From positions 59,547 to 123,546 of the forward strand of contig CATNEN010000036.1 in the NCBI GenBank assembly GCA_950097015.1: a stretch of 64,000 bases of DNA, written 5' to 3'. Within the stretch, counting starts at the first letter, position 1. Each line of letters opens with the position of its first letter. The stretch comes from Macrostomum hystrix (Eukaryota; Animalia; Platyhelminthes). The notes beneath the pieces were generated by a model that searched no databases, was not told the origin of the DNA, and was given only the letters and a program-made list of their open reading frames with translations. The position numbers and the translations under genes were made by a program. This document shows, piece after piece, positions 1 through 64,000 of this stretch.

Positions 1-900
1 CTTTAACTGTAAAAGTCTAAAAAGTTCTTGCATTGGACAACGAATCATTGACCTCCCAAGTTTAACTAAATAGGGCAGGACTACATTTTAAACTTTCCTT
101 TCAAGGAGAGCTAATCATTCACGTGACGAATGCACTGTGGAGAGGGAATAGAGGGGGTCGGGTAGAGGCACGGCAGGAGAGAGAGAAGATGTGGACGGAG
201 ATGGAGAGGGGGAGATGCCGGAAGCCACCACAAACCTCCCTCCCCTCTCTCAGCTTACCTTCGGCCAGCTTAGACATCAACAATGGCACCGGTAGGTAGG
301 CAGGGGAGCAAAGAAGAGTTAGCACTTTTAATAAAAAGGTTGGAGAGTGTCGGAGAAGGATGGAGCTGAACGATAGGGCAGGAAGCTGGGAGATAACTTG
401 ATGTAGCAGTGGAACATTGCTCCGTACCAACACGCGCAGCTTATGGCTCCGGCGATTGGGGATAAATCTCCCCATCATACACTATACTCAGATCCCAAAT
501 CCAAATACCAATCAATACATGCGCGCACAAAGTATTCTTTGCATTATGCATACAGTTCACTTTCTATCCCTATATTTTGCTCCCATCTGGTCAAATGCTG
601 AACTCACATTTCTCCCCAACTCGCATTAAAAGTGCAGCTAAGACAGTAAGGACAAAATTATTCCTAAAAAATGTGAATACTCAATAGCGGCAATTAAATT
701 TTTATTAGTATAAAAACTGTAGCTACTTATTTCACTTTACTTCTAACACTTTCACCCAGCAATCCAATTAGACAGCGGAATAAATTCACAAAAGTACTCA
801 CAAATTCTGTCAATGACATGCACCATAGTCCTGCCAGAGCCCACACCAATGGTTTGACAGTTCTGAAATATTATATAATTAATCAGTAATAAAAAGTAAT

Positions 901-1238
901 CATAATAATTGCAGGAGGGCTGTGGGCAATAGCACATCATTTGGTGACACGAAGAGGCAATTCTGTCCATTTCTCTGACTCCTCAGCACACACGCACACA
1001 TATACAGTACGCAGGCACACACTCACACAGGTGTGTACATCCGCCCTGACTTTCTCATCGTCAGGCAGTGCACACTCTCACTGTACCTCGGAGGTTGGCC
1101 CTTAAGGGCGTAAATTGCACGACAAGCCCCCAAGCCTTCTCTCCGCGCCGCGCCCAAAATAAATGTGGCCTCGCCGCGGAATCGAGCTCAGGGACCTTGG
1201 TGCGAGTAGCAAAAGCGTCAACCGCTCTGCCGTCTCCC
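901..1238 (-). mobile_element. tRNA-derived SINE, family A, copy 1
   Basis: Reverse complement has a tRNA-like head (A-box-like GGCAGAGCGG, B-box-like GAGCTCGATTCC), the core CTGCCTGACGATGAGAAAGTCAGGGC and a CCTGCAATTATTA tail. It matches five other copies in the window. Confidence 0.85.
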
Positions 1239-1893
1239 TAATACTTAATCAGTACTTAATTTAATTATTTAAAACTCATTCCTATGCAGTGCTAACCTGG
1301 AGATGTTCTTCAACTGCAGCATAGGCAGCCTGTTTTCTGGCCATATCCTTCTTGTTGTCGACATTGTTGTGCTTGTTTGTTGAGTTCATTGCGATGCGTT
1401 TGATTTAATATTCTTTTTTATTTCGCCTGTAACAAAAACCTTGAAAATTAAAAGTGGCAGATTTCTAGATGTTGCATTCGGAGCTGAAAAATAGTGTCAT
1501 TCATTAATAATTTTTCTATAAATTATAATAATACCAACTAGCTGAAGCCATGCAGGTAATGTAGTTAAAGAAAAAATATTTGTTGTCATTTAAATCTTAT
1601 TTAAACTGCTTTCTAAAGCTTGAAATCAATTATTAAGTAGAGAAATCAATACAAAAATAACTAAAAATTCATATTTCTTTAAGTACATTAACTTTAATGA
1701 TAAATAGTAAGCAATCTCACTATGAAAATAGTAAAAGGGAAAGTAACTAAAACTTAAGAGTTAGTACTTAACATGTCTGACCAATCCTTTACAAAAAAAC
1801 TAGTGAGTCTAGTAGTATATAAAGGCGTGAACATTTTATGCAATACAGTAGCTGCTGAGCGGTGAAACAATACAAATTTTTGTGGATCTTTTT

Positions 1894-2126
1894 GAGGGCC
1901 AACCTCCAAGCCACAATGAGAGTGTACACTGCCTGATGATGAGAAAGTCAGGCCAGATTTATACAACCTATGTGAATGTGTGTGCCTGTCTACAGTACTT
2001 ATGTTGTGTGTGTGTGTGTGTATGCTCAGGAGTCAGAAAAATGGGCAGAATTGCCTCCTTGCTGGCTACGGGTCCAGTGTCACAAAATGATATGCAATTG
2101 CCTACAGCATTCCTACAATTATTACT
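1894..2126 (+). mobile_element. SINE family A, 5'-truncated copy 2
   Basis: GAGGGCCAACCTCCAA...CTGCCTGATGATGAGAAAGTCAGG...CAATTATTAC aligns by eye to the 3' two-thirds of the other copies. Confidence 0.8.
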
Positions 2127-3729
2127 ATATGTATCATCAATACTGAGCCTAAATATTTGAATTTTCTAACAAAAAGTATATTTAGTAGTAGTACTGCCAT
2201 TTGTGCTTTAGCTTTGCCAGCATAACAAGGTATTCCAATTTTCATTTTATTTTTTAAAGAAACATAGGGGGCCTAGTGTCCTTTTTTAAGACATTGGTAC
2301 AACTTAGGTATTAGTAAGCATTTTTATTATGGGCTATTTTGGGACAAGCCATAACGCTTGATCCATAGTGTGTACTTAAAATACAATTTGGATGTTAGAT
2401 GAAAGCATCAACTCTAGTCTAGCACCAAACCAAAAAATTAATACAGTAACAGTACACCTGAAAAGTATGACTAATTGCAATACAAGTACAATTATAAAAT
2501 AGAAAGTAACAATAAACATTCCTATGGCCATCAATGAATGACAAAAATGTGCAAAAGATAAGCCTATGTATTTTTGGCATCTGTGTATACACGTACATTC
2601 ATAGGATGGCAAGTTAGAGCAAGCTGTTTATTAAAATAGTGATTGTATTTTATTTACTTGATTTTATAGATGAAAAAAATTCATAATTTAATAGTATAAT
2701 TCCTCACTCTTCTAAAGTCTAAGATCCCCAAGCCAATAGCCATGACAATATAAATAGACAAGCCACCATGTCTCAAATATGGGTTGTGGCTTGCTTATGA
2801 AGCGGGCTGCTGTGCCTGTAGGGCCTAAGTTTCTGAATTATGGACATGGCCAGCATATAGGTAAGCAAGCAACGACTCCATATTTTATTAGGGACATGGG
2901 CATGGCAGCTGTGTAATGTAATTTTGCTGCTTATGGGCATGACCGTGGTGCCCTAAATTAGGCATGTTAAGCACTAGCTGAAAATTAATATATATAATTT
3001 TACGCTTTTATTAATATTGATCAATTAAACTAAATCATTCAAGTTTTTTAATTCGTACTTTTATGTCAGTTCACCGAGTCTGACATGAGATTAACCTTAA
3101 CTAAGCTTCGATTCACATTAAAGTATGATAATTTTTACCTGATCCTGACTTCAGATATATTACGCAGCGTAATATACTATAGCACATGACATCGTAATCT
3201 CAGTTGACTTCCAAGTCATTGAATAATTTGCGCAAAGTGTCCTAGCCTAAGACGATTAAAAAAGTTTGTGAATTCTTGTTAATTCCTCGAATTTTTCTCA
3301 CTTAAATTTTACTGATTGCATTCTTGACGTTGACGATTTCGTGACCTGAATAAATCCGTGATTTTAGATTTGTATCGTGGTGAATATTAAACTCATTCTA
3401 TAATTGCCTAAATATTATTTTAAAGCGGCTTAAGTCTATCGCTCGTCTTGGAAGGCTCTTAAAATGTTTTCAATTTGGCAGATAAGGCCGAAGTCCTTAG
3501 GGCAGATAGATTTGGGGCAGAGTATAGATATTTACATTTTTCCTGTCTTAACTATTTCAGTAAAAAATAATATTCAGCATTGACAAACGGTAAAGTTCAA
3601 CCATAATTCAGCCCAGCGTCTCATTAGTGTTAGAAAGACGCATTGCTGGAAGCGAAATAGTGGTCCACTTAGCCATTAGACGTTCATTCACTGGGATACA
3701 CAGACTACTATACTCTTAATCTGACTGAG

Positions 3730-3766
3730 TAGTGTGTGTGTGAGTGTGTGTGTGTGTGTGTGTGTG
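3730..3766. repeat. (TG)n microsatellite
   Basis: Direct inspection. Confidence 0.95.
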
Positions 3767-4431
3767 TCAAGGACCAGTAGTAGATGGAGGACGTTACACT
3801 CGGATTTCGTGGAAATTTTTTTGAAGTCCGATTTTTACTGCAAAATACATTGGCGAGATAGCAAAATTTCACGTTTTTAATATTCAGAGGCCTGTTGTAA
3901 TTGATTTAAGCCTGCTTCAAAAAAACCCATCTAAAATTTTACTATTAACACCCTGTTCTATTGGTTTCTATTATGTTTTAGTCGCGAAAACGTTCTACAG
4001 ATATAGTTTTATCACATTTTGATGTAGTCATGAAATAACATATATATGCCCTTTGGCTAGCTAAACTATAGCTAGGCTGGCCTAGCATATCAGGCCTTCT
4101 ATATTAAATCTCTCTAACAAAAAAATTAAATTTGTATTGCCATAGCATATCTCGTGTCATACAAACATGATAAGAAGATGCTAAGTTTGATAATGGACAC
4201 TCATTCATAATATACTCAATTATATTTATATATCCACACTCCAACCAAGTTCCCTAATAAGTGGTTTCATCCACTGAAATTCATTGATACAGCTGTTGTA
4301 GGCATTCCAAATACATGTCTACTGTGTACCAACTATGCTATTAAACCTTTAAACCTTTAAATTAAAAAATCGGCCTTCAAAAAAATGTGCACCATTTTAG
4401 AGTGTTACGTCCTTCTACTTAAGTAGTCCGT

Positions 4432-4455
4432 GGTGTGTGTGTGTGTGTGTGTGCG

Positions 4456-4486
<31 letters not shown>
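4432..4486. repeat. (TG)n microsatellite
   Basis: Direct inspection. Confidence 0.95.
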
Positions 4487-5383
4487 TAGCTGCGCTAGAT
4501 ATATCTGCCTGTATGAGCGTTCTTCAATGACATGAAATTCTTCACGAGTTTTTGCTCCTGCAAGTAATACTGAAGTAGTTGATCAGCGATACAAGTAGTC
4601 AGCTTATTAGCATGCATTACTACTCTTAGTAAGCTTTTGTTAAATTCAATCTTGGTGCATATACGTGCAGCATATAGCATGTCAATCACTTTTTTAAATT
4701 TAGGTTACCATATAGATGACAAACAATGAGCAAATATCTTCAAGATTGAAAGACACTTTTGGACATCATTTGTCTTCAGCATGCATGCAGTCTATTATGC
4801 AGCCAGCTTTAACATGAAGAATTTCAGTAAGTTTTTTATCGTTCTGGAACAGTCTCAAATCTTAATATCATGCCAGCCAAGTGATCAGTTTGCCAACCAA
4901 AATTCAGAAATATTTGAATGCATGTCCACACACTAGACAGAGAACTGATGCTGGCATCAGACAAGAGGTCATCAGGGTTCCATACAGTACCATGCCTTTG
5001 TTAATCTTCTTTGTTGGACAATTTTGCTCGGCAAATGACCGAAAGTTTGTTGAAAAGGCCGCGTCTAGCAATATAGATTAGAGAAATGACAATTTCCAAT
5101 TTAACATGCGATGCCATCGCAGCATCGACTGTTCTAAAACACATGGTCAATGAATTAGGCCGAGAATGCCGCTGCTGCTGCTGCTGCTGCTGCTGATGCT
5201 GCCACTTCGAGGCCCAGGGGGCACGAAGGAATGCGCAGTTTTTGGCAGAAGGCTCACATGAAAGCTGATGGTGCAGCAGAATTGGATCACACTTTGGGAG
5301 TTAAAGGTAATTTGAAGGATTAAGGTATACAAACCAACTGAGAAATAGGCTTCATATCATAGAAATCATAGAACAGGCAGCGG

Positions 5384-6215
5384 ATAGAACATTCTGGTCA
5401 TAGAACAGACTGGTCATAGAACAGACTGGTCATAGAACAGACTGGTCATAGAACAGACTGGTCATAGAACAGACTGGTCATAGAACAGACTGGTCATAGA
5501 ACAGACTGGTCATAGAACTTACTGGTCATAGAACAGACTGGTCATAGAACAGACTGGTCATAGAACAGACTGGTCATAGAACAGACTGGTCATAGATCAG
5601 ACTGGTCATAGAAGAGACTGGTCATAGAACAGACTGGTCATAGTACAGACTGGTCATAGAACAGACTGGTCATAGAACAGACTGGTCATAGAACATTCTG
5701 GTCATAGAACAGACTGGTCATAGTACAGACTGGTCATAGAACAGACTGGTCATAGAACAGACTGGTCATAGAACAGACTGGTCATAGAACAGACTGGTCA
5801 TAGAACTTACTGGTCATAGAACAGACTGGTCATAGAACAGACTGGTCATAGAACAGACTGGTCATAGAACAGACTGGTCATAGAACAGACTGGTCATAGA
5901 ACAGACTGTTCATAGAACAGACTGGTCATAGAACAGACTGGTCATAGAACAGACTGGTCATAGAACAGACTGGTCATAGAACAGACTGGTCATAGAACAT
6001 ACTGGTCATAGAACAGACTGGTCATAGAACAGACTGGTCATAGAACAGACTGGTCATAGAACAGACTGGTCATAGAACAGACTGGTCATAGAACAGACTG
6101 TTCATAGAACAGACTGGTCATAGAACAGACTGGTCATAGAACAGACTGGTCATAGAACAGACTGTTCATAGAACAGACTGGTCATAGAACAGACTGGTCA
6201 TAGAACAGACTGGTC
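5384..6215. repeat. 16-bp minisatellite (CATAGAACAGACTGGT)n, about 50 units
   Basis: Near-perfect head-to-tail units with rare variants and no spacers. Confidence 0.97.
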
Positions 6216-6795
6216 ACAGAAAGTAGCCGATCTTAATGGATAATTTGAGAGGAAACAAGGCAGCAGAAAATAGGGATTTTTTACTAAACACTTTTCGAGA
6301 CTTGTTGGCAAACAAGGCCGGTTGTTCCTGTCACCATCTTCCCATGCTCTCTCACGCCTTCCAAGCTCTTTTATCCCTTCAAATAGGCATTTTTGACAGT
6401 TTCCCATAGACTCGACCTCAATGATTAGACAGCTAGCGCCAGGACCCATTCCTTGACAAAGCTAGGCCAGTTGCTGCCTCTAGTAGGTTGCAAAGAAGAT
6501 GCTTCACAGGGAAACAGGGAAAAATATGAAAGAACACCGCAGGGATGCGGCCTGCCTGACCCCGGGGGTCCGGGAAACACGCAGGCCTCTGTTAGTGGGA
6601 GCAGGCAAACAAGAGATGGGGGGCATTGCTAAGTAGCCGTGTCAACACTGTTGCAGACTACAGCCTACAACTGAGGACTGCTGCATTCTCCATCATTAAC
6701 TGGGAGGAGCCCCAGCCTCTATTTCTGTCACCCACTTTCCTGCAGTTGGCCGCCCTGGACATTGTCACCCAAATAGCAGGCAAAAACTGCATTCA

Positions 6796-7021
<226 letters not shown>

Positions 7022-7704
7022 TCCGTATTCCGTAATACGTATCTACCTAAGCTTGTCGTACTTAATATTCTCGAACGGTTTTCATTACTTTTCACACTTT
7101 TGACTGGTTGGTCAGATACGCACTGAAATTGTTTACGAAACCAGTGCACCAAATGGCCCTCACTTTTACCTGCCCTAACATCAGTAAAGATTGAAATCTG
7201 CAATGTCCTCAGGATGCCAGCATTGTGTCTTAGCGCCTGTCACACCCCATTCACTCGTCAAGATAATCTTTTGCATAGTTTAAACAAAACAAAGCGTCAA
7301 GTATTCCATCAGTTTTGAATCCTTTCGTAGGACAGGACACCATCTCACTTTAGCAACTATTTTTTTATCATAACTTTCTTCGGGGCAGATAAACAAAGTC
7401 AAATTGTTTATTTTTTGTAATCGGACAAATCCACATGGAATCATCAACTGATGCTAATTTTTGGGGATGAAGTGTGGAACCACCAACAGAACAGATGGAT
7501 TCCATCAATGCGGACTCAATTACAGAGTAAAGCTGGACGATATGGACAAATCAAAGATGATAAAGATCTTTTTGGTCAACTTTTTCAGCGATTTCATTAA
7601 AAATTCTGACTCAAAGTAAAATGAATAAAAATATGCCAAGCTACAGCCAAGGGTACACAATTTATTTTTATGATCAAGAGAACAAAAATCGTTATTTTTA
7701 TGGA

Positions 7705-8045
7705 ATGGGCTTCTAGGAAATGGGGTTTCTTGGAAATGTTTTTTTCTATGAAATGGGGTTTCAAGAAAATGGGATTTCTAGTAAATTAATTGTTTCTAGG
7801 GCAATGTGTTTCTAGGAAAATAAGTTTTTAGGGAAAATCATTTCTAGTAAAAATAGTTTTTATGGATGATAGTTTCTTAGGCAAAATATTTTTCTTGAAA
7901 CGAGGGAAAACTAGGAAAAACAATTTTCTAGTTTCTAGGAAAATGTGTTTCTAGGAAATGATGTTTCTAGGAAATCTGGTTTTTTGGAACTTTAGCTTTT
8001 TTCTTTTTGAAATGCTAGTTATCAAACTAGATTTCTAGGAAAGTA
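7705..8045. repeat. Degenerate AT-rich repeat built on TTTCTAGGAAA
   Basis: Recurring TTCTAGGAAA-like motif at irregular spacing of about 20 bp. Confidence 0.7.
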
Positions 8046-8809
8046 GAAAAAAGGTTTATAGTAAGGAGGAATCACTGATACGCGCTTTCCAGGAACGTTA
8101 ATTTTAATATAAATGATACTATTTTAGAAAAGTGCTTTGCAAACATAATTTTCTAAGCAGTATTTTTTTTCTTTCAAACTGCATTCATTCTTAATCATCG
8201 AAATTTAAATGAAAGCTCTGAAGGCTCTGGGTTGAAAGTTGAATTGAACCTTAGAATTCAAGGGAAAAAATCCGTAACAAACAGAAGCAGCTGCGCTCGT
8301 TCGCGCTGGTTCGTTCTAACGATAATGAAACGGAGCACCCAATATAATATAATGAGGCCACCAGCAAACCAGGTCTTGCGGTCACGTCCCTGGGCCGCAA
8401 TCAAAAGCACCTGTGACAGCTCGTCAACTACAGCAAGTCTCCCACATTGCCTCCCATTATATGGCGGAGAAATCTTGACTTATTATTGCACGTGTCCCCT
8501 ACCGCTTCTACCAGGACAGGCTAATTTACTGAACAATTTCAGCTGCAACTAGGCCACCAATCACTCCCGAATGCAGGGCGGCCGGCATTGACTTGTAAAA
8601 ACATTGGGGCAAATTGAGGTGAAAGAAAAAAATAACAACCAAATGCTACTAGACATGAATGTGGCACTGTGCATGCTGCAGCAAATTATCAGAACAATTC
8701 CTTGCAGGTCACAGAAATGAAAGTTATTTGACATGCAGAAGAAATATAGTCTTTGTTAAGAGACTAATATACCAGATTAATATTACTTTTTCTTACCTTC
8801 TTATTATCC

Positions 8810-8890
8810 TTCAATGCCATCATCAATGCCATCATCAATGCCATCATCAATGCCATCATCAATGCCATCATCAATGCCATCCTCAATGCC
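8810..8890. repeat. 12-bp repeat (ATCAATGCCATC)n
   Basis: About 6-7 tandem units. Confidence 0.9.
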
Positions 8891-9159
8891 CGCAAATTTA
8901 CTCCGTAAATCTACAGCTAGTTGGTGTTGAGAAAGTTTACACAGCAGTACAAACTGATAACTTTGTGATAAGTTCTGTGAAGGGACTTCCCGCTCCAGGC
9001 TGCACAGCTGACAAGCACGGTGCGAATGTACTTTTACTGTGTGTTCAATATCTGTGCAACGAAAAGTTAGCTCGTAGATTAAACAAAAGTGCAGCATCTT
9101 TTCTCAGCTGAAAATTACAGATTAAAAGCTCCTTTAAAGTCTCCCTTTCTCCCACTCAT

Positions 9160-11655
9160 AATCTGTTTATCTCACTGTCTCTCAACATCAATCTGTTTAT
9201 CTCACTGTCTCCCACCGTCAATCTGTTTATCTCACTGTCTCTCAACATCAATCAGTTTATCTCACTGTCTCTCACCGTCAATCTGTTTATCTCACTGTCT
9301 CTCACGGTCAATCAGTTCATCTCACTGTCTCTCACCGGTCAATCAGTTCATCTCACTGTCTCTCACTCTCAATCTGTTCATCTTACCTTCTCTCACTCTC
9401 AATCTGCTTATCTCACTGTCTCTCACTCTCAATCTGCTTATCACACTGTCTCTCACTCTCAATCTGCTTATCTCACTGTCTCTCACTCTCAATCTGCTTA
9501 TCACACTGTCTCTCACTCTCAATCTGCTTATCTCACTGTCTCTCACTCTCAATCTGTTCATCTTACCTTCTGTCACTCTCAATCTGCTTATCTCACTGTC
9601 TCTCACTCTCAATCTGCTTATCTCACTGTCTCTCACTCTCAATCTGCTTATCTCACTGTCTCTCACTCTCAATCTGCTTATCTCACTGTCTCTCACTCTC
9701 AATCTGTTCATCTTACCTTCTGTCACTCTCAATCTGTTCATCTTACCTTCTGTCACTCTCAATCTGTTCATCTTACCTTCTGTCACTCTCAATCTGCTTA
9801 TCTCACTGTCTCTCACTCTCAATCTGCTTATCTCACTGTCTCTCACTCTCAATCTGCTTATCTCACTGTCTCTCACTCTCAATCTGCTTATCTCACTGTC
9901 TCTCACTCTCAATCTGTTCATCTTACCTTCTGTCACTCTCAATCTGTTCATCTCACTGTCTCTCACTCTCAATCTGCTTATCTTACCTTCTGTCACTCTC
10001 AATCTGTTCATCTCACTGTCTCTCACTCTCAATCTGTTCATCTTACCTTCTGTCACTCTCAATCTGTTCATCTCACTGTCTCTCACTCTCAATCTGCTTA
10101 TCTCACTGTCTCTCACTCTCAATCTGTTCATCTTACCTTCTGTCACTCTCAATCTGTTCATCTCACTGTCTCTCACTCTCAATCTGCTTATCACACTGTC
10201 TCTCACTCTCAATCTGCTTATCTCACTGTCTCTCACTCTCAATCTGCTTATCACACTGTCTCTCACTCTCAATCTGCTTATCTCACTGTCTCTCACTCTC
10301 AATCTGTTCATCTTACCTTCTGTCACTCTCAATCTGCTTATCTCACTGTCTCTCACTCTCAATCTGCTTATCTCACTGTCTCTCACTCTCAATCTGCTTA
10401 TCTCACTGTCTCTCACTCTCAATCTGTTCATCTTACCTTCTGTCACTCTCAATCTGTTCATCTTACCTTCTGTCACTCTCAATCTGTTCATCTTACCTTC
10501 TGTCACTCTCAATCTGCTTATCTCACTGTCTCTCACTCTCAATCTGCTTATCTCACTGTCTCTCACTCTCAATCTGCTTATCTCACTGTCTCTCACTCTC
10601 AATCTGCTTATCTCACTGTCTCTCACTCTCAATCTGTTCATCTTACCTTCTGTCACTCTCAATCTGTTCATCTCACTGTCTCTCACTCTCAATCTGCTTA
10701 TCTTACCTTCTGTCACTCTCAATCTGTTCATCTCACTGTCTCTCACTCTCAATCTGTTCATCTTACCTTCTGTCACTCTCAATCTGTTCATCTCACTGTC
10801 TCTCACTCTCAATCTGCTTATCTCACTGTCTCTCACTCTCAATCTGTTCATCTTACCTTCTGTCACTCTCAATCTGTTCATCTCACTGTCTCTCACTCTC
10901 AATCTGCTTATCTCACTGTCTCTCACTCTCAATCTGCTTATCTCACTGTCTCTCACTCTCAATCTGCTTATCTCACTGTCTCTCACTCTCAATCTGCTTA
11001 TCACACTGTCTCTCACTCTCAATCTGCTTATCTCACTGTCTCTCACTCTCAATCTGTTCATCTTACCTTCTCTCACTCTCAATCTGCTTATCTCACTGTC
11101 TCTCACTCTCAATCTGCTTATCTCACTGTCTCTCACTCTCAATCTGCTTATCTCACTGTCTCTCACTCTCAATCTGCTTATCTCACTGTCTCTCACTCTC
11201 AATCTGTTCATCTTACCTTCTGTCACTCTCAATCTGCTTATCTCACTGTCTCTCACTCTCAATCTGCTTATCTTACTGTCTCTCACTCTCAATCTGCTTA
11301 TCTCACTGTCTCTCACTCTCAATCTGCTTATCTCACTGTCTCTCACTCTCAATCTGTTCATCTTACCTTCTGTCACTCTCAATCTGCTTATCTCACTGTC
11401 TCTCACTCTCAAACTGTTCATCTTACCTTCTGTCACTCTCAATCTGCTTATCTCACTGTCTCTCACTCTCAATCTGCTTATCTCACTGTCTCTCACTCTC
11501 AATCTGCTTATCTCACTGTCTCTCACTCTCAATCTGCTTATCTCACTGTCTCTCACTCTCAATCTGCTTATCTCACTGTCTCTCACTCTCAATCTGCTTA
11601 TCTCACTGTCTCTCACTCTCAATCTGCTTATCACACTGTCTCTCACTTTCAATCA
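9160..11655. repeat. 30-bp minisatellite, about 83 units, with higher-order structure
   Basis: Consensus AATCTGCTTATCTCACTGTCTCTCACTCTC with 4-5 recurrent unit variants; edge units are more diverged. Confidence 0.97.
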
Positions 11656-12012
11656 TTCTAAAAAAAACCAACAATTGCTGTACCTGCTGAAGGGTCACAA
11701 ACTCTCAAAGTTTCAGGTCGATCAGCCCATTTTTCGGATCTCCCAATATTGTTGCTGGGTGACAGGCAATATTCTATTCTGCAGTGGGTCAGCCAGCAAC
11801 AGCTCTGTCAGACTGTCACCACTGGTTGGCTGTCAGCTGTTGCGGTCATATAGGGGGTATCTGGTCACACGCCCCATTTGCGGTTCAATTTTGTTAGAAA
11901 AACACAGGGAAAATTGGTGTTTATCAAAAATCTCTTGCTGGTTTTGCTTGGTAACTGTCATTGTGGCCAACGCCACTTGGAGCCTTGAAGAGGTTCAAGC
12001 AGGATTTCCCAC

Positions 12013-12075
12013 CAAGAGACGGTGGGAGAAGAGACGGTGGGAGAAGAGACGGTGGGAGAAGAGACGGTGGGAGAT
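12013..12075. repeat. 15-bp repeat (AAGAGACGGTGGGAG) x4
   Basis: Direct inspection. Confidence 0.9.
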
Positions 12076-13570
12076 GTGAGGGCATAATGAAATAGCCTTA
12101 TCGCTGTGCCGCAACCAAAAAGTTTAACTCTCTCAAATTAATTCCGATCCGCCTTGTCTTGCTGTACATAGAGATTCTTTCAAAAATTTCAAATTTAGCA
12201 CGAACCGTCTTTTAATTCCGAGCCAGAAAAGAACCTTTTGAACATTTTCAGGCTTTCGCTTGTGTCCTCCAAACTTAACGTCAGTATTATTCTGCCGCTT
12301 AGAAATCATTATCAACTGAAGCACTCACTCCTTGTGGACATATTGTCTGGCTGCAGTTTCCATTAAATTCACATGGCGCGTGCTGGTCTGATGACAATAC
12401 AAGACCCGGTGGTACAGTTTGATAATAAGCGCCGAACAGCTGTCATGGCGGTCGTTGCGGTGGTGTCCTGAAGCATCTGAAGCTTTGTCACGCCCGCCAG
12501 ATCAGCTAATTCTGATGTTCTTTAAGACCAGAACAGATTGGTATGTAATTCTATGCATAGACAATCTAATAGATTGTATTTCCGAGGGGTCATTAGTCCG
12601 ATACCAATAGATGGAACAGAACAACAGGTGTGTTGGCGTGTTCTGCATGGGCATAGATCACAGCAATGGGAGTAATAAAACCCATAGAACTAGTGACAGT
12701 GGCCATTTCCTTTGTCATAAGTCTTTGTCATACACACTATGAGGACTGGACTATCGCTAACAATGTCCCGTTTCCATTCTTCTACTGATTTGTTATATTG
12801 GTCACAGAAATGATGCAGTGTCGCGACTGCGGCGAATAAGCATGACCTGTCAAGTGTTGGACTGTACCGTGTCCAAGCTGGTGAAGAAAACATCCTCAAA
12901 TTTGATTGCCTCTCCCTTTGTCCAGTTGAATGATGGCGGCGAAAAACACATATACAGTCTGGGCTGTATCAACCGCAGCCATGCTCTCCCAGATCCAACA
13001 GCCTCATCAATCCTGCATCCCCTCCTATACCATCTGCAGTTTGCCATCTCCATGTCCGGTTTAGGGGGGCGGGCTGCCCATCTCCAGGGAGTCACCGAAT
13101 CCCATGCTTAATATCTGATTATCGGCTGGTCACTGCTCAGGCGGCGCACCCGTGGGACACCGGTGCCTCGTCCCCATCACCCCCGAGTCCGTCATCCAAT
13201 AGGACGCTTCGCACGCGCAGCCTCCATTGGGTGGGGAGTTGGGAAAAATGTGGCAACGACCGGCCGCAGCCGCCGCCCCGCCCGCTAACAGCTTTGAAAC
13301 TGGGCGACCCCCCGCAACAAATGCCTCCCACATCCCACGCCCAACCCCCCACCCACCTCCGCAAACTGCTTCCCCGCCTCCTCCTTCTCTCCTCCCCTCT
13401 TTAAAATAATCCCCGAAGCGCCAACTAACTGGGTTAGCGGGTCTCTCAGCAGCTGTCACTGGCCTCATTGCGTATTCAGCAGCACCGGCAGAGAAAGAGA
13501 GACAGGAAAAATAAATTTCAAATCCGAAAAGCCAGTTCGAAGTCTGTTTCCGAGAGCCAAACTATCAAGC

Positions 13571-13782
13571 ATGATGCTGGCTAGGCCTAAAAAATCTTTC
13601 CTCATCAGAGACCTCCTGCTCGATGACTCTCACCAGCAGCAGCAGCAGCAGCAGGTTGGCGGAGCCTTCGCCGCCTTCGCGCAAGCTGCGGCTGCGGCGG
13701 CGGCGGCAGCGGCGGCAGCTGCGGCAGCTTCCAAGCATCACCATCAGCAGCAGCAACAGCAGCAGTTGCAAAGTCAGACACC

Positions 13783-13819
<37 letters not shown>

Positions 13820-16775
13820 TCACCATTGGATCAGCTGATGAGGCTAACAAAGAGCACACTGCAAGGCTTGGACTATGATTTGAAGCACAGCGGTGAGTGT
13901 CAATAGATGCGCTAGAGGAATTTGAGTCTCAAATCTCTTGTGTCTCAAATCTCTTCTGTCTCATCTCTCCTCTGTCTCAACTCTCTTCTGTTTCAAATCT
14001 CCCCTATCTCAAATCTCACGTGTCTCATCTCTCCCGTGTCTCATCTCTCCCGTGTCTCATCTCTCCACTGTATAATCTCTCCCCTGTATAATCTCTCCCT
14101 GTATAATCTCTCCCCTGTATAATCTCTCCCCTGTATAATCTCTCCCCTGTATAATCTCTCCCCTGTATAATCTCTCCCTGTATAATCCCTCCTCTGTCTC
14201 AAATCTCCCCTATCTCAAATCTCACGTGTCTCATCTCTCCCGTGTCTCATCTCTCCACTGTATAATCTCTCCCCTGTATAATCTCTCCCCTGTATAATCT
14301 CTCCCCTGTATAATCTCTCCCTGTATAATCTCTCCTCTGTCTCAAATCTCCCCTGTATAATCTCTCCTCTGTCTCAAATCTCAAATGAGATCTCTCTCCA
14401 TGATTCAGCAATCTCATTAGATTACTGCAGCGCTAAGATTGCGAAATGGCGTTGAAAAGTGAATTATTCGGGCCACATCATCTTGACACTGGGCCATTAA
14501 ACTCGCTCGCCTGTTTACGTTGTGGAATTCGCAGCTGCAGTTTAGTTGACTTTTCAAATTGCAGCGCAGAAAAAATAATATATATGCAAAGCACATCCAG
14601 CGCCTGGGATCTGATCCTCATGCAGTTAATCCCAGTCGGTGAGTGACAGCGTCTGTCAATTGCGACCCTGGGATCGTGCCGCTTTCAAGTGTCTTGCCCT
14701 GCAATGATCCAAGCAGTTCACCAGTGTGCATGGGTCACTAAACAGGTTCTTAGTGTTGGTAAAGAATCTCAACCCACTTTACTTCTTTAGCCTGCGTATA
14801 TGCTTGCGGGTTTAGCAGCTCTATAAGGATTGGAGAGATCGTTGGCACTTCAAATTTGTTCGTCCCTAGTTTGTTATCCGCTTGGCCAGGGTTTTTTATT
14901 ATTTTTTTGTTCGAACTGGGATTGGGGACATTGCGTGGATGGCAATTTCAAATGTCAAGGGTAATCAAGCTTGACATTGAAATCGTTGGGGAGGCTTGGG
15001 GAGAAGTTTTAGAAGGGGCCCATCACCGGACCGCATTTCGATAAATATTTTCGTAAGACTTGTTATCGAATGCTTATCAACACTCGGGTGGCCTGCGTTG
15101 GTATAGTCATGTAGAAGAGAGCTATCGATAAACACACCCCCGCGATCACCAGACACCATCCTTCAAGCAGCACAGAGGATGCTTGGACTGAGGCTTCCCA
15201 TCCTGTCATGCGGATATGTGGGAACTATACATCGCTAGTGCTGTCCACTTTGCCTTCAATGACACTTTTAATCTCGCATGACAATATTCCGATGTAAGAT
15301 TAGGCGCTGCGTCAACAATATGCGGAGAATCGCGCAAGTGACAAATTCATTTGCAGATAAGGGGGCTCCCTCGATGTGAAACTGCCCCGCTAGCAGTGAG
15401 AGCAAGCGATGTCGGCCTAAATGGGAAAGTTTAGATAACGGTCTCAGTGAAATATTGGGTCCTCCGGGTGCGCCTAGAAAACTTAGCCCAGTTTGTATTT
15501 GAATATTGCATTTTCAATCGCTGACAGAGGTCATTTGTCTTACTTTGATGCCGGCCAAACATAAGTGGAGACGCATGGGATCATGCTTGTGTCCAGCTTC
15601 CCAGCATCAAACAGATTCCTCACCGATTGGCACGGATTAGCGGCCTGTTATTTATGACTGCAGGCCCAAGTCGCGTACCGAATGTGTCCTAGGATATTGA
15701 GAATCCACTTAATCAGTCATGTCATGCATCCGGCCTCTCTTTCAACAGATCGGCTGACAAAACCTAACTGTTATGCCAGTGTGTTTAGACAACCGAAAAC
15801 AATATAGACTGCATTATCTGTGTCCATGATGATTCTGGCTTCAAGTTTTCACCGACGAGAGTCTTTATATTTACTTTTAGCTGCTGGGTGGCCGGCATTG
15901 CATCAACATTGAAATGAATTCGGGGATTTGGGGATTGGATGAAAGCGATGATACTATTCTGTGTTTGTGTAGGCGCGGTTGCATCTGTTTTAGAGTTTTC
16001 AGCGCGTATACAGTATACTGCGATGTATCGGCTTTTGTTAACAGTTGTCGGGACAGTAACTGATGACAATGATGGCTTACCGGGCGCTATTTTTGCGAAC
16101 AAAGGGAATATTATTATAAAAACAAACTTAGAATATTCGTAGGAAAAAACTCTAATCGATCAGCCTCTATAAAGCATTGCTCACAACCCAACAGATGCGG
16201 AAGGCTCGCTCGTGACACTCTGGTCTGAAAAGAACGGCTTCAGGCGGCGTCGCAAGACCCGGACGGCCTTTACAAGCAAGCAGCTCAGCGTGCTGGAAGA
16301 GCGCTTCCATGAGCAGAAGTACCTGACTCCGAATATGCGCGACGAGATTGCACAGTCTCTGGGACTAACCAACGCCCAGGTGATCACCTGGTTCCAGAAT
16401 CGTCGGGCAAAGATGAAGCGCGAAAACGAGGAGCTGAAGAACGACATGATGGCGACGCGAACGACGACTGGAACCATTGACGACGACGAGACTGCAGTCG
16501 ATGACGACGATGTTGATGACATCGGAGCCGAGCAGGACGTTGAAGATCTAGACGAGCCGATCAATCTGTCCGTTGATCTGGGACTCCGTCATCGGGCCAG
16601 CGGAAAGCGATCGACTGCAGACCGACATGACCAGCCGTCGACTTCTTCATGTTCGTCATCTGGTGGCGATTCTTCCAACATCGAAGACGAAGACGCGGAG
16701 GAGGCTGTGGCGGACACTCCGAAGCTGCTTAGCGCCAGCCACATCAAGAAGCGCAAACTGCTGTCCACAGCCTGA
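13571..16775 (+). CDS. LBX: Ladybird/Lbx-class (NKL) homeobox transcription factor, 2 exons, about 300 aa
   Basis: join(13571..13892,16195..16775), phase-1 GT-AG intron (G|gtgagt ... acag|AT) restores the frame. Homeodomain RRKTRTAFTSKQLSVLEERFHEQKYLTPNMRDEIAQSLGLTNAQVITWFQNRRAKMKR carries the Lbx-typical LTNAQVITWFQNRRAK. N-terminal eh1-like FLIRDLL; SPLDQLMRLTKSTLQGL resembles the Lbx SPLxALEELASKTFKGL motif. Confidence 0.9.
13925..14390. repeat. Pyrimidine-rich 16-17-bp minisatellite at the 5' end of the lbx intron
   Basis: Units TCTCATCTCTCCCGTG and TATAATCTCTCCCCTG; begins about 30 nt after the donor site. Confidence 0.9.
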
Positions 16776-19700
16776 TGATGATGAGGCACAAGTTGGCTTC
16801 ATTTACTGGTTTCAATCGAGTAAATAGTAACTCCTTGGATCCCTCTCACTTTCATCACTCTCTCGCCAGCTCTAAATGCGAATCTCATCTAGTTACCGTC
16901 TTATCTTTCCTATTCGATAGCTTAATTCGATTTCATTCATGATTTAGTTGCTTATGTCTATCAGTTAATTTAGGAGGACTTGCACATACTTATAGGATTG
17001 TCACATCTAAGCCCTGTACATATTGGTTGAACATCTTATTTGTTATTGTTTTAACTACGATGTTAATATGTATTATTACAAATTCTAATTAGCAGCCAGC
17101 TCGATACACGTATCATGCATACTCACACACACACACACATATATATATACATATATGTATTCATCTATAAATTTGTAACTCGTATGGTATATAATATCTT
17201 TCCTGATTTTTACAGCCTTTTTTCTGTACAACTAACTATTGGCTTGCTTGTCTGCCTTACAATCAGTTTTACTCTGCTCTATTGTTGTCTTGGCTGCCGC
17301 ATTAATAATAGATAGATTCCCTGTAATCAAGCTAAAACAAACAAAAATTATTCAAAATTATACAGTTTAACTATATCTTATGGTTAACATTTGCGTGTTT
17401 ATGAGGCTCTCTACCTCAATGCTAGTTTGATTCTCTTCAAATATTTTTATTGCGTAAGCTAGTCTCTGATGGACAATGGGCATCCACTATACTAAAAATG
17501 AAATGCTTGCTTGCTTGGTTGCTTATTATCTAAAGTTACCGGATGTAAAAGATGACAAATGATGAGACCAATGATTACTAGCTAATCTATTGCAAAAATA
17601 TTCGCTACCAACGCGCAATGATCTTTGACTGCAGCAAAAGTCGCGCTGGTCCAGATGACAAATCACTAACGCAAGCCTACACCAGACAGAAAAATAATAA
17701 GTTAAGTCTGGTCCTACATTACACAGTATTCTTCCTTGTCTCGCGGGATTTCAAAAATATTTTCCGATGTATATTAGGAGACAGTGGACACCGGAACGCT
17801 GGAACAGCCGCTCTGGGAGTTGCCAAGGTGTTTGAATTCTTCGTCTATGGTGCAAATAATTTACGCGCAGTTTCTGGCCATTGAAGTGTTTGGCAGCGGG
17901 TCTTTCGTTAAGAGTGTCTTGCAGTGGGCGGCATTGGATGTTTTATACCTATAAGGGGGAGGGGAGCAAAAACCTTCTCTTTTTCAATTTTGCCACTGGC
18001 CATACTTTCAAAAATGCTTTGCCGTTACTTTAATAATAACCGTGTTCTACAGAAAGTGCCACATAGCCTAATACAATTCTTAAATAAAAAAACTGTTCGA
18101 AATCTCCAGGAATGCTGCATGTCCAGCAGCTGCTTGGGACCCAACCACTCAGCCAAATATTCCCTTTGAAATTCTCCCCCACTGCCAACTAATGCATTAG
18201 TGAACAAAATACTATATAGACAAGTAATTGGCTTCCCACACTGCAGGGTAGGGCAGAGAGAGCCTATATAAAATTGATTGCTAACAGGTCTCTGTCCTGT
18301 CTGTTTCACTCGAATATACAGTATATAATATGTAGGTATGTTTTAGTTGGGGACAAAGCTTACGTCTCGCCAACCACCTCAATGGGATGACAGCTTTAAC
18401 AAGTTGGCCGCCAATAATGCCTGCGGTTTGCCAGCCAAAGAAGCCACCACACACAATGAGGTGGACGATGCTGCGCCCAGTGCCAGCAATTGTGATACTT
18501 CATGCAGGGTAGTGGGCATTTTGACGGGCGCACGCAGATACAACAGTCGGTCTATGCACTGCTTTTGTGCCAATAACTAAACGTAAATTCCTGGTTAAAA
18601 AACATAGATCTACAGCACCCGGCAACAACCACCCCACGCTAAGTTTCAAAATCTCAGTCAGTCAGTCAGTCAGTCAGTCGATCAGTACGCCTTTCCCGCT
18701 TCCACTCACCTAGCCAACAACCGCAGTAAAGCAGCCAAACCCCATGCAATCTCTCCACTTTGGGATCCGTAATTACTGTCGATGACAAATGACAGCGCCT
18801 GCCATCATAGCTGATACTGGTTCGGCTGCAGAGGACTGTCGCTTCCTCAGTCATCAGTAGAGTAGCTGCCTAGTATTGGCCGTTTGGCGCTGCCAATGCC
18901 AAAAGGCAGTTTGAAATCGGAGCCAATTCAGATATATAGATTATCAGATGCGTGTTGCGGCGTAACACTGGAGACAACTAGTTTTTACTGCTGCACTGCT
19001 GCAGAAAATCTGGAAAGGAATTCCAATATGTCTCCGCCCCCCAGACCCGTGATCCGGACCACTTCGCGAAGGCATTCCATTTGCAATTCCGAGCAGCTGG
19101 GTTTGGGAAGTTGCGGCACTTCTAAGGAATTGCTCCGAATACCCTGCCACTACTTATCGGCACCTCCTTTGCCCAATTTCCTTCTTTCCGGTGCCAAAGC
19201 TTACTGCTTTCGGGGGTGGATAATTTTCATCATGAAGCAGCCATAAAAACTCATTCACTTTTGCTTGGCCCCACTTTGTTTTACTGTCTTTGGTGTCTTG
19301 ATACCATTTTCTGTTTGACAAATCCATTAAACAACGCTGTTCAACTCTTCACTCTCTCTGGACTTCAGAAGCCATGCATGTATTTCATGCGATGTTCTAC
19401 AACGATAGGATCCAGTAAATTACATGCCGTATGTATACGAATTCAGCATAGGAAGCAGTACATGCATAATGCATAGGTATGTAGTGCCAAAATAGTTAAC
19501 GAAGAAATAATTGGCTCATCTTCTAATTCTTTATTATCACAATTGCTGCAGTAAAAAACGAGTCCGCGCCTAAAAGACATAGGAGTGCATGGATCAAAAG
19601 AAAAGTATAAAAAACTAGTTTATTTAGCAATTCATACAAAGCTCTGCTCTGCTAAAAAGATAATGTTCGAGACAACAAATTTGCAGGTAAAAATATACCG

Positions 19701-21450
19701 TTTTCTAAAGCTTTTCACTGTTATGTAAAATTTTACGCATGTAATCGTCTGTATCGTCGATCGTCAGTAGAGCTCTTTTGAGAGCTAGTTTTTTTAGAAT
19801 GCACGCCTATTCGATGCCATATTTTATACGGTAATGCAATGTAATCCATGACACACTCGATAAATAATTTACGGTAGAACTGACGATAATTTTTCGAAAA
19901 TGTAAGCTTATGTTTCGACGAAATTTCTACAGATAATGACTACTATATACCGACTCAAAATCGTCACAGTATCTTTTGGCGCTAGTTCTGATCATTTAAT
20001 TAAAAACCATCGGACGAAATCCGATTTCATACAAGCTCGTTGAAAAATCAAACCATCAGCACCGCGCGGTGCTTTTAATGATTCAATCGATAAAACAAAA
20101 CCTAGTTTTTATTAACTGCAAATAGCATTTTCTTAACGTTGTATGTAGTTTATTTATTTAAAAATAATTATAAAACTGATGCTGAGTAAAACGAACAATG
20201 TACACGATATTTTACAATTTTTAGCTAACAACTAAAAAAGTTTAATCTGCCGTTCAGTGATCATTTTATTTGCATAAACTGATAAACTTTAAGATGCGTA
20301 ATTTAGAGAACAAAGATGCCAGCTAGTCAGCCCAAGTCTCATACGTTCGTAAAAAACGAGATAAGGCAAGTCAAGGCGGTCGCGGACTCGGGTTTGAGTC
20401 CGATGGCCTGCAAATTAGCAAATATGAATAATTAGGCAAAAATATTTTGCTTAATTTGTCATGATTTATCGTTTTTAACTCTTTGTACTAAATCTTTCGG
20501 ACGCTTTTAAAACATACAACATAACTGTGCATTGCCATCAATCAAAACACGCAAAAATGCTATGTATTCTGAATTTAGCGACTATTTAACATATTAAGTC
20601 TTAGTATATAGAGTGCAGTTACTTTACAACTAAATGCTAAACAATCCCTGCAAACTTAAGAGTATAAACTTAGGGAAGGAAATTTTGAAAGATAGAAACT
20701 TTAGAGTTATTTAAAGCAAATGAAATGACGAATGTAAAAATAGTATAACATAAAAATATACAAACTTTTGAAGGACAATGGAAGTCAAAAAGAGTAGAAA
20801 TTAACATATTTTTTTGTCTGCTAATATGTCAGATGTTACTGGTGATTTTGATTTTTATTTAGTTTACAAGTGCTCAATTCATTTGGCATTTGAGCATAGA
20901 TATGTAAATCCTTAAACTGCAGCTCAAATGCAAGGGCTAAGATTTAGTAAGTTCTAGTTGTTATTGGTCGTTGCTAAAGGGTTAGGACTTTTCAATTTAA
21001 GATTTTTGGATCTTTGATGAGATGCTAGATGTTTCTTTGTGAATGGATAATGCTTTAAGAAATTGTAATAAATGTTTAAGAAATTTAAGGTTATTTTAAT
21101 AAAAACATATATATATTTAAGTAAGAAAACATTTATACATAGAAAGTTATTGCATTTCTATTTTGAATTTCTCCACATACTTTGAAATGCTTGTTCAAAA
21201 ATCTGCATAAATGCTTTTTGTTGGCTTAAACATATATTTTCTTCAGATTTATTGCAATTACGATTAGAAACCTATCTTTGTCTTTTTGGATTCTTTCTAA
21301 ATAGCGAAAATGTAGCTTTTCGATTTGCAAAATATAAATAACTAGTCTACCATTAGTTGCAATGCATGTATCTTATTACTAAAAGTAGACAAATGAATCA
21401 AAGTTGTTTCTGAAGTATGTTTTAGCCATTGAAATTTCAGCCCAGCAGTC

Positions 21451-23962
21451 ATGGCCGAGAAGAAGGAAGGCAAGGAACCAAAGAATGCTGTCCACCAGAA
21501 CGCTATCATGGTTGAAACCATCAAGAAGGAGAATTTTCACCAGAAGCTCTACACCAGCTATGGTGTCAATCCGTTTAGAAAGAGTAAGAAGCTACACATA
21601 GTTTTATTTCTGAACTACGGGATAACGTTATACTTAATAATTGTCACTATATTTGGACCTTAATTCTGAGGGCTAAATTTGGAAATCACACAAATCAACA
21701 AAAATGGACCAGAAATGATTTGCTCCTCTAATTTTCTCGAGTTTTTCTATTTCATTTAATTTTTAGTTCACACTCTGACACCGAAGCCAAACGCTCCGCC
21801 GGAGGATCTGTCAAGCATTACCGAGGAAGACAGTGAGTTAAACCCTGTGTTTAAGGATCTAATTCAATTGCTGCACTCGTAATGTCTTAAAAGTGCAGAT
21901 TTGGGTTTGACTGCCCCTGCCTATTTCTAGGCCATTTTGTTGGCGTCATCGAGCGAGCCCATCTGGAGCCGACAAAAAAGTACACAGTGCCGCAGACGGA
22001 ATCGCAAGAGATCGGATGGATCACCAAGCCTTTGGTCAGTGAAGCCTTTGGTGATTGATCTTGATAAACGTTCGATGAAATATCATAGCGCGAGCTAGAA
22101 GTAGAGTGCCAGAGGAGGTATTAGTGCCAGAGGAGGTATTAGAGTGCCAGAGGAGGTATTGGTGCCAGAGGAGGTATTAGAGTGCCAGAGGAGGTATTAG
22201 AGTGCCAGAGGAGGTATTAGAGTGCCAGAGGAGGTATTAGAGTGCCAGAGGAGGTATTAGAGTGCCAGAGGAGGTATTAGAGTGCCAGAGGAGGTATTAT
22301 AGTGCCAGAGGAGGTATTATAGTGCCAGAGGAGGTATTAGAGTGCCAGAGGAGGTATTAGAGTGCCAGAGGAGGTATTATAGTGCCAGAGGAGGTATTAG
22401 AGTGCCAGAGGAGGTTTATAGTGCCAGAGGAGGTATTATAGTGCCAGAGGAGGTATTAGAGTGCCAGAGGAGGTATTAGAGTGCCAGAGGAGGTATTAGT
22501 GCCAGAGGAAGTGTTGTACTCGCGACTTCCCGGAGGGGTGCCCCTAGGAGGGTCAGAGTACGCGGGCCCGTGCTGGCCTGCGTCAGGGCGCGAGTGTCCG
22601 CACGGGACCCTAAGTCTGGGGCGTCAGGACGCACCCAAGTGGCCGGCACACGCGTCGGGACGCTGTGATGTCGATCACCCTTCAGCGGGGCGTCAGGGCG
22701 CACGAGCTGGCGTCTGAGTACAGCGGGCGTACAGTACAGGGTGACCCCTGGCTGGCTACCTGGTCTAGTCCCCCTCCTTAGTCGGCGTCAGGACACACGG
22801 ACGGTCCCCACTACAGCCCCCGAAATGAAGGAGACAAGGCAGCGACTTACTTCTGGTTCACTCGCACTCGTGCGTGTAGTCAACTTCGTGCAGCGGACTT
22901 CTGATGGCGGCTGGCAGACCGGGTGGTCGATATTTATTAGTTATTATTTGTGCGTGGGGGACGGGTTAAGGAAACAGTGGTCAGGCGTTGTAGAGCGTGA
23001 ACACGCGCACGGGGCAGCCACCCGCCCCCGGCCGCGCCTTTATAGGACACGGCTCACCAAGGGCCGGGGCCCCCTCCCCCGCCCCACCCCCACCCACCAC
23101 CCCGGCCCAGCTACCCACCGGCCAATCACGGCGCAGCTGGGGGAGGGGCAGCCTGGGGCGAGGACCAAAAATGGCGGCCCAGCCAACCACCGCGCAGCCA
23201 AAACAATGGCGGCTAAGCGGCGTACACCGCTGAGCCTTTACCGCCAAAACAACAATGCCAAAAACAACTGCGAGTGCACTTGTTGCGCAGGGGGGGCGAG
23301 TGCACTTGAGCAGTGCAAGCGCACGTGCACAACAGAAGTATTAGTGCCAGAGGAGGTATTAGAGTGCCAGAGGAGGTATTAGAGTGCCAGAGGAGGTATT
23401 AGTGCCAGAGGAGGTATTAGTGCCAGAGGAGGTATTAGAGTGCCAGAGGAGGTATCAGAGTGCCAGAGGAGGTATTAGAGTGCCGGAGGAGGTATTAGAG
23501 TGCCGGAGGAGGTATTAGAGTGCCAGAGGAGGTATTAGAGTGCCAGAGGAGGTATTAAAGTGCCAGAGGAGGTATTAGAGTGCCAGAGGAGGTATTAGAG
23601 TGCCAGAGGAGGTATTATAGTGCCAGAGGAGGTATTAGTGCCAGAGGAGGTATTAGTGCCAGAGGAGGTATTAGAGTGCCAAAGGAGGTATAAGAGTGCC
23701 AGAGGATGACATTGGAGTGTCAGAGGGGGTAGTGGAGTGCCAGATAGTCAATGGATTGCCTATCTGGGTTATCAGTTTTCAAATAATGAAGTTGCTTTCT
23801 TTATCTCTGTATTTATCACTTTCATTGTCACTTCAGCTAGAAACCAACAAAGCCGACAGTAGGCTCTACTTCCCGAAGAACACCTGCGAAATCACCAAAT
23901 ACATGGACGCATATTGGCGGTTCAAAGGCGCGGACGGCAAGACCGAGGCCAAGAAGGCATAA
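21451..23962 (+). CDS. CFAP144: FAM183/CFAP144-family ciliary protein, 4 exons, 142 aa
   Basis: join(21451..21583,21767..21832,21931..22034,23837..23962), phases 1,1,0 consistent. Motifs VHQNAIMVE..K..QKLYTSYGVNPFRKIHTL and PTKKYTVPQTESQEIGW match FAM183A-type motifs as remembered. Confidence 0.85.
22104..23705. repeat. 20/18-bp minisatellite (AGTGCCAGAGGAGGTATT[AG])n, interrupted by a solo LTR
   Basis: Arrays at about 22104-22511 and 23335-23705 within CFAP144 intron 3. Confidence 0.95.
22512..23334 (-). mobile_element. Solo LTR (823 bp), probably Ty3/Gypsy-type
   Basis: Ends TGTTGT...ACAACA; 4-bp TSD GAAG (22508-22511 and 23335-23338); minus-strand TATAAA (23044-23039) and AATAAA (22938-22933); GC-rich; no PBS, PPT or internal domain. 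Confidence 0.85.
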
Positions 23963-25783
23963 TCTCTTTAAATGGCGGCCAGTTAAGTGTTTCCCATAGC
24001 AACGGAATAATAGTTGAACTTACTTTCTCTTCATTTTTTGTCAATTCCTCTCGGATGTGTTATTATTCGTGTAACTATTTATTTTTGCATGCGCTTAAAA
24101 TCTATACCGTATTTGCTTGTTGAATACGTCAGTTTTTTAGCCACAAGCCAAATTTTGGTAAGAAGTTATTCTGCTGTCTCAAAGTAAGTTTATTTTGTTT
24201 AACTGCTTCTTCTTAAAAAATCGAAGAAAAACTGATAGGAGTGAATTTTTCTTACTAAGCTTCATAGCGACGCAAATATATGAATATATTCTTTAATTTC
24301 TCACATACAAACTAATGAAAATGTACGTAGTTAAAGAAGACATGTTGAATGTTGAGTTTTATTCTTTTCCTGACGCTTTTCCTTAAAAAGAAGTCCCAAT
24401 GAAAGAGAAAAAAAATCGGAGAAAATTATAGAAATATTAGTAATGTGTAAAGATTTGATGACATGAAAGAAATATTTTTTAACTGCTTTAATTGACACTT
24501 GACACTAAATTCAGTAGAGTGCTTCCGCTCAGCTGCAAACATGCACTGGGAGGAAAATGGGGTGGGTTTGGCGGCCTTCCCAGTCCACCGACTGAACGGC
24601 TGTGCAAAATCGTTGGGAAGCTACGAAGCTATATATGCCACTTGGTGGTACATCTACTGTATATGGTCCAATTGGGCAAAGTTTATCGGCCATGAATTCG
24701 TGCATCACCTTCATTGTTCGTGAAGAGTTTTGCGTGTTGATCAGACACACGAAACTCCCACTTCTAGACAATGGGCAATGGGGAACAATTGCCTAGGAAT
24801 TTATAACAGTCACGTGACACTTACTGCAATTGCTTCTTGTTCCTTGAGTAGTTTGTAGTCTTCTGGTCTTCGAAAGCCGGCGGTTCTTATTCTCCTAGTA
24901 CTGATCGACCGTGAAGTATCGATTCTGTTGCTTCTTGAGTCTTTGTAGTCTTGTCTTCTTTGTCTTCTTGGCAGCTGCTTGAGTTTGTCTGTTGGCCAAT
25001 AAATGACGAGAGCGAATCAGACTACTTGTCGGTTTCCTCGAGCTCGGAATTCACAATAGAAACGTGCGCCCTAGTGAACAATTGAAATCTCTCTTGTAAA
25101 GATTCTCTAATAGGTCATCCTGAAGGGCGTCTTCTTCGTTACCTCCGAAAGATAACGGATAACTCAAATCAAATCAATCAATAATCCTCTAGGAATGTAT
25201 CCTAGGAAACAAGGAGGCCTTTCTCAAATGTATCGACTATATGTGGCTCTCGTAAACTCAGTTCAATTCAACAACGATTGCTAGCAATAAATAACTGTCT
25301 AGTAAAGCGCTTACCACTTGTCTTTCCCTCAGAGATGAGTCCTCTTCTTCGTAAGGTGTTTTGAAGTCCGGTGGACCGCTTCGAGTCTGAATTTTCAGCT
25401 CAGATTTTCGCTTGAATTTATAGTAAAATTTTGGGGAAAAACCGGTTCTACTACCGGGTGTTTACTTAGGCCACACATATTTGTTTAGTGAGTCATGATT
25501 GTGAGTTTTACCATATTTGGAATATTGTGTAAATACAGATACAGAAACCGATGAGTCATAATTGTTTGTCTTACCATATTTGGAATTCAAGCAAATCCAG
25601 CTGTCGAGAACCAGTTCTCCGGTTTCATGTCACATGACTTGTTTCTAAAAATAGCGCATGACTCATTCCTAAAAATAGATTAAACGTTATGGCTGAGGTT
25701 TCCTTGTGGCATTACTTTAAGTAGCGCGTTAAGTAAAAGCATATTTTACAACTCTCTACATTCGGGTTGTAGCCTATAGAGAA

Positions 25784-26047
25784 GGGTTGTAGCCTAGAGG
25801 TTAGAGCGTCCGATTCACGACTTGAAGGTCAGGGGTTCGATTCTCGGCTCCAACGGAACAATTTGTATCCTAATTTAGCACGACTCTTAGCCATGCATTT
25901 GCTTTAGTTCACCCAGCTCTTAAACGGATACCAGCATTTGCTGGTATTTGATGGACTGAACAGCCGTACGCAGCCTTCAGATGCGCCGCGCAATAGCTGC
26001 GGCTGTGCTGTCGGCTGCAAATCTGATCTTATTATAGGGCAGGTGCT
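25784..26047 (+). mobile_element. tRNA-derived SINE, family B, copy 1
   Basis: tRNA-like head GTAGCCTAGAGGTTAGAGCG...CACGA...GGTTCGATTCTC, then GTTCACCCAGCT...TACCAGC core; an inverted copy lies at 27.8-28.1 kb. Confidence 0.85.
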
Positions 26048-27804
26048 ATCCATTACAATTAATAATAGCATATATTATAATGTTCGTGCATGTTTTAGCT
26101 TGCTTGTCCAACCAAATGAAAATAAAGAACAGCAGCTAAGTCTAATTTTCTAGCTTATTAAAAAATCTGCGGAAGTCGAGTTTTCTGCCCTTTTACAGCT
26201 CCAATTTATATTGTTCTGAAGTGTCGCGATCCAAGCGTTTCCTGTTAGGCTGCCGCTGTTCTCGGAAGTGTTGGTAGTTGATAGCGTAACATTACTGCTT
26301 CACTTCTATTTTCGCTCCTGCAAGCTTCTTCTCCTGCCCAAGAAGAAGCTTACTTCTCAAAATTAAAATCGAAATAAAAAACGTCGAATTTTATAACTTT
26401 CCTAATTAGCAACGTATATGGGTTAAAGGAAAGTTAATTGAGGAGAATATTGGCGAGAATAGTAAAAAGTAATAATCCACTGCAACGTCTTTGATTCTCG
26501 CCTTTTTACATCTTGGTCATTGATTTGTCTTTTTAAATATAAATACCTGTTCCAAGGACCACTACAAGAGACTTCTATTGTTCCTTGATCTGAACAGCCA
26601 TAAATAAAAAACTTGTAATTGCTTCGATTTTAGCATTTGATTGAAATTTTAATAAAATCCAGAAATAATTCTACGTAGACTCTAAAGTAGTGCAGTTTTT
26701 AAGAGCTATGTGAAAGATCAGATTTGTTATTTTCAACCTATCTTTCTTGGAAACACTTGACACCCATGACATCCCTAGGCCTACTACAGCTAGGGCGATA
26801 TGTATCTACTGTATGTCATTTGTCATTGTACTTAAACGTTAAATGTACATGGCAGATTCAAGATATCTTGACATAGAAAGAATAATTTCTCCGTCCTACA
26901 ACAGCCCCATAATACTAAGATGATAGAAAATGTGAACCATGCTGTCATATGCTGTCCCATTTTCCATGGTCCCATAATAAAAAACTTGCCTTGGAATAAG
27001 CCTATAAAGTATAAGTATTGTGCTGTGAATCACGAAGTTTACCCACAAAAAGGTCTTACAAAAACATTTAGAGAAATAGGCCTAGGCCTATTCACCAGTT
27101 TTTATAAAAATTCAGAAAGTGGCAATTAAAAAAGACATGATTTTAAAATAAGTTTGTTAGATTTTTAGATTAGCTATTTAATGAAATTAATTAATGTTCA
27201 TCTTCATAACTTACGAAATCTGGACTCTGGACTAGTACTAGCTTAGCTTATAGTTATAGCTAGGCCAACTTTTTTAAATTTTGAGTTACCCTTTTAAATA
27301 TTTTATGCTAATCTTTTGAATTGAGCTCATGCTTTTGGTAGCTTATTAATTTTTTTAAACTAAGGAAGAGCATTGTTTTAATTTATTTAATTTTCAACAT
27401 GTTTTGCCTTTGCTTAAGGCATCATCAGGAACAGTTTATGTGGTGAAAGTTGACATAGACAGTAAATAAATAGGGTTGAGTAAGGTTCACTAAGTCAATG
27501 TAAATAGGTATGGGGTCATTTGAATTGCACAAAAATGCACACAAAGGTGAATAGATCAAAGGTTACGTAATAGAGGGAGTAAAGAGAAAGAGAAAAGAGT
27601 GAGTGAGAGTGAGGTAGTACTAATGGCAATGCATGCCTGAGTTTTTTGGGCATATGCACATGGGAAGTTAACTAATCTCCCTCAACAATTAAAAAAATCA
27701 TAGTTGAGCAAAAAAAAACTTTTTTAATTAAAGAGAAAAATTTGGCACTGATAGGCCTACTATTTGCATTTATATAATAGTTAATAATAATAATAATTGA
27801 TTAC

Positions 27805-28070
27805 ACCTGCCCCAATTGGGTCAGATGTGCAGCCGACAGCACAGCTGCAGCTAATGCGCGGCGCATCTGAAGGCTGCGTACAGCTGTTCAGTCCATGGAC
27901 TGGGGGGACGCCACACCCACCTTCAATTATCCCAGCTGATGCTGGTACCCATTTAACAGCTGGGTGAACTGAAGCAATGCAGAGTTAAGTGTCTTGCTAA
28001 AGGACACAAATTGTTCCAGTGGAGTCGGGAATCGAACCCCCGACCTTCAAGTCGTGAGTCCGACGCCTCA
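27805..28070 (-). mobile_element. tRNA-derived SINE, family B, copy 2
   Basis: Reverse complement aligns by eye over most of copy 1. Confidence 0.85.
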
Positions 28071-28574
28071 CTATATATATATTATATTATATATATGCAT
28101 ATAAATAGTATCTAATAGCTCTTTATTTCATATATCATAATAAAGTGATTCAAAGAACTTAAGCTTCTTAAGCTTAAGGTTTATGATATTTTAGTTAAGT
28201 AATTGCTTTGATAGTAGTAGAAAATAATACTCATGATTCTACTTATTTCCAAAGTTTTTTTATAAGAATAATAACATTTGTAGTTTTGTATTGGGTTAAA
28301 ATCAAAATTTTTATGCACCTAAGTTATTAATTGCTTATTTGCTTACTTTATTATAATAGACTTCTCATATACCATATGTATATATACTATAATAAATACG
28401 AGTATGTTTATAACATTTAGCTATTGTCAAACATTATATAATTCAATTGGCCTATATAAACATTGTTTGTAAATTTCTTTGAAGATTTTGTTGATTCAAT
28501 CAATTATCAGTACTTTCTGTCAGTGAATTTACCAAAATAATGATTAGATTTTTCAGATTATACCCATAAAAAGC

Positions 28575-30394
28575 ATGGAAGATGCTCTACTATCCATGGA
28601 GACTACCACAGAGATGGAGTCTCTATACAACATGTATGGCTTTGATGGTGTAGCTGAGCCTAAAACTGACATTTCGACTTCATTTGCCACTCCTAGCCTT
28701 CCAAGGTTCGTGTACAGTTTATTTCGCCAATTTAGTCAAGCTACTATTACGCAATCAATACTAGATGCATCTCACCTGTACCCCATTATTCAGCTTGGAC
28801 TCTTCCTCAGTCGCTGACATCGAGGTCAGGCTGCGACCATTGAAACGACTGCCGCCAGACACTCGCTACATGTTCCAACGCTACGGAGACTGTTTAGACG
28901 CCCTTGACGCCCAATTCGACCTGCTAATGCGTCGCCTTCTCGCCCAGGCTGCGTCAGTAGCAACGGGACTGTCCGACAGTGACAGTGTCGGGCTGTCATT
29001 GACTGCACCGGACGAAGCCTCCCACGAGCCGTGCCTGCTGATTGGCCGGGTGGTGCCGCCGTCTGCTGCGGCTTCGTCTGCGTCGACGTCTATTGCGGCA
29101 ACTTCGTCGACGGCTGCGTCTACTGTCGAAGTGGACGGTCGTTTGGCGCCGCCGGCCCTGCTGCTCGAATGCCCGTCATCGTCAGGCGCAGCAATTGTTA
29201 GCGTCGATTTAACCGGCTGCTCGAACGGCTCCGGCAGTCGCTATTCATTGTTTCCCGGTCAGGTGATCGGCGTCCGTGGTTCGAATCCCACTGGTAAATT
29301 ATTTCTAGCCGACGCCGTCCTGACGCCTTCGCCGCCGCCACCGGTGGAGCTGACACCGGCTGGTCAGGCCAGCCTGGACTTGGCGCTGGCCAGCGGTCCT
29401 TTCGACACCGACTCTCTGGCCGCTCTGCTGCGCGCCTGCGCCGGCGGGCGTGACAGGCCGCACGTCCTGCTCATCACCGGCCCTGGCTGGCGTCGAATTA
29501 CTTCTGCTGCTTCCGGCAGTGTCGATCCGAATATGGAATCCGCCGCGAAATTCTGTCAGCAGCGCGGAGTACAGCTGGTCATTCAGGTTGGAATTCTGTT
29601 GATTCTGTTCACTTGTATAGCCTTAGCCTACCCTACCAAACATAACCTACCCTACCAAGCATAGCCTACCCTACCAATCATAGCCTACCCTACCAATCAT
29701 AGCCTACCCTACCAATCATAGCCTACCCTACCAAGCATAGCCTAGCCTACCAAGCATAGCCTACCCTACCAATCATAGCCTACCCTACCAATCATAGCCT
29801 ACCCTACCAAGCATAGCCTACCCTACCAAGCATAGCCTACCTAGCATAGTTTATCCTACGAACCCTGGCCTGCAGGCTCCGCCAGGGCCAGTGTACCCGG
29901 CCCCAGAGCTGGCTAGCCCGGGCCACGGCGCCATCTGCGTCCCCGATCCTGCTCAGCTGCTGGTTGAAACCTCCGGCCACCAGCTGGCCTTCACCGGCAT
30001 CGACACCGTGGCCCACTTGGCCGCCGAGGAGGTCAGCGGAGGAGGCGGCAGCGACGCCCAGGACGGTGCCAGCGGAGATCGACTGAGCCGCCTGGCCGGC
30101 CACATGCTGTCTCAGGCCTCAATCTACCCGCTGCTGCCGTCTCACGACTCACTGCCATTGGATTATCCCCTCTGGGGTGAGCACTGCTCACTGGGCGATC
30201 AAACTCCTCATCTTCTAGTTGCAGCCTCCCAGGTTAAACCGTTTATCAGCCTGCTGCCGGCCGGTACTAGCGACTCCACCAGCCAGCCTCGATGCTGCTT
30301 CGTCAATCCTGGCCGACTAGCGCGCGGCACCTACGCCCGGGTCAGGCTGGCGGCGGATGGCCGGCTAGCTGACGCTCAGATTATGCGACTCTGA
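28575..30394 (+). CDS. POLA2: DNA polymerase alpha subunit B (p68/p70); 5' end possibly incomplete
   Basis: join(28575..28705,28794..29586,29876..30394), phases 2 and 0 consistent, 480 aa. Motifs RYMFQR, YSLFPGQVIGVRGSNPTG, ASGPF, PHVLLITGP, DRLSRLAGHMLSQASIYPLLP and CCFVNPGRL are typical of Pol alpha B. Confidence 0.9.
29622..29845. repeat. 19-bp minisatellite (CATAGCCTACCCTACCAAK)n filling the last POLA2 intron
   Basis: About 11 units between donor 29587 and acceptor 29875. Confidence 0.95.
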
Positions 30395-30529
30395 ACTGCC
30401 CGGAGCCGGGGACTAGCCCGGCTTTTCTAGGAATCTGCTGGCTGGACTGGTGACATTTAGAAACTCTTTTAAGTTTGCTGTCGGCCGCTTAATTAAGTAG
30501 ACTGTTTCCACCCTTCTAATCTATCTTTT

Positions 30530-31315
30530 CCGCCTCTACAATTACCTCCTTTCCGCCTTTACTATTCCCTCTTTTCCGCTCCTACCGTTTCCTCCTTTCC
30601 GCCCCTTCTATTCACTCCTTTCCGCCCCTACTATTCACTCATTTCTGCCCCTACTATTCCCTCCTTTCCGCCCCTACAATTCACTCCCTTCCGCCCCTAC
30701 TATTCACTCCCTTCCGCCCCTACTATTCACTCCCTTCCGCCCCTACTATTCACTCCCTTCCGCCCCTACTATTCACTCATTTCTGCCCCTACTATTCCCT
30801 CCTTTCCGCCCCTACAATTCACTCCCTTCCGCCCCTACTATTCACTCCCTTCCGCCCCTACTATTCACTCCCTTCCGCCCCTACTATTCACTCCCTTCCG
30901 CCCCTACTATTCACTCATTTCTGCCCCTACTATTCCCTCCTTTCCGCCCCTACAATTCACTCCCTTCCGCCCCTACTATTCACTCCCTTCCGCCCCTACT
31001 ATTCACTCATTTCTGCCCCTACTATTCACTCATTTCTGCCCCTACTATTCACTCATTTCTGCCCCTACTATTCACTCCCTTCCGCCCCTACTATTCACTC
31101 ATTTCTGCCCCTACTATTCACTCATTTCTGCCCCTACTATTAACTCATTTCCGCCCCTACTATTCACTCATTTCTGCCCCTACTATTCACTCATTTCTGC
31201 CCCTACTATTCACTCCCTTCCGCCCCTACCATTCCCTCCTTTCCGCCCCTAAAATTCACTCCCTTCCGCCCCTACTATTCACTCCCTTCCGCCCCTTCAA
31301 TTCCCCCTTTTCCGC
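30530..31315. repeat. 23-bp minisatellite (TTCCGCCCCTACTATTCACTCCC)n
   Basis: About 33 units starting about 140 nt after the POLA2 stop codon. Confidence 0.95.
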
Positions 31316-32054
31316 TAATCCTCTAATCTTCCCTCAAAATCCTAATCTTCCCTTTCCGCCTCTACTCTCCCCTAATCGGGTGTCGTTTTTTTGAGAAGCA
31401 CTTAAATGCTAGTTGACAACATATTTATATTTATTATACAATTTATCGTGTGGTTTACAGTTTAGGTCATTTTTCAATCTAGAAAAAAATCGTCTTAAGG
31501 CTTTTTAAAAGTTTATTTTCATGTAATGTTGTTCTGAAGCATTTCTTCCATCTGCTTTTATCGAATCCTACAAAATTTAGCTAAGTTTAAGTTGTTGCAG
31601 CTCTATTGTCTTTAGAAGTGTTTTTGTGTATGTAAGTTGAGTTGCATTTAAATTTTATTGCAATAATCTTATTATATAATTGAATTGTTTACACTTTCCA
31701 TTCGGGTCATTTAATACAGTTCTTAAACATATTGGCATTTATATACCTACTTACAACAGTAACATGCTATGTTTATAGTTCTATTTTTACACAGTAATCA
31801 ATGCTTCCCCTTAAATGCCTAGTGCATGTGCCTAATAATCTGGTATAATGTAGTTATTTATTTCATGCCCTAATTAAATTGTCTATAATTCCTGTAATTT
31901 CCTGAGTCTTTGTGTTTTTTTTAAAACAATTTTTTCGTAAATGCTACTGCCAGTAGCAGTAGGGTATTTAAATACTAAAAAATAGAGACACCGCTTAAGG
32001 TAAACTACTGCAAGTAGTGATATTGATTTTTATGAATTTGTCTAGTTTATAATC

Positions 32055-32130
32055 AGGGTTTCGATTCGCGACTCCACCGTGTTCTTTAAGACACTAAGAC
32101 ACTAAATTCCTCATTGCTTGGGTGCCTGTG
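32055..32130 (+). mobile_element. Short SINE fragment related to family B
   Basis: B-box-like GGTTTCGATTCGCGACTCC followed by AAGACACT...CATTGCT, similar to the head-core junction of family B. Confidence 0.45.
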
Positions 32131-32479
32131 AATACTGTAAGCAGAATAAATATTCCCTATATTTGTGGTTCTTACCACCAGATACTCCTCTCCAGAGAAT
32201 ATTTTTATTCTAGAAGTTGTCTCCTCGGTTAGAGTAGAAAAATTTAGTCCGTGTTCTGGATTGATTAAATATTTTGGGAAATACAGAGGAAAGAAAAATG
32301 ACTTATAGACTAAGTGGCTGTACGCAGAAGAGATGATGAGAGTGTGACTGATTCGTGAATTAAAAAATTCCTATTCAGCATTGAAACCACAGCCGAATCT
32401 CGCATCCCGATTGGTTGGATGCAGTGCTGCACGAACGCATTAATTATAGCGCATTGCATTTGAAGAACCCACCCAGCCC

Positions 32480-34369
32480 ATGGACCAGCAGCGGCACTCT
32501 TACGAAGAGGGTCGCTATGTAAACAAACTGTTTCGCTGCTTTGTCCTGCGCAGCATTCAAGTCATCCTGCAGAGCCGGGCTAGTCGCCTGTTCCGATGCG
32601 TTTGTCGCGACCACAGCTCTGTTGAGATGCTCGGCCTGAGCTTAGAAGACGATCCCCAGATTGCCCTGTCGGTGAAGCATCGGCTGGCTGGACTGCCCGA
32701 TCTGAGACACGGTGACGCCGTCTCTGTGCAAGTCTTTCTCACCTGCTCTGAGAATATCGGCGACGGCAGGGCTGTTGCTGAGGTCGACGGAGCTGAAGGC
32801 GAGCGGCTTTACCTGGAAGTGTGGACTTTTCGCTACGCAGACGAGAACGATCCGCAGATTCGACGAGCTAAGGTAGATCAGCGATTTTAATGTTGCTATG
32901 CAAATTAGTGTCCTTAGCAACGATTAGAATATAGCAATGTCTGGTGTCGAGACTTGACAAACCTTAAAGCTTCCTTAGCAACGCCCTCAGATATTATTAT
33001 CTACAAAAATCTCTCGGCACAATGTCTGGGTCTCGGCATCGGTAATTATTTATTAATAATAAGTATAATACTAAGCCCTAATAATATCAACTGTACTTAA
33101 GAAATCCTCAGGGTCTTTGTTATCTACAGCTAACATAATGTTAACAACAAATTGAGCGTCCTTGGTAACGCATACGTTTTAAGCTTAACCGCATTGATAG
33201 GTAGCTCGTAGGTAATTAATTTTTTGTTACCTTAACTGACCATTTCTCTAATCTGAATCCGGCACTCGAACCAGGCATTCGACCGCCTCACTGTGGCCCT
33301 CAAAGCTCTGTGGTCCGTGGCTCGCGCCCTGCCAGCCTATCGCGTAGCGCGTCGCGAAGTGACCGAGCGACGCGTCTTGTGCTACCGCCTGCTGGCTGGC
33401 GCAGCGGATCCGGCCGTCCTGGGGCCGGGCTACCAGAACCGGCGCGTTGCCTCGGTCAGAAGCCTGGCCGGGACGCTATCTCTCACCTGCTCGTTTCGCA
33501 GTCCAATTCGCATTGGCCCGGAGTCGATGCGGCTGGACGAGGCTCATTATCAGATGGCTGACAGTGTCAGTGCTGAGGATACAGTCGACACTGTTGATGC
33601 TCCAGTTGTTAAAGAAAATGTTGAGTCTATTCTCAAACTAGAGCAGCCGATGAGCATATCAGCGAGTGTTGAAGAGCAGCAGCAGCAGCAGCAGCAGCAG
33701 AAGGAGGCTAAACTGGCGATTATCAAACAATCGATCTTCTGTCCAGCTGGTCCATTTGCTAATGGCTACGACTTCGATGTTCCCGATGGCGGCGTCGGTG
33801 ACTACGTAGACTTTTTCGACGATCTGCCGTTCAGTTCGTTGATGCTGAATCAGGACACTGCCGCATCCGGTGCGGAAGTTGGCGTTAACGACGAAGACGA
33901 TGGAGATATTTTCGATAATGACGACATCCTCGAACAGGAAGGTCCTTGCGAATTGTCGGCGGAATTGTCCGACGGCGAAGACAATGTTGCGGAGAACGAT
34001 GCCGACAAGTTAGACAATATCGCCGCCGCCGTGTCTGCGACTCAATTGTCTCAGCCCACGATAGACGAAGCAGCTGGCAAAGCCGTTGACGACGACGCAG
34101 AGGACGCCAAGGAGGCGACCGAGTCCTACGGCGTGTTGTCGGAGTATATGCCATTCGCCAGCGACAGTTCGGCGGCAGATCTGCAACGACTGGAGCAGTT
34201 GAAATCTGCCGTTCGATTGGAGATGTTTGCCGCGCCGCCGCCGTTGGTCGATCGCATCGGCGACATTCCGCGCCAGTTGGAGTTTTTCGAACGCGATCTA
34301 GCAGACTTTGATCGAATGCTGAACAACATGCTGGAGCGGAGCAGCGATTCAGAAGCTGAGGAACTTTGA
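32480..34369 (+). CDS. ATG13: Autophagy-related protein 13 (HORMA domain plus disordered tail), 2 exons, 495 aa
   Basis: join(32480..32872,33275..34369), phase 0. Motifs KLFRCFVLRSIQVILQSR, LEVWTF, FDRLTVALKALWSVARALPAYRVAR and C-terminal IPRQLEFFERDLADFD match ATG13 patterns. Confidence 0.85.
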
Positions 34370-34633
34370 GCTAGTTTTAAAACTGACATGCCATCTCCAT
34401 GCCGCAAATATCAAGTGTCTTTTATATATACTACTTGATTCAAACAGTGATCAAAGTAGTATGAAATGCATGTTGCGACGAAGCGCCTCCCCTCGTTGAT
34501 TACTTTTTTTGTCATTCATGCTCGCCGCCTTTTACGGAGAAGATTAACAGAAGATAATAGGAAAATCATCAAATAAAAACATGCTCATTTACTCAAACCT
34601 TTCGGAGCAAATGTGCAATAGTCCGTTGGACCA

Positions 34634-35270
34634 TTCTCCCACTTATCCCTCATTTATCACAATCAGTTTCTCAAATCTCCCACTTATCCCTCATTTATCA
34701 CAATCAGTTTCTTAATTCTCCCACTTATCCCTCATTTATCACAACCAGTTTCTTAAATCTCCCACTTATCCCTCATTTATCACAACCAGTTTCTTAAATC
34801 TCCCACTTATCCCTCATTTATCACAACCAGTTTCTTAATTCTCCCACTTATCCGTCATTTATCACAACCAGTTTCTTAAATCTCCCACTTATCCCTCATT
34901 TATCACAACCAGTTTCTTAAATCTCCCACTTATCCGTCATTTATCACAATCAGTTTCTCAAATCTCCCACTTATCCCTCATTTATCACAATCAGTTTCTC
35001 AAATCTCCCACTTATCCCTCATTTATCACAATCAGTTTCTTAAATCTCCCACTTATCCCTCATTTATCACAATCAGTTTCTCAAATCTCCCACTTATCCC
35101 TCATTTATCACAATCAGTTTCTCAAATCTCCCACTTATCCCTCATTTATCACAACCAGTTTCTCAAATCTCCCACTTATCCCTCATTTATCACAATCAGT
35201 CTCTCCATTTTCTCACTTATCCCTCATTTATCACAATCAGTCTCTCCAGTCCCTCACTTATCCCTCATTG
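34634..35270. repeat. 41-bp minisatellite (TCTCCCACTTATCCCTCATTTATCACAATCAGTTTCTCAAA)n
   Basis: About 15 units downstream of ATG13. Confidence 0.95.
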
Positions 35271-35948
35271 AAATCTTATGTAACTAACTGGAAATAAGAA
35301 ATATAATCAAATCTATTAAGTTATCAACAGAAAAAAATATTTTTTCTTCTGTTTTGTCTTTTGTCTTTCTTAAGTAAGAAATGGAAATTGTTTGTTATCG
35401 TAAAAACTATTTTCTTTAGCCCCTAGACAAGGGCGTCAAACATTATTTATTAGATTTTGTAATTATTGCGTGCTGTATTGTCTGGTCTTAATTATCATTG
35501 TCTGATTGTCTGATTAGTAATTGTTTTGTGATCCGGAACATATTTTTATAAAACTACTATAAGTAGAAGCTAATGGACATTAGTGTGAATATGCGTGTCT
35601 AGGGTACATTCGCGTCTTTCGTCATTTCGCCTTGTAAAAAATTATTGTAAAACTTTACGCATATATATATATATATTTGTCGAGCATATGTTCACTTTAA
35701 TTACTAAGAGTAGGCTAGTAGTTGATGTTATTTTTTTCGCAGCTATGTGAAACTCCTTCGTCATGCATGTTTAATCAATTTGAAAATAAATTTCATGAGG
35801 TTGATTAGAATTGTAACTTGCTCGATTAAATTGATCATCCAGTAAGCATGAATTTATTCTTCTCATTTAATGCAGACTATAATAATTTTTGTCTGTAAAC
35901 ATTTAAATAGCTCGTACAATAGATGGTGTCTATTCTAAGTGCACATTC

Positions 35949-36285
35949 GGGTGGTGGGTAGTAGAGCGGTCTGACGCGTTGGCCTCTCGCACCAAGGTCC
36001 CTGAGCTCGATTCCAAGGTGAGGCCGCATTTAATTGGTGCACAGCCATAGAGTGATGGGGCCTTGTCATGCAATTTACGCCTTTGAGGGCTAGCACCAAC
36101 CTCCAAGGCACAGTGAGAGTGAACACTGTCTGACGATGAGAAAGAGCGTGTGCCTGCGTACAGTATCTGTGTGCGTGTGTGCTCAGGAGTCAGCGAAATG
36201 GGCAGAATTGCCTCCTTGCTGGCTGCGGGTCTAGTGTCACCAAATGATGTGCCATTGCCTGCAGCCCTCCTGCAATTATTTATTT
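35949..36285 (+). mobile_element. SINE family A, copy 3
   Basis: Full head and tail with a deletion in the central hairpin; ends about 135 nt upstream of the QNG1 ATG. Confidence 0.85.
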
Positions 36286-36420
36286 ATATATTTAACAAGG
36301 GCACATTGTTACCCACAAGATTCGAACTCTTGACCTCTACTAAACAGTGCAGCGACTTCTTAAAACTTGAAATCCTTCGATCCTAGGATACAATCGACAT
36401 CGACATTGCAGACCTTGGCG

Positions 36421-39400
36421 ATGTCATCTGGAGACTCAGCTGAGCCGATGTGGCCCCGAGAGGCTGCCGCTTGGATTGTGAGCCAGGCGGATCACGTGAC
36501 TGTGTCCGTGACCGGCATCCAATCGCTGGCCGAAACCTTGCAGCCGGTGTTTGAACGGGGCGACTATTCTCTGGCTAGTTGGCGTCAGCATTCCTTGAAT
36601 CCTAAGACGGCTGATGGGCGCGCTGTCGGCTGGGTGTTCCTTGCCGACACGCTAAACTTCTCATTTTGGTCTGACGCTGAGGTATACTTGGAGTTGTGTC
36701 TGGGGAGTGCTACAGACACTGTTGGTTGTTATTGGCGAGTGCTACAGACTCTGTTGGTTGTTATTGGCGAGTGCTACAGACACTGTTGGTTGTTATTGGC
36801 GAGTGCTACAGACTCTGTTGGTTGTTATTGGCGAGTGCTATAGACACTGTTGGTTGTTATTGGCGAGTGCTATAGACACTGTTGGTTGTTATTGGCGAGT
36901 GCTACAGACTCTGTTGGTTGTTATTGGCGAGTGCTACAGACACTGTTGGTTGTTATTGGCGAGTGCTACAGACTCTGTTGGTTGTTATTGGCGAGTGCTA
37001 TAGACACTGTTGGTTGTTATTGGCGAGTGCTACAGACTCTGTTGGTTGTTATTGGCGAGTGCTACAGACACTGTTGGTTGTTATTGGCGAGTGCTACAGA
37101 CTCTGTTGGTTGTTATTGGCGAGTGCTATAGACACTGTTGGTTGTTATTGGCGAGTGCTACAGACTCTGTTGGTTGTTATTGGCGAGTGCTATAGACACT
37201 GTTGGTTGTTATTGGCGAGTGCTACAGACTCTGTTGGTTGTTATTGGCGAGTGCTACAGACACTGTTGGTTGTTATTGGCGAGTGCTACAGACTCTGTTG
37301 GTTGTTATTGGCGAGTGCTACAGACTCTGTTGGTTGTTATTGGCGAGTGCTACAGACTCTGTTGGTTGTGACTAGCGAGTGCTACAGACTCTGTTGGTTG
37401 TTATTGGCAAGTGCTACAGACACTGTTGGTTGTTAGTGGCGAGTGCTACAGACTCTGTTGGTTGTTATTGGCGAGTGCTACAGACACTGTTGGTTGTTAG
37501 TGGCGAGTGCTACAGACACTGTTAGTTGTTATTGACGAGTGCTACAGACACAATGTTGGTTGTTATTGACGAGTGCTACAGACACTGTTAGTTGTTATTG
37601 ACGAGTGCTACAGACACAATGTTGGTTGTTATTGACGAGTGCTACAGACACTGTTAGTTGTTAGTGGCGAGTGCTACAGACACTGTTGGCTGTGACTAGC
37701 GAGTGCTACAGACACTGTTGGTTGTGACTAGCGAGTGCTACAGACACTGTTGGTTGTGACTAGCGAGTGCTACAGACACGCTGTAAAATCATTCTATAAC
37801 AGGCGGATGCAAAGTTTAGCGTGACCTACGCCGGCGAGAAGCACACTGGCTACTGGTCCCTGTGCGCCGCCATCAACCGCAGCCTAGACGAAGGCGTCGA
37901 CCTGCTCGACCCGCGCCAGTGGGTCAGCCTGACCCTGGACCGATTGCGCCACCTGATGCGCGGCGACAGCGCCGGCTCCGAGATGCCGCTGATGCAGGAC
38001 AGGCTAGCTTGTCTTCAGGAGACTGGCAAGATCCTGGTTGATCGGCACGGCGGCGATTTCAACAATGTGCTGCTGGCGGCTGGTGGCTCTGCGAAGCGAC
38101 TCGTGGAGCTGGTGCTGCGCGAGTTCCCCTGCTACAGGGATGTCTCCTGCTACAAGGTTGGGAGAAATTATGCTGGAATAAGGATGATGGAATGGGATGG
38201 AAGGATGATGGAATGAGATTGAATGATGATGGAATGGGATTGAAGGATGATGGAATGGGATTGAAGGATGATGGAATGGGATTGAAGGATGATTGAATCG
38301 GATTGAAGGATGATGGAATGGGATTGAAGGATGATGGAATGGGATTGAAGGATGATGGAATGAGATTGAAGGATGATGGAATGGGATTGAAGGATGATGG
38401 AATGGGATTGAAGGATGATGAAATGGGATTGAAGGATGATTGAATCGGGAAAGGATGATGGAATGGGATTGAATGATGATGGAATGGGATTGAAGGATGA
38501 TGGAATGGGATTGAAGGATGATGGAATGGGATTGAAGGATGATTGAATCGGGAAAGGATGATGGAATGGGATTGAATGATGATGGAATGGTATTGAAGGA
38601 TGATGGAATGGGATTGAAGGATGATGGAATGGGATTGAAGGATGATGAAATGGGATTGAAGGATGATTGAATCGGATTGAAGGATGATGGAATGGGATTG
38701 AAGGATGATGGAATGGGATTGAAGGATGATGAAATGGATTGAAGGATGATTGAATCGGGAAAGGATGATGGAATGGGATTGAATGATGATGGAATGGGAT
38801 TGAAGGATGATGGAATGGGATTGAAGGATGATGGAATGGGATTGAAGGATGATGGAATGGGATTGAAGGATGATGGAATGGGATTGAATGATGATGGAAT
38901 GGTATTGAAGGATGATGGAATGGGATTGAAGGATGATGGAATGGGATTGAAGGATGATGGAATGGGATTGAAGGATGATGGAATGGGATTGAAGGATGAT
39001 GAAATGGGATTGAAGGATGATTGAATCGGGAAAGGATGATGGAATGGGATTGAAGGATGATGAAATGGGATTGAAGGATGATTGAATCGGGAAAGGATGA
39101 TGGAATGGGATTGAATGATGATGGAATGGGATTGAAGGATGATCGAATGGGATTGAAGGATGATGGAATGGGATTGAAGGATGATGGAATGGGATTGAAG
39201 GATGATGAAATGGGATTGAAGGATGATTGAATCGGGAAAGGATGATGGATTGCGGACAGAATGGTTGAGCTGAGTCGGGTTACTGAGGTTGGGGAAAACA
39301 ATTTTAGGATCTAGTTTTATCAAGTATATCTATATTCGGTTTACCGCGATCACTCGCCAGGGCCGCCAAGTCGGCCTGTACAAGCGCGCCCAGATTCTCG

Positions 39401-41334
39401 TGGCTGACATCTGGGGCGCGCTTGAAGGCTCCGGACTGGCCGCATTTGACGACATCGACTGTCTGACTGCGTTTGCCGACTATCGCATACCCCAGGCCCT
39501 GGAGTACTTCAATGTACTGCAGTACAGGCCAGAGCTCAAGACTGTACTTGCTGAGCAGCGATTGCTGCCAAATGGCGACCCTATGGAGGTAAGGGGCGAT
39601 CGACACAATGAGTTATTTCCTTACGACTGGTCTACCTGTGCAATGCATCTAGTTCCTGTGCTAGTTCCTGTGCAATGCATCTAGTTCCTGTGCAATGCAT
39701 CTAGTTCCTGTGCAATCCATCTAGTTCCTGTGCAATGCATCTAGTTCCTGTGCAATCCATCTAGTTCCTGTGCAATGCATCTAGTTCCTGTGCAATGCAT
39801 CTAGTTCCTGTGCAATCCTCATCTAGTTCCTCAGCAATGCATCTAGTTCCTCAGCAATGCATCTAGTTCCTCAGCAATCCATCTAGTTCCTGTGCAATCC
39901 ATCTAGTTCCTGTGCAATGCATCTAGTTCCTGTGCAATCCATCTAGTTCCTGTGCAATCCATCTAGTTCCTGTGCAATCCATCTAGTTCCTGTGCAATCC
40001 ATCTAGTTCCTGTGCAATCCATCTAGTTCCTGTGCAATCCATCTAGTTCCTGTGCAATCCATCTAGTTCCTGTGCAATCCATCTAGTTCCTGTGCAATGC
40101 ATCTAGTTCCTGTGCAATGCATCTAGTTCCTGTGCAATGCATCTAGTTCCTGTGCAATGCATCTAGTTCCTGTGCAATGCATCTAGTTCCTCAGCAATCC
40201 ATCTAGTTCCTGTGCTAGTTCCTGTGCAATGCATCTAGTTCCTGTGCAATGCATCTAGTTCCTGTGCAATGCATCTAGTTCCTGTGCAATGCATCTAGTT
40301 CCTGTGCAATGCATCTAGTTCCTGTGCAATGCATCTAGTTCCTGTGCAATCCATCTAGTTTCTGTGCAATCCATCTAGTTCCTGTGCAATCCATCTAGTT
40401 TCTGTGCAATCCATCTAGTTCCTGTGCAATCCATCTAGTTCCTGTGCAATCCATCTAGTTCCTGTGCAATCCATCTAGTTCCTGTGCAATGCATCTAGTT
40501 CCTGTGCAATCCATCTAGTTCCTGTGCAATCCATCTAGTTCCTGTGCAATCCATCTAGTTCCTGTGCAATCCATCTAGTTCCTGTGCAATCCATCTAGTT
40601 CCTGTGCAATCCATCTAGTTCCTGTGCAATCCATCTAGTTCCTGTGCAATCCATCTAGTTCCTGTGCAATCCATCTAGTTCCTGTGCAATCCATCTAGTT
40701 CCTGTGCAATCCATCTAGTTCCTGTGCAATCCATCTAGTTCCTGTGCAATCCATCTAGTTCCTGTGCAATCCATCTAGTTTCTGTGCAATGCATCTAGTT
40801 CCTGTGCAATCCATCTAGTTTCCTGTGCAATGCATCTAGTTTCTGTGCAATGCATCTAGTTCCTGTGCAATCCATCTAGTTCCTGTGCAATGCATCTAGT
40901 TCCTGTGCAATCCATCTAGTTCCTGTGCAATGCATCTAGTTCCTGTGCAATCCATCTAGTTCCTGTGCAATCCATCTAGTTCTGTGCAATGCATCTAGTT
41001 CCTCAGCAATGCATCTAGTTCCTGTGCAATGCATCTAGTTCCTGTGCAATGCATCTAGTTCCTCAGCGATGCATCTAGTTCCTGTGCAATACATCTAGTT
41101 CCTGTGCAATCATTCTAGTTCCTCTTCTCCTTACGGCAGGTGGAGATTCGCGGCGCAACGATTCACGCCGTGGAACTGTTGGCCAATGAGATGCGAGCTC
41201 GCCTGTCGTCAAGCGCCAGCAAGCCGCTAATGAATTCGGTTCTTCTCGACCACTACCTGTGGGACTATAGGCGACAATTTGCCGATAAGATCGATCGCCT
41301 GCCGTTTCATCGCACTCGCTGCATATTTTATTAG
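36421..41334 (+). CDS. QNG1: Queuosine 5'-phosphate N-glycosylase (queuosine salvage protein, C9orf64), 4 exons, 345 aa
   Basis: join(36421..36681,37803..38156,39361..39588,41140..41334), all phase 0 GT-AG. Motifs WVFLADTLNFSFW, GYWSLCAAINRSL, FPCYRD, YKRAQILVADIW, LTAFADYRIPQAL, EVEIRGATI, VLLDHYLWD and FHRTRCIFY. Confidence 0.92.
36706..37780. repeat. 32-bp minisatellite filling QNG1 intron 1
   Basis: Unit GAGTGCTACAGACWCTGTTGGTTGTTATTGGC, about 33 units. Confidence 0.97.
38180..39250. repeat. 21-bp minisatellite filling QNG1 intron 2
   Basis: Unit GATGATGGAATGGGATTGAAG, about 50 units. Confidence 0.97.
39640..41120. repeat. 20-bp minisatellite filling QNG1 intron 3
   Basis: Unit ATCTAGTTCCTGTGCAATSC, about 73 units. 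Confidence 0.97.
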
Positions 41335-41611
41335 GGTTTATCATGTTAGAAAAGCTTTGTATGGACTCTTATATACTACTGAACATGTTTCTATCATTGA
41401 GTAGTATTATGGTGCCAATATTTTCGATAAAAAAATAAAATTTTTAAATTGCTTATTGGGCCTGGTCAAGTTGCAATATTTTTGCCCATTTTTGTTGGTT
41501 TGAGAAAGAAGGAAAAAATTTGAGCCTGTCTGTGTTATTTTTTCTTTTTTTACTTTGCCAAGGCATTTTGAGTACAGCTGGTTGTAAAATGAGTATCAAA
41601 CTTTAGCAGCT

Positions 41612-41695
41612 CAGGGTCGGCAAACTCCGGCCCGCCGGCCAGATGCGGCCCTCGATCTGGGCTCCCAAAACCCGGCCCGTTGACCCCTCTGACAC
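41612..41695 (+). mobile_element. hAT (Charlie-like) terminal remnant
   Basis: CAGGGTCGGCAAACTCCGGCCCGCCGGCCAGATGCGGCCC resembles Charlie-type hAT termini; no convincing TSD found. Confidence 0.55.
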
Positions 41696-41709
41696 CTACA
41701 GTAATCCTG

Positions 41710-42440
41710 TTTCATCTCTCCCCTGTCTCATCATCCGTGTCTCATCTCTCCCGTATCTCAACTCTCCCGTGTCTCATCTCTCCGGTGTCTCATCTCTCCC
41801 GTGTCTCATCTCTCCCGTGTCTCATCTCTCCCGTATCTCAACTCTCCCGTGTCTCATCTCTCCGGTGTCTCATCTCTCGCGTGTCTCATCTCTCCCGTGT
41901 CTCATCTCTCTTGTGTCTCATCTCTCCGGTGTCTCATCTCTCCCGTGTCTCATCTCTCCCGTATCTCAACTCTCCCGTGTCTCATCTCTCCGGTGTCTCA
42001 TCTCTCGCGTGTCTCATCTCTCCCGTGTCTCATCTCTCTTGTGTCTCATCTCTCCCGTGTCTCGTCTCTCTTGTGTCTCATCTCTCCCGTGTCTCATCTC
42101 TCCCGTGTCTCATCTCTCTTGTGTCTCATCTCTCCCGTGTCTCGTCTCTCTTGTGTCTCATCTCTCCGGTGTCTCATCTCTCGCGTGTCTCATCTCTCCC
42201 GTGTCTCATCTCTCTTGTGTCTCATCTCTCCCGTGTCTCGTCTCTCTTGTGTCTCATCTCTCCCGTGTCTTATCTCTCCCGTGTCTCATCTCTCCCGTGT
42301 CTCGTCTCTCTTGTGTCTCATCTCTCCCGTGTCTTATCTCTCCCGTGTCTCATCTCTCCCGTGTCTCATCTCTCTTGTATCTCATATATCCCGTGTCTCT
42401 ATTCCCTAGTGTCTCATCTCGCCTGTTCATCTCTCGCTTA
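41710..42440. repeat. 16-bp minisatellite (TCTCATCTCTCCCGTG)n
   Basis: About 45 units; same unit as part of the lbx intron array. Confidence 0.95.
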
Positions 42441-43200
42441 TCTCACATTTCTGAGATACTTCAAGCAGATGAAATTTTAGGACTGACAGGTTTACTGAAT
42501 GCAAGAGCACTTACGGAAAAGCATACTATCTGAAGTGTTGAATGTTTTGACCTTCTGGAAATGGTGGCGGCTTAATACTTGCTTCACAAGGTGCCCATTC
42601 ACAAGTAGAATAATTAATTTAATTTTCAGGCCCTACTCAAGCCAAAGGAGTAGAAGGACGGGAATTCTTTTTCTGGCCGAAATCTCATTTTTTTATTTCG
42701 CAAATTTACTGCGACTGTGTTTGATTGCAGGCTCATATTTTGTATCATTAATACTTCACGTATAGTCTGAATTCCTACCTCCGCAGTGTATATTTCGTCA
42801 AAAATCTTGCCTCATTTAATCATTTTCTAAGAAACGTAGCTTCCTGTCCTTCCATGCACTCCCCAACTAGTTGTCCCTGGCTCACGCACCTGCGCTGCAG
42901 CGACTGCTTCGCCAGATCGGAAGCGCGAGCCAGTTGCTACAATAGAGACAGCCGTATTTAGGCATTCATGGCGTCATGGCGACCCAATGCTAAGTGCATT
43001 AAGTAGGTGTGCTTTATAATTCATCGGATGAAATCACTCATTCAGCAGCCAATTGTGCGGCCTGGGCCTTTACCTGCTAAGCTGTGAGCTGCAATTACTG
43101 TGAGAGGCGGAGTTTTTAACTGACTGCAAAGGGGCGCGAATTCTAATGCGTGATCTGGGATGAATTAAACTTTGAAATCCTCATCTGGTTGCATCATCAG

Positions 43201-43638
43201 TCAGCCACGGAAGCCGACTCGCTGCTCATCGACTGTCTGCTGGCCACTAGTCACGTGACCAGATGCGCCCTGGTCAGCAAGCGAAACCTGTCCGTTGTGG
43301 CCAATCAGCCGCCGTCGCCCGTCGTCTGGCCGGCTCCGGACGATCTGCGCCGACTGGCTGCCGCGTTTTTGCGAGTCGCCAAGCCGGCAACGCCGGCAAC
43401 GGAACCGAGGCCACGACGGTCGCGCGCGCCGTTGCAGTTCGACGGTCGAAGCTACCTCGTGGCGCGAGGCGACGGTTGGTCGGTCTATGCGACTGCCGCG
43501 GCGGATGGCGGCGGCCTTGTGGCGGTGCGCACGCCGGCTCACCTGCTGCTGGCCACTTATTCGGCCGCCATGTGTCCTGCCGTGTGTGCTGAAGCCTGCG
43601 AAAGGCTTGGCGACTATCTCCGACTAAAGGGCCAGTGA
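43201..43638 (+). CDS. PFN4: Profilin-4-like protein (start codon or first exon unresolved)
   Basis: SLLIDCLLATSHV..., LQFDGRSYLVARGD, LVAVRTPAHLLLATYSAAMCPAVCAEACERLGDYLRLKG closely resemble PFN4. Candidate acceptors at 43200 and 43204; a short first exon near 42987-43002 is possible. Confidence 0.8.
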   Translation, partial: SATEADSLLIDCLLATSHVTRCALVSKRNLSVVANQPPSPVVWPAPDDLRRLAAAFLRVAKPATPATEPRPRRSRAPLQFDGRSYLVARGDGWSVYATAAADGGGLVAVRTPAHLLLATYSAAMCPAVCAEACERLGDYLRLKGQ

Positions 43639-43639
43639 C

Positions 43640-43805
43640 TGACAGGTTGATTGGTAGGCTAGAGAGATTGATTGACAGGTGGATTGGTTGGGTAGAGAGA
43701 TTGATTGACAGGTGTATTAGTAGGTTAGATAGACAATGATTAACAGGTAAATTGTTAGGCAGATTAAGGTAGATTTAGGTAGATTGATAATTAGATTGAC
43801 AAGGT
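43640..43805. repeat. Degenerate GATT/GGTAG-rich repeat immediately after the PFN4 stop
   Basis: Recurring GATTGACAGG...GGTAG motif. Confidence 0.6.
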
Positions 43806-44117
43806 AGATTTGAAGATTGATGCAGATGAAATATACCTTAATTATATTTCTATTTTTATACACATGTTGCGGACAATATGTTAAAGAGAAAAAGTAACTG
43901 CATAAAATATATATTTTAGGAAGTTGGTAAATATTGCACTAGCAAGCTCTCAAAGGCAGTACATGTTATTTGCACAGCCTCAACACAGCTGGTTTCTTGT
44001 CTTTCAATTTCTATCCAACTCTATCCAAGTTGTAGTGCTTAGTCCCTTGTTTAACTTTTTATTGTTTGAGCTTAAAATATCACATCGGAAGCTAAAAATG
44101 GAACAGCACCCGATGCA

Positions 44118-44189
44118 GCCGTGATGGTACAGTGGTTAGTACTTCTCGTTGTGTCCGAGACAACCCAGGTTCGAATCCTGGTCACATAT
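44118..44189 (+). tRNA. tRNA-His(GTG)-like, probably a pseudogene or 3'-truncated copy
   Basis: D stem GTAC/GTAC, anticodon stem TCTCG/CGAGA with loop TTGTGTC, T stem CCAGG/CCTGG with TTCGAAT. Only the inner 4 acceptor pairs form (GCCGTGA versus TCACATA). Confidence 0.75.
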
Positions 44190-44420
44190 GCGGGATTAAA
44201 CATTATGAATGCTTACAATAAGCACGAAATTTCTTGCCCCATATAGCCTTCGTCTTTTTTTCTTGAATGGTTAGTTGTATATGCAGGTTCAGAGATTGAT
44301 AACAAATTATTGTCTATGAGGAAACCGCATATACATCTGCATTGTTATATAAGATAAATTTATGGGCTCAAAGTTAAACAATCTATCATTGTTCAACGTT
44401 AAACAATAATAGATGAACCG

Positions 44421-44675
44421 GTGAAATGAAATGAAAATTTTGCCATAGACAAAGAAGCTAAGAGTGATAGATAAAATGATAGATGAAAACGAGTGAAATC
44501 AAGTGGAATTTAAGCCATAGACAAAGAAGCTAAGAGTGATAGACAAAATGATAGATGAAAACGAGTGAAATGAAGTGGAATTTGAGCCATAGACAAAGAA
44601 GCTAAGAGTGATAGATAAAATGATAGATGAAAACGAGTGAAATGAAGTGGAATTTGAGCCATAGACAAAGAAGCC
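44421..44675. repeat. 72-bp tandem repeat, about 3.5 units
   Basis: CCATAGAC anchors at 44443, 44515, 44587 and 44659. Confidence 0.92.
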
Positions 44676-45176
44676 AATAGGGTAACGGAAGAGAACCTCA
44701 GTTAAAACTGAAGCTCAGAGGGTGGAATCGCTCAAGAATCGCGGATTTCAAAGACTCCGGCTTCTCTCTTAGGAACATAATGTGCGTCACTGGACAACAT
44801 AGTTAATCAACGGTCCGACGCTACTTATCGCGGAAGCGTGAAAACGCTTTTAGGGAGGCGTCGACGTCTATCGGCCAGGCACTGTTCAGGCAAGTCAGCG
44901 GCGAGAGTTTGTGCTAAACGCGTTCAGCAACATTTAGTCACGCTAAAAGAGTTGCAATCCAGCAGCGATGGTGAATCAATTCAGCCTGCTTTGTCAACCT
45001 AGCCTACAACATGCAATGTCACAAGAAAATCAATTGGCGTGAGTGGCTGCGTTAGCTCTATCTTTGCAGATTGCTATTTCGACAATTTCACCTTCAATTT
45101 CTCGAAATGATTGCTTGTATTATCCTGTAACACTTGCAAGTGATCGGACTGAATATTGAAAATGAAATGCTAACAT

Positions 45177-45930
45177 CATAGATACTAAAATAACTATACC
45201 TTTTTGCGTTCTAGTTGGTTATTTTTGCGATCAAGTTGGACAGACTGCTGAGGCTCAGACTGCGCTAAATCGCCTGCAATCGAATGTAGGATTGACCATA
45301 GACAGCCAAGTCTTTTGCGCTCTAGTTGGTCTTTTTTGCGTTCTATTTGGACAAAAATCTCTTCCCTACTCCTGTCCTCTCCGTCTCTTCAGTCATTATG
45401 GGTGAGCGTGGCCCGTATTTGAAAATTAACGCTGTTGATAGACTGAGGCTGATCACTGCCTACGAGGAGGACTCTGATTGGAGGACATTGGCTCAGCAAC
45501 TGGGCATCAAGCGCACAACGGCAAGCAACATCATCCGCGCGTATACGGATTTTGGACGCACGGAGCCTCAGGCAAGAGGGGGTCCAAAAAGGAAGCGTCT
45601 GACTGATGCCATGATTGGATCAATCACAGTGTCACTTATATTCAGAGGTGCCTGGATTGCGCCGACATTTTTGAGTGATTAGCAAGCCGGATATCGTGGA
45701 TTGGTGCAAACCCTTACTGACCCTGACTCTATATCTGCTTAACGTCATTCTTAGTTAATGTTTGATGTTAATGTTTGTTTATTGTCACTGTAACTGTCGC
45801 CATTGCCTCTCTACCTGCCTGATTACAGTTTTTTTCTTTTGTTCCTGATGCCGATTCTATCCTAGCAAAGTCTTGTCCAAATAGAACGCAAAAAGGTATA
45901 CTTATGTTAATAGTTATTTTAGTATCTATG
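45177..45930 (+). mobile_element. Non-autonomous TIR DNA transposon (754 bp), 8-bp TSD, carrying a truncated Tc1/IS630-type HTH ORF
   Basis: TSD GCTAACAT (45169-45176, 45931-45938); perfect 21-bp TIR CATAGATACTAAAATAACTAT; inner IR CCTTTTTGCGTTCTAKTTGG; ORF 45398..45682 MGERGPYLKINAVDRLRLITAYEEDSDWRTLAQQLGIKRTTASNIIRAYTDFGRTEPQARGGPKRKRL. Confidence 0.88.
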
Positions 45931-47138
45931 GCTAACATACAAAACACACTGTAAACAGACACCCCCAGTTTGCAATTGGCATATTTAATAAAAAATTGTC
46001 TACGGCATAAAAGACCGGCGTTGAATAATGCTGCTTGTTCTCCGCTAGTTAATTATAAAATATCTATATAACAATGAAGACATCACAGTAGTAGTCTTTG
46101 AACAAAATGTATTTGCGAGTGACAAAATTTAGATTGTAGAGCTGCTTATCAAAGTCCAGCTGATTTATTAGCATTCAATACTTTATGATCGATTCGCTGG
46201 GATCCAACCAAGAATGACGCAACGCCGGGCCCAGCAGTTTCGAACCCTCGACGCTTTGATCAGAGTGTACTCGCCACCAAGGCGAGTTCGCATCCTCCAC
46301 TGGAATGAGCCGATTGCTGAGCGGCAAGAATCCTGCACCAATGCCTGCAACAATCGGCCTCTGCAGCCAGAGCTGGGGTCTACAGATGAGAGGAACTGCA
46401 GAAATGTCACTGCAGATCGGGCAAGTCGCTTGGAGAGAAAGCGGGTAGAGCAACGGCGCTGGGCTGGCTCGGTGGTCGACGCTCTGTCGGACGTATTCAC
46501 AGCGATCTGGACGAATTTTGTTGAACCAACTGGCGAATTCCGCACTCAGAGCACCTCTGAGCTCCGACCCGGGAGTAGCAGGCCCAGAGGCGATGTCAAG
46601 CTGGTTTCGACCATCTTTTCCTCTGATAGCCTGATGGCTACTAGAGAAAGCTACCGGATTCACTTCCAGCTAATGCAGGAGTTCAAGCTCGATTCTGTGC
46701 TTTCGGTAGTTCATTTATAAGCTTGAACTTCAACTAGAAACTTTCCTTAAAAATGTCTTTATATATTCCTCTCATCTTGTTTAGGATTGGAGAAGCAATT
46801 CCGCGGTGCTGGCGTACATCGATCACATGAGAGCGGACCAGATGATCCGGGTGTGCTGCGAGGGCTTGTTCAAGCGCCTGGGTACGCCGGGGATGAAAAC
46901 GGTGACTGATTTTGTTGACACTCTGTGCCAGATCTGGTTCCAACCGGTTGCCAACAATGAGGACAGACCGCGCTGCGGGTACTACCACGTGTGCGTCGGC
47001 GAGCTCAGAGTCAGATCGGGCAAGATGAGCGGCATGCACAATTGGTTTAAGTTTCTAATTGAAGAGGAGAAGAAGAAACACTAAGATTATAAGTGGTTCT
47101 CCTATGATAAGAACCTGCGTAAGTCAATCGATATATAA

Positions 47139-47495
47139 GGGGGGTCGGTGGCAGAGCAGTTATCGCGTTTGCCTCTCGCACCACGGTCCCTAAGTTCGAT
47201 TTCACGGCGAGGCCGCATTTATTTGGGGCGCAGCCGCGGTGAAAAGGCTTGGGGGCTTGTCGTGCAATTTACGCCCTTGAGGGCCAACCTCCAAAGCAAA
47301 GTTTAAATGTACACTGCCTGACGATGAGAAAGTCAGGGCAGATGTACACACCTGTGTGAGTGTATGCCTGCGTACAGTATCTGTGTGCGTGTGTGCTCAG
47401 GAGTCAGCGAAATGGGCGGAATTGCCTCCTCGCTGGCTGCGGGTCTAGTGTCACTGATGTGCCATTGCCCGCAGCCTTCCTGCAATTATTATAGT
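47139..47495 (+). mobile_element. SINE family A, copy 4 (EndoU intron 2)
   Basis: Most complete copy: head, central hairpin and 3' stem GGCTGCGGG/CCCGCAGCC. Confidence 0.88.
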
Positions 47496-47644
47496 ATATT
47501 TATTATCGATATATTTCGTATATTTACCAGCTAGACGTGTTTATAAGATTTATGAATTCCGCAGAAATAGTTGAACATGTTTTAGCGGAATAAATTGTAA
47601 TTATCTTCGGTTGGTACTGAATGGTTATGTGTGGTTAGTAATGC

Positions 47645-47800
47645 CTGCTTATTGGTTTCTGATTGGTACTGAGTAGTTTCTCATTGGTGCTGAATTGTTT
47701 CTCATTGGTACTGAATTGTTTCTCATTGGTGCTGTATTGTTTCTGATTGGTACTGATTGTTTTCTGATTGGTAGTAAATTGTTTTTCATTGGTACTGAAT
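47645..47800. repeat. Degenerate 21-bp repeat (TTTCTCATTGGTACTGAATTG)
   Basis: About 7 units in EndoU intron 2. Confidence 0.8.
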
Positions 47801-48848
47801 GGTTCGCTGCTGCTTTCGCCAAGTCTCTCGTGCGTCTTTGTTCGTGCTTTGGGGCACTAATGTTACGGATTAGGCTCCGATAGTACCAACCAACATTTTC
47901 AAATTGCAGACTTAGTCAGTATGAGGTTCAACATGAAGCATCCTGAATGGAACACTTGGTTCCAAAAAGAAAAGTCGAGCTTCCTCGTCGGCGTCCCAAT
48001 CGACTTTGAACTGCTGCTGTTTACAGTGATTGCCATGGTGAATCCGAACCACGATACGAGCGTACGGATTAAGGACTACCAGCCATTGGTAGTGGTTCCT
48101 AGGACTATTAAACGTACCGGCGGTCTCGTGACCGCATACTTTCGCGAAAGTCCAAAAGAAATCGACCTTTAATAGCCAAAAATTGTATCCGCTTTCAATT
48201 TTCTTTTCTTGACTTTTTACTTTGGGATTTTGTTGAAAAATATATACACAATGGATATTTCCTCAGCAATGCCTATTGATTTATTAAAGTTTCTCGGAAA
48301 CTGAAATCATGTGTGCTTGTTGTTTTTATCTTCCTTGCATTCTAGAAATTTCTCAGTTTTCGGTAATGTCGTGAGTGCATTCGGCTTAATCGAGCGTACA
48401 AACAGCAAGAGACATGAAAATTCTGATTCCCTAATGGGTCGAATATTGCATTTTAGGCCGCAAAAACTCGGGAAACTAGAAATTTTCGTAAAAACTGTTG
48501 AATTGTCGGCAATATCAGAACCGAAAATAGTTGAATTGTCGAAGATTCTAGAAACCCCTCTTATGGAAAAAAGGTGAAGTGTCTGTTGACATGTCTCTCA
48601 GATTTAAATAATATGCGCAAATATTATGAGTTGCACAAATATATTCTCAAACTTCTATATACCGAGATTTGCAACTGCATTTCTGCCATTTGGAGGGGGT
48701 GGCTATAGCTAGTTGTTTATCTGCTTCTCAACCTCAGCTTCTCAACCTCCATCTGCACAATGAGCGGAGGACCAGTACTTGTGTCATTGCCTCCAATTCA
48801 AAGCTACACTCTGGATGCACTCGCACACTACACACAAGTCTAGCTGCA

Positions 48849-48861
48849 GTTGCCTGGCAAC
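48849..48861. promoter_or_regulatory. Candidate RFX X-box GTTGCCTGGCAAC
   Basis: Palindromic GTTGCC-T-GGCAAC matching the RFX consensus, 148 nt upstream of ATG 49009. Confidence 0.6.
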
Positions 48862-49008
48862 ATGATGCGATGGAGGGCTGCCCGCGCAGCCCGAGACATC
48901 TATGAATTGGCGCGGTCTGAGCTGTACTCACGGGCCAAGTCAGATAGAGAGCAAGAAAACAAGTCGCATTCTGTGAAGGGAAGCAAACTTTTTCTCGAAT
49001 CAGCCATC

Positions 49009-49641
49009 ATGGCGTCATTTCGCGGCCTCGAAGAGCCAGAGAACGTAGGCTACTATGCCGTGATCAGATTTGGTCAGGACATTGCCTACAACTATCATAA
49101 CAGCGTGAAGCGCACCTCCTCCATCATTCAGCGCAGTCACGGCGGTCACGAGTGCGCCTTCCTGCCCGATGTGCAGCGCATTGAAGGCGACGAGAGGCGA
49201 CTGTACGGCTACGGTCTGCTGTTCTTTCCGAGCTGGGACGCGGCCAAGTACTGGTACGAGTGTACTAATGAGGTTCGCCAGCAGGACTGGCTATGGTCGG
49301 CTGACATTGTGATTGTGCCAGCGAGAGGCGCATTCGACAAGGGCATGGCCGTGCTGGAGATCAACGACTGGTCAGCCTTCAGGGACCAGACAGCTTTCGA
49401 GGAGGAATACCTCAGGGAACTCAACGATCCGACCGACGGCCGCTGGAACATTGTGGCCTGTCCAGACTATCTGCAGTACCGCATGCGCAGCAGCTGGAGT
49501 CCTAAGTACTTGGTCATCAACCAGTGGCCGGACGTCGAAACCTGGCGCAAGTACCGCCAGTCCAAGGGCGCCGCGATGCACAGCTTCGCCCAGACGGTTG
49601 CCACTGGCTCTGTGCAGGTCGGCGTTAACCTTAATGTGTGA
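49009..49641 (+). CDS. Intronless protein with two DUF1330-like (dimeric alpha-beta barrel) domains, 210 aa
   Basis: Strong Kozak gccatcATGG. HGGH...VQRIEGD...LLFFPSWDAAKYWY and YLVINQWPDVETWRKY resemble the DUF1330 pattern GG..L...EG...vviEFPs.eaA.awy. In-frame upstream ATGs at 48862/48865 are an alternative start. Confidence 0.7.
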   Translation: MASFRGLEEPENVGYYAVIRFGQDIAYNYHNSVKRTSSIIQRSHGGHECAFLPDVQRIEGDERRLYGYGLLFFPSWDAAKYWYECTNEVRQQDWLWSADIVIVPARGAFDKGMAVLEINDWSAFRDQTAFEEEYLRELNDPTDGRWNIVACPDYLQYRMRSSWSPKYLVINQWPDVETWRKYRQSKGAAMHSFAQTVATGSVQVGVNLNV

Positions 49642-50703
49642 GGTCCAACTCAGTCACAACCATTCTCTCTCGGAGATTGCTAGTTACCATTTTTCTTTCC
49701 ACTAAAAAAGCGGCAACAGTTATGTTTTGCTTGTTTATGCGAATGACCACATCAATACCGACAACCAAAGATGTTCATTGAAAAACTACACCTCTAGTTT
49801 GTGACGCTCTTTCGAATTTATTTGGCGATTGGTGATACAAGAAAAGTCCTACGTACTGAGACAGCAATTTTAAGAAGCGTAAATTTGCTAAAAAGTAAAA
49901 TAATTACTGTTTCTAATTCGACGCGAAGACTACCGATACTAACCTTTCGTCCCTGATTCAGTTATGTGTAAATAGAGTCTTTAAATTTTAATATCAACTG
50001 TAAAAATTTCTTATTTAATTTAATTACGACTGTTCTCAGTTCACGATATCGACTTTGTTGACTCTGGAGTGCCTTGTTTTGAAAAATGTTTTTACCCAAT
50101 TGATCACAATTGGTCAATGATAGATGCTAGAATTTGCGGACACCATATAGATCGATGTGTTAGACAAAAAAAAGAAGGCGTAAGAAAGATAGTTAGCAAT
50201 GTATATACCGCGTCCTAACCAGACATCCTTTATGTACTTTTGGTTGTATTAATCCGAAAAATAATTATTTTAGGTCGTAGCTTGGATTGGTCAACCCGAA
50301 TCATTTTGCTCAAGTTATTCGATAACGTCGTTTAAATAGCTGAGACTCTAAACAAAAGTACAGTAAAACGGGAATGAGGATGTGAGAAAACGTTTGCAAG
50401 AATAAATTGCAAACAAAGTACACGCTAAAAAAAAGTTTGCTTTTATCGTGAGGGTGTCCTGGTTGCCGTTCAGGTGCTAGTTCTGGCTGCAATCATACTC
50501 GTTGGCACCATGCTCAGCCTCATATTTCCTGGCGTGCTTATCTGCACAGCGTTGAAGCACCAGTTGGTGAGATTCCAGGCCGGCCGGGACTCGCCCTCAT
50601 TCTTGGTGATGGCCTCAATTTTCTTCTGATAAGTGGGTCGTGCCAAACGAGGCGCATAAACTCTCGAAGCGAAAGAATAGAAGCGCCGTCCGCCTGATTT
50701 CTG

Positions 50704-51904
50704 CTAGAGCTCATAACCACTGGGTTGCTGCGAAATTTGGTTGGACGAAGTGCGCGCAATTGGCTTGTTTGCAATCAGTTGGAACTGATTGCGCAGCTTC
50801 GTATAAAGTTCCCTGATTAGCTCTATGGCTAGGTTGACATGGTTCTCCTCATCGCTCCCATTTTGATAGCGAATATCCGCTAGAACGCGGTTGATGCCAG
50901 CTTGAGACCCTCCAGAATCCGAGCTTGCTCTCGCGCACCTTGGGATGCGGATCGGCGCCTTCAAGATCTTGACTCGATGCGCAATCGCTTTGTTCGTTTT
51001 GTGGCGGAGGGGCTTGCTGTAAATAGATGTCCCAGGGCAGGTTGTTCACAATCATGCTCAGCAGATTGTAGAACACTGACTCGATGTCGTGAATCGGATT
51101 CGGATATGTACCCTGAGCTCGGTACTGCGAAATAAATCGTGGGTTACCACCCAAATTAACTTCCGCCATCTTTTTATAAACCAGTGGTGTCTATTATCAT
51201 AGCTTTGCTGAAATTGGCTAGATATACCACATTGAATGCGGTTGAACGACCGAAATATATATTCTTGGGATCCACCGCATTGTGAACGACGCCGAATCTG
51301 TGAATCTGATAGCAGCGACAGACCCAACTGATCAAATATCTTAAACGCGGTCTCAAAGTCAAAGGTGCGAGCTTGGCGGTTGGAATGCATCATCACTTCT
51401 AACAGATAGTGGACGCTTGGTCCCCAGTCTTTCCATGCTCATATAGGCCATTGTTGATCTGGTCTCGGACTTCCATGGTATGAGGTAGCCAAATGGATCG
51501 ATGATTTTTTGCAGATGCGCGTTCGGACGGTTCGTAGTTATAAACTGAATTGGGCACTTCGTTGAATTCGAACACCATCGGGATCCCAGTCATTTCGTCC
51601 AGATCAAGGTTTTCCTGTAGATAGGCCTCCCAAATGTGCTTCAAAATGCTGTACTCACGAAAAAAGGAGGCCGAGAACCTTGTTACGCTTTCACTTGTAT
51701 TTTCAAGAACCTCCACCTTAATAATGAACTGACAGTGCAACGTCCCAGGGCCGACGCTTTGACAAATGTGGATTAGGCTTGTCAATTGTGCGTGTATAGG
51801 CAGTGATTTTCTTTTCATAAAGCGGAATGAGCGACGAATTTGTATGTGTCGAAGTTAGCTACTTGCTCAATCGAGCATCTGGTGAGAGCGTCGATGACTA
51901 TCAT
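50704..51904 (-). pseudogene. Casein kinase 1/TTBK-like kinase-fold pseudogene with multiple frameshifts
   Basis: Successive frames give FIIKVE (VAIK), REYSILKHI, TGIPMV, MERLG, FETAFKIFDQL, VVHNAVDPKNIYFG (HRD loop), VYLANFSKA (DFG), GNPRFIS and HDIESVFYNL; at least 4 frame changes are needed. Confidence 0.75.
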
Positions 51905-53380
51905 GGCGCTTGCTGGATTGGGTGCACACGTGCAAGTCATCTGATCCCGTGAATAGAAAAATCTGAGAAAAATCTTTCGAAGTGGCTAGAATGGCAAAGA
52001 ACAATCGATGCCCGCTTCTGAAGATGATTCATCTCTTTCTGCGCCTCGAGCGATTGTCAGCTTCATGCATTCCAATGTCTTCTACGATTAACGAAAATGT
52101 TGGTTGCGTCATTTTGCAAGCCGTAGGTAGCACGATCGGGACGTATTAGATAGGTGATGGCTGACACATAAATTAGATCTCTCTTTGCAACCCTATTGCT
52201 TAATCTCCCCTAAATGGGATGTCTATGGCCATGGTGTGCGAAATGACTAGTTGCGCTTGTGCGAACGAAGTTTGCGACCTAAAACAACTCGCGTAGGATT
52301 TACAAGCCTAGGAAATCACTATTTTGCCATTGCTTTGTTGTTTTTGTATTTCATATGATAAGCTTTAGGCATAGAAGTGGACAAAAAGTCTGATGTTTCC
52401 ACGACTGAAACTTTTGCAAGTAGTTTATACATTTTTGCGGTACATGACATATTAAATCTTGACTTACGAACTATGGGTTTCTTGTTGCGAAATTAAGCGA
52501 AGCTCAATTAAAATGCAGGAATGCATACAATATTAAAAGTGCTTAATGCTCTTACAAATGTATTCATCATAACACAGGCGATAAGGTGACTGAGTCAACT
52601 GAGAACACACTATGTCATTTCTTATGTTTTTCTTTCTAGAAATTTAACACCGTGAAAACTTCTAATACTATAACAAATATAGTAACAGATTTCAGTTTAC
52701 TACATTAAAATATATAGCTCTTTCATAATTATTTTGTAATAATATGTATCGAATCAGATCTAGTCATTTGCTATTACAAATTTGGTAGCGACTATATGTA
52801 ACTCTAAAGAGAAGTCGTGACTCGAAATTTGTGACTAAATATAATTCAATTTGCGAATTCAGTCGCGGTAAACAATATTTATTTTTTATATTAATGGTTG
52901 TAGATGCAGTATATAAATAAGCCTAGTCGTACCCTTTGGAGCGCAGTTATTGTAAAAAAGAGGAGAGCTATTTGAATATTTGGAATTATTATAATAAATG
53001 ATTTATTAATTTCGCTAGTTAACCATTTCATCATAACTAATAGAATGTATAGATAGGCACTATATATTAATCAAAGATGAACAACGTTAAATGAATCAGC
53101 TGTTCTACCAAGCAAGAATACTATATATAATGCTTATTATTCTCAATTTTGTTTCCTACTCAGGCTGAAAACTATATTATATAATTTGTAGTTACAAATA
53201 CCAAACAAGGCAAGATTATTCTTGTCTGTCATTTGCTTACGAAATTTTGTTTTTCATGCTTCCAAGTAGGGTTACAATGAATAAATGTAATAATCTGATA
53301 TGTTTTAAACTTGCAATTTACTTTATTTTCATTTTCCCAAAAAAGCATGCCTGTTACTAGTTTGCAGCATAAAGTGCGTG

Positions 53381-53900
53381 ATGCTTGCCGAACGACCGAA
53401 TTTCGCCTGGCAGCCTACTGCTCACAGCAGAGTTCTATCACACCATCAGCCATCTATTCATCTTGTGCAGGTTTCGACTCCTGCCCCGTCGCGATCTGGT
53501 TCGAGTGCGTGTGTACTTTTTAGCTGACACCTTCACGGTCTTTCTAGCCTGGCTGTACATCGGGCGGCTGTATTGGTGGCTAGGATCTGTACACGGCTGC
53601 TCAGGTGGCTCAGCAATCTGTACATATTACTTAACCTGGGAAGACAGCGTCTTTGCTAGGCGCGTGTTCTCCTGGAGCTCTCTGGACTGGCCAGAAATTC
53701 GGTGAACTTCGCTGGTTTGAAATCGTCGGCACATCATATTCGACATCGCCGTCCACCTGGTGACGCCTTCCTGCTGGTTGCACCTGCTCACCTCCGTTGA
53801 GGTCATCCTGTGCCTGGCTCTCACCCAGTGCATGGTGCTGCTGGTGCATGTTCAAACCCCATGCTAGCCTGGGCTTCCCCAGCCTACATCCCAGACTGGG
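53381..53900 (+). pseudogene. Uncharacterised multi-pass membrane protein gene with several frameshifts
   Basis: GC-rich coding-like island in AT-rich DNA. Hydrophobic segments AEFYHTISHLFILCRFRLLPRRDLVRVRVYFLADTFTVFLAWLY, VFSWSSLDW, FEIVGT-FDIAVHLV and VEVILCLALTQCMVLLV lie in alternating frames. Confidence 0.5.
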
Positions 53901-55222
53901 TGAGGAGGCGCCTGGCTCCGATCCCTAGTCACTCGAATGCCAACTGACTGGTGGACTCAGGAAAGGCTAATAGACAATTCTTAAAACTGTATAGCGTCTT
54001 ACACTTCTGATATCAATTAAGCAGAGCTAGATTTGCTTGCAAAGTTATAGTTATCTCATTCCATTTACTGAAATCCAGAAATATATTGTATTTCGCTACT
54101 TTAAGACTAGAAAATGTACAGCATTTTTTGTTAGAACCAAACGTTTTAGTAATAAAGTAGTGAGCCTCTGTCTGATATTTAATCAAGCGTTCTGAATGCG
54201 AAAGATAGACATAGTAGACCAGTCCGCACCTCAGAGGCTTGGCCTGAATTCTCAAGTCGAGTTTTTTGCTCAGAGTTGAGCACAGAGCACTGAAACGGTG
54301 CACTTGAGTTCACAATGAACGGCCTCGCCCCTTCTACGGTTCACACTCTCTAATCGAGCTCGAACTGTCTGCCGCACTGGCCCTGCTCTGTGCCTCTCAA
54401 TGTCCAATGCCTGGTCTGGCCCAGCCAACTCAGAGTTGACATATCTCAGGTCTTCTCATGCCTGGCACCGCCTAGAATTCACCTTTTCTCTACTTGAGTT
54501 CATGCTCACAAAAATCTGCATATGTTAGCATCTTCTGCTGCTGTGCTTCTCAACCATGCCCTGTTTATTATAATACTGTTTCGTAGCTTCGAGGCTAGAA
54601 ATGACCGACCATTAGTCAGAGAGAACACTAAAACCAGAGAGAACAGAAAGAAAAATTCGTTTAAAGCAAAATCCGCTCGCATGTTTGAATTTTTGCACGG
54701 CTTCTCTCCGGCTCAACTTATATTTCAAGTTTCTTGTTGAAGCGAAGCAATATTTTGGTTCCACGGTGAAATTTTTAGCTAACCGAAATATAAACAATGT
54801 AAACGAAGTTTTTAAGGACATGCTTGCTAAATGCGCAAATCAGTAGCTAAAACTGGCTGACACATAAGCTTCAGCTAACGTGTTGAGAATTTATTCGCAA
54901 TAAAAAAAAATCTACCTAAATTTAAGTACTCGTAGTAGTGCATTTGTTGGAAATCCAGTGAGCCTCTGGACTCTGGTCCAGAAAATAAGGTTGTTGGCAG
55001 GAGTTTTCGCTCCGGTTTCTATAGAGGGCCTTGTTATTAATCTTAAAGAAATCTGAAAGCAAATAAGAACATATAAGTGTAGTTGGATTCTCAGAACTCA
55101 GAACAGGGCATGCGCTTTAAGTTTTGATTGATTTTCAGTAGTATCGAGTGTATTTTATTCGTTTTTTGTATTGAAGATTCTAACAGCTTTTATTTTAATT
55201 TGGAACCATGCTCGCCTTGGTC

Positions 55223-57271
55223 TCAGCGATCTGTAGTTGCGCCGCCTGGTGCGCCCACTCTGGTGCTTCGAGTGTCTCGGCGCATAACAACGCGTCGCTG
55301 CTCTTGCTGCTCTTGGTCAGCTTGCTTCTGCTGGGCTAGCTGCATCTGCTGCATCAGCTGCTGCTTGAATTCCTCGCTACTCGGATTTGGCTCGGCTCCA
55401 GCGCAACGCTGACAGGATTTGTCGCTGCTTTGCATCGGCGCCTGTGGCGGCGAAGCTGAGTGCGACTCTGTGGTCTCGCTGACATTCTTGTCACCGTTTC
55501 GACAGAAGGAACAACTGCTGAGCAGCGAGGTGAAGCGGACCGCCAAGCCGGCCGCTAAGCGCTGAAGGTGCGCCCTCTGTGCAGGATTCAAGAAGGCGTA
55601 GACGCAGGGATTCAAAGCCGCGGAGCTGTAGCCAAACAGGCGCAGATATTCTCGCAGAGGATCGCTAGCGGTTGATACCAGGTTGGCTACGGAGAAGGGC
55701 GCCCAGCAGGCGAAGAACACAGCTGTGGTGAGGCCCACCGTCAGGCTGAGGCGGATATTGCGGCTGCGACTACTAGACATCGCGCTTCTGCTGCTTTCGA
55801 TTTTCTTGCCCCCCTGTCCGACTGCGTTCGCTTTACCGCCTGGAACTTTTTCCACTCCGATAGCTGACTCGCGTCTCCCAAGGTGTAGCAGCAAAGTTGT
55901 GTAGCAGAACTGCACCAGCGCTATTGGCAGCCACACATAGGCTGTCTGGACGTACACTCTGAATGCCAGCTCCCTGTTGATAATAGAAAACAGTGCGAAT
56001 CGAGCGAGTTCTCGAAAATTGGTGCAGAGCTTAGTAGCCTGTGGCCTCCTGGCTAAAAACTCGGAATTTTACCTTGACGCTCTGTCGCTAGTGTTGGACC
56101 AAACATTGCCGCACTGATAAGTTATTGCGTATGTGCCAATTCCGATCAGAGATTTCATGAAATTTTCGAAATTGTGTGTCAGAGACTACCAGCTGTGGTA
56201 GAGCCATCACCAGTGCCAGCGCCACGCTGCCGAAGATGTTGACAAGCATCAGACCGGCTGGGTGACGGGCTGCTGCGCTCAAAGGAAACACTGCCACATA
56301 CAATCTGTAAAATTAGGTTATGGTGGCTTAGTCCAGGGACAGCAGCAGATGACTGCAGCTGTTACCGATATAACTGTGAGGCAATAATTTCCCATGTCTA
56401 TTGGAGTTAATAATACTAGTAATAATAAAATTTTGCAGGAGGGTTGTGGGCACTTGAATAACATTTGGTGTTTTTCAAAGAAGGCCATTCTGCCTATTTC
56501 GCTCAGTCCTGAGCACAGATGCACACAGATACGGCAAGCAGGAACACTCTCACACAGGTGTGTACATCTGCCCTGACGTTCTCATCTTCAGGCAGTGTAA
56601 ATCCTAATTGTGGCCATTAAGTGTGAAAATTGCACGACGAGCCCTCAAGCCTTCTCTCCACGGTTGTGCCCCAAATGAATGTGGCCTCGCCGCGGAATTG
56701 AGCTCAGCGACCTTGGTGCGAGAGGCAAACAGGTCAGAACGCTTTGCCCTCACCCTTCTCACCTACCTAGAGTTAAAATTTGCATTAATATCAATATCAA
56801 ATTAGCAAGTAAGTCAGCCTACCTCTCGAAGCCCAATCCGACTAGGAAAAGTACATGAGATCCGTAAACAACGGCGGGAATGTAATGAAACGCTTTGCAG
56901 CTGGCAGATGCATAGTTGAATTCCACGTGAAAACTGTCACCAATGGCCACAAAATCAGTAGCCCACTGGTCGTAATAAAGATAATTGACCAGCTGCATTG
57001 GCAGATTGACCAGGATGAACGCCAGGTCGAACCCGGCAACGCCATAGTGGACATAGGCACCGCCACTGACGCCGCTACCGCCTCCCGCAACAGAACGGCG
57101 CCTCAGCTTAGCATGCGAATATGCTGCTAGTAGCATGAGAACGTTGGCAATCACCCCTAGCAGCCCAATGCTGCTGTACAGGCCTATGAGCAGGTACTGA
57201 GTTTTTGTACCGTCTTGCATGCTTTCGAGGGTGGAAGCAACTTGCACTGTCACTTCTGAAATAATAGGCAT
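55223..57271 (-). CDS. Class A (rhodopsin-like, probably peptide) GPCR, 3 exons, one apparent +1 frameshift
   Basis: complement(join(55223..55973,56073..56304,56823..57271)). TM1 GLLGVIAN, TM2 D, C at TM3, ERL (DRY), TM6 FFACWAPF, TM7 NPCVY. The exon total of 1432 nt is 1 nt out of frame; the shift lies in exon 2 (ECL2). Confidence 0.8.
56445..56745 (-). mobile_element. SINE family A, copy 5 (GPCR intron 1)
   Basis: Reverse complement matches the head and central hairpin. Confidence 0.82.
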
Positions 57272-58452
57272 GGTCAGCCTAGCGATGAGTCCTCTGTAGT
57301 AGATATTTAGCGACCGGGCAATGACTTGCTCAGTTAAAACCTGTCCCGTCAAGCGTTGAGCTCAGCTTTTCCGGTTGCTCAGCCAAGGACAAAAATAGAT
57401 GGAATCTTTCGATCAGAATTCAGTTTCCTAGAGCCCTTTGAGTTTGTGGTTCGTGCGTTACGAAGCGGTTAACTTTGGTTGCTGAGACGAGTTACGGTTT
57501 TATAATGGCTGCTTCAGGTCAGGAAATTCAATAAGCCCTGATAAGCGATGCTCAAATTTAATCTCAGTGAGGATAGTCAGGACAATTTTACGACGCGAAC
57601 AGATTTGCCACCGGTTCAGCTGGGAATCGTGCCGGATCAAAGATGTTTCTCAGCTAGCCAAACAGCCTGCTCTTATCCGTTTTTTGCATTGCTCTTGCAG
57701 CTTGCTAATTTGCTGATTCAGATTCGAGTGCAAGCAATAAAGTTGACCCGTTGCAATTTCATCGAGTCAAAGTAAATAAAACCTTTGACACTTAATAACT
57801 CCAGCATATACGACAACATATTTAGCATTTCAAAAAGAACAGCTGTAAACCTTGGTATAGTCGGTTTTCTGTTTAAAAATAGCAAAGCTCAAAAATACGA
57901 AAAGCAAAAGACATGCTCTGTCAAGGTGCAAATGTCAGGACTTGTTGAATATATCTGTATTATTTTCGTAACTGCTATGATTCAACTTGGATTTTTTGTA
58001 CCTAATTACTTTTTAATTGACTACTTGTAGTGTCATTCTGCCATTAAATTAGACTTTTCTACTGATTGTATGCACAAAGTCGCTCGCAAATGTGATATTG
58101 TATAGCTGGTATTCAAAATATCCTAATACAAACATTGTGATTTATAAAAAAATATTAAAAACGTGCAAAGCATAAGAAAATAGCAGAGATAAAAATTCCA
58201 ACCTTTTTCAGCTATTGAGTTCAACCTTTAAGGCTTCGATAAGCAGTCTAGCATTGTTTAATCAGCAGTTACCTTTTACTTACTGATTCGAACAATACAA
58301 GTATGAATACTTATTACTGGCCTATGAGCAAGAGCAAAAAATCGACTACTTTAAATAAGTATTTATACGATCGTACTTTAAAATACACGTAGTTCACCAA
58401 ATCAAACACACGAGATACGTATCAGACGGTATCTAGGGAAAGCTGGTACAAA

Positions 58453-61400
58453 TTACGCTTGGTTATAATCAAAAGGCAGTCTTCCCTGAAATCGCGGATT
58501 TATGAACGAACTGGTGTTGGGCTCCCGTATCTGGACGTAGTCGGGCTGCTCCTGCGGAGTGATCTGTTCCTGAACCGGCACGCTCTCGATGTTGTACTCC
58601 AGACACTGCTCCTCGATGTCGTCCATCTTGGCTCCGTTGCCGTTGATCTCGGAGGCGGCTAGAGAGACTGGACCAACATGACTGCCTATCTGGGACGCCG
58701 CGTAGATGTCGTACGGGTTGGACCGATACACCAGGCTGCGCATGTCCCTGCAGTACGAGGTCAGAAAATTGGGTTTCATCATCATTTACAATTACGAACC
58801 GTATTTCAGACTTTTCAAAGTGATCTTACCTAGGCCGCTTGACAAGGCAATACACGATTACAATGATGCACATCAGGATGATGAACGCGGCAATGGCAAT
58901 CAGGGCAGCCCAGACATCGGTTGAGAAGCCGTACTGATAGAGAATTTCCGACGTCTTCCTGAAGGCCAACTGGCCAGTGGTGACGCTGAATGGCGGTCGG
59001 ATGGTCTCCAGAGGAACCACTCCGCTCAAGAGGTTTCTAATCGCCGCCTTGGCCTCTGTGGTCATGAAAGCGCTGAAATACGAGTTTGATGGGTTTGATG
59101 AGTGCAAAATCAACTGGATGATATGGTCCCAGCCAGAATTAACTGGACCAAGTTATTAGTTACTGGCAAATTCCTCTCAGTCTTTTCTGCAGTTTTAGAC
59201 GTAGATTAAAATCTCTGTTACGAATACCTTAACAATCCAACTCCCTGGTAAGATTTTCCTAATTAGACAAATGAATTAGATGTAGAAGCAGTATACGTAT
59301 GCCTTACTTGGTGGGTTCAGCATCCTCTCGGACACAGATGTCGTAAGTTACCGGGTTGACGCAGACGAACCAAATATCGGTGCTGAAGTTTAAGAATTGG
59401 AAAGGAAAGTATATCAATTTTCCTGGCTGCTTCATGATAATCAAGGCGCGACCGCACTTTGATCGTTCGCGACCAATGTAAAGCTTCCCAGGCTAAAGGT
59501 AAAAAGGCACGAACCCTGTGATATCGTCCATAACGGTGCTTCCATCGAGATACTGGCGGGGATTCACGCGCTCAATGATGACCACCTGACCGGTTGCGTT
59601 TTGCAGCGTCCTACAATAAGTAACGACAAATACTTTTATTTGCTGGAGCTTGAGAACATTTGAGCAGGAGCCTGGAGTTAAGCGTCTCTAATAGTTCTTC
59701 AAAGCCTCTGGAAAAGTTAAATAAAAAAATAAATTTTCTAACCTTCGAATAGTCTCGATGCTTGGAATGGTAACCTGCGGCTGCTTGTTGGGTCCGGGTA
59801 TGACCAGGATCATGCGGTTCTTATCCTGGATCAGGTTCACAATCACCTCCGTGCTGGAGGAGAGCCGCACAGGCAGGCCATTGTCCTGAGCTATGACACC
59901 AAAGCGGTACTTGATCGTTGAGTCCCGGGTGAAGCTGGCGGCCGTGCGGACCGACCCGTCCATGGCGGACAGCAGGAAGGGCGGGTTCGGCGGTGTTGCT
60001 GTGGTCCACATGTTGGGCGCGTACGAGACTTCCGCATTTCTGCCCAGGTCCGCGTCGGTCGCCTGGTTTTTAATCAGTTTTAGAAACCGTTTTATTAACT
60101 AGGATAATCAACTAGCATGTGTTTGCATCTCGCACCAAGGTCGCTGAGCTCGATTCCGCGGCGAGGCATATTTATTTGGTGTGCAGCCCCAGAGAGAAGG
60201 CTTCGGGCTTGTCGTGCAATTTACGCACCTAAGGGCTAACCTCCAAGGCACAGTGAAATATTATTCTGCCTGACAATGAGAACGTCAGATGTATACACCT
60301 GTGTGAGGGTGTTCCTTCTTACAATATCTGTGTGCGAGTGAGCTCAGGAGTCAGCGGAATGGGCGCAGTTGCCTCTCGCTGGCAGCGGGTCTGATGTCAC
60401 CAAATGTTGTACTAGTGCCCACAGCCCTCCTGCACATGATGCTATTATATTATTACCAAGACAATCATCAGTTGACTCACGTTTATATTAATAGCCAGTG
60501 TGTTGGCTGCGGCAAACATATCCACCGCGGCAAAGTACTTATCCTGCGTACTGGTCCGGTTGGGGTATACTGGGTAGTGGAACACTGGCGCATTGTCGTT
60601 AGTATCGGACACCAGGATCAGCACCTTCACAGTCGGATAGGATGTGTACGCTGCGAGAAGGGATTTTAGTGGATGGTAGGTAAATATATTGCCAAGGAAG
60701 CATTTACTGATTTACTCATGTGTGCAATGATATATTTAATCTGCATCAACACAGATTAGCATGTTGGTTTCAACAAATATCATAGGAGTTTATGAGTTCA
60801 TTAGATTTTGAATTGGGCTAGTGAATCATCAGGAAGTGCAAATATACTATTACTGAGTCCATGGTTACAGGAGATACTGGCTCCCGTTGTGTGTACAAAG
60901 ATTAGTCAGTTAATGGATGCAGTACGTGTCGATAAAAAGTACAAATTCAATTATAACAGTGACAAAACGTACACACGTTCTTAGTCGGTTATTGATATCT
61001 TAGCAGTTTGATATGATATTAAGTTCTTGTCGAATTTCATTGAATCCACATTTAATGAGAATGTAATACAGAATTGTCAATGGCCAGTTTCATTGACAGC
61101 AATTATTTCAAAGGGATTAATTTTTATTCCAAAATGAGTCAACATATTCACTCAGTCAGAGTACTCAGCAGTTCGCTTACCTGAGCCTAGCAGGAGGTGT
61201 AAATGGGAGGCTTGTTAATTAGCCATTGCAAAATAGGACTTAATATAGATTCGATGTACAGAATCATAAATAAATAATTAGGTAAGAAAGTGAAATTTAA
61301 GACTCAACTTCGTGCACAAAATTACTTTTTTCGCGATTAAGCTTACCGGATGCTGCAGCAAGGAAAATGGAGAGGGGTGGGTCATATTAATGGAGCTCTG

Positions 61401-61947
61401 AGCAGCACTGATGCGAGATGATTATTTAAATCAACAAAAACTGTTTTGAAACACGCAACTTTCGCACAAAAGCGCAAGCAAACTCGGTACGTATCGGCAT
61501 TTTCGTATGCGAACTGATTATTGTAAGAGAAGCATGCAGATTTGCCTGGTTAGGCTACATAAGTTTCGCGCTTCAGACCGCAATGGGTGCTCTAATGCTT
61601 GAAGTGACAAATGAGACAATGCAATTTGGTGTCGAGCTTACTCTGCCGTTTGCTGCGCGATAGAAGTGGCTCCATGGCATCGCTTGTATCTCTGCGTTTT
61701 CTCCCTGTCACTGAGATAGAATGAGTGACAGAGATTCTCAGGTCGAATCTGCCAATCGCCTCTCTATCCACCACCTTCTTGGTCACCATCTGACAGTCTT
61801 TGTTGCCATTGTAGCCAACTATGTCAAAATAGCCAGCCTCGTTACCGCTGGCGAAGTTGCAGCCGACTGTTTTGTCCGTGTCCTGATAGATGACATCCAG
61901 GATGAGCACACTGGTACCGATCACGGCATTTTCGGGGAGCTCAACGA
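58453..61947 (-). CDS. Cadherin-superfamily protein, 3' part (last EC repeats, membrane-adjacent domain, TM, short tail)
   Basis: complement(join(58453..58747,58830..59072,59308..59382,59515..59610,59743..60062,60481..60650,61181..61186,61347..61352,61642..61947)), all phases consistent. Motifs ELPENA, VDRE, DTNDNAPVF, ATDADLGRNAEVSY, AQDNG; TM VWAALIAIAAFIILMCIIVIVYCLV. The architecture resembles CDH23/PCDH15/Cad87A-type non-classical cadherins. Confidence 0.88.
60115..60450 (+). mobile_element. SINE family A, copy 6 (cadherin intron)
   Basis: CTCGCACCAAGGTCGCTGAGCTCGATTCCGCGGCGAGG...CTGCCTGACAATGAGAACGTCAG...CACAGCCCTCCTGCA. Confidence 0.85.
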
Positions 61948-62600
61948 CTGCTTTAGTTCCTCGGCAGCCAACTCGTCTCTTAGCCTCTGACGGTATGCCG
62001 CATGTGCACTGGCACACATGTTCCGCAGCACCGGAGTGACGGGCAAAGTCGCAGCAGTCCACTCGGGCACGATCGACTGATGGTAAGAGCTTTGACCGTG
62101 AACGGCGCTAAGCTCTGCCGCTTCTTCGTGATGGTGTCTCTCAGCTGACTGAACACCCGCTCAACTTCCGCGGTTCCCATGGGGCAAAACAAGTAGTGCT
62201 CGTACTAATCTCATCAGCAGAGGACGATTTCCAGCGTTTAAAATGGACTCCCAGAAGCTGACGACGTCGTCGGTCGGGGTAGAGGTAGACACATCCTGGT
62301 GAAGACGCACCTCCACCTCCACGCTGCCGATATAAACTATTCAGTACCAATAAATTCAGACATGCACATGTGAATATGAAGGTAAAAAAGTTAGGGAGGT
62401 ACAGAACATCATGAAATTTAATTTTAAATGGGTGCCTGGAGTTAAAAGCTTCTTAAGGAAAAAATAGCGCAAAAATGGGGGAATATTTTTCACATTTTCG
62501 CGCCATTAGCCATTCGCATTTTTCGCGCCATGGTCACAGAATTCGCATATTCGCGCCATTTCCGCGCAGGCGCGAATTCGCGCCACCGCCACGACCACTG
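61948..62600 (-). mobile_element. Internally deleted, 3'-truncated hAT element
   Basis: Terminus CAGTGGTCGTGGCGGTGGCGCGAA at 62600; four subterminal TTCGCGCCA repeats (62497, 62522, 62550, 62577). Frameshifted transposase C-terminus SFWESILNAGNRPLLMRLVRALLVLPHG/TAEVERVFSQLRDTITKKRQSL (hAT dimerisation motif). Confidence 0.8.
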
Positions 62601-64000
62601 CCCCCAACACCCCGGTTTAACCTCCAACCAAGCTACGCTCGGTCGGACCAAAAAAAGTTTCATAAAGAATTCAATGTTTCTGTGGTCTTCGGCAAGTGAA
62701 ATACTCGGATTGAGGCCAACGAAGCCAATTAAGTCGATTGTTACTTACTTGCTTACCTAACCTTTAATTTAATTACCCACCTTAGTAACTCTTCCTAATT
62801 ACCAGTGGGGTAAATCAGTAAAAATGGATATTGAAGTCTTTGTTGTCTGTGCACCGAAAGTTGGGCCGCTGCCCCAACATTTTTCCGAAAAATAGGCTTT
62901 CATTTAAACGAGGACATTTTATTTTTGAAAGGCATACTGCGTAATAAGCAAAATTAAAAAATAGACAAGACACTGTATGCATCACATCAGCATGGCCGAG
63001 CACCTGACCAAATAGAATTTCGCAATCAAGAATTTAAAATCTTCAAATTTGACGAAATGAGCAGCGGATCAAAATCGAGTACAGCGTTGATTTCAGACAA
63101 AACACCATAGACAAAATAAAGTGACACAAGACTTAAAGTACTCTCCGTTGATACAGAGTTATTACGTCCTTTACAGAGATAAGGACGTAATAAAAACAAC
63201 TAAACGGGAACTAGATGTACTGAAATCTAAGCAATACAGTCAGTATCAGAATTGATAGAAATTCAGAATAAAAAAGACTGCTGTTAAGTCAAGCTTGGCA
63301 TTGAATATAACAAGAGATCTGCGCAGCCACTGAAACCTTGGGAGCTGAGATAAAGGATAAGATCTAAATCAACTGTACACGATTTCGGTCGTAACATTAA
63401 AAGATCAGAAGAAGCAATTATACTGGCTGTCACATTCAGGGAGTGGGTAATACGAGCATAGATGAGAATCGGGACCTGAATATATTTTGACCATACTAAA
63501 AATGAAAATCTTGCTGGCATGATGCTAAAGTTAAATCGCAATAAAACGCATGAAGCTAAGAAAAGTGACACACGCTGTCCAAATCTATACTGACGAAAGA
63601 TAGGAAGGAAGAGCAGCAGTTAACACAGCTTATTTCGGGACTACGAATAGGATTTGATTGGGATCCGAATTAAAATCAAAACTAATTAGGGATAGCAAAA
63701 GAGAGCTGCTCTTGCACGATTAATTTGCTAATCAAAACGATGACGTGCTGTTCTGTAATGCCAGTTCGTAGCATATACTAGAGGGGCCTCTAGAGACGCT
63801 ATTTCCGCACACATACCTTTTAAATAAAGGTAGGTATCAAAAGTTGCTTTACAACATTGCTAGCCTGAGTGGAGAACTCCTGAATCTATTAAGCTGGGTT
63901 CGATAAAAAACTTTGATTGCTTTTTATTAAACGTTTGCTTTTGCCTTCCGAGATGAGATAAGTTAAAACTTTCGACTAAAGTGAGTGCATTCTTTAGCGT

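What the first reader, a model, noticed from the sequence alone, without database searches (positions are those of the whole stretch)
61181..61352. Two consecutive 6-nt micro-exons in a cadherin repeat
On the minus strand, cccctctccattttccttgctgcag|CATCCG|gtaagc (61352-61347) and cctcccatttacacctcctgctag|GCTCAG|gtaagc (61186-61181) each have a strong pyrimidine tract and consensus donor; the second also has a branch-point-like CTAATTAAC. Both are symmetric phase 1, between exons ending CAG-A and starting CG-TAC. Inclusion gives RSKRQ-TSGSA-YTSYP, and skipping either or both keeps the frame (up to 4 isoforms). They modify the residues right after a furin-type site. Micro-exon splicing is established in schistosome MEGs and neural microexon programmes; this instance is invisible to ORF tracks.
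Basis: partly seen in the sequence, partly recalled or inferred. Interest (0 to 1): 0.75.

Follow-up and report, generated by a model that had tools for sequence, protein, structure and literature searches.

The report
Two candidate 6-base exons in cadherin
One intron of a giant flatworm cadherin gene holds two 6-base stretches with unusually strong splice signals on both sides; they are most likely tiny optional exons that add two or four small residues next to a conserved protease-cut motif, but no RNA evidence could be obtained here.

Summary
On the minus strand, a 991-nt phase-1 intron (61641-60651) of a multi-repeat cadherin gene contains CATCCG (61352-61347) and GCTCAG (61186-61181). Each follows a pyrimidine-rich tract plus AG and is followed by GTAAGC.

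In 627 kb of this genome (both strands), only 5 of 258 AG-N(3..30)-GTAAG sites have a tract this strong. Two of the five are these, 166 nt apart, on the sense strand and frame-preserving. Chance for one such intron is about 1e-5.

The genome matches the published Macrostomum hystrix assembly (220 Mb, 42 contigs). The intron position, directly after an R-x-K-R-Q motif, is shared by three distant relatives. Those relatives have short introns with no micro-exon candidates. The annotated nemertean orthologue has the skipped form.

No RNA-derived sequence was reachable, so inclusion and alternative use remain inferred.

Verdict: probable real micro-exons (about 0.65), a new instance of a known kind, of moderate interest. 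The scan has already flagged micro-exons in other genes of this genome (a LAR phosphatase and a peptide precursor), but not this one.

The window's copy sits on a short leftover contig truncated by a hAT fragment. The intact gene is on contig C37.

The parts
61642..61945 (-). Upstream coding exon: most of one cadherin repeat, then a loop with two dibasic motifs (G-R-K-R-R and R-S-K-R-Q). It ends in phase 1. On contig C37 it starts one base earlier, behind a proper TTCTAG acceptor.
   Evidence: Pfam PF00028 E 9.8e-8, profile positions 3-76 of 93. Aligns to residues 2611-2722 of the Tubulanus protein P0007 at 40% identity. C37 acceptor seen.
61353..61641 (-). Intron part A (289 nt): donor GTAAGC. 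Contains the branch-point-like TTAAT about 36 nt before the AG, and the C/T-rich tract plus TGCAG acceptor of micro-exon 1.
   Evidence: tract 0.85; no other AG in the last ~42 nt.
61347..61352 (-). Candidate micro-exon 1, CATCCG. With the split codons it gives T-S-(G/A).
   Evidence: Identical on C37:44945-44950.
61187..61346 (-). Intron part B (160 nt): donor GTAAGC. Contains the branch-point-like CTAAT/TTAAC, and the C/T-rich tract plus TGCTAG acceptor of micro-exon 2.
   Evidence: tract 0.80.
61181..61186 (-). Candidate micro-exon 2, GCTCAG. Its donor context CAG|GTAAGC matches 8 of 9 positions of the U1-complementary consensus.
   Evidence: Identical on C37:44778-44783.
60651..61180 (-). 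Intron part C (530 nt), ending in the acceptor CTCGCAG of the downstream exon.
   Evidence: No Rfam family above threshold in the intron.
60470..60650 (-). Downstream coding exon: last strand of the same cadherin repeat, with the D-x-N-D-N-x-P linker and the start of the next repeat. Donor GTGAGT.
   Evidence: Translation. Aligns to P0007 residues 2724-2774.
58453..60011 (-). Rest of the gene's 3' part at ORF level only: last cadherin-like repeat, a transmembrane segment followed by K-R-P-R, and a short cytoplasmic tail.
   Evidence: ORF list; weak PF00028 match for 59688-60011. Exon borders were not refined.

Best explanation
The two hexamers are real internal micro-exons of a giant multi-repeat protocadherin; its nemertean orthologue is named 'protocadherin Fat 4-like'. 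Each has a complete private set of splice signals: a branch-point-like motif, a long C/T-rich tract, AG, 6 nt, then a strong donor. The 991-nt intron can therefore be removed as three introns of 289, 160 and 530 nt. Both units are symmetric in phase 1, so each can be included or skipped without changing the frame. This inserts two or four small polar residues (T-S-G-S-A in place of T) into the loop before the last strand of a membrane-proximal cadherin repeat, three residues after a conserved R-x-K-R motif. Shown here: the signals, their rarity, the frame, the protein context and the conserved intron position. Inferred: use in mRNA, optional versus constitutive use, cleavage at the motif, any effect on cleavage or adhesion, and which splicing factor acts. 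The TGC/TGCT just before each AG would suit SRRM-type or MBNL-type regulators.
For: Signals and coordinates are. Rarity: only 5 of 258 comparable sites in 627 kb have a tract of 0.8 or more, and two are these. The background rate is at most 4.8e-6 per nt, so two in a 991-nt stretch has a probability of about 1e-5; one of the three others lies in a retroelement. Among 26 inferred ordinary acceptors of the same gene, only one reaches 0.8, and most clearly called introns are 76-125 nt, so this intron is unusually long and would be split into more ordinary sizes. These are the only GTRAG sites in the intron, and both are paired with an acceptor. The intron region is single-copy apart from the C36/C37 pair. 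The two cores with their signals are identical between the two copies, although the intron carries 4 differences elsewhere. The loop tolerates length change: relatives carry six more small polar residues at exactly this point. Micro-exons are documented in flatworms, with 262 alternative ones in a planarian (PMC4978528). A strong 5' splice site, a long branch-point-to-AG distance and a UGC near the AG are the described micro-exon architecture (bioRxiv 10.1101/2024.09.17.613571).
Against: There is no RNA evidence of any kind. Neither flanking exon finds an RNA-derived protein, and the whole-library search gives nothing closer than 47% identity. The only annotated orthologue (Tubulanus, P0007) has exactly one residue at the junction, which is the skipped form. 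Three relatives at 40-42% identity have 164-nt and 288-nt introns here with no candidates, so there is no conservation at that distance. TGCAG is common at ordinary acceptors of this gene (7 of 26), so the UGC argument is weak. No SRRM C-terminal (eMIC-type) domain was found in the six-frame search of the genome. The tract threshold was chosen after the fact, and the scan read many windows.
Confidence: 0.65

Rival explanations
1. Chance pseudo-exons: two accidental acceptor-donor pairs in a long intron that the spliceosome ignores.
For: No RNA support. Not present in the three relatives. The orthologue is annotated in the skipped form. Comparable single sites do occur by chance, for example inside a retroelement. 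The finding was selected from a genome-wide reading, so there is a look-elsewhere effect.
Against: The joint probability for one 991-nt stretch is about 1e-5 under relaxed criteria. It is far lower for two units of exactly 6 nt with the same GTAAGC donor. Both lie on the sense strand, both keep the frame, and both acceptors rank at the top of the gene's real acceptors.
Confidence: 0.22
2. The splice-site pairs are functional but serve splicing rather than the protein. They could help remove an unusually long intron stepwise in a genome of mostly short introns, or act as decoy sites that modulate intron retention.
For: Most clear introns of this gene are 76-125 nt, whereas this one is 991 nt. 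The units divide it into 289, 160 and 530 nt.
Against: Stepwise removal through these sites would leave the 6-nt units in the mRNA, which is the main explanation. The exon-to-unit junction does not regenerate a donor, so the units cannot be spliced out afterwards (sequence). The published mean intron length for M. hystrix is 692 nt, so 991 nt is not extreme genome-wide (PMC10468722).
Confidence: 0.08
3. The strong internal acceptors are spliced-leader trans-splice acceptors for a shorter transcript that starts inside the gene.
For: SL trans-splicing affects 10-20% of M. hystrix genes, and some genes have several SL sites (PMC10468722).
Against: This does not explain a consensus donor exactly 6 nt after each acceptor, nor the frame symmetry. 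A product starting there would lack a signal peptide.
Confidence: 0.03
4. Recursive splice sites (ratchet points).
For: An acceptor lies close to a donor inside an intron.
Against: Ratchet points juxtapose AG and GT with no exon between them and are known from very long introns. Here 6 nt intervene, the intron is under 1 kb, and no donor is regenerated at the junction.
Confidence: 0.02

Closest known systems
Animal micro-exons of 3-27 nt (the neural, SRRM3/4-dependent programme in vertebrates and flies; differentiated-cell micro-exons in the planarian Schmidtea)
   Same: Size, frame-preserving symmetry, location in a surface loop of a cell-surface protein, a strong donor, a long pyrimidine tract with a distant branch point, and UGC next to the AG.
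   Different: Inclusion, tissue specificity and regulator are unknown here. No eMIC-type domain was detected in the genome by a six-frame Pfam search. There is no conservation in the relatives that could be reached.
LAR-type receptor phosphatase mini-exons meA/meB; earlier notes of this scan report candidates in the same genome
   Same: Tiny optional inserts in extracellular loops or linkers of an adhesion receptor, able to give combinatorial isoforms.
   Different: A different gene family. There the inserts tune ligand choice between Ig domains, whereas here the insert sits after a dibasic motif inside a cadherin repeat. The LAR notes were not re-tested here.
Insect fasciclin I micro-exons (McAllister et al. 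1992, as cited in PMC8042270)
   Same: Alternatively spliced micro-exons (a 9-nt one is cited in PMC8042270) in one adhesion-molecule gene, creating multiple forms.
   Different: A different protein fold and phylum. The original paper is not held in the library, so the details rest on the citing paper and on my own knowledge.
Schistosome micro-exon genes (MEGs)
   Same: A flatworm lineage, with symmetric exons of 6-36 nt that can be skipped in frame.
   Different: MEGs are small secreted proteins built almost entirely of micro-exons. This is a cadherin with about 26 inferred introns and coding stretches of up to roughly 1.7 kb, with just two such units.
Proteolytically processed giant cadherins (Fat, Dachsous and Flamingo type; furin-type R-x-K/R-R sites)
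   Same: Many cadherin repeats, a single-pass membrane anchor, and a conserved R-x-K-R motif near the membrane-proximal repeats.
   Different: No EGF or laminin-G Pfam families are listed for the orthologue, so it is not a canonical Fat. Cleavage is inferred from the motif only.

Membership tests
Micro-exon (internal exon of 30 nt or less) | Own 3' splice site: branch-point-like motif, pyrimidine tract, AG | tested here: met
   Tracts of 0.85 and 0.80, against 0.7-1.0% of all AG sites reaching 0.8. TTAAT and CTAAT/TTAAC lie upstream.
Micro-exon (internal exon of 30 nt or less) | Own 5' splice site complementary to U1 | tested here: met
   CCG|GTAAGC (7 of 9 positions) and CAG|GTAAGC (8 of 9). 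They are the only GTRAG sites in the intron.
Micro-exon (internal exon of 30 nt or less) | Open frame maintained with the flanking exons | tested here: met
   Phase 1 on both sides, 6 nt each, and no stop in any combination.
Micro-exon (internal exon of 30 nt or less) | Presence in mature mRNA (exon-microexon-exon junctions) | not testable with these tools
Micro-exon (internal exon of 30 nt or less) | Conservation of the unit and its splice sites in related species | tested here: not met
   L017 and L019 (40-42% protein identity) share the phase-1 intron but have no candidate; in L018 the contig ends inside the intron. Congeners (M. cliftonense, M. lignano) could not be reached.
SRRM3/4 (eMIC)-dependent micro-exon programme | UGC between pyrimidine tract and AG | tested here: inconclusive
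   Present at both units (TGCAG, TGCTAG), but 7 of 26 ordinary acceptors of this gene also end in TGCAG.
SRRM3/4 (eMIC)-dependent micro-exon programme | Genome encodes an Srrm234-type factor with the C-terminal domain | tested here: inconclusive
   PF15230 gave no match at E<=1 in a six-frame search. The domain is short and may be split by introns.
SRRM3/4 (eMIC)-dependent micro-exon programme | Neural or differentiated-cell-specific inclusion | not testable with these tools
   No expression data available.
Schistosome-type micro-exon gene (MEG) | Most of the coding sequence is made of many symmetric micro-exons, and the product is small and secreted | tested here: not met
   The gene spans about 40 kb on C37, with coding stretches of up to roughly 1.7 kb and many cadherin repeats.
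Recursive splice site | Juxtaposed AG|GTAAGT with a zero-length exon, regenerating a donor after the first step | tested here: not met
   6 nt lie between AG and GT, and the junction ...CAGA|CATCCG has no GT.
Cadherin repeat (PF00028) | Profile match and D-x-N-D-N-x-P linker | tested here: met
   E 9.8e-8 for the upstream exon. D-T-N-D-N-A-P is in the downstream exon.
Furin-type proprotein convertase site | R-x-K/R-R motif in an exposed loop, conserved | tested here: met
   R-S-K-R-Q here; R-Q-K-R-Q in Tubulanus; R-N-K-R-Q and R-K-K-R-Q in the relatives. In the genomic loci it always lies at or one codon before the same phase-1 intron.
Furin-type proprotein convertase site | Actual cleavage of the protein | not testable with these tools
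   Needs protein work.

The most novel reading that the evidence does not exclude
The two cassettes form a two-step length adjuster: 0, 2 or 4 extra residues, with two different 2-residue versions. They sit between a conserved convertase cut and the last strand of a membrane-proximal cadherin repeat. Cell-type-specific splicing would then decide whether, or how fast, a giant protocadherin is cut into a non-covalent heterodimer. That would be micro-exon control of receptor processing rather than of ligand binding.
Probability: 0.12. Interest if true: 0.55.

Novelty: new member of a known kind. Interest (0 to 1): 0.35.

Why it matters
If the units are used, this gene adds a clean case of two adjacent 6-nt cassettes. 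Exons that short are routinely missed by annotation and by standard RNA-seq mapping. It is in a free-living flatworm that already has a good genome and RNA-seq data. The units sit right after a conserved dibasic motif, which gives a simple, testable link between micro-exon choice and proteolytic processing of an adhesion receptor. The result also shows that a plain signature (AG, 3-30 nt, GTAAG, and a tract at least 80% pyrimidine) has a low background in this genome, about 5 per Mb of single strand. That signature could be used to list candidates genome-wide. The general phenomenon is well known, so the gain is incremental.

Tried and rejected
- **Flanking-exon protein searches.** Each exon was searched separately in the 5.8-billion-protein set. 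Nothing was found for the upstream exon or the downstream exon.
- **Whole-library HMMER search with the upstream exon.** There were 22 hits, the best at 47% identity, and none from this species.
- **Search for more orthologues or isoforms, using the Tubulanus region 2590-2800.** Only generic Fat and Cdh23 relatives at 22-45% identity came back, with no second orthologue.
- **The look-up of encoding contigs**, to fetch the orthologous introns of P0007, P0002, P0003 and P0013.
- **Paralogue search in the own genome.** Only the C36/C37 pair was found.
- **Duplication origin of the two units.** Similarity is confined to a 37-nt core that includes the splice signals (p about 0.01). The flanks alone are not significant, so recent duplication is rejected as an explanation.
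- **Rfam scan of the intron.** Only sub-threshold noise.
- **PF15230 (SRRM C-terminus) in the genome.** No match.
- **A second batch of background DNA.** The background is therefore 627 kb rather than more.
- **P0007 against the own genome.** It was replaced by a local tblastn.
- **Joined (spliced) coding sequence.** Exons were handled one by one, by reference.
- **Human origin.** The contig is not human.

Full report
**What is there.**
- Read on the minus strand, window 61945-61642 is a coding exon. It matches the cadherin profile PF00028 at E 9.8e-8, over profile positions 3-76 of 93.
- After the repeat's second-to-last strand, the exon continues into a loop with two dibasic motifs, G-R-K-R-R and R-S-K-R-Q. 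It ends one base into a codon, at a GTAAGC donor.
- The next coding exon starts at 60650 with the other two bases of that codon. It supplies the last strand of the repeat and the D-T-N-D-N-A-P linker.
- Each hexamer is preceded by a C/T-rich tract (17 and 16 pyrimidines of 20) and an AG. Each is followed by GTAAGC, and each has branch-point-like motifs about 29-36 nt upstream.
Skipping both gives T at the junction, and the other combinations give T-S-A, S-S-A or T-S-G-S-A. None contains a stop.

**Is it more than chance?**
- In the 64-kb window, both strands, there are five AG-N6-GTAAG sites. Only these two have a tract of 0.8 or more.
- Fewer than 1% of all AG dinucleotides have such a tract.
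- I widened the test to 627 kb of the organism's own DNA, counting both strands. This comprised the window, 49 kb of the same gene on another contig, and twenty 10-kb samples of contig C1. I also allowed any length from 3 to 30 nt divisible by three.
- That gave 258 sites, of which five reach 0.8: these two and three others. One of the others lies inside a retroelement and none has a gene context.
- The background rate is therefore at most about 4.8e-6 per nucleotide. Two in one 991-nt stretch has a probability near 1e-5. It is far lower if one also asks for exactly 6 nt twice and the same donor hexamer.
- These two are also the only GTRAG sites in the whole intron.
- The threshold was set after seeing the data, and the scan has read many windows, so this is strong but not decisive.

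**Gene and genome context.**
- The assembly has 220,453,370 bases in 42 contigs. This matches the published Macrostomum hystrix assembly, about 220 Mb in 42 contigs (PMC10468722). Earlier notes of this scan also call the genome Macrostomum.
- The window is the last 64 kb of a 123,546-nt contig, C36.
- Window 51388-61945 is 99% identical to C37:35000-45543. There are 86 small differences, mostly 1-nt indels.
- Above 61945 the two contigs part. C37 has a normal acceptor and a long series of upstream cadherin exons reaching about C37:81,000. C36 continues into a hAT transposase fragment (PF05699, E 1.5e-5) and ends 2 kb later.
- The upstream exons exist only on C37. The window's copy is therefore a 5'-truncated copy. 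It is most simply a leftover haplotig or an allele with a transposon at the acceptor. The assembly paper reports separately assembled haplotypes that were purged.
- Both flanking exons and both micro-exon cores with their signals are identical on C37, at 44945-44950 and 44778-44783. The intron's four differences lie elsewhere.

**How the candidates compare with real splice sites here.**
- I threaded the Tubulanus orthologue through C37 and chose frame-consistent GT..AG pairs. This gave 26 inferred introns, some of them uncertain.
- The clear ones are mostly 76-125 nt and phase 0. Their donors are GTAAG or GTGAG, and their acceptor tracts are A/T-rich and score 0.45-0.75. Only one reaches 0.85.
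- The two candidate acceptors therefore sit at the top of the gene's own range, and they are unusually C-rich.
- The candidate donors match 7 and 8 of the 9 consensus positions, at least as good as the constitutive donor of the upstream exon.
- Using the units would turn one long intron into three of 289, 160 and 530 nt.
- This is the architecture described for micro-exons: strong donor, long branch-point-to-AG distance, and UGC close to the AG (10.1101/2024.09.17.613571).
- The UGC point is weak here, because 7 of the 26 ordinary acceptors also end in TGCAG.

**Relatives.**
- A whole-library HMMER search with the upstream exon found no protein of this species. The best long hit is a 3125-residue protein of the nemertean Tubulanus polymorphus, XP_074647699.1, named 'protocadherin Fat 4-like'.
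- It aligns at 40% identity through both dibasic motifs, up to ...R-Q-K-R-Q at residue 2722. The downstream exon aligns from residue 2724. Exactly one residue, S, sits at the junction, which is the skipped form.
- A scan of the JGI metagenome collection gave three genomic loci of unnamed animals at 40-42% identity.
- In L017 and L019 the exon ends one base after the R-x-K-R-Q codons, or one codon later, in phase 1. The introns are 164 and 288 nt and contain no candidate units. In L018 the contig ends inside the intron.
- Their downstream exon begins with six more small polar residues than ours, before the conserved strand. The loop at exactly this point therefore varies in length and is rich in S, T, G and A, which is what the two units would add.
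- The conserved features are thus the intron position and the dibasic motif, not the micro-exons.
- At 40% protein identity, the lack of conservation says little about the genus.

**RNA evidence.** None was found. Both flanking exons were searched separately, by reference, without any hit.

**Mechanism.**
- The most likely reading (0.65) is two genuine cassette micro-exons that lengthen the loop after the R-S-K-R motif by two or four residues.
- That the motif is a convertase site is inferred from its form and its conservation in five sequences. That insert length affects cutting is speculation.
- The regulator is open. TGC/TGCT next to each AG would suit SRRM-type factors or MBNL. In a planarian, 262 alternative micro-exons exist, and mbnl knock-down affects 20 of 54 micro-exons enriched in differentiated cells (PMC4978528).
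- A six-frame search for the SRRM C-terminal domain found nothing, which is a weak negative.

**Rivals.**
- Chance pseudo-exons (0.22).
- A splicing-only role (0.08).
- Spliced-leader acceptors (0.03). The species does trans-splice, but this leaves the donors unexplained.
- Recursive sites (0.02), not met on sequence.

**Comparison with known systems and novelty.**
- This works like the animal micro-exons known from vertebrates, flies and planarians. It also resembles the mini-exon cassettes of adhesion receptors such as LAR phosphatases and insect fasciclin I (cited in PMC8042270).
- It is not a schistosome-type micro-exon gene.
- A literature search for micro-exon, cadherin and furin together returned only two unrelated reviews.
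- It is a new member of a known kind. It is unverified at the RNA level and of moderate interest.

Noticed in passing
window 61946-62200 (minus strand), continuing to the contig end at 64000: A hAT transposase C-terminal fragment (PF05699, E 1.5e-5) abuts the cadherin exon and replaces its first base and its acceptor. Contig C37 has the intact acceptor and all upstream exons, so the window's copy of the gene is 5'-truncated. A 155-nt piece is 100% identical to C41:3610593-3610747 and 86% identical to a site on C11.
   Followed up: partly
window 51388-61945 versus G000:C37:35000-45543: The two contigs are 99% identical over 10.6 kb, with 86 differences. Most are single-base indels clustered at 51.4-54.2 kb and 56.0-56.1 kb. 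C36 is only 123,546 nt long. This looks like a residual haplotig or an unpolished duplicate in the assembly.
   Followed up: partly
window 55223-57352 (minus strand): A rhodopsin-family GPCR gene lies just downstream of the cadherin. The clear match is to 55223-55957 (PF00001, E 1.5e-8). A second ORF at 56819-57352 is only a sub-threshold match (E 0.067).
   Followed up: no
window 25333-25350 (plus strand) and 16081-16086 (minus strand): Two further micro-exon-like sites. One is an 18-nt unit with a 0.85 pyrimidine tract and a GTAAGG donor. The other is a 6-nt unit, CGCCCG, with a 0.6 tract and a GTAAGC donor. No gene context was established for either.
   Followed up: no
L017:10251-10330: In this relative, reading through the GTGAGT donor stays in frame for 26 codons. 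The first 13 loosely resemble the spacer between the two dibasic motifs of the M. hystrix and Tubulanus proteins, at 5 of 13 identical. This could be a shifted 5' splice site during evolution, or chance.
   Followed up: no
window 61375-61385 and 61200-61209 (minus strand): Both candidate units carry CCTC(T)CCATTT at nearly the same distance (about 17-27 nt) before their AG. This could be a shared cis-element or a trace of common origin. It is not significant on its own.
   Followed up: partly
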